This document shows, in pieces, positions 1 to 64,000 of a DNA stretch of 64,000 bases; the stretch's first letter is position 1, and every line of letters begins with the position of its first letter. Origin of the DNA: Thalia democratica (taxonomy: Eukaryota); assembly GCA_965202585.1 (NCBI GenBank), contig CBDBBG010000158.1:1-64000 (forward strand). The letters run 5' to 3'. Both the position numbers and the translations under genes were made by a program. The notes under the pieces are model-generated. The model did no database searches. It saw only the letters and a list, made by a program, of their open reading frames with translations, and was not told the DNA's origin.

Positions 1-6
1 TTGAGT

Positions 7-22
7 GGTCCTGAAAAGGACC
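7..22 (-). terminator. Histone 3' stem-loop of H1 (recurs every 7,275 bp)
   Basis: Sense GGTCCT-TTTC-AGGACC followed by ACTCA; fits the 6-bp stem/4-nt loop SLBP-binding consensus. Confidence 0.95.
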
Positions 23-39
23 TTGGGTAAAAGAACAAC

Positions 40-600
40 TTATTTTTTGCAGCTCTTCTTCTTGGATGCTTTTTTGGCTGCCGGCTTCTTCTTGGTTACT
101 TTCTTCTTCTTGCTTGCAGCTTTTTTAGATGCTGCCTTCTTAGGAGCGCACTTTTTAGCAGGTCGCTTTTTGGCTGCTGGTTTTTTTGCAGCCTTCTTGG
201 GAGCACACTTCTTTTTTGGTTTTTTAGCTGCGGCCTTCTTTGCTGCTGGCTTTTTAGCTACTTTCTTTGTCCTCTTCTTGGGCCCAGCAGCTGGCATTGG
301 AGCAAGCTTGAACGAGCCAGAAGCGCCTTTTCCAGTTGTCTGGAGAAAAGCACCTTTGGTCACGCCGCTGGTAAGTGCTCTCTTCAAGTGAGAATTGGAA
401 GCTGTGAGGTCAAGCTTGTAGGTGTCCGCAATAAACTTTTGTATCTTCTGGCGGGATGTACCTTTTCGTTCCTTCATTGCTCCAAGGGCAGAGCTAATCA
501 TTTCCCTGTAAGTAGGGTGCTCTGCCTTCTTGGCGCTTGGTCTCTTGGAGGACCTGGCTGCGGCTGGCGCTGGTACTGCTGCTACTGCTGTGGTAGACAT
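40..600 (-). CDS. H1: Linker histone H1, 186 aa (copy 1)
   Basis: Globular domain (HPTYREMI...GKGASGSFKL) plus Lys/Ala/Pro-rich C-tail. True start is the ATG at 600 (MSTTAV); the track's start at 639 is not an ATG. Stem-loop at 7-22. Confidence 0.97.
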   Translation of the reverse strand: MSTTAVAAVPAPAAARSSKRPSAKKAEHPTYREMISSALGAMKERKGTSRQKIQKFIADTYKLDLTASNSHLKRALTSGVTKGAFLQTTGKGASGSFKLAPMPAAGPKKRTKKVAKKPAAKKAAAKKPKKKCAPKKAAKKPAAKKRPAKKCAPKKAASKKAASKKKKVTKKKPAAKKASKKKSCKK

Positions 601-755
601 GATGAATGAATAATAAAGCGACCAAAACGATACTTGCAAGAGTTACTGACTGTGACGAATTGACTGTCGAGCAGTTATGCTTTGCAAGGTACCTTTTACT
701 TCTTAGCATTTTTGCATTAGCATGTTTGTTTAACACATATATGCTTATAAAAACT
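601..755 (-). promoter_or_regulatory. H1 promoter region (octamer variants, TG/AC-box-like, Inr-like, no sense TATA)
   Basis: Sense ATGCTAATGCAAAAATGCTAA (703-723), TGTGTTA-AACAAACA (723-737) and TCAGT (645-649). Confidence 0.6.
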
Positions 756-1169
756 TAGTTGTCTTATTACGAATGTTGAAAAAGTTCCAGTAAGAAAGAA
801 ACCATATCTAACTTGTTCTAAAAGTAATTTTTTTTAAAGCATTAGTTTGAAAAGTCCAGAAATAACAGCCTGTATCTTACAGCACACCTCTAAATACATT
901 AAGAAAAACATAAATGAAACAAAACATGTTAACACACTCCCGACTGAGTTTTCCTTTGCCGCTCACCTAAAGTAATAAAGTTTTAACAAAGCACAAGGTT
1001 TTTTTTTACCTCAAACTTAAACAAAGTTTCATTATATCGATTTCATGGAGTTTTGTTAATCGTAAGTTCTATCAAGTATGTTCAAGTTAATTACAGTTTA
1101 AACTAATGTGTAAAAAGTAATTTCAAAAGAATAAAAGAGTTCATTTTGTTTAGCTTTACTAGTTATGAT

Positions 1170-1209
1170 TACTCATAATCAATATACTCATAAGCAATGT
1201 ACTCAAAAC
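1170..1209 (+). repeat. Short 15-bp tandem repeat, about 2.7 copies
   Basis: TACTCATAATCAATA / TACTCATAAGCAATG / TACTCAAAAC. Confidence 0.8.
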
Positions 1210-1299
1210 TTTTATTAAACAGACAACTAGATAACTTTGTTCTTGCACATACTAGTAACTTACCTTACAACAATGTTTTCCAAACAACCTTTCAAAAAC

Positions 1300-4200
1300 G
1301 TACTGTACAGTAACTATGATGATACTTGTTTGAAAGTTGTAAACTACGTTTAAACACAAATTTTATTTTCCAGTGTATATGAAAAACTAGTTTAACAGGT
1401 AAGTAGTTTAACATTCAATTGGTGTTTCAAACAACTGATTCAAGCTGTTATACAGTTTAAAAAATAACTGATGCGATTTTGCTCGTTAAACTTAAACCTT
1501 GATCAAACTAAGAACTTTAACTTTGCAGATTTCAACCGAATAAAGTGTGCTGATAAAAGTGAACAAATGGATTTGGTTGTAAATTTTTCAAACAAAATAA
1601 AGTTAATTAAATTCAAAGAAGTAAATAAGTCGAAAAAGCTTATGAACACTAGCACTAAATTTGAACTTAAACAAAAGCTGATATCTTTTGGATGAAAAAT
1701 TTTACGTAAAAAAAGAGGTTGGTTTATTTTTTAAGCAGCATTATATACAAAATAAAATCGAGTAAGAAAATCGAAATGAAAAAGTTTTGAAGTAAAATTG
1801 ACAAACTTAGTGTTTGAATAAAGCTTTGTTTACAATCAGCACTCATAACCTTTCAATCTATCTTTGAAACTTTTTAACTGGAAAATAATGCAACTAGGTT
1901 TTTTTTTCAAACTTTGTTTTGTCACTTCTCATAAAGTTTTAAAGTCAGTCGAAACAACATAGATACTGACACATATTTTGAAACAACAACAGTACTGTTT
2001 TTTAAAGTTTACGATTGAAGTGTTTACCAAGTTAAACATGTGTTTTAACTGCTTTACTGCTAATAGTAATTTCCTAGTTTACTCAACCTAGATTAATCAT
2101 AATGTTCTGTACCATTGATTTCATTGACTAAATGTTTTGCTTTTCGAAATTCGTAACTAGTTATCTCTAACTTACTGTTAATGTAGTTAAAAACACAGCT
2201 TAGGATAAGTTACATTTTATTCTCGGATGTCGTTAAGAACATAGCTGTTGTAGCAATAACATATAAACTTGAAGCAAAGTAACTGTTATCTTATTCAATT
2301 ATAGACCATATAAAACAAAGTATTTGCTTGATTCAAAGTTTTACATTGTAGTTTGCCTATTATGGAACTTGTACTGTCACATAATAGGCTGTAAAAAAAT
2401 GAAGGCTAAAAAAGTTTTTGTCTTGCTTTGTCCAATTTTTCTTCTTCTTTACATTTATAAAAACTACACAGCTTAAAGCAACAAGTTACAGTAATTTTGC
2501 TTTCTTATGTATAGCGTACTTAAGGGTAACAAACAAGTGGTAACAAGTTTTTTACTTCTTTTCTTTGTACCATGTTTCAGCTAATCAATTGGTTTATTTC
2601 ATATGCTTGACAAGATTAGAAAGCTTAAATCAAGTAAGTAGATGTAAGCTTTGTAAAATAAAAGATTTATTTATACAAGTTCATCATTTTATTAAGGTAT
2701 TTTGTTTTGTAAATTGCGTACTTGTTAATAGCGTTCTCTTTCTTTTGAACAAACGATGTTGTTTACATTTATGTGTTACACCAGTTTTGAATTGCTAAGC
2801 ATGTTTCAGTTGTAGTTTAATTGTAATTGAACAGTATTTTTTAAGGACACTAAACATTGTTTGTTATTAACAGTTTAAAACGTTTTCAGTTAATAAGTCA
2901 AAGTTTTATTTCTGTTTAAGCGTACTATTTTCATTGAAAAATAAAAATAGTTTTTACAGTGACGTAGGCACAGTTTTTTTTAATAAACTAAAAAACAAAT
3001 GAAATATTGAATTAAAAAATGTCCACAAAGTAAGCATGAATAAGAATAAGTTTTATTTGGAAAAGAAAGTTAAAAGGAAAAAGGCCACGAAAAAGACACT
3101 CAAGTTAGTTAAAGCTTTTCACTAAGCATTCGACAATAGTAAGCAATAAAGTAAGGATTAGAGCAGTTATCTAGCTAGAGTTCCTTTCTTAACAGTTGCA
3201 TAAAAAAAGTACAGTAGAGAAATTGTAGCGAGCTAGGTATTTAATAAATAATGGGTTTAAAGTTTGGAGGGAAATTGTTTTTTGATTCTTTTTCACCACA
3301 AAGTTGATTAAGTGTGTGTATTTGTGTTGTTGAGTTTAGTAGTCATTAGTAGCTTGTGTATTTAATTGGTGATCCACCTAATCTTTAGATTCAAAAAGTA
3401 CATAGCTTAAAACAAACAAGTATCGTCGTTTTGAGTTGTCTCATACATAGTTTAAAAAAGAGTTACAAAAAATGGTAACAAGCTGTTCCATTTTTACCTT
3501 GGAATCATGTCGTTATTTGTCATAGCCACAGAAAAAATGAGTTCAACAAAACAAGTATGAGCTTTGTAAGCAGAAAGATTATTTCAATTGTATGTTTGTT
3601 TTAAACAATCACTGTTGTTTACATTACTGTTCAACTTTTAAACAGTTTTTTATTGTTTCATTTGCATTCTGATAAGTAAAACTAATACTTATTTGACAAT
3701 CAGACCTTAAATAAATATCATTGAGCATTTTTAGTATCAAAGCAAAGTAAATGTTTCTTCTCATTTAATATAATGTCTTATTTAAGCATAATTTTTTATT
3801 TAGTGACAGATTGATTTTTTTATTAAACTAACAACAAATATCTATTGAGTGTTTGAAAAACAAGTTTACAAAGTAAAATGAACTAGAATAAGTTTTGTTT
3901 AAACAATAAGTTAAACAAGAAAATTCCCATTAAAAAACATTTTTACCTAACATTTAAATACTAGTGAAGCAGAAAAACTTATTCTACATTATCAAAAGTA
4001 GTTTAAAATGTCAAGTAGAACTACAAAAACTAAAGTAAGTGTAACTAACTAGTAGAAACAAAAACAGAGAAATTCAGCTTTAGAAAGTTTATTTAGAAGT
4101 TATTGAAACACACTAACTGTTACTTTTTACCAACACGCACAATGTAGATATAAATTTGTACATTTTTTTGTCGCTTAGTTTAAGCTTGTTTGACACTGTT

Positions 4201-5114
4201 TACTCGACATTAGTAGCTGCTTAAATCAACTGGTGGTCCTGATTACTTTAGATATGTAGAAACATAACTTTCAACAAACTACTAGAGTTGTTAAAGGTCA
4301 GTAAGTTGTCTCATATCTAGTTAAAACAAGTACCTTTTACTTTGAAAACTAGAATAATAAATTACTTAAAAAAGTACAAGCAGTTACTTTTTTGTGTTTT
4401 ACCAAGTTTCAACCAATGAGCTGGTTTGTTTTGTGTGTTTATGTTTTGAATTGAAAATGTTTCTTGAATATGCTAAACAGAAGTTAGCTTTGAAAGAAGG
4501 AATATGTTATTTTACTTGAAAAACACATCTGTAATTTTTTGTCTTGAACAACCATTTTTGTATTCATTTATGTATTCGTAACTTTTTAAAACGTGTTACA
4601 TGGCTTCAATTGCAGTTAAGTTGATAAGAAGAACTCGTTTAAAAAGTTAAAGCTCGGTTGTGTTACTAATAATCAACAACAACTTAAAATAAAGTTACAA
4701 CTAAGTTTTTGCATGTTATAAGTGATATACATTTTTGTTTAAAAAGATGATACTTTTTTGTAAGCACTTATTTATTGAATGTTTCAACAGAACTTCAGCA
4801 AATGAATAAAAACAAGTGTTTTGTACAAAAAGTATTCAGATGAAAAATCTTACGGACAACAAAATCAAGTTAGTTAAACATCTTTTACAAACCATTTGAT
4901 TACAAGCACTACTACTGTTTTTAGACTAATGCAATGCTTTTTCTACAATATAACGAGTTACAAGTTTATAAAGTATTTGAAACAAAAAAAAAGTGTGTTC
5001 ATTCAAGTATATGAGTTTTTAATTTACACAAATAAGAATTTATTTGTACTAAGCTTATATTCTTGTACTTTAAGTAAACATGAACAGCTGGTTCTATTCA
5101 AATGGTGGTCCTGA
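1300..5114. repeat. Degenerate ~0.85-1.0-kb subrepeats making up the spacer (recurs in each unit)
   Basis: Collinear anchors by eye: AGTTGTCTCATA 3434/4304; TGTTGTTTACATT 2757/3613; ATGAA(TA/CT)AGAATAAGTTTT 3036/3878 (degenerate at 4802); CAAGTTAGTTAAA 3101/4866; TGGTG-containing junction at 1420/3367/4231/5103. Confidence 0.75.
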
Positions 5115-5122
5115 AAAGGACC
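5107..5122 (-). terminator. Histone 3' stem-loop of H2B (recurs)
   Basis: Sense GGTCCTTTTCAGGACC-ACCA, 13 nt after the stop codon. Confidence 0.95.
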
Positions 5123-5135
5123 GGTTGTTTAGCGT

Positions 5136-5495
5136 TTATTTTGAGCTGGTGTATTTGGTAACAGCTTTAGTTCCTTCTGAAACTGCGTGCTTTGACAACT
5201 CGCCGGGGAGCAAGAGCCTGACAGCAGTTTGAATTTCGCGGCTGCTAACAGTTGACCTCTTGTTGTAATGAGCCAAACGTGAAGCCTCTGCTGCAATGCG
5301 CTCGAAGATGTCGTTGACAAATGAGTTCATGATTCCCATTGCCTTGCTGGAAATTCCGGTGTCGGGGTGCACTTGCTTCAAAACTTTGTACACATAGATG
5401 CCAAAGCTTTCTTTGTTCCTCCTCCTTCGCTTCTTCTTGCCGTCGACCGGAGCGGTCTTGGCTACTGACTTCTTCGCGCCTTTGGTTGCTGTCAT
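5136..5495 (-). CDS. H2B: Histone H2B, 119 aa (copy 1)
   Basis: [19 protein letters not shown]...[20 protein letters not shown] at 5495, 37 nt downstream of TATAAA. Stem-loop at 5107-5122. Confidence 0.98.
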
Positions 5496-5575
5496 GATGA
5501 TGTGTGGACTTCTGTCTCGGCGCCAGTTTATATGCTGAAAAATTATGCAAATTAGCATAGTTCCGTACGCGAACG
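5496..5575 (-). promoter_or_regulatory. H2B promoter: TATA + octamer + CGCG element
   Basis: Sense TATAAA at 5527-5532; ATGCAAATTAGCAT at 5545-5558 and CCGTACGCG at 5563-5571 on the + strand. Confidence 0.8.
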
Positions 5576-5628
5576 ATAGCTGGTTTCTCTCACTTCACAA
5601 TTCTCTCGTTTGTTGTAAATATTTTGGT

Positions 5629-5644
5629 GGTCCTGAAAAGGACC
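5629..5644 (-). terminator. Histone 3' stem-loop of H2A (recurs)
   Basis: Sense GGTCCTTTTCAGGACC-ACCA. Confidence 0.95.
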
Positions 5645-5659
5645 TGGTTTTTTTTTAAC

Positions 5660-6040
5660 TTAGGCTGACTTTTTTGAAGCGGTCTTCTTAGGCAATAGTA
5701 CTGCCTGGATGTTTGGAAGAACACCACCTTGAGCAATTGTGACGCCTCCGAGAAGTTTGTTCAACTCTTCGTCGTTGCGAATAGCTAGTTGCAAATGGCG
5801 AGGAATGATCCTGCTTTTCTTGTTGTCACGAGCAGCGTTACCGGCAAGCTCGAGCACTTCTGCGCTCAAGTACTCGAGAACGGCAGCCAGATAAACTGGA
5901 GCACCAGCTCCGACTCTTTGGCTGTAGTTGCCGGTGCGCAACAGGCGGTGCACGCGACCGACTGGAAACTGCAGTCCTGCACGGGAAGACCTGCTCTTCG
6001 GCTTAGATTTGAGTTTTGATCCTTTACCACGTCCTGACAT
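5660..6040 (-). CDS. H2A: Histone H2A, 126 aa (copy 1)
   Basis: MSGRGK...[13 protein letters not shown]...[16 protein letters not shown]. No C-terminal SQ motif, so not H2A.X. ATG at 6040. Confidence 0.98.
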
Positions 6041-6145
6041 TTTGTTGTTCGAATGATTGTGATGATAGCTTGCACAGCTCACTATAAAACTCATACCTAA
6101 CCGCGTCGAACGAAAAACTAATTTGCATATGTCATAGCTAATGCT
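6041..6145 (-). promoter_or_regulatory. H2A promoter: octamer + CGCG element + inverted TATA
   Basis: + strand CTAATTTGCAT 6118-6128, CCGCGT 6101-6106, TATAAAA 6083-6089; sense TCATTC Inr-like at 6051-6056. Confidence 0.75.
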
Positions 6146-6189
6146 TAATCTTGTCAAAAGTGTTGTAAAACTTTTATATTGAATTAGGT

Positions 6190-6205
6190 GGTCCTAAAAA
6201 GGACC
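6190..6205 (-). terminator. Histone 3' stem-loop of H4 (recurs)
   Basis: Sense GGTCCT-TTTT-AGGACC-ACCT (UUUU loop). Confidence 0.95.
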
Positions 6206-6222
6206 GGGTTTGCTAAAAGCGA

Positions 6223-6625
<403 letters not shown>

Positions 6626-6691
6626 AAAAAAGTCTCTTAACTTACATTTTTTCGTTCGGTTAAGTTTTTCTCACTGTCAAAGTTTTAAGGT

Positions 6692-6707
6692 GGCCCTGAA
6701 AAGGACC
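6692..6707 (-). terminator. Histone 3' stem-loop of H3 (recurs)
   Basis: Sense GGTCCT-TTTC-AGGGCC-ACCT; U-G wobble at stem pair 3. Confidence 0.93.
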
Positions 6708-6722
6708 GGTTTTAGCTAACGC

Positions 6723-7245
<523 letters not shown>

Positions 7246-7314
7246 TTATGCATTTCGAGTTGCGTTATATTTTGTTTGAGTGGTCCTGAAAAGGACCTTG
7301 GGTAAAAGAACAAC

Positions 7315-7875
7315 TTATTTTTTGCAGCTCTTCTTCTTGGATGCTTTTTTGGCTGCCGGCTTCTTCTTGGTTACTTTCTTCTTCTTGCTTGCAGCTTTTT
7401 TAGATGCTGCCTTCTTAGGAGCGCACTTTTTAGCAGGTCGCTTTTTGGCTGCTGGTTTTTTTGCAGCCTTCTTGGGAGCACACTTCTTTTTTGGTTTTTT
7501 AGCTGCGGCCTTCTTTGCTGCTGGCTTTTTAGCTACTTTCTTTGTCCTCTTCTTGGGCCCAGCAGCTGGCATTGGAGCAAGCTTGAACGAGCCAGAAGCG
7601 CCTTTTCCAGTTGTCTGGAGAAAAGCACCTTTGGTCACGCCGCTGGTAAGTGCTCTCTTCAAGTGAGAATTGGAAGCTGTGAGGTCAAGCTTGTAGGTGT
7701 CCGCAATAAACTTTTGTATCTTCTGGCGGGATGTACCTTTTCGTTCCTTCATTGCTCCAAGGGCAGAGCTAATCATTTCCCTGTAAGTAGGGTGCTCTGC
7801 CTTCTTGGCGCTTGGTCTCTTGGAGGACCTGGCTGCGGCTGGCGCTGGTACTGCTGCTACTGCTGTGGTAGACAT
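7315..7875 (-). CDS. H1: Histone H1 (copy 2)
   Basis: Same protein as copy 1, offset +7275. Confidence 0.97.
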   Translation of the reverse strand: MSTTAVAAVPAPAAARSSKRPSAKKAEHPTYREMISSALGAMKERKGTSRQKIQKFIADTYKLDLTASNSHLKRALTSGVTKGAFLQTTGKGASGSFKLAPMPAAGPKKRTKKVAKKPAAKKAAAKKPKKKCAPKKAAKKPAAKKRPAKKCAPKKAASKKAASKKKKVTKKKPAAKKASKKKSCKK

Positions 7876-10800
7876 GATGAATGAATAATAAAGCGACCAA
7901 AACGATACTTGCAAGAGTTACTGACTGTGACGAATTGACTGTCGAGCAGTTATGCTTTGCAAGGTACCTTTTACTTCTTAGCATTTTTGCATTAGCATGT
8001 TTGTTTAACACATATATGCTTATAAAAACTTAGTTGTCTTATTACGAATGTTGAAAAAGTTCCAGTAAGAAAGAAACCATATCTAACTTGTTCTAAAAGT
8101 AATTTTTTTTAAAGCATTAGTTTGAAAAGTCCAGAAATAACAGCCTGTATCTTACAGCACACCTCTAAATACATTAAGAAAAACATAAATGAAACAAAAC
8201 ATGTTAACACACTCCCGACTGAGTTTTCCTTTGCCGCTCACCTAAAGTAATAAAGTTTTAACAAAGCACAAGGTTTTTTTTTACCTCAAACTTAAACAAA
8301 GTTTCATTATATCGATTTCATGGAGTTTTGTTAATCGTAAGTTCTATCAAGTATGTTCAAGTTAATTACAGTTTAAACTAATGTGTAAAAAGTAATTTCA
8401 AAAGAATAAAAGAGTTCATTTTGTTTAGCTTTACTAGTTATGATTACTCATAATCAATATACTCATAAGCAATGTACTCAAAACTTTTATTAAACAGACA
8501 ACTAGATAACTTTGTTCTTGCACATACTAGTAACTTACCTTACAACAATGTTTTCCAAACAACCTTTCAAAAACGTACTGTACAGTAACTATGATGATAC
8601 TTGTTTGAAAGTTGTAAACTACGTTTAAACACAAATTTTATTTTCCAGTGTATATGAAAAACTAGTTTAACAGGTAAGTAGTTTAACATTCAATTGGTGT
8701 TTCAAACAACTGATTCAAGCTGTTATACAGTTTAAAAAATAACTGATGCGATTTTGCTCGTTAAACTTAAACCTTGATCAAACTAAGAACTTTAACTTTG
8801 CAGATTTCAACCGAATAAAGTGTGCTGATAAAAGTGAACAAATGGATTTGGTTGTAAATTTTTCAAACAAAATAAAGTTAATTAAATTCAAAGAAGTAAA
8901 TAAGTCGAAAAAGCTTATGAACACTAGCACTAAATTTGAACTTAAACAAAAGCTGATATCTTTTGGATGAAAAATTTTACGTAAAAAAAGAGGTTGGTTT
9001 ATTTTTTAAGCAGCATTATATACAAAATAAAATCGAGTAAGAAAATCGAAATGAAAAAGTTTTGAAGTAAAATTGACAAACTTAGTGTTTGAATAAAGCT
9101 TTGTTTACAATCAGCACTCATAACCTTTCAATCTATCTTTGAAACTTTTTAACTGGAAAATAATGCAACTAGGTTTTTTTTTCAAACTTTGTTTTGTCAC
9201 TTCTCATAAAGTTTTAAAGTCAGTCGAAACAACATAGATACTGACACATATTTTGAAACAACAACAGTACTGTTTTTTAAAGTTTACGATTGAAGTGTTT
9301 ACCAAGTTAAACATGTGTTTTAACTGCTTTACTGCTAATAGTAATTTCCTAGTTTACTCAACCTAGATTAATCATAATGTTCTGTACCATTGATTTCATT
9401 GACTAAATGTTTTGCTTTTCGAAATTCGTAACTAGTTATCTCTAACTTACTGTTAATGTAGTTAAAAACACAGCTTAGGATAAGTTACATTTTATTCTCG
9501 GATGTCGTTAAGAACATAGCTGTTGTAGCAATAACATATAAACTTGAAGCAAAGTAACTGTTATCTTATTCAATTATAGACCATATAAAACAAAGTATTT
9601 GCTTGATTCAAAGTTTTACATTGTAGTTTGCCTATTATGGAACTTGTACTGTCACATAATAGGCTGTAAAAAAATGAAGGCTAAAAAAGTTTTTGTCTTG
9701 CTTTGTCCAATTTTTCTTCTTCTTTACATTTATAAAAACTACACAGCTTAAAGCAACAAGTTACAGTAATTTTGCTTTCTTATGTATAGCGTACTTAAGG
9801 GTAACAAACAAGTGGTAACAAGTTTTTTACTTCTTTTCTTTGTACCATGTTTCAGCTAATCAATTGGTTTATTTCATATGCTTGACAAGATTAGAAAGCT
9901 TAAATCAAGTAAGTAGATGTAAGCTTTGTAAAATAAAAGATTTATTTATACAAGTTCATCATTTTATTAAGGTATTTTGTTTTGTAAATTGCGTACTTGT
10001 TAATAGCGTTCTCTTTCTTTTGAACAAACGATGTTGTTTACATTTATGTGTTACACCAGTTTTGAATTGCTAAGCATGTTTCAGTTGTAGTTTAATTGTA
10101 ATTGAACAGTATTTTTTAAGGACACTAAACATTGTTTGTTATTAACAGTTTAAAACGTTTTCAGTTAATAAGTCAAAGTTTTATTTCTGTTTAAGCGTAC
10201 TATTTTCATTGAAAAATAAAAATAGTTTTTACAGTGACGTAGGCACAGTTTTTTTTAATAAACTAAAAAACAAATGAAATATTGAATTAAAAAATGTCCA
10301 CAAAGTAAGCATGAATAAGAATAAGTTTTATTTGGAAAAGAAAGTTAAAAGGAAAAAGGCCACGAAAAAGACACTCAAGTTAGTTAAAGCTTTTCACTAA
10401 GCATTCGACAATAGTAAGCAATAAAGTAAGGATTAGAGCAGTTATCTAGCTAGAGTTCCTTTCTTAACAGTTGCATAAAAAAAGTACAGTAGAGAAATTG
10501 TAGCGAGCTAGGTATTTAATAAATAATGGGTTTATAGTTTGGAGGGAAATTGTTTTTTGATTCTTTTTCACCACAAAGTTGATTAAGTGTGTGTATTTGT
10601 GTTGTTGAGTTTAGTAGTCATTAGTAGCTTGTGTATTTAATTGGTGATCCACCTAATCTTTAGATTCAAAAAGTACATAGCTTAAAACAAACAAGTATCG
10701 TCGTTTTGAGTTGTCTCATACATAGTTTAAAAAAGAGTTACAAAAAATGGTAACAAGCTGTTCCATTTTTACCTTGGAATCATGTCGTTATTTGTCATAG

Positions 10801-12410
10801 CCACAGAAAAAATGAGTTCAACAAAACAAGTATGAGCTTTGTAAGCAGAAAGATTATTTCAATTGTATGTTTGTTTTAAACAATCACTGTTGTTTACATT
10901 ACTGTTCAACTTTTAAACAGTTTTTTATTGTTTCATTTGCATTCTGATAAGTAAAACTAATACTTATTTGACAATCAGACCTTAAATAAATATCATTGAG
11001 CATTTTTAGTATCAAAGCAAAGTAAATGTTTCTTCTCATTTAATATAATGTCTTATTTAAGCATAATTTTTTATTTAGTGACAGATTGATTTTTTTATTA
11101 AACTAACAACAAATATCTATTGAGTGTTTGAAAAACAAGTTTACAAAGTAAAATGAACTAGAATAAGTTTTGTTTAAACAATAAGTTAAACAAGAAAATT
11201 CCCATTAAAAAACATTTTTACCTAACATTTAAATACTAGTGAAGCAGAAAAACTTATTCTACATTATCAAAAGTAGTTTAAAATGTCAAGTAGAACTACA
11301 AAAACTAAAGTAAGTGTAACTAACTAGTAGAAACAAAAACAGAGAAATTCAGCTTTAGAAAGTTTATTTAGAAGTTATTGAAACACACTAACTGTTACTT
11401 TTTACCAACACGCACAATGTAGATATAAATTTGTACATTTTTTTGTCGCTTAGTTTAAGCTTGTTTGACACTGTTTACTCGACATTAGTAGCTGCTTAAA
11501 TCAACTGGTGGTCCTGATTACTTTAGATATGTAGAAACATAACTTTCAACAAACTACTAGAGTTGTTAAAGGTCAGTAAGTTGTCTCATATCTAGTTAAA
11601 ACAAGTACCTTTTACTTTGAAAACTAGAATAATAAATTACTTAAAAAAGTACAAGCAGTTACTTTTTTGTGTTTTACCAAGTTTCAACCAATGAGCTGGT
11701 TTGTTTTGTGTGTTTATGTTTTGAATTGAAAATGTTTCTTGAATATGCTAAACAGAAGTTAGCTTTGAAAGAAGGAATATGTTATTTTACTTGAAAAACA
11801 CATCTGTAATTTTTTGTCTTGAACAACCATTTTTGTATTCATTTATGTATTCGTAACTTTTTAAAACGTGTTACATGGCTTCAATTGCAGTTAAGTTGAT
11901 AAGAAGAACTCGTTTAAAAAGTTAAAGCTCGGTTGTGTTACTAATAATCAACAACAACTTAAAATAAAGTTACAACTAAGTTTTTGCATGTTATAAGTGA
12001 TATACATTTTTGTTTAAAAAGATGATACTTTTTTGTAAGCACTTATTTATTGAATGTTTCAACAGAACTTCAGCAAATGAATAAAAACAAGTGTTTTGTA
12101 CAAAAAGTATTCAGATGAAAAATCTTACGGACAACAAAATCAAGTTAGTTAAACATCTTTTACAAACCATTTGATTACAAGCACTACTACTGTTTTTAGA
12201 CTAATGCAATGCTTTTTCTACAATATAACGAGTTACAAGTTTATAAAGTATTTGAAACAAAAAAAAAGTGTGTTCATTCAAGTATATGAGTTTTTAATTT
12301 ACACAAATAAGAATTTATTTGTACTAAGCTTATATTCTTGTACTTTAAGTAAACATGAACAGCTGGTTCTATTCAAATGGTGGTCCTGAAAAGGACCGGT
12401 TGTTTAGCGT

Positions 12411-12770
12411 TTATTTTGAGCTGGTGTATTTGGTAACAGCTTTAGTTCCTTCTGAAACTGCGTGCTTTGACAACTCGCCGGGGAGCAAGAGCCTGACAGC
12501 AGTTTGAATTTCGCGGCTGCTAACAGTTGACCTCTTGTTGTAATGAGCCAAACGTGAAGCCTCTGCTGCAATGCGCTCGAAGATGTCGTTGACAAATGAG
12601 TTCATGATTCCCATTGCCTTGCTGGAAATTCCGGTGTCGGGGTGCACTTGCTTCAAAACTTTGTACACATAGATGCCAAAGCTTTCTTTGTTCCTCCTCC
12701 TTCGCTTCTTCTTGCCGTCGACCGGAGCGGTCTTGGCTACTGACTTCTTCGCGCCTTTGGTTGCTGTCAT
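12411..12770 (-). CDS. H2B: Histone H2B (copy 2)
   Basis: Same protein as copy 1. Confidence 0.98.
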
Positions 12771-12934
12771 GATGATGTGTGGACTTCTGTCTCGGCGCCA
12801 GTTTATATGCTGAAAAATTATGCAAATTAGCATAGTTCCGTACGCGAACGATAGCTGGTTTCTCTCACTTCACAATTCTCTCGTTTGTTGTAAATATTTT
12901 GGTGGTCCTGAAAAGGACCTGGTTTTTTTTTAAC

Positions 12935-13315
12935 TTAGGCTGACTTTTTTGAAGCGGTCTTCTTAGGCAATAGTACTGCCTGGATGTTTGGAAGAACACC
13001 ACCTTGAGCAATTGTGACGCCTCCGAGAAGTTTGTTCAACTCTTCGTCGTTGCGAATAGCTAGTTGCAAATGGCGAGGAATGATCCTGCTTTTCTTGTTG
13101 TCACGAGCAGCGTTACCGGCAAGCTCGAGCACTTCTGCGCTCAAGTACTCGAGAACGGCAGCCAGATAAACTGGAGCACCAGCTCCGACTCTTTGGCTGT
13201 AGTTGCCGGTGCGCAACAGGCGGTGCACGCGACCGACTGGAAACTGCAGTCCTGCACGGGAAGACCTGCTCTTCGGCTTAGATTTGAGTTTTGATCCTTT
13301 ACCACGTCCTGACAT
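12935..13315 (-). CDS. H2A: Histone H2A (copy 2)
   Basis: Same protein as copy 1. Confidence 0.98.
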
Positions 13316-13497
13316 TTTGTTGTTCGAATGATTGTGATGATAGCTTGCACAGCTCACTATAAAACTCATACCTAACCGCGTCGAACGAAAAACTAATTTG
13401 CATATGTCATAGCTAATGCTTAATCTTGTCAAAAGTGTTGTAAAACTTTTATATTGAATTAGGTGGTCCTAAAAAGGACCGGGTTTGCTAAAAGCGA

Positions 13498-13845
<348 letters not shown>

Positions 13846-13997
13846 TTATATACAAGCTGTTACGGACGCGTACGGTTACTACTAACTAATTTGCATACTC
13901 AAAAAAGTCTCTTAACTTACATTTTTTCGTTCGGTTAAGTTTTTCTCACTGTCAAAGTTTTAAGGTGGCCCTGAAAAGGACCGGTTTTAGCTAACGC

Positions 13998-14489
<492 letters not shown>

Positions 14490-14589
14490 CTAATTTGCAT
14501 ATTTTCAACTTAGCATTGTTTTATGCATTTCGAGTTGCGTTATATTTTGTTTGAGTGGTCCTGAAAAGGACCTTGGGTAAAAGAACAAC

Positions 14590-15150
14590 TTATTTTTTGC
14601 AGCTCTTCTTCTTGGATGCTTTTTTGGCTGCCGGCTTCTTCTTGGTTACTTTCTTCTTCTTGCTTGCAGCTTTTTTAGATGCTGCCTTCTTAGGAGCGCA
14701 CTTTTTAGCAGGTCGCTTTTTGGCTGCTGGTTTTTTTGCAGCCTTCTTGGGAGCACACTTCTTTTTTGGTTTTTTAGCTGCGGCCTTCTTTGCTGCTGGC
14801 TTTTTAGCTACTTTCTTTGTCCTCTTCTTGGGCCCAGCAGCTGGCATTGGAGCAAGCTTGAACGAGCCAGAAGCGCCTTTTCCAGTTGTCTGGAGAAAAG
14901 CACCTTTGGTCACGCCGCTGGTAAGTGCTCTCTTCAAGTGAGAATTGGAAGCTGTGAGGTCAAGCTTGTAGGTGTCCGCAATAAACTTTTGTATCTTCTG
15001 GCGGGATGTACCTTTTCGTTCCTTCATTGCTCCAAGGGCAGAGCTAATCATTTCCCTGTAAGTAGGGTGCTCTGCCTTCTTGGCGCTTGGTCTCTTGGAG
15101 GACCTGGCTGCGGCTGGCGCTGGTACTGCTGCTACTGCTGTGGTAGACAT
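14590..15150 (-). CDS. H1: Histone H1 (copy 3)
   Basis: Same protein as copy 1. Confidence 0.97.
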   Translation of the reverse strand: MSTTAVAAVPAPAAARSSKRPSAKKAEHPTYREMISSALGAMKERKGTSRQKIQKFIADTYKLDLTASNSHLKRALTSGVTKGAFLQTTGKGASGSFKLAPMPAAGPKKRTKKVAKKPAAKKAAAKKPKKKCAPKKAAKKPAAKKRPAKKCAPKKAASKKAASKKKKVTKKKPAAKKASKKKSCKK

Positions 15151-18100
15151 GATGAATGAATAATAAAGCGACCAAAACGATACTTGCAAGAGTTACTGAC
15201 TGTGACGAATTGACTGTCGAGCAGTTATGCTTTGCAAGGTACCTTTTACTTCTTAGCATTTTTGCATTAGCATGTTTGTTTAACACATATATGCTTATAA
15301 AAACTTAGTTGTCTTATTACGAATGTTGAAAAAGTTCCAGTAAGAAAGAAACCATATCTAACTTGTTCTAAAAGTAATTTTTTTTAAAGCATTAGTTTGA
15401 AAAGTCCAGAAATAACAGCCTGTATCTTACAGCACACCTCTAAATACATTAAGAAAAACATAAATGAAACAAAACATGTTAACACACTCCCGACTGAGTT
15501 TTCCTTTGCCGCTCACCTAAAGTAATAAAGTTTTAACAAAGCACAAGGTTTTTTTTTACCTCAAACTTAAACAAAGTTTCATTATATCGATTTCATGGAG
15601 TTTTGTTAATCGTAAGTTCTATCAAGTATGTTCAAGTTAATTACAGTTTAAACTAATGTGTAAAAAGTAATTTCAAAAGAATAAAAGAGTTCATTTTGTT
15701 TAGCTTTACTAGTTATGATTACTCATAATCAATATACTCATAAGCAATGTACTCAAAACTTTTATTAAACAGACAACTAGATAACTTTGTTCTTGCACAT
15801 ACTAGTAACTTACCTTACAACAATGTTTTCCAAACAACCTTTCAAAAACGTACTGTACAGTAACTATGATGATACTTGTTTGAAAGTTGTAAACTACGTT
15901 TAAACACAAATTTTATTTTCCAGTGTATATGAAAAACTAGTTTAACAGGTAAGTAGTTTAACATTCAATTGGTGTTTCAAACAACTGATTCAAGCTGTTA
16001 TACAGTTTAAAAAATAACTGATGCGATTTTGCTCGTTAAACTTAAACCTTGATCAAACTAAGAACTTTAACTTTGCAGATTTCAACCGAATAAAGTGTGC
16101 TGATAAAAGTGAACAAATGGATTTGGTTGTAAATTTTTCAAACAAAATAAAGTTAATTAAATTCAAAGAAGTAAATAAGTCGAAAAAGCTTATGAACACT
16201 AGCACTAAATTTGAACTTAAACAAAAGCTGATATCTTTTGGATGAAAAATTTTACGTAAAAAAAGAGGTTGGTTTATTTTTTAAGCAGCATTATATACAA
16301 AATAAAATCGAGTAAGAAAATCGAAATGAAAAAGTTTTGAAGTAAAATTGACAAACTTAGTGTTTGAATAAAGCTTTGTTTACAATCAGCACTCATAACC
16401 TTTCAATCTATCTTTGAAACTTTTTAACTGGAAAATAATGCAACTAGGTTTTTTTTTCAAACTTTGTTTTGTCACTTCTCATAAAGTTTTAAAGTCAGTC
16501 GAAACAACATAGATACTGACACATATTTTGAAACAACAACAGTACTGTTTTTTAAAGTTTACGATTGAAGTGTTTACCAAGTTAAACATGTGTTTTAACT
16601 GCTTTACTGCTAATAGTAATTTCCTAGTTTACTCAACCTAGATTAATCATAATGTTCTGTACCATTGATTTCATTGACTAAATGTTTTGCTTTTCGAAAT
16701 TCGTAACTAGTTATCTCTAACTTACTGTTAATGTAGTTAAAAACACAGCTTAGGATAAGTTACATTTTATTCTCGGATGTCGTTAAGAACATAGCTGTTG
16801 TAGCAATAACATATAAACTTGAAGCAAAGTAACTGTTATCTTATTCAATTATAGACCATATAAAACAAAGTATTTGCTTGATTCAAAGTTTTACATTGTA
16901 GTTTGCCTATTATGGAACTTGTACTGTCACATAATAGGCTGTAAAAAAATGAAGGCTAAAAAAGTTTTTGTCTTGCTTTGTCCAATTTTTCTTCTTCTTT
17001 ACATTTATAAAAACTACACAGCTTAAAGCAACAAGTTACAGTAATTTTGCTTTCTTATGTATAGCGTACTTAAGGGTAACAAACAAGTGGTAACAAGTTT
17101 TTTACTTCTTTTCTTTGTACCATGTTTCAGCTAATCAATTGGTTTATTTCATATGCTTGACAAGATTAGAAAGCTTAAATCAAGTAAGTAGATGTAAGCT
17201 TTGTAAAATAAAAGATTTATTTATACAAGTTCATCATTTTATTAAGGTATTTTGTTTTGTAAATTGCGTACTTGTTAATAGCGTTCTCTTTCTTTTGAAC
17301 AAACGATGTTGTTTACATTTATGTGTTACACCAGTTTTGAATTGTTAAGCATGTTTCAGTTGTAGTTTAATTGTAATTGAACAGTATTTTTTAAGGACAC
17401 TAAACATTGTTTGTTATTAACAGTTTAAAACGTTTTCAGTTAATAAGTCAAAGTTTTATTTCTGTTTAAGCGTACTATTTTCATTGAAAAATAAAAATAG
17501 TTTTTACAGTGACGTAGGCACAGTTTTTTTTAATAAACTAAAAAACAAATGAAATATTGAATTAAAAAATGTCCACAAAGTAAGCATGAATAAGAATAAG
17601 TTTTATTTGGAAAAGAAAGTTAAAAGGAAAAAGGCCACGAAAAAGACACTCAAGTTAGTTAAAGCTTTTCACTAAGCATTCGACAATAGTAAGCAATAAA
17701 GTAAGGATTAGAGCAGTTATCTAGCTAGAGTTCCTTTCTTAACAGTTGCATAAAAAAAGTACAGTAGAGAAATTGTAGCGAGCTAGGTATTTAATAAATA
17801 ATGGGTTTATAGTTTGGAGGGAAATTGTTTTTTGATTCTTTTTCACCACAAAGTTGATTAAGTGTGTGTATTTGTGTTGTTGAGTTTAGTAGTCATTAGT
17901 AGCTTGTGTATTTAATTGGTGATCCACCTAATCTTTAGATTCAAAAAGTACATAGCTTAAAACAAACAAGTATCGTCGTTTTGAGTTGTCTCATACATAG
18001 TTTAAAAAAGAGTTACAAAAAATGGTAACAAGCTGTTCCATTTTTACCTTGGAATCATGTCGTTATTTGTCATAGCCACAGAAAAAATGAGTTCAACAAA

Positions 18101-19685
18101 ACAAGTATGAGCTTTGTAAGCAGAAAGATTATTTCAATTGTATGTTTGTTTTAAACAATCACTGTTGTTTACATTACTGTTCAACTTTTAAACAGTTTTT
18201 TATTGTTTCATTTGCATTCTGATAAGTAAAACTAATACTTATTTGACAATCAGACCTTAAATAAATATCATTGAGCATTTTTAGTATCAAAGCAAAGTAA
18301 ATGTTTCTTCTCATTTAATATAATGTCTTATTTAAGCATAATTTTTTATTTAGTGACAGATTGATTTTTTTATTAAACTAACAACAAATATCTATTGAGT
18401 GTTTGAAAAACAAGTTTACAAAGTAAAATGAACTAGAATAAGTTTTGTTTAAACAATAAGTTAAACAAGAAAATTCCCATTAAAAAACATTTTTACCTAA
18501 CATTTAAATACTAGTGAAGCAGAAAAACTTATTCTACATTATCAAAAGTAGTTTAAAATGTCAAGTAGAACTACAAAAACTAAAGTAAGTGTAACTAACT
18601 AGTAGAAACAAAAACAGAGAAATTCAGCTTTAGAAAGTTTATTTAGAAGTTATTGAAACACACTAACTGTTACTTTTTACCAACACGCACAATGTAGATA
18701 TAAATTTGTACATTTTTTTGTCGCTTAGTTTAAGCTTGTTTGACACTGTTTACTCGACATTAGTAGCTGCTTAAATCAACTGGTGGTCCTGATTACTTTA
18801 GATATGTAGAAACATAACTTTCAACAAACTACTAGAGTTGTTAAAGGTCAGTAAGTTGTCTCATATCTAGTTAAAACAAGTACCTTTTACTTTGAAAACT
18901 AGAATAATAAATTACTTAAAAAAGTACAAGCAGTTACTTTTTTGTGTTTTACCAAGTTTCAACCAATGAGCTGGTTTGTTTTGTGTGTTTATGTTTTGAA
19001 TTGAAAATGTTTCTTGAATATGCTAAACAGAAGTTAGCTTTGAAAGAAGGAATATGTTATTTTACTTGAAAAACACATCTGTAATTTTTTGTCTTGAACA
19101 ACCATTTTTGTATTCATTTATGTATTCGTAACTTTTTAAAACGTGTTACATGGCTTCAATTGCAGTTAAGTTGATAAGAAGAACTCGTTTAAAAAGTTAA
19201 AGCTCGGTTGTGTTACTAATAATCAACAACAACTTAAAATAAAGTTACAACTAAGTTTTTGCATGTTATAAGTGATATACATTTTTGTTTAAAAAGATGA
19301 TACTTTTTTGTAAGCACTTATTTATTGAATGTTTCAACAGAACTTCAGCAAATGAATAAAAACAAGTGTTTTGTACAAAAAGTATTCAGATGAAAAATCT
19401 TACGGACAACAAAATCAAGTTAGTTAAACATCTTTTACAAACCATTTGATTACAAGCACTACTACTGTTTTTAGACTAATGCAATGCTTTTTCTACAATA
19501 TAACGAGTTACAAGTTTATAAAGTATTTGAAACAAAAAAAAAGTGTGTTCATTCAAGTATATGAGTTTTTAATTTACACAAATAAGAATTTATTTGTACT
19601 AAGCTTATATTCTTGTACTTTAAGTAAACATGAACAGCTGGTTCTATTCAAATGGTGGTCCTGAAAAGGACCGGTTGTTTAGCGT

Positions 19686-20045
19686 TTATTTTGAGCTGGT
19701 GTATTTGGTAACAGCTTTAGTTCCTTCTGAAACTGCGTGCTTTGACAACTCGCCGGGGAGCAAGAGCCTGACAGCAGTTTGAATTTCGCGGCTGCTAACA
19801 GTTGACCTCTTGTTGTAATGAGCCAAACGTGAAGCCTCTGCTGCAATGCGCTCGAAGATGTCGTTGACAAATGAGTTCATGATTCCCATTGCCTTGCTGG
19901 AAATTCCGGTGTCGGGGTGCACTTGCTTCAAAACTTTGTACACATAGATGCCAAAGCTTTCTTTGTTCCTCCTCCTTCGCTTCTTCTTGCCGTCGACCGG
20001 AGCGGTCTTGGCTACTGACTTCTTCGCGCCTTTGGTTGCTGTCAT
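19686..20045 (-). CDS. H2B: Histone H2B (copy 3)
   Basis: Same protein as copy 1. Confidence 0.98.
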
Positions 20046-20209
20046 GATGATGTGTGGACTTCTGTCTCGGCGCCAGTTTATATGCTGAAAAATTATGCAA
20101 ATTAGCATAGTTCCGTACGCGAACGATAGCTGGTTTCTCTCACTTCACAATTCTCTCGTTTGTTGTAAATATTTTGGTGGTCCTGAAAAGGACCTGGTTT
20201 TTTTTTAAC

Positions 20210-20590
20210 TTAGGCTGACTTTTTTGAAGCGGTCTTCTTAGGCAATAGTACTGCCTGGATGTTTGGAAGAACACCACCTTGAGCAATTGTGACGCCTCCG
20301 AGAAGTTTGTTCAACTCTTCGTCGTTGCGAATAGCTAGTTGCAAATGGCGAGGAATGATCCTGCTTTTCTTGTTGTCACGAGCAGCGTTACCGGCAAGCT
20401 CGAGCACTTCTGCGCTCAAGTACTCGAGAACGGCAGCCAGATAAACTGGAGCACCAGCTCCGACTCTTTGGCTGTAGTTGCCGGTGCGCAACAGGCGGTG
20501 CACGCGACCGACTGGAAACTGCAGTCCTGCACGGGAAGACCTGCTCTTCGGCTTAGATTTGAGTTTTGATCCTTTACCACGTCCTGACAT
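20210..20590 (-). CDS. H2A: Histone H2A (copy 3)
   Basis: Same protein as copy 1. Confidence 0.98.
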
Positions 20591-20772
20591 TTTGTTGTTC
20601 GAATGATTGTGATGATAGCTTGCACAGCTCACTATAAAACTCATACCTAACCGCGTCGAACGAAAAACTAATTTGCATATGTCATAGCTAATGCTTAATC
20701 TTGTCAAAAGTGTTGTAAAACTTTTATATTGAATTAGGTGGTCCTAAAAAGGACCGGGTTTGCTAAAAGCGA

Positions 20773-21120
<348 letters not shown>

Positions 21121-21272
21121 TTATATACAAGCTGTTACGGACGCGTACGGTTACTACTAACTAATTTGCATACTCAAAAAAGTCTCTTAACTTACATTTT
21201 TTCGTTCGGTTAAGTTTTTCTCACTGTCAAAGTTTTAAGGTGGCCCTGAAAAGGACCGGTTTTAGCTAACGC

Positions 21273-21764
<492 letters not shown>

Positions 21765-21864
21765 CTAATTTGCATATTTTCAACTTAGCATTGTTTTATG
21801 CATTTCGAGTTGCGTTATATTTTGTTTGAGTGGTCCTGAAAAGGACCTTGGGTAAAAGAACAAC

Positions 21865-22425
21865 TTATTTTTTGCAGCTCTTCTTCTTGGATGCTTTTTT
21901 GGCTGCCGGCTTCTTCTTGGTTACTTTCTTCTTCTTGCTTGCAGCTTTTTTAGATGCTGCCTTCTTAGGAGCGCACTTTTTAGCAGGTCGCTTTTTGGCT
22001 GCTGGTTTTTTTGCAGCCTTCTTGGGAGCACACTTCTTTTTTGGTTTTTTAGCTGCGGCCTTCTTTGCTGCTGGCTTTTTAGCTACTTTCTTTGTCCTCT
22101 TCTTGGGCCCAGCAGCTGGCATTGGAGCAAGCTTGAACGAGCCAGAAGCGCCTTTTCCAGTTGTCTGGAGAAAAGCACCTTTGGTCACGCCGCTGGTAAG
22201 TGCTCTCTTCAAGTGAGAATTGGAAGCTGTGAGGTCAAGCTTGTAGGTGTCCGCAATAAACTTTTGTATCTTCTGGCGGGATGTACCTTTTCGTTCCTTC
22301 ATTGCTCCAAGGGCAGAGCTAATCATTTCCCTGTAAGTAGGGTGCTCTGCCTTCTTGGCGCTTGGTCTCTTGGAAGACCTGGCTGCGGCTGGCGCTGGTA
22401 CTGCTGCTACTGCTGTGGTAGACAT
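21865..22425 (-). CDS. H1: Histone H1 (copy 4)
   Basis: Same protein; synonymous Ser TCC>TCT at 22375. Confidence 0.97.
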   Translation of the reverse strand: MSTTAVAAVPAPAAARSSKRPSAKKAEHPTYREMISSALGAMKERKGTSRQKIQKFIADTYKLDLTASNSHLKRALTSGVTKGAFLQTTGKGASGSFKLAPMPAAGPKKRTKKVAKKPAAKKAAAKKPKKKCAPKKAAKKPAAKKRPAKKCAPKKAASKKAASKKKKVTKKKPAAKKASKKKSCKK

Positions 22426-25400
22426 GATGAATGAATAATAAAGCGACCAAAACGATACTTGCAAGAGTTACTGACTGTGACGAATTGACTGTCGAGCAGT
22501 TATGCTTTGCAAGGTACCTTTTACTTCTTAGCATTTTTGCATTAGCATGTTTGTTTAACACATATATGCTTATAAAAACTTAGTTGTCTTATTACGAATG
22601 TTGAAAAAGTTCCAGTAAGAAAGAAACCATATCTAACTTGTTCTAAAAGTAATTTTTTTTAAAGCATTAGTTTGAAAAGTCCAGAAATAACAGCCTGTAT
22701 CTTACAGCACACCTCTAAATACATTAAGAAAAACATAAATGAAACAAAACATGTTAACACACTCCCGACTGAGTTTTCCTTTGCCGCTCACCTAAAGTAA
22801 TAAAGTTTTAACAAAGCACAAGGTTTTTTTTTACCTCAAACTTAAACAAAGTTTCATTATATCGATTTCATGGAGTTTTGTTAATCGTAAGTTCTATCAA
22901 GTATGTTCAAGTTAATTACAGTTTAAACTAATGTGTAAAAAGTAATTTCAAAAGAATAAAAGAGTTCATTTTGTTTAGCTTTACTAGTTATGATTACTCA
23001 TAATCAATATACTCATAAGCAATGTACTCAAAACTTTTATTAAACAGACAACTAGATAACTTTGTTCTTGCACATACTAGTAACTTACCTTACAACAATG
23101 TTTTCCAAACAACCTTTCAAAAACGTACTGTACAGTAACTATGATGATACTTGTTTGAAAGTTGTAAACTACGTTTAAACACAAATTTTATTTTCCAGTG
23201 TATATGAAAAACTAGTTTAACAGGTAAGTAGTTTAACATTCAATTGGTGTTTCAAACAACTGATTCAAGCTGTTATACAGTTTAAAAAATAACTGATGCG
23301 ATTTTGCTCGTTAAACTTAAACCTTGATCAAACTAAGAACTTTAACTTTGCAGATTTCAACCGAATAAAGTGTGCTGATAAAAGTGAACAAATGGATTTG
23401 GTTGTAAATTTTTCAAACAAAATAAAGTTAATTAAATTCAAAGAAGTAAATAAGTCGAAAAAGCTTATGAACACTAGCACTAAATTTGAACTTAAACAAA
23501 AGCTGATATCTTTTGGATGAAAAATTTTACGTAAAAAAAGAGGTTGGTTTATTTTTTAAGCAGCATTATATACAAAATAAAATCGAGTAAGAAAATCGAA
23601 ATGAAAAAGTTTTGAAGTAAAATTGACAAACTTAGTGTTTGAATAAAGCTTTGTTTACAATCAGCACTCATAACCTTTCAATCTATCTTTGAAACTTTTT
23701 AACTGGAAAATAATGCAACTAGGTTTTTTTTTCAAACTTTGTTTTGTCACTTCTCATAAAGTTTTAAAGTCAGTCGAAACAACATAGATACTGACACATA
23801 TTTTGAAACAACAACAGTACTGTTTTTTAAAGTTTACGATTGAAGTGTTTACCAAGTTAAACATGTGTTTTAACTGCTTTACTGCTAATAGTAATTTCCT
23901 AGTTTACTCAACCTAGATTAATCATAATGTTCTGTACCATTGATTTCATTGACTAAATGTTTTGCTTTTCGAAATTCGTAACTAGTTATCTCTAACTTAC
24001 TGTTAATGTAGTTAAAAACACAGCTTAGGATAAGTTACATTTTATTCTCGGATGTCGTTAAGAACATAGCTGTTGTAGCAATAACATATAAACTTGAAGC
24101 AAAGTAACTGTTATCTTATTCAATTATAGACCATATAAAACAAAGTATTTGCTTGATTCAAAGTTTTACATTGTAGTTTGCCTATTATGGAACTTGTACT
24201 GTCACATAATAGGCTGTAAAAAAATGAAGGCTAAAAAAGTTTTTGTCTTGCTTTGTCCAATTTTTCTTCTTCTTTACATTTATAAAAACTACACAGCTTA
24301 AAGCAACAAGTTACAGTAATTTTGCTTTCTTATGTATAGCGTACTTAAGGGTAACAAACAAGTGGTAACAAGTTTTTTACTTCTTTTCTTTGTACCATGT
24401 TTCAGCTAATCAATTGGTTTATTTCATATGCTTGACAAGATTAGAAAGCTTAAATCAAGTAAGTAGATGTAAGCTTTGTAAAATAAAAGATTTATTTATA
24501 CAAGTTCATCATTTTATTAAGGTATTTTGTTTTGTAAATTGCGTACTTGTTAATAGCGTTCTCTTTCTTTTGAACAAACGATGTTGTTTACATTTATGTG
24601 TTACACCAGTTTTGAATTGTTAAGCATGTTTCAGTTGTAGTTTAATTGTAATTGAACAGTATTTTTTAAGGACACTAAACATTGTTTGTTATTAACAGTT
24701 TAAAACGTTTTCAGTTAATAAGTCAAAGTTTTATTTCTGTTTAAGCGTACTATTTTCATTGAAAAATAAAAATAGTTTTTACAGTGACGTAGGCACAGTT
24801 TTTTTTAATAAACTAAAAAACAAATGAAATATTGAATTAAAAAATGTCCACAAAGTAAGCATGAATAAGAATAAGTTTTATTTGGAAAAGAAAGTTAAAA
24901 GGAAAAAGGCCACGAAAAAGACACTCAAGTTAGTTAAAGCTTTTCACTAAGCATTCGACAATAGTAAGCAATAAAGTAAGGATTAGAGCAGTTATCTAGC
25001 TAGAGTTCCTTTCTTAACAGTTGCATAAAAAAAGTACAGTAGAGAAATTGTAGCGAGCTAGGTATTTAATAAATAATGGGTTTATAGTTTGGAGGGAAAT
25101 TGTTTTTTGATTCTTTTTCACCACAAAGTTGATTAAGTGTGTGTATTTGTGTTGTTGAGTTTAGTAGTCATTAGTAGCTTGTGTATTTAATTGGTGATCC
25201 ACCTAATCTTTAGATTCAAAAAGTACATAGCTTAAAACAAACAAGTATCGTCGTTTTGAGTTGTCTCATACATAGTTTAAAAAAGAGTTACAAAAAATGG
25301 TAACAAGCTGTTCCATTTTTACCTTGGAATCATGTCGTTATTTGTCATAGCCACAGAAAAAATGAGTTCAACAAAACAAGTATGAGCTTTGTAAGCAGAA

Positions 25401-26960
25401 AGATTATTTCAATTGTATGTTTGTTTTAAACAATCACTGTTGTTTACATTACTGTTCAACTTTTAAACAGTTTTTTATTGTTTCATTTGCATTCTGATAA
25501 GTAAAACTAATACTTATTTGACAATCAGACCTTAAATAAATATCATTGAGCATTTTTAGTATCAAAGCAAAGTAAATGTTTCTTCTCATTTAATATAATG
25601 TCTTATTTAAGCATAATTTTTTATTTAGTGACAGATTGATTTTTTTATTAAACTAACAACAAATATCTATTGAGTGTTTGAAAAACAAGTTTACAAAGTA
25701 AAATGAACTAGAATAAGTTTTGTTTAAACAATAAGTTAAACAAGAAAATTCCCATTAAAAAACATTTTTACCTAACATTTAAATACTAGTGAAGCAGAAA
25801 AACTTATTCTACATTATCAAAAGTAGTTTAAAATGTCAAGTAGAACTACAAAAACTAAAGTAAGTGTAACTAACTAGTAGAAACAAAAACAGAGAAATTC
25901 AGCTTTAGAAAGTTTATTTAGAAGTTATTGAAACACACTAACTGTTACTTTTTACCAACACGCACAATGTAGATATAAATTTGTACATTTTTTTGTCGCT
26001 TAGTTTAAGCTTGTTTGACACTGTTTACTCGACATTAGTAGCTGCTTAAATCAACTGGTGGTCCTGATTACTTTAGATATGTAGAAACATAACTTTCAAC
26101 AAACTACTAGAGTTGTTAAAGGTCAGTAAGTTGTCTCATATCTAGTTAAAACAAGTACCTTTTACTTTGAAAACTAGAATAATAAATTACTTAAAAAAGT
26201 ACAAGCAGTTACTTTTTTGTGTTTTACCAAGTTTCAACCAATGAGCTGGTTTGTTTTGTGTGTTTATGTTTTGAATTGAAAATGTTTCTTGAATATGCTA
26301 AACAGAAGTTAGCTTTGAAAGAAGGAATATGTTATTTTACTTGAAAAACACATCTGTAATTTTTTGTCTTGAACAACCATTTTTGTATTCATTTATGTAT
26401 TCGTAACTTTTTAAAACGTGTTACATGGCTTCAATTGCAGTTAAGTTGATAAGAAGAACTCGTTTAAAAAGTTAAAGCTCGGTTGTGTTACTAATAATCA
26501 ACAACAACTTAAAATAAAGTTACAACTAAGTTTTTGCATGTTATAAGTGATATACATTTTTGTTTAAAAAGATGATACTTTTTTGTAAGCACTTATTTAT
26601 TGAATGTTTCAACAGAACTTCAGCAAATGAATAAAAACAAGTGTTTTGTACAAAAAGTATTCAGATGAAAAATCTTACGGACAACAAAATCAAGTTAGTT
26701 AAACATCTTTTACAAACCATTTGATTACAAGCACTACTACTGTTTTTAGACTAATGCAATGCTTTTTCTACAATATAACGAGTTACAAGTTTATAAAGTA
26801 TTTGAAACAAAAAAAAAGTGTGTTCATTCAAGTATATGAGTTTTTAATTTACACAAATAAGAATTTATTTGTACTAAGCTTATATTCTTGTACTTTAAGT
26901 AAACATGAACAGCTGGTTCTATTCAAATGGTGGTCCTGAAAAGGACCGGTTGTTTAGCGT

Positions 26961-27320
26961 TTATTTTGAGCTGGTGTATTTGGTAACAGCTTTAGTTCCT
27001 TCTGAAACTGCGTGCTTTGACAACTCGCCGGGGAGCAAGAGCCTGACAGCAGTTTGAATTTCGCGGCTGCTAACAGTTGACCTCTTGTTGTAATGAGCCA
27101 AACGTGAAGCCTCTGCTGCAATGCGCTCGAAGATGTCGTTGACAAATGAGTTCATGATTCCCATTGCCTTGCTGGAAATTCCGGTGTCGGGGTGCACTTG
27201 CTTCAAAACTTTGTACACATAGATGCCAAAGCTTTCTTTGTTCCTCCTCCTTCGCTTCTTCTTGCCGTCGACCGGAGCGGTCTTGGCTACTGACTTCTTC
27301 GCGCCTTTGGTTGCTGTCAT
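26961..27320 (-). CDS. H2B: Histone H2B (copy 4)
   Basis: Same protein as copy 1. Confidence 0.98.
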
Positions 27321-27484
27321 GATGATGTGTGGACTTCTGTCTCGGCGCCAGTTTATATGCTGAAAAATTATGCAAATTAGCATAGTTCCGTACGCGAACG
27401 ATAGCTGGTTTCTCTCACTTCACAATTCTCTCGTTTGTTGTAAATATTTTGGTGGTCCTGAAAAGGACCTGGTTTTTTTTTAAC

Positions 27485-27865
27485 TTAGGCTGACTTTTTT
27501 GAAGCGGTCTTCTTAGGCAATAGTACTGCCTGGATGTTTGGAAGAACACCACCTTGAGCAATTGTGACGCCTCCGAGAAGTTTGTTCAACTCTTCGTCGT
27601 TGCGAATAGCTAGTTGCAAATGGCGAGGAATGATCCTGCTTTTCTTGTTGTCACGAGCAGCGTTACCGGCAAGCTCGAGCACTTCTGCGCTCAAGTACTC
27701 GAGAACGGCAGCCAGATAAACTGGAGCACCAGCTCCGACTCTTTGGCTGTAGTTGCCGGTGCGCAACAGGCGGTGCACGCGACCGACTGGAAACTGCAGT
27801 CCTGCACGGGAAGACCTGCTCTTCGGCTTAGATTTGAGTTTTGATCCTTTACCACGTCCTGACAT
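27485..27865 (-). CDS. H2A: Histone H2A (copy 4)
   Basis: Same protein as copy 1. Confidence 0.98.
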
Positions 27866-28047
27866 TTTGTTGTTCGAATGATTGTGATGATAGCTTGCAC
27901 AGCTCACTATAAAACTCATACCTAACCGCGTCGAACGAAAAACTAATTTGCATATGTCATAGCTAATGCTTAATCTTGTCAAAAGTGTTGTAAAACTTTT
28001 ATATTGAATTAGGTGGTCCTAAAAAGGACCGGGTTTGCTAAAAGCGA

Positions 28048-28395
<348 letters not shown>

Positions 28396-28547
28396 TTATA
28401 TACAAGCTGTTACGGACGCGTACGGTTACTACTAACTAATTTGCATACTCAAAAAAGTCTCTTAACTTACATTTTTTCGTTCGGTTAAGTTTTTCTCACT
28501 GTCAAAGTTTTAAGGTGGCCCTGAAAAGGACCGGTTTTAGCTAACGC

Positions 28548-29039
<492 letters not shown>

Positions 29040-29139
29040 CTAATTTGCATATTTTCAACTTAGCATTGTTTTATGCATTTCGAGTTGCGTTATATTTTGT
29101 TTGAGTGGTCCTGAAAAGGACCTTGGGTAAAAGAACAAC

Positions 29140-29700
29140 TTATTTTTTGCAGCTCTTCTTCTTGGATGCTTTTTTGGCTGCCGGCTTCTTCTTGGTTACT
29201 TTCTTCTTCTTGCTTGCAGCTTTTTTAGATGCTGCCTTCTTAGGAGCGCACTTTTTAGCAGGTCGCTTTTTGGCTGCTGGTTTTTTTGCAGCCTTCTTGG
29301 GAGCACACTTCTTTTTTGGTTTTTTAGCTGCGGCCTTCTTTGCTGCTGGCTTTTTAGCTACTTTCTTTGTCCTCTTCTTGGGCCCAGCAGCTGGCATTGG
29401 AGCAAGCTTGAACGAGCCAGAAGCGCCTTTTCCAGTTGTCTGGAGAAAAGCACCTTTGGTCACGCCGCTGGTAAGTGCTCTCTTCAAGTGAGAATTGGAA
29501 GCTGTGAGGTCAAGCTTGTAGGTGTCCGCAATAAACTTTTGTATCTTCTGGCGGGATGTACCTTTTCGTTCCTTCATTGCTCCAAGGGCAGAGCTAATCA
29601 TTTCCCTGTAAGTAGGGTGCTCTGCCTTCTTGGCGCTTGGTCTCTTGGAAGACCTGGCTGCGGCTGGCGCTGGTACTGCTGCTACTGCTGTGGTAGACAT
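29140..29700 (-). CDS. H1: Histone H1 (copy 5)
   Basis: Same protein as copy 1. Confidence 0.97.
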   Translation of the reverse strand: MSTTAVAAVPAPAAARSSKRPSAKKAEHPTYREMISSALGAMKERKGTSRQKIQKFIADTYKLDLTASNSHLKRALTSGVTKGAFLQTTGKGASGSFKLAPMPAAGPKKRTKKVAKKPAAKKAAAKKPKKKCAPKKAAKKPAAKKRPAKKCAPKKAASKKAASKKKKVTKKKPAAKKASKKKSCKK

Positions 29701-32700
29701 GATGAATGAATAATAAAGCGACCAAAACGATACTTGCAAGAGTTACTGACTGTGACGAATTGACTGTCGAGCAGTTATGCTTTGCAAGGTACCTTTTACT
29801 TCTTAGCATTTTTGCATTAGCATGTTTGTTTAACACATATATGCTTATAAAAACTTAGTTGTCTTATTACGAATGTTGAAAAAGTTCCAGTAAGAAAGAA
29901 ACCATATCTAACTTGTTCTAAAAGTAATTTTTTTTAAAGCATTAGTTTGAAAAGTCCAGAAATAACAGCCTGTATCTTACAGCACACCTCTAAATACATT
30001 AAGAAAAACATAAATGAAACAAAACATGTTAACACACTCCCGACTGAGTTTTCCTTTGCCGCTCACCTAAAGTAATAAAGTTTTAACAAAGCACAAGGTT
30101 TTTTTTTACCTCAAACTTAAACAAAGTTTCATTATATCGATTTCATGGAGTTTTGTTAATCGTAAGTTCTATCAAGTATGTTCAAGTTAATTACAGTTTA
30201 AACTAATGTGTAAAAAGTAATTTCAAAAGAATAAAAGAGTTCATTTTGTTTAGCTTTACTAGTTATGATTACTCATAATCAATATACTCATAAGCAATGT
30301 ACTCAAAACTTTTATTAAACAGACAACTAGATAACTTTGTTCTTGCACATACTAGTAACTTACCTTACAACAATGTTTTCCAAACAACCTTTCAAAAACG
30401 TACTGTACAGTAACTATGATGATACTTGTTTGAAAGTTGTAAACTACGTTTAAACACAAATTTTATTTTCCAGTGTATATGAAAAACTAGTTTAACAGGT
30501 AAGTAGTTTAACATTCAATTGGTGTTTCAAACAACTGATTCAAGCTGTTATACAGTTTAAAAAATAACTGATGCGATTTTGCTCGTTAAACTTAAACCTT
30601 GATCAAACTAAGAACTTTAACTTTGCAGATTTCAACCGAATAAAGTGTGCTGATAAAAGTGAACAAATGGATTTGGTTGTAAATTTTTCAAACAAAATAA
30701 AGTTAATTAAATTCAAAGAAGTAAATAAGTCGAAAAAGCTTATGAACACTAGCACTAAATTTGAACTTAAACAAAAGCTGATATCTTTTGGATGAAAAAT
30801 TTTACGTAAAAAAAGAGGTTGGTTTATTTTTTAAGCAGCATTATATACAAAATAAAATCGAGTAAGAAAATCGAAATGAAAAAGTTTTGAAGTAAAATTG
30901 ACAAACTTAGTGTTTGAATAAAGCTTTGTTTACAATCAGCACTCATAACCTTTCAATCTATCTTTGAAACTTTTTAACTGGAAAATAATGCAACTAGATT
31001 TTTTTTTCAAACTTTGTTTTGTCACTTCTCATAAAGTTTTAAAGTCAGTCGAAACAACATAGATACTGACACATATTTTGAAACAACAACAGTACTGTTT
31101 TTTAAAGTTTACGATTGAAGTGTTTACCAAGTTAAACATGTGTTTTAACTGCTTTACTGCTAATAGTAATTTCCTAGTTTACTCAACCTAGATTAATCAT
31201 AATGTTCTGTACCATTGATTTCATTGACTAAATGTTTTGCTTTTCGAAATTCGTAACTAGTTATCTCTAACTTACTGTTAATGTAGTTAAAAACACAGCT
31301 TAGGATAAGTTACATTTTATTCTCGGATGTCGTTAAGAACATAGCTGTTGTAGCAATAACATATAAACTTGAAGCAAAGTAACTGTTATCTTATTCAATT
31401 ATAGACCATATAAAACAAAGTATTTGCTTGATTCAAAGTTTTACATTGTAGTTTGCCTATTATGGAACTTGTACTGTCACATAATAGGCTGTAAAAAAAT
31501 GAAGGCTAAAAAAGTTTTTGTCTTGCTTTGTCCAATTTTTCTTCTTCTTTACATTTATAAAAACTACACAGCTTAAAGCAACAAGTTACAGTAATTTTGC
31601 TTTCTTATGTATAGCGTACTTAAGGGTAACAAACAAGTGGTAACAAGTTTTTTACTTCTTTTCTTTGTACCATGTTTCAGCTAATCAATTGGTTTATTTC
31701 ATATGCTTGACAAGATTAGAAAGCTTAAATCAAGTAAGTAGATGTAAGCTTTGTAAAATAAAAGATTTATTTATACAAGTTCATCATTTTATTAAGGTAT
31801 TTTGTTTTGTAAATTGCGTACTTGTTAATAGCGTTCTCTTTCTTTTGAACAAACGATGTTGTTTACATTTATGTGTTACACCAGTTTTGAATTGTTAAGC
31901 ATGTTTCAGTTGTAGTTTAATTGTAAATGAACAGTATTTTTTAAGGACACTAAACATTGTTTGTTATTAACAGTTTAAAACGTTTTCAGTTAATAAGTCA
32001 AAGTTTTATTTCTGTTTAAGCGTACTATTTTCATTGAAAAATAAAAATAGTTTTTACAGTGACGTAGGCACAGTTTTTTTTAATAAACTAAAAAACAAAT
32101 GAAATATTGAATTAAAAAATGTCCACAAAGTAAGCATGAATAAGAATAAGTTTTATTTGGAAAAGAAAGTTAAAAGGAAAAAGGCCACGAAAAAGACACT
32201 CAAGTTAGTTAAAGCTTTTCACTAAGCATTCGACAATAGTAAGCAATAAAGTAAGGATTAGAGCAGTTATCTAGCTAGAGTTCCTTTCTTAACAGTTGCA
32301 TAAAAAAAGTACAGTAGAGAAATTGTAGCGAGCTAGGTATTTAATAAATAATGGGTTTATAGTTTGGAGGGAAATTGTTTTTTGATTCTTTTTCACCACA
32401 AAGTTGATTAAGTGTGTGTATTTGTGTTGTTGAGTTTAGTAGTCATTAGTAGCTTGTGTATTTAATTGGTGATCCACCTAATCTTTAGATTCAAAAAGTA
32501 CATAGCTTAAAACAAACAAGTATCGTCGTTTTGAGTTGTCTCATACATAGTTTAAAAAAGAGTTACAAAAAATGGTAACAAGCTGTTCCATTTTTACCTT
32601 GGAATCATGTCGTTATTTGTCATAGCCACAGAAAAAATGAGTTCAACAAAACAAGTATGAGCTTTGTAAGCAGAAAGATTATTTCAATTGTATGTTTGTT

Positions 32701-34235
32701 TTAAACAATCACTGTTGTTTACATTACTGTTCAACTTTTAAACAGTTTTTTATTGTTTCATTTGCATTCTGATAAGTAAAACTAATACTTATTTGACAAT
32801 CAGACCTTAAATAAATATCATTGAGCATTTTTAGTATCAAAGCAAAGTAAATGTTTCTTCTCATTTAATATAATGTCTTATTTAAGCATAATTTTTTATT
32901 TAGTGACAGATTGATTTTTTTATTAAACTAACAACAAATATCTATTGAGTGTTTGAAAAACAAGTTTACAAAGTAAAATGAACTAGAATAAGTTTTGTTT
33001 AAACAATAAGTTAAACAAGAAAATTCCCATTAAAAAACATTTTTACCTAACATTTAAATACTAGTGAAGCAGAAAAACTTATTCTACATTATCAAAAGTA
33101 GTTTAAAATGTCAAGTAGAACTACAAAAACTAAAGTAAGTGTAACTAACTAGTAGAAACAAAAACAGAGAAATTCAGCTTTAGAAAGTTTATTTAGAAGT
33201 TATTGAAACACACTAACTGTTACTTTTTACCAACACGCACAATGTAGATATAAATTTGTACATTTTTTTGTCGCTTAGTTTAAGCTTGTTTGACACTGTT
33301 TACTCGACATTAGTAGCTGCTTAAATCAACTGGTGGTCCTGATTACTTTAGATATGTAGAAACATAACTTTCAACAAACTACTAGAGTTGTTAAAGGTCA
33401 GTAAGTTGTCTCATATCTAGTTAAAACAAGTACCTTTTACTTTGAAAACTAGAATAATAAATTACTTAAAAAAGTACAAGCAGTTACTTTTTTGTGTTTT
33501 ACCAAGTTTCAACCAATGAGCTGGTTTGTTTTGTGTGTTTATGTTTTGAATTGAAAATGTTTCTTGAATATGCTAAACAGAAGTTAGCTTTGAAAGAAGG
33601 AATATGTTATTTTACTTGAAAAACACATCTGTAATTTTTTGTCTTGAACAACCATTTTTGTATTCATTTATGTATTCGTAACTTTTTAAAACGTGTTACA
33701 TGGCTTCAATTGCAGTTAAGTTGATAAGAAGAACTCGTTTAAAAAGTTAAAGCTCGGTTGTGTTACTAATAATCAACAACAACTTAAAATAAAGTTACAA
33801 CTAAGTTTTTGCATGTTATAAGTGATATACATTTTTGTTTAAAAAGATGATACTTTTTTGTAAGCACTTATTTATTGAATGTTTCAACAGAACTTCAGCA
33901 AATGAATAAAAACAAGTGTTTTGTACAAAAAGTATTCAGATGAAAAATCTTACGGACAACAAAATCAAGTTAGTTAAACATCTTTTACAAACCATTTGAT
34001 TACAAGCACTACTACTGTTTTTAGACTAATGCAATGCTTTTTCTACAATATAACGAGTTACAAGTTTATAAAGTATTTGAAACAAAAAAAAAGTGTGTTC
34101 ATTCAAGTATATGAGTTTTTAATTTACACAAATAAGAATTTATTTGTACTAAGCTTATATTCTTGTACTTTAAGTAAACATGAACAGCTGGTTCTATTCA
34201 AATGGTGGTCCTGAAAAGGACCGGTTGTTTAGCGT

Positions 34236-34595
34236 TTATTTTGAGCTGGTGTATTTGGTAACAGCTTTAGTTCCTTCTGAAACTGCGTGCTTTGACAACT
34301 CGCCGGGGAGCAAGAGCCTGACAGCAGTTTGAATTTCGCGGCTGCTAACAGTTGACCTCTTGTTGTAATGAGCCAAACGTGAAGCCTCTGCTGCAATGCG
34401 CTCGAAGATGTCGTTGACAAATGAGTTCATGATTCCCATCGCCTTGCTGGAAATTCCGGTGTCGGGGTGCACTTGCTTCAAAACTTTGTACACATAGATG
34501 CCAAAGCTTTCTTTGTTCCTCCTCCTTCGCTTCTTCTTGCCGTCGACCGGAGCGGTCTTGGCTACTGACTTCTTCGCGCCTTTGGTTGCTGTCAT
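34236..34595 (-). CDS. H2B: Histone H2B (copy 5)
   Basis: Same protein; synonymous Ala GCA>GCG at 34440. Confidence 0.98.
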
Positions 34596-34759
34596 GATGA
34601 TGTGTGGACTTCTGTCTCGGCGCCAGTTTATATGCTGAAAAATTATGCAAATTAGCATAGTTCCGTACGCGAACGATAGCTGGTTTCTCTCACTTCACAA
34701 TTCTCTCGTTTGTTGTAAATATTTTGGTGGTCCTGAAAAGGACCTGGTTTTTTTTTAAC

Positions 34760-35140
34760 TTAGGCTGACTTTTTTGAAGCGGTCTTCTTAGGCAATAGTA
34801 CTGCCTGGATGTTTGGAAGAACACCACCTTGAGCAATTGTGACGCCTCCGAGAAGTTTGTTCAACTCTTCGTCGTTGCGAATAGCTAGTTGCAAATGGCG
34901 AGGAATGATCCTGCTTTTCTTGTTGTCACGAGCAGCGTTACCGGCAAGCTCGAGCACTTCTGCGCTCAAGTACTCGAGAACGGCAGCCAGATAAACTGGA
35001 GCACCAGCTCCGACTCTTTGGCTGTAGTTGCCGGTGCGCAACAGGCGGTGCACGCGACCGACTGGAAACTGCAGTCCTGCACGGGAAGACCTGCTCTTCG
35101 GCTTAGATTTGAGTTTTGATCCTTTACCACGTCCTGACAT
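34760..35140 (-). CDS. H2A: Histone H2A (copy 5)
   Basis: Same protein as copy 1. Confidence 0.98.
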
Positions 35141-35322
35141 TTTGTTGTTCGAATGATTGTGATGATAGCTTGCACAGCTCACTATAAAACTCATACCTAA
35201 CCGCGTCGAACGAAAAACTAATTTGCATATGTCATAGCTAATGCTTAATCTTGTCAAAAGTGTTGTAAAACTTTTATATTGAATTAGGTGGTCCTAAAAA
35301 GGACCGGGTTTGCTAAAAGCGA

Positions 35323-35670
<348 letters not shown>

Positions 35671-35822
35671 TTATATACAAGCTGTTACGGACGCGTACGG
35701 TTACTACTAACTAATTTGCATACTCAAAAAAGTCTCTTAACTTACATTTTTTCGTTCGGTTAAGTTTTTCTCACTGTCAAAGTTTTAAGGTGGCCCTGAA
35801 AAGGACCGGTTTTAGCTAACGC

Positions 35823-36314
<492 letters not shown>

Positions 36315-36414
36315 CTAATTTGCATATTTTCAACTTAGCATTGTTTTATGCATTTCGAGTTGCGTTATATTTTGTTTGAGTGGTCCTGAAAAGGACCTTG
36401 GGTAAAAGAACAAC

Positions 36415-36975
36415 TTATTTTTTGCAGCTCTTCTTCTTGGATGCTTTTTTGGCTGCCGGCTTCTTCTTGGTTACTTTCTTCTTCTTGCTTGCAGCTTTTT
36501 TAGATGCTGCCTTCTTAGGAGCGCACTTTTTAGCAGGTCGCTTTTTGGCTGCTGGTTTTTTTGCAGCCTTCTTGGGAGCACACTTCTTTTTTGGTTTTTT
36601 AGCTGCGGCCTTCTTTGCTGCTGGCTTTTTAGCTACTTTCTTTGTCCTCTTCTTGGGCCCAGCAGCTGGCATTGGAGCAAGCTTGAACGAGCCAGAAGCG
36701 CCTTTTCCAGTTGTCTGGAGAAAAGCACCTTTGGTCACGCCGCTGGTAAGTGCTCTCTTCAAGTGAGAATTGGAAGCTGTGAGGTCAAGCTTGTAGGTGT
36801 CCGCAATAAACTTTTGTATCTTCTGGCGGGATGTACCTTTTCGTTCCTTCATTGCTCCAAGGGCAGAGCTAATCATTTCCCTGTAAGTAGGGTGCTCTGC
36901 CTTCTTGGCGCTTGGTCTCTTGGAAGACCTGGCTGCGGCTGGCGCTGGTACTGCTGCTACTGCTGTGGTAGACAT
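36415..36975 (-). CDS. H1: Histone H1 (copy 6)
   Basis: Same protein as copy 1. Confidence 0.97.
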   Translation of the reverse strand: MSTTAVAAVPAPAAARSSKRPSAKKAEHPTYREMISSALGAMKERKGTSRQKIQKFIADTYKLDLTASNSHLKRALTSGVTKGAFLQTTGKGASGSFKLAPMPAAGPKKRTKKVAKKPAAKKAAAKKPKKKCAPKKAAKKPAAKKRPAKKCAPKKAASKKAASKKKKVTKKKPAAKKASKKKSCKK

Positions 36976-39900
36976 GATGAATGAATAATAAAGCGACCAA
37001 AACGATACTTGCAAGAGTTACTGACTGTGACGAATTGACTGTCGAGCAGTTATGCTTTGCAAGGTACCTTTTACTTCTTAGCATTTTTGCATTAGCATGT
37101 TTGTTTAACACATATATGCTTATAAAAACTTAGTTGTCTTATTACGAATGTTGAAAAAGTTCCAGTAAGAAAGAAACCATATCTAACTTGTTCTAAAAGT
37201 AATTTTTTTTAAAGCATTAGTTTGAAAAGTCCAGAAATAACAGCCTGTATCTTACAGCACACCTCTAAATACATTAAGAAAAACATAAATGAAACAAAAC
37301 ATGTTAACACACTCCCGACTGAGTTTTCCTTTGCCGCTCACCTAAAGTAATAAAGTTTTAACAAAGCACAAGGTTTTTTTTTACCTCAAACTTAAACAAA
37401 GTTTCATTATATCGATTTCATGGAGTTTTGTTAATCGTAAGTTCTATCAAGTATGTTCAAGTTAATTACAGTTTAAACTAATGTGTAAAAAGTAATTTCA
37501 AAAGAATAAAAGAGTTCATTTTGTTTAGCTTTACTAGTTATGATTACTCATAATCAATATACTCATAAGCAATGTACTCAAAACTTTTATTAAACAGACA
37601 ACTAGATAACTTTGTTCTTGCACATACTAGTAACTTACCTTACAACAATGTTTTCCAAACAACCTTTCAAAAACGTACTGTACAGTAACTATGATGATAC
37701 TTGTTTGAAAGTTGTAAACTACGTTTAAACACAAATTTTATTTTCCAGTGTATATGAAAAACTAGTTTAACAGGTAAGTAGTTTAACATTCAATTGGTGT
37801 TTCAAACAACTGATTCAAGCTGTTATACAGTTTAAAAAATAACTGATGCGATTTTGCTCGTTAAACTTAAACCTTGATCAAACTAAGAACTTTAACTTTG
37901 CAGATTTCAACCGAATAAAGTGTGTTGATAAAAGTGAACAAATGGATTTGGTTGTAAATTTTTCAAACAAAATAAAGTTAATTAAATTCAAAGAAGTAAA
38001 TAAGTCGAAAAAGCTTATGAACACTAGCACTAAATTTGAACTTAAACAAAAGCTGATATCTTTTGGATGAAAAATTTTACGTAAAAAAAGAGGTTGGTTT
38101 ATTTTTTAAGCAGCATTATATACAAAATAAAATCGAGTAAGAAAATCGAAATGAAAAAGTTTTGAAGTAAAATTGACAAACTTAGTGTTTGAATAAAGCT
38201 TTGTTTACAATCAGCACTCATAACCTTTCAATCTATCTTTGAAACTTTTTAACTGGAAAATAATGCAACTAGGTTTTTTTTTCAAACTTTGTTTTGTCAC
38301 TTCTCATAAAGTTTTAAAGTCAGTCGAAACAACATAGATACTGACACATATTTTGAAACAACAACAGTACTGTTTTTTAAAGTTTACGATTGAAGTGTTT
38401 ACCAAGTTAAACATGTGTTTTAACTGCTTTACTGCTAATAGTAATTTCCTAGTTTACTCAACCTAGATTAATCATAATGTTCTGTACCATTGATTTCATT
38501 GACTAAATGTTTTGCTTTTCGAAATTCGTAACTAGTTATCTCTAACTTACTGTTAATGTAGTTAAAAACACAGCTTAGGATAAGTTACATTTTATTCTCG
38601 GATGTCGTTAAGAACATAGCTGTTGTAGCAATAACATATAAACTTGAAGCAAAGTAACTGTTATCTTATTCAATTATAGACCATATAAAACAAAGTATTT
38701 GCTTGATTCAAAGTTTTACATTGTAGTTTGCCTATTATGGAACTTGTACTGTCACATAATAGGCTGTAAAAAAATGAAGGCTAAAAAAGTTTTTGTCTTG
38801 CTTTGTCCAATTTTTCTTCTTCTTTACATTTATAAAAACTACACAGCTTAAAGCAACAAGTTACAGTAATTTTGCTTTCTTATGTATAGCGTACTTAAGG
38901 GTAACAAACAAGTGGTAACAAGTTTTTTACTTCTTTTCTTTGTACCATGTTTCAGCTAATCAATTGGTTTATTTCATATGCTTGACAAGATTAGAAAGCT
39001 TAAATCAAGTAAGTAGATGTAAGCTTTGTAAAATAAAAGATTTATTTATACAAGTTCATCATTTTATTAAGGTATTTTGTTTTGTAAATTGCGTACTTGT
39101 TAATAGCGTTCTCTTTCTTTTGAACAAACGATGTTGTTTACATTTATGTGTTACACCAGTTTTGAATTGTTAAGCATGTTTCAGTTGTAGTTTAATTGTA
39201 ATTGAACAGTATTTTTTAAGGACACTAAACATTGTTTGTTATTAACAGTTTAAAACGTTTTCAGTTAATAAGTCAAAGTTTTATTTCTGTTTAAGCGTAC
39301 TATTTTCATTGAAAAATAAAAATAGTTTTTACAGTGACGTAGGCACAGTTTTTTTTAATAAACTAAAAAACAAATGAAATATTGAATTAAAAAATGTCCA
39401 CAAAGTAAGCATGAATAAGAATAAGTTTTATTTGGAAAAGAAAGTTAAAAGGAAAAAGGCCACGAAAAAGACACTCAAGTTAGTTAAAGCTTTTCACTAA
39501 GCATTCGACAATAGTAAGCAATAAAGTAAGGATTAGAGCAGTTATCTAGCTAGAGTTCCTTTCTTAACAGTTGCATAAAAAAAGTACAGTAGAGAAATTG
39601 TAGCGAGCTAGGTATTTAATAAATAATGGGTTTATAGTTTGGAGGGAAATTGTTTTTTGATTCTTTTTCACCACAAAGTTGATTAAGTGTGTGTATTTGT
39701 GTTGTTGAGTTTAGTAGTCATTAGTAGCTTGTGTATTTAATTGGTGATCCACCTAATCTTTAGATTCAAAAAGTACATAGCTTAAAACAAACAAGTATCG
39801 TCGTTTTGAGTTGTCTCATACATAGTTTAAAAAAGAGTTACAAAAAATGGTAACAAGCTGTTCCATTTTTACCTTGGAATCATGTCGTTATTTGTCATAG

Positions 39901-41510
39901 CCACAGAAAAAATGAGTTCAACAAAACAAGTATGAGCTTTGTAAGCAGAAAGATTATTTCAATTGTATGTTTGTTTTAAACAATCACTGTTGTTTACATT
40001 ACTGTTCAACTTTTAAACAGTTTTTTATTGTTTCATTTGCATTCTGATAAGTAAAACTAATACTTATTTGACAATCAGACCTTAAATAAATATCATTGAG
40101 CATTTTTAGTATCAAAGCAAAGTAAATGTTTCTTCTCATTTAATATAATGTCTTATTTAAGCATAATTTTTTATTTAGTGACAGATTGATTTTTTTATTA
40201 AACTAACAACAAATATCTATTGAGTGTTTGAAAAACAAGTTTACAAAGTAAAATGAACTAGAATAAGTTTTGTTTAAACAATAAGTTAAACAAGAAAATT
40301 CCCATTAAAAAACATTTTTACCTAACATTTAAATACTAGTGAAGCAGAAAAACTTATTCTACATTATCAAAAGTAGTTTAAAATGTCAAGTAGAACTACA
40401 AAAACTAAAGTAAGTGTAACTAACTAGTAGAAACAAAAACAGAGAAATTCAGCTTTAGAAAGTTTATTTAGAAGTTATTGAAACACACTAACTGTTACTT
40501 TTTACCAACACGCACAATGTAGATATAAATTTGTACATTTTTTTGTCGCTTAGTTTAAGCTTGTTTGACACTGTTTACTCGACATTAGTAGCTGCTTAAA
40601 TCAACTGGTGGTCCTGATTACTTTAGATATGTAGAAACATAACTTTCAACAAACTACTAGAGTTGTTAAAGGTCAGTAAGTTGTCTCATATCTAGTTAAA
40701 ACAAGTACCTTTTACTTTGAAAACTAGAATAATAAATTACTTAAAAAAGTACAAGCAGTTACTTTTTTGTGTTTTACCAAGTTTCAACCAATGAGCTGGT
40801 TTGTTTTGTGTGTTTATGTTTTGAATTGAAAATGTTTCTTGAATATGCTAAACAGAAGTTAGCTTTGAAAGAAGGAATATGTTATTTTACTTGAAAAACA
40901 CATCTGTAATTTTTTGTCTTGAACAACCATTTTTGTATTCATTTATGTATTCGTAACTTTTTAAAACGTGTTACATGGCTTCAATTGCAGTTAAGTTGAT
41001 AAGAAGAACTCGTTAAAAAAGTTAAAGCTCGGTTGTGTTACTAATAATCAACAACAACTTAAAATAAAGTTACAACTAAGTTTTTGCATGTTATAAGTGA
41101 TATACATTTTTGTTTAAAAAGATGATACTTTTTTGTAAGCACTTATTTATTGAATGTTTCAACAGAACTTCAGCAAATGAATAAAAACAAGTGTTTTGTA
41201 CAAAAAGTATTCAGATGAAAAATCTTACGGACAACAAAATCAAGTTAGTTAAACATCTTTTACAAACCATTTGATTACAAGCACTACTACTGTTTTTAGA
41301 CTAATGCAATGCTTTTTCTACAATATAACGAGTTACAAGTTTATAAAGTATTTGAAACAAAAAAAAAGTGTGTTCATTCAAGTATATGAGTTTTTAATTT
41401 ACACAAATAAGAATTTATTTGTACTAAGCTTATATTCTTGTACTTTAAGTAAACATGAACAGCTGGTTCTATTCAAATGGTGGTCCTGAAAAGGACCGGT
41501 TGTTTAGCGT

Positions 41511-41870
41511 TTATTTTGAGCTGGTGTATTTGGTAACAGCTTTAGTTCCTTCTGAAACTGCGTGCTTTGACAACTCGCCGGGGAGCAAGAGCCTGACAGC
41601 AGTTTGAATTTCGCGGCTGCTAACAGTTGACCTCTTGTTGTAATGAGCCAAACGTGAAGCCTCTGCTGCAATGCGCTCGAAGATGTCGTTGACAAATGAG
41701 TTCATGATTCCCATCGCCTTGCTGGAAATTCCGGTGTCGGGGTGCACTTGCTTCAAAACTTTGTACACATAGATGCCAAAGCTTTCTTTGTTCCTCCTCC
41801 TTCGCTTCTTCTTGCCGTCGACCGGAGCGGTCTTGGCTACTGACTTCTTCGCGCCTTTGGTTGCTGTCAT
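41511..41870 (-). CDS. H2B: Histone H2B (copy 6)
   Basis: Same protein; synonymous Ala GCA>GCG at 41715. Confidence 0.98.
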
Positions 41871-42034
41871 GATGATGTGTGGACTTCTGTCTCGGCGCCA
41901 GTTTATATGCTGAAAAATTATGCAAATTAGCATAGTTCCGTACGCGAACGATAGCTGGTTTCTCTCACTTCACAATTCTCTCGTTTGTTGTAAATATTTT
42001 GGTGGTCCTGAAAAGGACCTGGTTTTTTTTTAAC

Positions 42035-42415
42035 TTAGGCTGACTTTTTTGAAGCGGTCTTCTTAGGCAATAGTACTGCCTGGATGTTTGGAAGAACACC
42101 ACCTTGAGCAATTGTGACGCCTCCGAGAAGTTTGTTCAACTCTTCGTCGTTGCGAATAGCTAGTTGCAAATGGCGAGGAATGATCCTGCTTTTCTTGTTG
42201 TCACGAGCAGCGTTACCGGCAAGCTCGAGCACTTCTGCGCTCAAGTACTCGAGAACGGCAGCCAGATAAACTGGAGCACCAGCTCCGACTCTTTGGCTGT
42301 AGTTGCCGGTGCGCAACAGGCGGTGCACGCGACCGACTGGAAACTGCAGTCCTGCACGGGAAGACCTGCTCTTCGGCTTAGATTTGAGTTTTGATCCTTT
42401 ACCACGTCCTGACAT
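42035..42415 (-). CDS. H2A: Histone H2A (copy 6)
   Basis: Same protein as copy 1. Confidence 0.98.
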
Positions 42416-42597
42416 TTTGTTGTTCGAATGATTGTGATGATAGCTTGCACAGCTCACTATAAAACTCATACCTAACCGCGTCGAACGAAAAACTAATTTG
42501 CATATGTCATAGCTAATGCTTAATCTTGTCAAAAGTGTTGTAAAACTTTTATATTGAATTAGGTGGTCCTAAAAAGGACCGGGTTTGCTAAAAGCGA

Positions 42598-42945
<348 letters not shown>

Positions 42946-43097
42946 TTATATACAAGCTGTTACGGACGCGTACGGTTACTACTAACTAATTTGCATACTC
43001 AAAAAAGTCTCTTAACTTACATTTTTTCGTTCGGTTAAGTTTTTCTCACTGTCAAAGTTTTAAGGTGGCCCTGAAAAGGACCGGTTTTAGCTAACGC

Positions 43098-43589
<492 letters not shown>

Positions 43590-43689
43590 CTAATTTGCAT
43601 ATTTTCAACTTAGCATTGTTTTATGCATTTCGAGTTGCGTTATATTTTGTTTGAGTGGTCCTGAAAAGGACCTTGGGTAAAAGAACAAC

Positions 43690-44250
43690 TTATTTTTTGC
43701 AGCTCTTCTTCTTGGATGCTTTTTTGGCTGCCGGCTTCTTCTTGGTTACTTTCTTCTTCTTGCTTGCAGCTTTTTTAGATGCTGCCTTCTTAGGAGCGCA
43801 CTTTTTAGCAGGTCGCTTTTTGGCTGCTGGTTTTTTTGCAGCCTTCTTGGGAGCACACTTCTTTTTTGGTTTTTTAGCTGCGGCCTTCTTTGCTGCTGGC
43901 TTTTTAGCTACTTTCTTTGTCCTCTTCTTGGGCCCAGCAGCTGGCATTGGAGCAAGCTTGAACGAGCCAGAAGCGCCTTTTCCAGTTGTCTGGAGAAAAG
44001 CACCTTTGGTCACGCCGCTGGTAAGTGCTCTCTTCAAGTGAGAATTGGAAGCTGTGAGGTCAAGCTTGTAGGTGTCCGCAATAAACTTTTGTATCTTCTG
44101 GCGGGATGTACCTTTTCGTTCCTTCATTGCTCCAAGGGCAGAGCTAATCATTTCCCTGTAAGTAGGGTGCTCTGCCTTCTTGGCGCTTGGTCTCTTGGAA
44201 GACCTGGCTGCGGCTGGCGCTGGTACTGCTGCTACTGCTGTGGTAGACAT
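43690..44250 (-). CDS. H1: Histone H1 (copy 7)
   Basis: Same protein as copy 1. Confidence 0.97.
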   Translation of the reverse strand: MSTTAVAAVPAPAAARSSKRPSAKKAEHPTYREMISSALGAMKERKGTSRQKIQKFIADTYKLDLTASNSHLKRALTSGVTKGAFLQTTGKGASGSFKLAPMPAAGPKKRTKKVAKKPAAKKAAAKKPKKKCAPKKAAKKPAAKKRPAKKCAPKKAASKKAASKKKKVTKKKPAAKKASKKKSCKK

Positions 44251-47200
44251 GATGAATGAATAATAAAGCGACCAAAACGATACTTGCAAGAGTTACTGAC
44301 TGTGACGAATTGACTGTCGAGCAGTTATGCTTTGCAAGGTACCTTTTACTTCTTAGCATTTTTGCATTAGCATGTTTGTTTAACACATATATGCTTATAA
44401 AAACTTAGTTGTCTTATTACGAATGTTGAAAAAGTTCCAGTAAGAAAGAAACCATATCTAACTTGTTCTAAAAGTAATTTTTTTTAAAGCATTAGTTTGA
44501 AAAGTCCAGAAATAACAGCCTGTATCTTACAGCACACCTCTAAATACATTAAGAAAAACATAAATGAAACAAAACATGTTAACACACTCCCGACTGAGTT
44601 TTCCTTTGCCGCTCACCTAAAGTAATAAAGTTTTAACAAAGCACAAGGTTTTTTTTTACCTCAAACTTAAACAAAGTTTCATTATATCGATTTCATGGAG
44701 TTTTGTTAATCGTAAGTTCTATCAAGTATGTTCAAGTTAATTACAGTTTAAACTAATGTGTAAAAAGTAATTTCAAAAGAATAAAAGAGTTCATTTTGTT
44801 TAGCTTTACTAGTTATGATTACTCATAATCAATATACTCATAAGCAATGTACTCAAAACTTTTATTAAACAGACAACTAGATAACTTTGTTCTTGCACAT
44901 ACTAGTAACTTACCTTACAACAATGTTTTCCAAACAACCTTTCAAAAACGTACTGTACAGTAACTATGATGATACTTGTTTGAAAGTTGTAAACTACGTT
45001 TAAACACAAATTTTATTTTCCAGTGTATATGAAAAACTAGTTTAACAGGTAAGTAGTTTAACATTCAATTGGTGTTTCAAACAACTGATTCAAGCTGTTA
45101 TACAGTTTAAAAAATAACTGATGCGATTTTGCTCGTTAAACTTAAACCTTGATCAAACTAAGAACTTTAACTTTGCAGATTTCAACCGAATAAAGTGTGC
45201 TGATAAAAGTGAACAAATGGATTTGGTTGTAAATTTTTCAAACAAAATAAAGTTAATTAAATTCAAAGAAGTAAATAAGTCGAAAAAGCTTATGAACACT
45301 AGCACTAAATTTGAACTTAAACAAAAGCTGATATCTTTTGGATGAAAAATTTTACGTAAAAAAAGAGGTTGGTTTATTTTTTAAGCAGCATTATATACAA
45401 AATAAAATCGAGTAAGAAAATCGAAATGAAAAAGTTTTGAAGTAAAATTGACAAACTTAGTGTTTGAATAAAGCTTTGTTTACAATCAGCACTCATAACC
45501 TTTCAATCTATCTTTGAAACTTTTTAACTGGAAAATAATGCAACTAGGTTTTTTTTTCAAACTTTGTTTTGTCACTTCTCATAAAGTTTTAAAGTCAGTC
45601 GAAACAACATAGATACTGACACATATTTTGAAACAACAACAGTACTGTTTTTTAAAGTTTACGATTGAAGTGTTTACCAAGTTAAACATGTGTTTTAACT
45701 GCTTTACTGCTAATAGTAATTTCCTAGTTTACTCAACCTAGATTAATCATAATGTTCTGTACCATTGATTTCATTGACTAAATGTTTTGCTTTTCGAAAT
45801 TCGTAACTAGTTATCTCTAACTTACTGTTAATGTAGTTAAAAACACAGCTTAGGATAAGTTACATTTTATTCTCGGATGTCGTTAAGAACATAGCTGTTG
45901 TAGCAATAACATATAAACTTGAAGCAAAGTAACTGTTATCTTATTCAATTATAGACCATATAAAACAAAGTATTTGCTTGATTCAAAGTTTTACATTGTA
46001 GTTTGCCTATTATGGAACTTGTACTGTCACATAATAGGCTGTAAAAAAATGAAGGCTAAAAAAGTTTTTGTCTTGCTTTGTCCAATTTTTCTTCTTCTTT
46101 ACATTTATAAAAACTACACAGCTTAAAGCAACAAGTTACAGTAATTTTGCTTTCTTATGTATAGCGTACTTAAGGGTAACAAACAAGTGGTAACAAGTTT
46201 TTTACTTCTTTTCTTTGTACCATGTTTCAGCTAATCAATTGGTTTATTTCATATGCTTGACAAGATTAGAAAGCTTAAATCAAGTAAGTAGATGTAAGCT
46301 TTGTAAAATAAAAGATTTATTTATACAAGTTCATCATTTTATTAAGGTATTTTGTTTTGTAAATTGCGTACTTGTTAATAGCGTTCTCTTTCTTTTGAAC
46401 AAACGATGTTGTTTACATTTATGTGTTACACCAGTTTTGAATTGTTAAGCATGTTTCAGTTGTAGTTTAATTGTAATTGAACAGTATTTTTTAAGGACAC
46501 TAAACATTGTTTGTTATTAACAGTTTAAAACGTTTTCAGTTAATAAGTCAAAGTTTTATTTCTGTTTAAGCGTACTATTTTCATTGAAAAATAAAAATAG
46601 TTTTTACAGTGACGTAGGCACAGTTTTTTTTAATAAACTAAAAAACAAATGAAATATTGAATTAAAAAATGTCCACAAAGTAAGCATGAATAAGAATAAG
46701 TTTTATTTGGAAAAGAAAGTTAAAAGGAAAAAGGCCACGAAAAAGACACTCAAGTTAGTTAAAGCTTTTCACTAAGCATTCGACAATAGTAAGCAATAAA
46801 GTAAGGATTAGAGCAGTTATCTAGCTAGAGTTCCTTTCTTAACAGTTGCATAAAAAAAGTACAGTAGAGAAATTGTAGCGAGCTAGGTATTTAATAAATA
46901 ATGGGTTTATAGTTTGGAGGGAAATTGTTTTTTGATTCTTTTTCACCACAAAGTTGATTAAGTGTGTGTATTTGTGTTGTTGAGTTTAGTAGTCATTAGT
47001 AGCTTGTGTATTTAATTGGTGATCCACCTAATCTTTAGATTCAAAAAGTACATAGCTTAAAACAAACAAGTATCGTCGTTTTGAGTTGTCTCATACATAG
47101 TTTAAAAAAGAGTTACAAAAAATGGTAACAAGCTGTTCCATTTTTACCTTGGAATCATGTCGTTATTTGTCATAGCCACAGAAAAAATGAGTTCAACAAA

Positions 47201-48785
47201 ACAAGTATGAGCTTTGTAAGCAGAAAGATTATTTCAATTGTATGTTTGTTTTAAACAATCACTGTTGTTTACATTACTGTTCAACTTTTAAACAGTTTTT
47301 TATTGTTTCATTTGCATTCTGATAAGTAAAACTAATACTTATTTGACAATCAGACCTTAAATAAATATCATTGAGCATTTTTAGTATCAAAGCAAAGTAA
47401 ATGTTTCTTCTCATTTAATATAATGTCTTATTTAAGCATAATTTTTTATTTAGTGACAGATTGATTTTTTTATTAAACTAACAACAAATATCTATTGAGT
47501 GTTTGAAAAACAAGTTTACAAAGTAAAATGAACTAGAATAAGTTTTGTTTAAACAATAAGTTAAACAAGAAAATTCCCATTAAAAAACATTTTTACCTAA
47601 CATTTAAATACTAGTGAAGCAGAAAAACTTATTCTACATTATCAAAAGTAGTTTAAAATGTCAAGTAGAACTACAAAAACTAAAGTAAGTGTAACTAACT
47701 AGTAGAAACAAAAACAGAGAAATTCAGCTTTAGAAAGTTTATTTAGAAGTTATTGAAACACACTAACTGTTACTTTTTACCAACACGCACAATGTAGATA
47801 TAAATTTGTACATTTTTTTGTCGCTTAGTTTAAGCTTGTTTGACACTGTTTACTCGACATTAGTAGCTGCTTAAATCAACTGGTGGTCCTGATTACTTTA
47901 GATATGTAGAAACATAACTTTCAACAAACTACTAGAGTTGTTAAAGGTCAGTAAGTTGTCTCATATCTAGTTAAAACAAGTACCTTTTACTTTGAAAACT
48001 AGAATAATAAATTACTTAAAAAAGTACAAGCAGTTACTTTTTTGTGTTTTACCAAGTTTCAACCAATGAGCTGGTTTGTTTTGTGTGTTTATGTTTTGAA
48101 TTGAAAATGTTTCTTGAATATGCTAAACAGAAGTTAGCTTTGAAAGAAGGAATATGTTATTTTACTTGAAAAACACATCTGTAATTTTTTGTCTTGAACA
48201 ACCATTTTTGTATTCATTTATGTATTCGTAACTTTTTAAAACGTGTTACATGGCTTCAATTGCAGTTAAGTTGATAAGAAGAACTCGTTTAAAAAGTTAA
48301 AGCTCGGTTGTGTTACTAATAATCAACAACAACTTAAAATAAAGTTACAACTAAGTTTTTGCATGTTATAAGTGATATACATTTTTGTTTAAAAAGATGA
48401 TACTTTTTTGTAAGCACTTATTTATTGAATGTTTCAACAGAACTTCAGCAAATGAATAAAAACAAGTGTTTTGTACAAAAAGTATTCAGATGAAAAATCT
48501 TACGGACAACAAAATCAAGTTAGTTAAACATCTTTTACAAACCATTTGATTACAAGCACTACTACTGTTTTTAGACTAATGCAATGCTTTTTCTACAATA
48601 TAACGAGTTACAAGTTTATAAAGTATTTGAAACAAAAAAAAAGTGTGTTCATTCAAGTATATGAGTTTTTAATTTACACAAATAAGAATTTATTTGTACT
48701 AAGCTTATATTCTTGTACTTTAAGTAAACATGAACAGCTGGTTCTATTCAAATGGTGGTCCTGAAAAGGACCGGTTGTTTAGCGT

Positions 48786-49145
48786 TTATTTTGAGCTGGT
48801 GTATTTGGTAACAGCTTTAGTTCCTTCTGAAACTGCGTGCTTTGACAACTCGCCGGGGAGCAAGAGCCTGACAGCAGTTTGAATTTCGCGGCTGCTAACA
48901 GTTGACCTCTTGTTGTAATGAGCCAAACGTGAAGCCTCTGCTGCAATGCGCTCGAAGATGTCGTTGACAAATGAGTTCATGATTCCCATTGCCTTGCTGG
49001 AAATTCCGGTGTCGGGGTGCACTTGCTTCAAAACTTTGTACACATAGATGCCAAAGCTTTCTTTGTTCCTCCTCCTTCGCTTCTTCTTGCCGTCGACCGG
49101 AGCGGTCTTGGCTACTGACTTCTTCGCGCCTTTGGTTGCTGTCAT
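48786..49145 (-). CDS. H2B: Histone H2B (copy 7)
   Basis: Same protein as copy 1. Confidence 0.98.
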
Positions 49146-49309
49146 GATGATGTGTGGACTTCTGTCTCGGCGCCAGTTTATATGCTGAAAAATTATGCAA
49201 ATTAGCATAGTTCCGTACGCGAACGATAGCTGGTTTCTCTCACTTCACAATTCTCTCGTTTGTTGTAAATATTTTGGTGGTCCTGAAAAGGACCTGGTTT
49301 TTTTTTAAC

Positions 49310-49690
49310 TTAGGCTGACTTTTTTGAAGCGGTCTTCTTAGGCAATAGTACTGCCTGGATGTTTGGAAGAACACCACCTTGAGCAATTGTGACGCCTCCG
49401 AGAAGTTTGTTCAACTCTTCGTCGTTGCGAATAGCTAGTTGCAAATGGCGAGGAATGATCCTGCTTTTCTTGTTGTCACGAGCAGCGTTACCGGCAAGCT
49501 CGAGCACTTCTGCGCTCAAGTACTCGAGAACGGCAGCCAGATAAACTGGAGCACCAGCTCCGACTCTTTGGCTGTAGTTGCCGGTGCGCAACAGGCGGTG
49601 CACGCGACCGACTGGAAACTGCAGTCCTGCACGGGAAGACCTGCTCTTCGGCTTAGATTTGAGTTTTGATCCTTTACCACGTCCTGACAT
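49310..49690 (-). CDS. H2A: Histone H2A (copy 7)
   Basis: Same protein as copy 1. Confidence 0.98.
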
Positions 49691-49872
49691 TTTGTTGTTC
49701 GAATGATTGTGATGATAGCTTGCACAGCTCACTATAAAACTCATACCTAACCGCGTCGAACGAAAAACTAATTTGCATATGTCATAGCTAATGCTTAATC
49801 TTGTCAAAAGTGTTGTAAAACTTTTATATTGAATTAGGTGGTCCTAAAAAGGACCGGGTTTGCTAAAAGCGA

Positions 49873-50220
<348 letters not shown>

Positions 50221-50372
50221 TTATATACAAGCTGTTACGGACGCGTACGGTTACTACTAACTAATTTGCATACTCAAAAAAGTCTCTTAACTTACATTTT
50301 TTCGTTCGGTTAAGTTTTTCTCACTGTCAAAGTTTTAAGGTGGCCCTGAAAAGGACCGGTTTTAGCTAACGC

Positions 50373-50864
<492 letters not shown>

Positions 50865-50964
50865 CTAATTTGCATATTTTCAACTTAGCATTGTTTTATG
50901 CATTTCGAGTTGCGTTATATTTTGTTTGAGTGGTCCTGAAAAGGACCTTGGGTAAAAGAACAAC

Positions 50965-51525
50965 TTATTTTTTGCAGCTCTTCTTCTTGGATGCTTTTTT
51001 GGCTGCCGGCTTCTTCTTGGTTACTTTCTTCTTCTTGCTTGCAGCTTTTTTAGATGCTGCCTTCTTAGGAGCGCACTTTTTAGCAGGTCGCTTTTTGGCT
51101 GCTGGTTTTTTTGCAGCCTTCTTGGGAGCACACTTCTTTTTTGGTTTTTTAGCTGCGGCCTTCTTTGCTGCTGGCTTTTTAGCTACTTTCTTTGTCCTCT
51201 TCTTGGGCCCAGCAGCTGGCATTGGAGCAAGCTTGAACGAGCCAGAAGCGCCTTTTCCAGTTGTCTGGAGAAAAGCACCTTTGGTCACGCCGCTGGTAAG
51301 TGCTCTCTTCAAGTGAGAATTGGAAGCTGTGAGGTCAAGCTTGTAGGTGTCCGCAATAAACTTTTGTATCTTCTGGCGGGATGTACCTTTTCGTTCCTTC
51401 ATTGCTCCAAGGGCAGAGCTAATCATTTCCCTGTAAGTAGGGTGCTCTGCCTTCTTGGCGCTTGGTCTCTTGGAAGACCTGGCTGCGGCTGGCGCTGGTA
51501 CTGCTGCTACTGCTGTGGTAGACAT
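50965..51525 (-). CDS. H1: Histone H1 (copy 8)
   Basis: Same protein as copy 1. Confidence 0.97.
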   Translation of the reverse strand: MSTTAVAAVPAPAAARSSKRPSAKKAEHPTYREMISSALGAMKERKGTSRQKIQKFIADTYKLDLTASNSHLKRALTSGVTKGAFLQTTGKGASGSFKLAPMPAAGPKKRTKKVAKKPAAKKAAAKKPKKKCAPKKAAKKPAAKKRPAKKCAPKKAASKKAASKKKKVTKKKPAAKKASKKKSCKK

Positions 51526-54500
51526 GATGAATGAATAATAAAGCGACCAAAACGATACTTGCAAGAGTTACTGACTGTGACGAATTGACTGTCGAGCAGT
51601 TATGCTTTGCAAGGTACCTTTTACTTCTTAGCATTTTTGCATTAGCATGTTTGTTTAACACATATATGCTTATAAAAACTTAGTTGTCTTATTACGAATG
51701 TTGAAAAAGTTCCAGTAAGAAAGAAACCATATCTAACTTGTTCTAAAAGTAATTTTTTTTAAAGCATTAGTTTGAAAAGTCCAGAAATAACAGCCTGTAT
51801 CTTACAGCACACCTCTAAATACATTAAGAAAAACATAAATGAAACAAAACATGTTAACACACTCCCGACTGAGTTTTCCTTTGCCGCTCACCTAAAGTAA
51901 TAAAGTTTTAACAAAGCACAAGGTTTTTTTTTACCTCAAACTTAAACAAAGTTTCATTATATCGATTTCATGGAGTTTTGTTAATCGTAAGTTCTATCAA
52001 GTATGTTCAAGTTAATTACAGTTTAAACTAATGTGTAAAAAGTAATTTCAAAAGAATAAAAGAGTTCATTTTGTTTAGCTTTACTAGTTATGATTACTCA
52101 TAATCAATATACTCATAAGCAATGTACTCAAAACTTTTATTAAACAGACAACTAGATAACTTTGTTCTTGCACATACTAGTAACTTACCTTACAACAATG
52201 TTTTCCAAACAACCTTTCAAAAACGTACTGTACAGTAACTATGATGATACTTGTTTGAAAGTTGTAAACTACGTTTAAACACAAATTTTATTTTCCAGTG
52301 TATATGAAAAACTAGTTTAACAGGTAAGTAGTTTAACATTCAATTGGTGTTTCAAACAACTGATTCAAGCTGTTATACAGTTTAAAAAATAACTGATGCG
52401 ATTTTGCTCGTTAAACTTAAACCTTGATCAAACTAAGAACTTTAACTTTGCAGATTTCAACCGAATAAAGTGTGCTGATAAAAGTGAACAAATGGATTTG
52501 GTTGTAAATTTTTCAAACAAAATAAAGTTAATTAAATTCAAAGAAGTAAATAAGTCGAAAAAGCTTATGAACACTAGCACTAAATTTGAACTTAAACAAA
52601 AGCTGATATCTTTTGGATGAAAAATTTTACGTAAAAAAAGAGGTTGGTTTATTTTTTAAGCAGCATTATATACAAAATAAAATCGAGTAAGAAAATCGAA
52701 ATGAAAAAGTTTTGAAGTAAAATTGACAAACTTAGTGTTTGAATAAAGCTTTGTTTACAATCAGCACTCATAACCTTTCAATCTATCTTTGAAACTTTTT
52801 AACTGGAAAATAATGCAACTAGGTTTTTTTTTCAAACTTTGTTTTGTCACTTCTCATAAAGTTTTAAAGTCAGTCGAAACAACATAGATACTGACACATA
52901 TTTTGAAACAACAACAGTACTGTTTTTTAAAGTTTACGATTGAAGTGTTTACCAAGTTAAACATGTGTTTTAACTGCTTTACTGCTAATAGTAATTTCCT
53001 AGTTTACTCAACCTAGATTAATCATAATGTTCTGTACCATTGATTTCATTGACTAAATGTTTTGCTTTTCGAAATTCGTAACTAGTTATCTCTAACTTAC
53101 TGTTAATGTAGTTAAAAACACAGCTTAGGATAAGTTACATTTTATTCTCGGATGTCGTTAAGAACATAGCTGTTGTAGCAATAACATATAAACTTGAAGC
53201 AAAGTAACTGTTATCTTATTCAATTATAGACCATATAAAACAAAGTATTTGCTTGATTCAAAGTTTTACATTGTAGTTTGCCTATTATGGAACTTGTACT
53301 GTCACATAATAGGCTGTAAAAAAATGAAGGCTAAAAAAGTTTTTGTCTTGCTTTGTCCAATTTTTCTTCTTCTTTACATTTATAAAAACTACACAGCTTA
53401 AAGCAACAAGTTACAGTAATTTTGCTTTCTTATGTATAGCGTACTTAAGGGTAACAAACAAGTGGTAACAAGTTTTTTACTTCTTTTCTTTGTACCATGT
53501 TTCAGCTAATCAATTGGTTTATTTCATATGCTTGACAAGATTAGAAAGCTTAAATCAAGTAAGTAGATGTAAGCTTTGTAAAATAAAAGATTTATTTATA
53601 CAAGTTCATCATTTTATTAAGGTATTTTGTTTTGTAAATTGCGTACTTGTTAATAGCGTTCTCTTTCTTTTGAACAAACGATGTTGTTTACATTTATGTG
53701 TTACACCAGTTTTGAATTGTTAAGCATGTTTCAGTTGTAGTTTAATTGTAAATGAACAGTATTTTTTAAGGACACTAAACATTGTTTGTTATTAACAGTT
53801 TAAAACGTTTTCAGTTAATAAGTCAAAGTTTTATTTCTGTTTAAGCGTACTATTTTCATTGAAAAATAAAAATAGTTTTTACAGTGACGTAGGCACAGTT
53901 TTTTTTAATAAACTAAAAAACAAATGAAATATTGAATTAAAAAATGTCCACAAAGTAAGCATGAATAAGAATAAGTTTTATTTGGAAAAGAAAGTTAAAA
54001 GGAAAAAGGCCACGAAAAAGACACTCAAGTTAGTTAAAGCTTTTCACTAAGCATTCGACAATAGTAAGCAATAAAGTAAGGATTAGAGCAGTTATCTAGC
54101 TAGAGTTCCTTTCTTAACAGTTGCATAAAAAAAGTACAGTAGAGAAATTGTAGCGAGCTAGGTATTTAATAAATAATGGGTTTATAGTTTGGAGGGAAAT
54201 TGTTTTTTGATTCTTTTTCACCACAAAGTTGATTAAGTGTGTGTATTTGTGTTGTTGAGTTTAGTAGTCATTAGTAGCTTGTGTATTTAATTGGTGATCC
54301 ACCTAATCTTTAGATTCAAAAAGTACATAGCTTAAAACAAACAAGTATCGTCGTTTTGAGTTGTCTCATACATAGTTTAAAAAAGAGTTACAAAAAATGG
54401 TAACAAGCTGTTCCATTTTTACCTTGGAATCATGTCGTTATTTGTCATAGCCACAGAAAAAATGAGTTCAACAAAACAAGTATGAGCTTTGTAAGCAGAA

Positions 54501-56060
54501 AGATTATTTCAATTGTATGTTTGTTTTAAACAATCACTGTTGTTTACATTACTGTTCAACTTTTAAACAGTTTTTTATTGTTTCATTTGCATTCTGATAA
54601 GTAAAACTAATACTTATTTGACAATCAGACCTTAAATAAATATCATTGAGCATTTTTAGTATCAAAGCAAAGTAAATGTTTCTTCTCATTTAATATAATG
54701 TCTTATTTAAGCATAATTTTTTATTTAGTGACAGATTGATTTTTTTATTAAACTAACAACAAATATCTATTGAGTGTTTGAAAAACAAGTTTACAAAGTA
54801 AAATGAACTAGAATAAGTTTTGTTTAAACAATAAGTTAAACAAGAAAATTCCCATTAAAAAACATTTTTACCTAACATTTAAATACTAGTGAAGCAGAAA
54901 AACTTATTCTACATTATCAAAAGTAGTTTAAAATGTCAAGTAGAACTACAAAAACTAAAGTAAGTGTAACTAACTAGTAGAAACAAAAACAGAGAAATTC
55001 AGCTTTAGAAAGTTTATTTAGAAGTTATTGAAACACACTAACTGTTACTTTTTACCAACACGCACAATGTAGATATAAATTTGTACATTTTTTTGTCGCT
55101 TAGTTTAAGCTTGTTTGACACTGTTTACTCGACATTAGTAGCTGCTTAAATCAACTGGTGGTCCTGATTACTTTAGATATGTAGAAACATAACTTTCAAC
55201 AAACTACTAGAGTTGTTAAAGGTCAGTAAGTTGTCTCATATCTAGTTAAAACAAGTACCTTTTACTTTGAAAACTAGAATAATAAATTACTTAAAAAAGT
55301 ACAAGCAGTTACTTTTTTGTGTTTTACCAAGTTTCAACCAATGAGCTGGTTTGTTTTGTGTGTTTATGTTTTGAATTGAAAATGTTTCTTGAATATGCTA
55401 AACAGAAGTTAGCTTTGAAAGAAGGAATATGTTATTTTACTTGAAAAACACATCTGTAATTTTTTGTCTTGAACAACCATTTTTGTATTCATTTATGTAT
55501 TCGTAACTTTTTAAAACGTGTTACATGGCTTCAATTGCAGTTAAGTTGATAAGAAGAACTCGTTTAAAAAGTTAAAGCTCGGTTGTGTTACTAATAATCA
55601 ACAACAACTTAAAATAAAGTTACAACTAAGTTTTTGCATGTTATAAGTGATATACATTTTTGTTTAAAAAGATGATACTTTTTTGTAAGCACTTATTTAT
55701 TGAATGTTTCAACAGAACTTCAGCAAATGAATAAAAACAAGTGTTTTGTACAAAAAGTATTCAGATGAAAAATCTTACGGACAACAAAATCAAGTTAGTT
55801 AAACATCTTTTACAAACCATTTGATTACAAGCACTACTACTGTTTTTAGACTAATGCAATGCTTTTTCTACAATATAACGAGTTACAAGTTTATAAAGTA
55901 TTTGAAACAAAAAAAAAGTGTGTTCATTCAAGTATATGAGTTTTTAATTTACACAAATAAGAATTTATTTGTACTAAGCTTATATTCTTGTACTTTAAGT
56001 AAACATGAACAGCTGGTTCTATTCAAATGGTGGTCCTGAAAAGGACCGGTTGTTTAGCGT

Positions 56061-56420
56061 TTATTTTGAGCTGGTGTATTTGGTAACAGCTTTAGTTCCT
56101 TCTGAAACTGCGTGCTTTGACAACTCGCCGGGGAGCAAGAGCCTGACAGCAGTTTGAATTTCGCGGCTGCTAACAGTTGACCTCTTGTTGTAATGAGCCA
56201 AACGTGAAGCCTCTGCTGCAATGCGCTCGAAGATGTCGTTGACAAATGAGTTCATGATTCCCATTGCCTTGCTGGAAATTCCGGTGTCGGGGTGCACTTG
56301 CTTCAAAACTTTGTACACATAGATGCCAAAGCTTTCTTTGTTCCTCCTCCTTCGCTTCTTCTTGCCGTCGACCGGAGCGGTCTTGGCTACTGACTTCTTC
56401 GCGCCTTTGGTTGCTGTCAT
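56061..56420 (-). CDS. H2B: Histone H2B (copy 8)
   Basis: Same protein as copy 1. Confidence 0.98.
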
Positions 56421-56584
56421 GATGATGTGTGGACTTCTGTCTCGGCGCCAGTTTATATGCTGAAAAATTATGCAAATTAGCATAGTTCCGTACGCGAACG
56501 ATAGCTGGTTTCTCTCACTTCACAATTCTCTCGTTTGTTGTAAATATTTTGGTGGTCCTGAAAAGGACCTGGTTTTTTTTTAAC

Positions 56585-56965
56585 TTAGGCTGACTTTTTT
56601 GAAGCGGTCTTCTTAGGCAATAGTACTGCCTGGATGTTTGGAAGAACACCACCTTGAGCAATTGTGACGCCTCCGAGAAGTTTGTTCAACTCTTCGTCGT
56701 TGCGAATAGCTAGTTGCAAATGGCGAGGAATGATCCTGCTTTTCTTGTTGTCACGAGCAGCGTTACCGGCAAGCTCGAGCACTTCTGCGCTCAAGTACTC
56801 GAGAACGGCAGCCAGATAAACTGGAGCACCAGCTCCGACTCTTTGGCTGTAGTTGCCGGTGCGCAACAGGCGGTGCACGCGACCGACTGGAAACTGCAGT
56901 CCTGCACGGGAAGACCTGCTCTTCGGCTTAGATTTGAGTTTTGATCCTTTACCACGTCCTGACAT
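56585..56965 (-). CDS. H2A: Histone H2A (copy 8)
   Basis: Same protein as copy 1. Confidence 0.98.
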
Positions 56966-57147
56966 TTTGTTGTTCGAATGATTGTGATGATAGCTTGCAC
57001 AGCTCACTATAAAACTCATACCTAACCGCGTCGAACGAAAAACTAATTTGCATATGTCATAGCTAATGCTTAATCTTGTCAAAAGTGTTGTAAAACTTTT
57101 ATATTGAATTAGGTGGTCCTAAAAAGGACCGGGTTTGCTAAAAGCGA

Positions 57148-57495
<348 letters not shown>

Positions 57496-57647
57496 TTATA
57501 TACAAGCTGTTACGGACGCGTACGGTTACTACTAACTAATTTGCATACTCAAAAAAGTCTCTTAACTTACATTTTTTCGTTCGGTTAAGTTTTTCTCACT
57601 GTCAAAGTTTTAAGGTGGCCCTGAAAAGGACCGGTTTTAGCTAACGC

Positions 57648-58139
<492 letters not shown>

Positions 58140-58239
58140 CTAATTTGCATATTTTCAACTTAGCATTGTTTTATGCATTTCGAGTTGCGTTATATTTTGT
58201 TTGAGTGGTCCTGAAAAGGACCTTGGGTAAAAGAACAAC

Positions 58240-58800
58240 TTATTTTTTGCAGCTCTTCTTCTTGGATGCTTTTTTGGCTGCCGGCTTCTTCTTGGTTACT
58301 TTCTTCTTCTTGCTTGCAGCTTTTTTAGATGCTGCCTTCTTAGGAGCGCACTTTTTAGCAGGTCGCTTTTTGGCTGCTGGTTTTTTTGCAGCCTTCTTGG
58401 GAGCACACTTCTTTTTTGGTTTTTTAGCTGCGGCCTTCTTTGCTGCTGGCTTTTTAGCTACTTTCTTTGTCCTCTTCTTGGGCCCAGCAGCTGGCATTGG
58501 AGCAAGCTTGAACGAGCCAGAAGCGCCTTTTCCAGTTGTCTGGAGAAAAGCACCTTTGGTCACGCCGCTGGTAAGTGCTCTCTTCAAGTGAGAATTGGAA
58601 GCTGTGAGGTCAAGCTTGTAGGTGTCCGCAATAAACTTTTGTATCTTCTGGCGGGATGTACCTTTTCGTTCCTTCATTGCTCCAAGGGCAGAGCTAATCA
58701 TTTCCCTGTAAGTAGGGTGCTCTGCCTTCTTGGCGCTTGGTCTCTTGGAGGACCTGGCTGCGGCTGGCGCTGGTACTGCTGCTACTGCTGTGGTAGACAT
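58240..58800 (-). CDS. H1: Histone H1 (copy 9)
   Basis: Same protein as copy 1. Confidence 0.97.
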   Translation of the reverse strand: MSTTAVAAVPAPAAARSSKRPSAKKAEHPTYREMISSALGAMKERKGTSRQKIQKFIADTYKLDLTASNSHLKRALTSGVTKGAFLQTTGKGASGSFKLAPMPAAGPKKRTKKVAKKPAAKKAAAKKPKKKCAPKKAAKKPAAKKRPAKKCAPKKAASKKAASKKKKVTKKKPAAKKASKKKSCKK

Positions 58801-61800
58801 GATGAATGAATAATAAAGCGACCAAAACGATACTTGCAAGAGTTACTGACTGTGACGAATTGACTGTCGAGCAGTTATGCTTTGCAAGGTACCTTTTACT
58901 TCTTAGCATTTTTGCATTAGCATGTTTGTTTAACACATATATGCTTATAAAAACTTAGTTGTCTTATTACGAATGTTGAAAAAGTTCCAGTAAGAAAGAA
59001 ACCATATCTAACTTGTTCTAAAAGTAATTTTTTTTAAAGCATTAGTTTGAAAAGTCCAGAAATAACAGCCTGTATCTTACAGCACACCTCTAAATACATT
59101 AAGAAAAACATAAATGAAACAAAACATGTTAACACACTCCCGACTGAGTTTTCCTTTGCCGCTCACCTAAAGTAATAAAGTTTTAACAAAGCACAAGGTT
59201 TTTTTTTACCTCAAACTTAAACAAAGTTTCATTATATCGATTTCATGGAGTTTTGTTAATCGTAAGTTCTATCAAGTATGTTCAAGTTAATTACAGTTTA
59301 AACTAATGTGTAAAAAGTAATTTCAAAAGAATAAAAGAGTTCATTTTGTTTAGCTTTACTAGTTATGATTACTCATAATCAATATACTCATAAGCAATGT
59401 ACTCAAAACTTTTATTAAACAGACAACTAGATAACTTTGTTCTTGCACATACTAGTAACTTACCTTACAACAATGTTTTCCAAACAACCTTTCAAAAACG
59501 TACTGTACAGTAACTATGATGATACTTGTTTGAAAGTTGTAAACTACGTTTAAACACAAATTTTATTTTCCAGTGTATATGAAAAACTAGTTTAACAGGT
59601 AAGTAGTTTAACATTCAATTGGTGTTTCAAACAACTGATTCAAGCTGTTATACAGTTTAAAAAATAACTGATGCGATTTTGCTCGTTAAACTTAAACCTT
59701 GATCAAACTAAGAACTTTAACTTTGCAGATTTCAACCGAATAAAGTGTGCTGATAAAAGTGAACAAATGGATTTGGTTGTAAATTTTTCAAACAAAATAA
59801 AGTTAATTAAATTCAAAGAAGTAAATAAGTCGAAAAAGCTTATGAACACTAGCACTAAATTTGAACTTAAACAAAAGCTGATATCTTTTGGATGAAAAAT
59901 TTTACGTAAAAAAAGAGGTTGGTTTATTTTTTAAGCAGCATTATATACAAAATAAAATCGAGTAAGAAAATCGAAATGAAAAAGTTTTGAAGTAAAATTG
60001 ACAAACTTAGTGTTTGAATAAAGCTTTGTTTACAATCAGCACTCATAACCTTTCAATCTATCTTTGAAACTTTTTAACTGGAAAATAATGCAACTAGGTT
60101 TTTTTTTCAAACTTTGTTTTGTCACTTCTCATAAAGTTTTAAAGTCAGTCGAAACAACATAGATACTGACACATATTTTGAAACAACAACAGTACTGTTT
60201 TTTAAAGTTTACGATTGAAGTGTTTACCAAGTTAAACATGTGTTTTAACTGCTTTACTGCTAATAGTAATTTCCTAGTTTACTCAACCTAGATTAATCAT
60301 AATGTTCTGTACCATTGATTTCATTGACTAAATGTTTTGCTTTTCGAAATTCGTAACTAGTTATCTCTAACTTACTGTTAATGTAGTTAAAAACACAGCT
60401 TAGGATAAGTTACATTTTATTCTCGGATGTCGTTAAGAACATAGCTGTTGTAGCAATAACATATAAACTTGAAGCAAAGTAACTGTTATCTTATTCAATT
60501 ATAGACCATATAAAACAAAGTATTTGCTTGATTCAAAGTTTTACATTGTAGTTTGCCTATTATGGAACTTGTACTGTCACATAATAGGCTGTAAAAAAAT
60601 GAAGGCTAAAAAAGTTTTTGTCTTGCTTTGTCCAATTTTTCTTCTTCTTTACATTTATAAAAACTACACAGCTTAAAGCAACAAGTTACAGTAATTTTGC
60701 TTTCTTATGTATAGCGTACTTAAGGGTAACAAACAAGTGGTAACAAGTTTTTTACTTCTTTTCTTTGTACCATGTTTCAGCTAATCAATTGGTTTATTTC
60801 ATATGCTTGACAAGATTAGAAAGCTTAAATCAAGTAAGTAGATGTAAGCTTTGTAAAATAAAAGATTTATTTATACAAGTTCATCATTTTATTAAGGTAT
60901 TTTGTTTTGTAAATTGCGTACTTGTTAATAGCGTTCTCTTTCTTTTGAACAAACGATGTTGTTTACATTTATGTGTTACACCAGTTTTGAATTGCTAAGC
61001 ATGTTTCAGTTGTAGTTTAATTGTAATTGAACAGTATTTTTTAAGGACACTAAACATTGTTTGTTATTAACAGTTTAAAACGTTTTCAGTTAATAAGTCA
61101 AAGTTTTATTTCTGTTTAAGCGTACTATTTTCATTGAAAAATAAAAATAGTTTTTACAGTGACGTAGGCACAGTTTTTTTTAATAAACTAAAAAACAAAT
61201 GAAATATTGAATTAAAAAATGTCCACAAAGTAAGCATGAATAAGAATAAGTTTTATTTGGAAAAGAAAGTTAAAAGGAAAAAGGCCACGAAAAAGACACT
61301 CAAGTTAGTTAAAGCTTTTCACTAAGCATTCGACAATAGTAAGCAATAAAGTAAGGATTAGAGCAGTTATCTAGCTAGAGTTCCTTTCTTAACAGTTGCA
61401 TAAAAAAAGTACAGTAGAGAAATTGTAGCGAGCTAGGTATTTAATAAATAATGGGTTTATAGTTTGGAGGGAAATTGTTTTTTGATTCTTTTTCACCACA
61501 AAGTTGATTAAGTGTGTGTATTTGTGTTGTTGAGTTTAGTAGTCATTAGTAGCTTGTGTATTTAATTGGTGATCCACCTAATCTTTAGATTCAAAAAGTA
61601 CATAGCTTAAAACAAACAAGTATCGTCGTTTTGAGTTGTCTCATACATAGTTTAAAAAAGAGTTACAAAAAATGGTAACAAGCTGTTCCATTTTTACCTT
61701 GGAATCATGTCGTTATTTGTCATAGCCACAGAAAAAATGAGTTCAACAAAACAAGTATGAGCTTTGTAAGCAGAAAGATTATTTCAATTGTATGTTTGTT

Positions 61801-63335
61801 TTAAACAATCACTGTTGTTTACATTACTGTTCAACTTTTAAACAGTTTTTTATTGTTTCATTTGCATTCTGATAAGTAAAACTAATACTTATTTGACAAT
61901 CAGACCTTAAATAAATATCATTGAGCATTTTTAGTATCAAAGCAAAGTAAATGTTTCTTCTCATTTAATATAATGTCTTATTTAAGCATAATTTTTTATT
62001 TAGTGACAGATTGATTTTTTTATTAAACTAACAACAAATATCTATTGAGTGTTTGAAAAACAAGTTTACAAAGTAAAATGAACTAGAATAAGTTTTGTTT
62101 AAACAATAAGTTAAACAAGAAAATTCCCATTAAAAAACATTTTTACCTAACATTTAAATACTAGTGAAGCAGAAAAACTTATTCTACATTATCAAAAGTA
62201 GTTTAAAATGTCAAGTAGAACTACAAAAACTAAAGTAAGTGTAACTAACTAGTAGAAACAAAAACAGAGAAATTCAGCTTTAGAAAGTTTATTTAGAAGT
62301 TATTGAAACACACTAACTGTTACTTTTTACCAACACGCACAATGTAGATATAAATTTGTACATTTTTTTGTCGCTTAGTTTAAGCTTGTTTGACACTGTT
62401 TACTCGACATTAGTAGCTGCTTAAATCAACTGGTGGTCCTGATTACTTTAGATATGTAGAAACATAACTTTCAACAAACTACTAGAGTTGTTAAAGGTCA
62501 GTAAGTTGTCTCATATCTAGTTAAAACAAGTACCTTTTACTTTGAAAACTAGAATAATAAATTACTTAAAAAAGTACAAGCAGTTACTTTTTTGTGTTTT
62601 ACCAAGTTTCAACCAATGAGCTGGTTTGTTTTGTGTGTTTATGTTTTGAATTGAAAATGTTTCTTGAATATGCTAAACAGAAGTTAGCTTTGAAAGAAGG
62701 AATATGTTATTTTACGTGAAAAACACATCTGTAATTTTTTGTCTTGAACAACCATTTTTGTATTCATTTATGTATTCGTAACTTTTTAAAACGTGTTACA
62801 TGGCTTCAATTGCAGTTAAGTTGATAAGAAGAACTCGTTTAAAAAGTTAAAGCTCGGTTGTGTTACTAATAATCAACAACAACTTAAAATAAAGTTACAA
62901 CTAAGTTTTTGCATGTTATAAGTGATATACATTTTTGTTTAAAAAGATGATACTTTTTTGTAAGCACTTATTTATTGAATGTTTCAACAGAACTTCAGCA
63001 AATGAATAAAAACAAGTGTTTTGTACAAAAAGTATTCAGATGAAAAATCTTACGGACAACAAAATCAAGTTAGTTAAACATCTTTTACAAACCATTTGAT
63101 TACAAGCACTACTACTGTTTTTAGACTAATGCAATGCTTTTTCTACAATATAACGAGCTACAAGTTTATAAAGTATTTGAAACAAAAAAAAAGTGTGTTC
63201 ATTCAAGTATATGAGTTTTTAATTTACACAAATAAGAATTTATTTGTACTAAGCTTATATTCTTGTACTTTAAGTAAACATGAACAGCTGGTTCTATTCA
63301 AATGGTGGTCCTGAAAAGGACCGGTTGTTTAGCGT

Positions 63336-63695
63336 TTATTTTGAGCTGGTGTATTTGGTAACAGCTTTAGTTCCTTCTGAAACTGCGTGCTTTGACAACT
63401 CGCCGGGGAGCAAGAGCCTGACAGCAGTTTGAATTTCGCGGCTGCTAACAGTTGACCTCTTGTTGTAATGAGCCAAACGTGAAGCCTCTGCTGCAATGCG
63501 CTCGAAGATGTCGTTGACAAATGAGTTCATGATTCCCATTGCCTTGCTGGAAATTCCGGTGTCGGGGTGCACTTGCTTCAAAACTTTGTACACATAGATG
63601 CCAAAGCTTTCTTTGTTCCTCCTCCTTCGCTTCTTCTTGCCGTCGACCGGAGCGGTCTTGGCTACTGACTTCTTCGCGCCTTTGGTTGCTGTCAT
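63336..63695 (-). CDS. H2B: Histone H2B (copy 9)
   Basis: Same protein as copy 1. Confidence 0.98.
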
Positions 63696-63859
63696 GATGA
63701 TGTGTGGACTTCTGTCTCGGCGCCAGTTTATATGCTGAAAAATTATGCAAATTAGCATAGTTCCGTACGCGAACGATAGCTGGTTTCTCTCACTTCACAA
63801 TTCTCTCGTTTGTTGTAAATATTTTGGTGGTCCTGAAAAGGACCTGGTTTTTTTTTAAC

Positions 63860-64000
<141 letters not shown>

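Follow-up and report, generated by a model that had tools for sequence, protein, structure and literature searches.

The closest described systems are the intergenic spacers of ribosomal DNA, in which subrepeats are short and near-identical, vary in number between units, and carry functional promoters, enhancers or terminators. Examples are the 240-bp repeats of Drosophila and the 60/81-bp and spacer-promoter repeats of Xenopus. Such spacer subrepeats are a theme of PMC1215480. For the organisation of histone genes, a recent survey covering more than 250 species reports units of 3.7–13 kb (PMC13525598); by a term search of this survey, the word "nested" is absent, and spacers appear only in cited titles and in the description of rRNA units.

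The window analysed here, a stretch of 64,000 nucleotides from Thalia democratica, contains 8.8 copies of a 7,275-bp histone quintet in the order H3-H4-H2A-H2B-spacer-H1, with every gene on the minus strand. Each unit holds five ORFs and five matches to Rfam RF00032, and the copies in the window differ from each other at 1–6 of 7,275 positions (~99.9% identity). With genes for H1, H2A, H2B, H3 and H4, 3′ stem-loops, and near-identical copies, this is a tandem histone quintet under concerted evolution. It resembles the histone repeats of sea urchin, Drosophila and grasshopper in its one-strand five-gene unit, its near-identical copies, and the existence of several differing loci. The H2B coding sequence occupies 5136–5495, and that of H1, assigned to the linker-histone family by its features, occupies 40–600 (both ORFs on the minus strand). 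Between them, upstream of H1, lies a spacer of ~4.5 kb that is ~72% A+T. To our knowledge, no spacer made up of multiplied H2B 3′ flank has been described.

Subrepeats of the H2B–H1 spacer

Three subrepeats of 0.86–0.94 kb, all on the minus strand, are arranged strictly head to tail: A (2447–3382), the most distal unit retained in the array of the window; B (3383–4245); and C (4246–5114), which is the H2B 3′ flank itself, with the H2B stem-loop (at its loop) at one end and the unit-end motif CTTTAGA (in gene sense, TCTAAAG) at the other. Their pairwise alignments are each collinear across 560–770 bp at ~55–60% identity, with z-scores of 19.3 (A–B), 11.8 (A–C) and 10.3 (B–C) in composition-aware local alignment against dinucleotide shuffles. 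When 640–5135 was searched against itself (blastn, word size 7, +1/−1), the top alignments, scoring 58, 43, 40, 36, 32 and 31, lay solely at offsets of 856–943 and 1759–1832; the best scores from 40 block-wise dinucleotide shuffles had a mean of 21.5 (sd 2.8) and peaked at 31. A self-alignment of this kind had been proposed with the initial annotation of the spacer as a subrepeat array, and its off-diagonals at unit multiples indeed exceed the shuffled background. The same A/B/C register was recovered in an independent repeat search, and the boundaries first suggested, 2425/3367/4231/5114, are correct within ~20 nt. Exact anchors recur where they had been placed (TGGTAACAAG at 2538/3473, AGCTTTGTAA at 2647/3560, TGTTGTTTACATT at 2757/3613, CAAGTTAGTTAAA at 3101/4866, AGAGAAATT at 3216/4066 and AGTTGTCTCATA at 3434/4304); three gapped anchor patterns find no match in the form in which they were written. 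The alignments support the reading of the H2B–H1 spacer as a nested, decayed tandem array, which begins in the H2B stem-loop. The units are non-coding: 41 of the 52 indels have a length not divisible by 3, and every frame contains 52–80 stops.

The view that homogenisation now acts on the whole 7,275-bp repeat agrees with the handful of differences between quintet copies, as against ~40% between subrepeats. It is thus supported that the subrepeats are no longer homogenised with one another, the whole quintet alone being homogenised. As in rDNA spacers, the direct repeats are derived from a duplicated gene-flanking signal region and lie head to tail, nested in the spacer of a tandem gene unit whose array is under concerted evolution (three units at 2447–5114, and four or five in paralogous arrays). 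Unlike the subrepeats of rDNA, the histone spacer units are 0.86–0.94 kb long and only 55–68% identical, within any one array their number is constant, changing by out-of-register deletions only, and they appear to carry no sign of function. The likeness to rDNA drawn in the initial annotation therefore holds for nested direct repeats, but not for mutual homogenisation or in-register copy-number change, given the identity of 0.55–0.68 and the clustering of units by position; it is an analogy only.

Unit junctions at the histone 3′ stem-loop

In gene sense, the H2B stem-loop's 3′ half and then ACCA form the start of each unit, which bears out the suggestion that the array begins at this stem-loop. 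The intact H2B stem-loop (GGTCCTTTTCAGGACC in gene sense) lies at 5107–5122 on the minus strand and is matched by RF00032 at 5083–5127 with 31.1 bits. The sequence TGGTGGTCCTGA (TCAGGACCACCA in gene sense) is present twice: at 5103–5114 and, in identical form, as an orphan half stem-loop at the C/B junction (4231–4242, minus strand). This arrangement indicates that the first duplication broke within the loop of the stem-loop; the amplification breakpoint is located in the loop, after 5114. At the B/A junction, the orphan half stem-loop is degenerate (GGTGATCCACC, 3368–3378, minus strand), and the same degenerate form is conserved in the other arrays. In six of six array types, the junctions align with the H2B 3′ end from the loop onward.

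RF00032 describes a 6-bp stem with a 4-nt loop, followed by ACCCA or ACCA. What the orphan junctions have in common with it is the stem's 3′ arm, ACCA at the cleavage site and the homologous sequence downstream; unlike RF00032, they lack the 5′ arm, and for this reason no hairpin is possible there. A half stem is unable to form the structure bound by SLBP in histone 3′-end processing. Rfam detects no full stem-loop in 640–5082 (E up to 1), the orphan junctions included.

Unit number in the paralogous arrays

The genome also contains diverged paralogues of this histone array, with periods of 8.2–9.9 kb and 4–5 units: four in C7c, and five each in C7b, C8a and C8b. The fourth unit contains an internal duplication of ~200 bp in all four of these arrays. 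In a tree of 25 units from six array types of this one genome, the units cluster by position and not by array, forming five position-specific classes, each with ~100% support (identity between classes, 0.55–0.68). Unit C belongs to class 1, the orthologues of which adjoin H2B in all six array types, unit B to class 2 (clade support 100/99), and unit A to class 3 (100/100). The array tree, (C10,C7a),((C7b,C7c),(C8a,C8b)), is repeated within each class. Clustering by position implies that the five-fold amplification is older than the array split. An origin of classes 4 and 5 after the C10 split is rejected by the AU test (p = 0.0032, with the test group picked after the tree was seen). The tree and the AU test together indicate that the array lineage of the window (C10/C7a) lost units 4 and 5 of an original five. 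It should be noted that the class tree, (1,(3,(2,4,5))), does not fit simple neighbour-by-neighbour expansion; a mosaic/hybrid test of unit A revealed no clear mosaic. When JGI metagenome contigs were screened for the junction pattern, the 11 contigs recovered were all unrelated, and none contained an orthologous spacer.

The amplification had been put at about five-fold in the initial annotation, and the paralogous arrays and the unit tree bear out an ancestral number of about five. The three units of the window stood up as well (z = 10.3–19.3), but the placement of the other two in the left part of the window spacer, where 640–2424 was taken for two older, more decayed copies with a junction at 1420, did not. 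The segment concerned, region Z (640–2446, no strand assigned), is bounded by the H1 promoter side and by unit A, is common to the paralogous arrays, and shows no detectable subrepeat similarity. In favour of five units inside the window's spacer, the spacing fits (5114, 4246, 3383, 2447 and ~1420), region Z is about two units long, and the best junction-profile match in 640–2440 falls at 1412–1436, with a score reached by just 2/100 and 4/100 shuffles. However, pairwise alignment of 640–2446 with A, B and C gives z-scores of at most 2.0; neither a 3-unit nor a 25-unit profile finds a match in 640–2446, and the latter finds none in region Z across six arrays; two junction profiles run over 640–2446 yield no robust signal; and the 1420 site is missing from the homologous place in five paralogous arrays. 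Moreover, array C8b carries both region Z (63.5% identical to reference 603–2374) and all five units, which means that Z is not units 4 and 5. The paralogous arrays place their two extra units between region Z and unit A. We therefore regard five units within the window's spacer as largely refuted and quite improbable.

Origin, possible function and later changes

In our opinion, the spacer subrepeats go back to an old amplification in tandem of the H2B 3′ flank, the products of which have since decayed into passive spacer; we assign this reading a probability of roughly 0.8. The first duplication connected a point ~0.86 kb downstream of H2B with the H2B 3′ stem-loop, within its loop. The join of …TCTAAAGTAA to TCAGGACCACCA… is itself present; no homology is evident there, and the joining was therefore presumably non-homologous. 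Expansion to five may have proceeded by unequal exchange while the copies were still alike. As judged by comparison of the sequences, a five-unit ancestral state is established. The copies then diverged to 55–68% identity, probably too low for pairing, so that the nested array would have become frozen. The spacer subsequently changed by deletions of a non-homologous kind and by small duplications, with the C10/C7a lineage losing units 4 and 5, and at present homogenisation acts on the whole quintet unit only. Most likely, the units do no more than fill the distance from the H2B 3′ end to the H1 promoter, as passive spacer.

Orthologous units of C10 and of the C7b/C8 arrays are ~60–78% identical (blastn), while four-fold sites of the genes differ by 0.10. 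The units diverge faster than the four-fold sites, which is weak evidence for neutrality, because histone synonymous sites may be slowed by codon bias or inter-array conversion. The units appear to evolve neutrally, as relics rather than working parts.

Alternatively, the subrepeats could be functional, with remnants of H2B 3′ processing acting as termination or pausing sites, decoys or insulators between H2B and H1, comparable to the enhancer/terminator subrepeats of rDNA. The orphan modules (TCTAAAG, the stem-loop 3′ arm, ACCA and downstream sequence) might then act in series to pause or terminate transcription, or as decoys for U7, and so halt read-through from H2B into H1; or the hairpin might be a recurrent DNA break point seeding spacer duplications in histone arrays. 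We consider such roles unlikely. The units do lie exactly where H2B read-through would enter the H1 promoter. The candidate regulatory element, a duplicated half stem-loop with ACCA and without a hairpin, has a junction core (TCTAAAG…AGGACCACCA, 30 columns) that is still G+C-rich within the A+T-rich spacer and is the best-conserved stretch between classes (0.77, compared with a unit mean of 0.60), which leaves room for weak constraint or gene conversion. This excess is small, however, at ~2 sd, and other windows attain 0.75 (0.753 in the next-best); arrays with three, four or five units all occur; the unit bodies diverge faster than four-fold sites; and the spacer gives no match to the stem-loop model, even with E up to 1.

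Even less probable, and very much so, is a mobile-element origin, with the units not copied from the H2B flank but representing three insertions, or the local expansion, of a dispersed element. AT-rich, ORF-less elements of ~0.9 kb exist, and diverged dispersed copies could escape a genome search that scores the best 40 candidates. Yet the units are strictly head to tail, the H2B stem-loop half with ACCA recurs at every junction, and the H2B flank is itself one of the units (C). The exact junction pattern has 127 matches genome-wide (0 for the reversed control), and all 100 of the matches listed fall within histone arrays. The units contain no ORFs, and the inverted repeats found include no terminal ones at unit ends. 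Dispersed copies, ORFs and terminal inverted repeats, as expected of a transposable element or dispersed repeat, are thus lacking as far as the exact junction search, the 40 candidates scored and the inverted repeats found can show. The least credible readings, chance or low-complexity resemblance in DNA of ~72% A+T and fossil protein-coding modules, are already refuted, the former by z-scores of 10–19 against dinucleotide shuffles and by unit orthologues in five other arrays, the latter by the frame-breaking indels and stops described above.

The old tandem amplification of the H2B flank makes a 4.5-kb "featureless" spacer traceable to the H2B 3′ flank. It offers a clean natural example of a changed unit of concerted evolution, in which an inner repeat has ceased to be homogenised and decayed to ~60% identity, the outer unit of 7.3 kb still being maintained at ~99.9%. 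The five unit classes, with orthologues in at least six array types of one genome, are internal markers usable for the order and age of array duplications, for losses in individual arrays, and for the identity threshold at which repeats cease to recombine. The value of the finding is descriptive and evolutionary; it gives no pointer to a new function or mechanism.

Among the indels observed, no in-register change in subrepeat copy number was seen. Neighbouring C10 units differ by a 644-bp deletion and a 155-bp triplication, and C7b differs from C7c by a 1,024-bp indel, all of them out of register. A joint from 3903 to 4844 with 16 inserted letters, considered as a whole-unit deletion, turned out to be a unit of the paralogous C7 array (95% match over the join), and hence no deletion in the array of the window. 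A further candidate, an 874-bp skip from 1502 to 2377, was set aside: it occurs in one contig, at a depth of ~4, from a run of another organism, and the 40 candidates scored included no joined form here. A third candidate, an 870-bp skip from 3058 to 3929, occurs in one run at a depth of 448.

Anatomy and origin of the spacer subrepeats

The histone quintet of Thalia democratica forms a 7,275-bp unit repeated head-to-tail; 8.8 copies, differing at 1-6 positions, fill the window (C10:25740108-25804107 in the 801-Mb assembly). All genes lie on the minus strand: H1 (40-600), H2B (5136-5495), H2A (5660-6040), H4 (6223-6534) and H3 (6723-7133). Each of the five is followed by the histone 3' stem-loop (Rfam RF00032), which reads GGTCCTTTTCAGGACC in H2B, H2A and H1 (window positions 5107-5122, 5629-5644 and 7-22), has close variants in H4 and H3, and thus differs from GGCTCTTTTCAGAGCC, the form common in animals. 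Its Rfam scores (22-32.5 bits) fall just under the gathering score of 34, and no downstream purine-rich element common to the five genes is obvious. The sole long spacer, ~72% A+T, runs from the H2B 3' end to the upstream side of H1 (640-5135).

Three genuine subrepeats occupy the H2B side of this spacer: units A (2447-3382), B (3383-4245) and C (4246-5114). Three lines of evidence establish them. Self-comparison of 640-5135 (blastn, word size 7, +1/-1) places the six top alignments, scoring 58, 43, 40, 36, 32 and 31, only at offsets of 856-943 and 1759-1832, whereas the best score in shuffles preserving dinucleotide content inside 500-bp blocks is 21.5 ± 2.8 (maximum 31, n=40). Local alignments using log-odds scores adapted to the composition of the spacer are collinear across 560-770 bp, with z-scores of 19.3 (A-B), 11.8 (A-C) and 10.3 (B-C). 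Finally, an independent repeat search returns the same register, with spacings of 842-943 bp. All exact anchors of the initial annotation that could be searched lie where it placed them, and its unit boundaries are correct to ~20 nt.

Read in gene sense, each unit starts with TCAGGACCACCA, which combines the H2B stem-loop's 3' arm with the cleavage-site bases ACCA, and ends in TCTAAAG with a few further bases. Plus-strand TGGTGGTCCTGA occurs at 5103-5114, in the true H2B stem-loop (5107-5122), and recurs as an orphan copy at 4231-4242; a degenerate copy, GGTGATCCACC, occupies 3368-3378. The unit-end motif is found at 4246 and 3383, with the variant CTTTACA at 2447. Past ACCA, the internal junctions remain homologous to the H2B 3' flank for at least 50 nt. 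Taken with the unit starts and ends, this shows that the founding duplication fused a position ~0.86 kb downstream of H2B with the stem-loop's 4-nt loop; the previously annotated end coordinate, 5114, is the exact break within that loop. No complete stem-loop was found inside the spacer (Rfam, E up to 1).

Paralogous arrays and five unit classes

A joint in public contigs aligned to the spacer led to diverged paralogous histone arrays: C7a (C7, 31.36-31.41 Mb; period about 7,195 bp), C7b and C7c (C7, 14.68-14.905 Mb; 8,621 and 8,187 bp), C8a (C8, 46.99-47.15 Mb; 8,796 bp) and C8b (C8, 46.18-46.20 Mb; 9,859 bp). It should be noted that all arrays compared belong to one genome, and that those other than the window's array (C10) are known from sampled 10-kb pieces. 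The C7a spacer is 96% identical to that of the window; C7b, C7c, C8a and C8b share 91-98% identity with the window in their genes but only 60-85% in their spacers. Profiles built first from A, B and C, and second from 25 units, count three units in C10 and C7a, four in C7c, and five in C7b, C8a and C8b. The fourth unit carries an internal ~200-bp duplication in all four longer arrays.

In a maximum-likelihood tree of the 25 units, grouping follows position rather than array. Five classes, numbered away from H2B, each receive ~100% support, and the array branching (C10,C7a),((C7b,C7c),(C8a,C8b)) is repeated inside each class. Unit C belongs to class 1, B to class 2 and A to class 3, while classes 4 and 5 are absent from C10 and C7a. 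Class 2, its C10 copy included, forms a clade with classes 4 and 5 outside; derivation of classes 4 and 5 from class 2 after the C10 split was rejected by an AU test whose group was named only after the tree was seen (p=0.0032). The position-wise tree and the AU test indicate that five units already existed before the arrays split, and that units 4 and 5 were lost in the C10/C7a lineage. The proposal of about five amplifications thus agrees with the ancestral classes, although the window's spacer retains only three units. A short inverted repeat, GCCTATTATG … CATAATAGGC, lies at 2359-2395, near the right end of region Z (640-2446, see below) and close to the site of this loss.

The initial annotation had placed two probable older units left of A. 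Region Z (640-2446), the segment between the H1 promoter side and unit A, bears no resemblance to the units: pairwise z-scores do not exceed 2.0, and neither the 3-unit profile nor the 25-unit profile, the latter applied to all six array types, finds anything there. Nothing supports a conceivable derivation of region Z from units still older than the five. The annotated junction at 1420 coincides with the best junction-profile match in region Z (~1420); this score is reached by 2-4 of 100 shuffles and no junction occurs at the homologous place in other arrays, and we treat it as chance. Region Z is common to other arrays at 64-68% identity, its extent differing by array. Since C8b holds the whole of reference 603-2374 (window unit numbering) plus five units, region Z cannot be units 4 and 5. 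In one low-depth contig (~4; run X6, another organism) position 1502 is followed directly by 2377, so that 874 bp of region Z are left out; this joined form was not among the best 40 candidates scored in the present assembly.

Homogenisation, constraint and comparison with known repeats

Subrepeat identity is 55-68% between classes and 81% within a class across arrays, whereas whole quintet units inside the window's array are ~99.9% identical. Homogenisation therefore acts on the whole 7,275-bp repeat, as had been proposed, and no longer on the subrepeats. None of the later structural changes identified is in register with the subrepeats, which fits copies too diverged to pair. Just left of the window (C10:25700108-25740107), variant units 93-98% identical include some of 6,623-6,662 bp with a 644-bp deletion (reference 3914-4558 replaced by ~25 nt) and one of 7,551 bp with a 155-bp triplication of reference 3732-3886; a 1,024-bp indel separates C7b from C7c.

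The subrepeats are non-coding: of 52 indels between close arrays, 41 have lengths not divisible by three, and 52-80 stops occur in each frame. By blastn, C10 units share 60-78% identity with their orthologues in the C7b/C8 arrays, against a difference of only ~0.10 at four-fold degenerate sites in the four core genes. Since the genes may be slowed by codon bias or gene conversion, this comparison shows no more than a lack of evident constraint on the spacer. Unit number varies among arrays (3, 4 or 5). The sole hint of constraint, not a compelling one, is the junction core, 30 columns around TCTAAAG…AGGACCACCA, with 0.77 identity between classes against a unit mean of 0.60 and 0.753 in the highest other window (~two standard deviations). 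A mobile-element origin of the subrepeats is argued against by the exact junction-pattern matches, since all 100 listed, of 127 genome-wide, fall within histone arrays; the reversed pattern gave no matches in the genome.

The closest analogy, as initially suggested, is with rDNA intergenic-spacer subrepeats, which are short, mutually homogenised, variable in number and functional; the histone-spacer units appear to share none of these features. In a term search of a 2026 survey covering the organisation of histone genes in >250 species, the word "nested" is absent and spacers figure only in cited titles and in the description of rRNA units (PMC13525598). Our literature search for comparable spacer repeats found only rDNA and 5S cases. 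We therefore regard the spacer units as a fossil nested repeat within a histone array.

The C10 histone locus (25.635-26.058 Mb) is a non-uniform array. Junction-pattern matches change strand at 25.866-26.015 Mb and revert at 26.02 Mb, pointing to an inverted block with periods of ~7,241-7,560 bp. The right edge falls within a unit: in C10:26058210-26068209 only reference 5136-5557 (H2B) is matched, at locus positions 1-422, followed by unrelated sequence. Another array at C8:54.36-54.45 Mb has a period of ~7,220-7,240 bp and C10-type junction sequence. C8a and C8b may be decaying, some histone genes appearing broken in their sampled units (C8:47112000-47121999, C8:46192000-46201999): the reading frame is lost at the H4 N-terminus in C8a and, with stops, in the N-terminal part of H2B in C8b, and H3 and H4 in these arrays also bear amino-acid changes.
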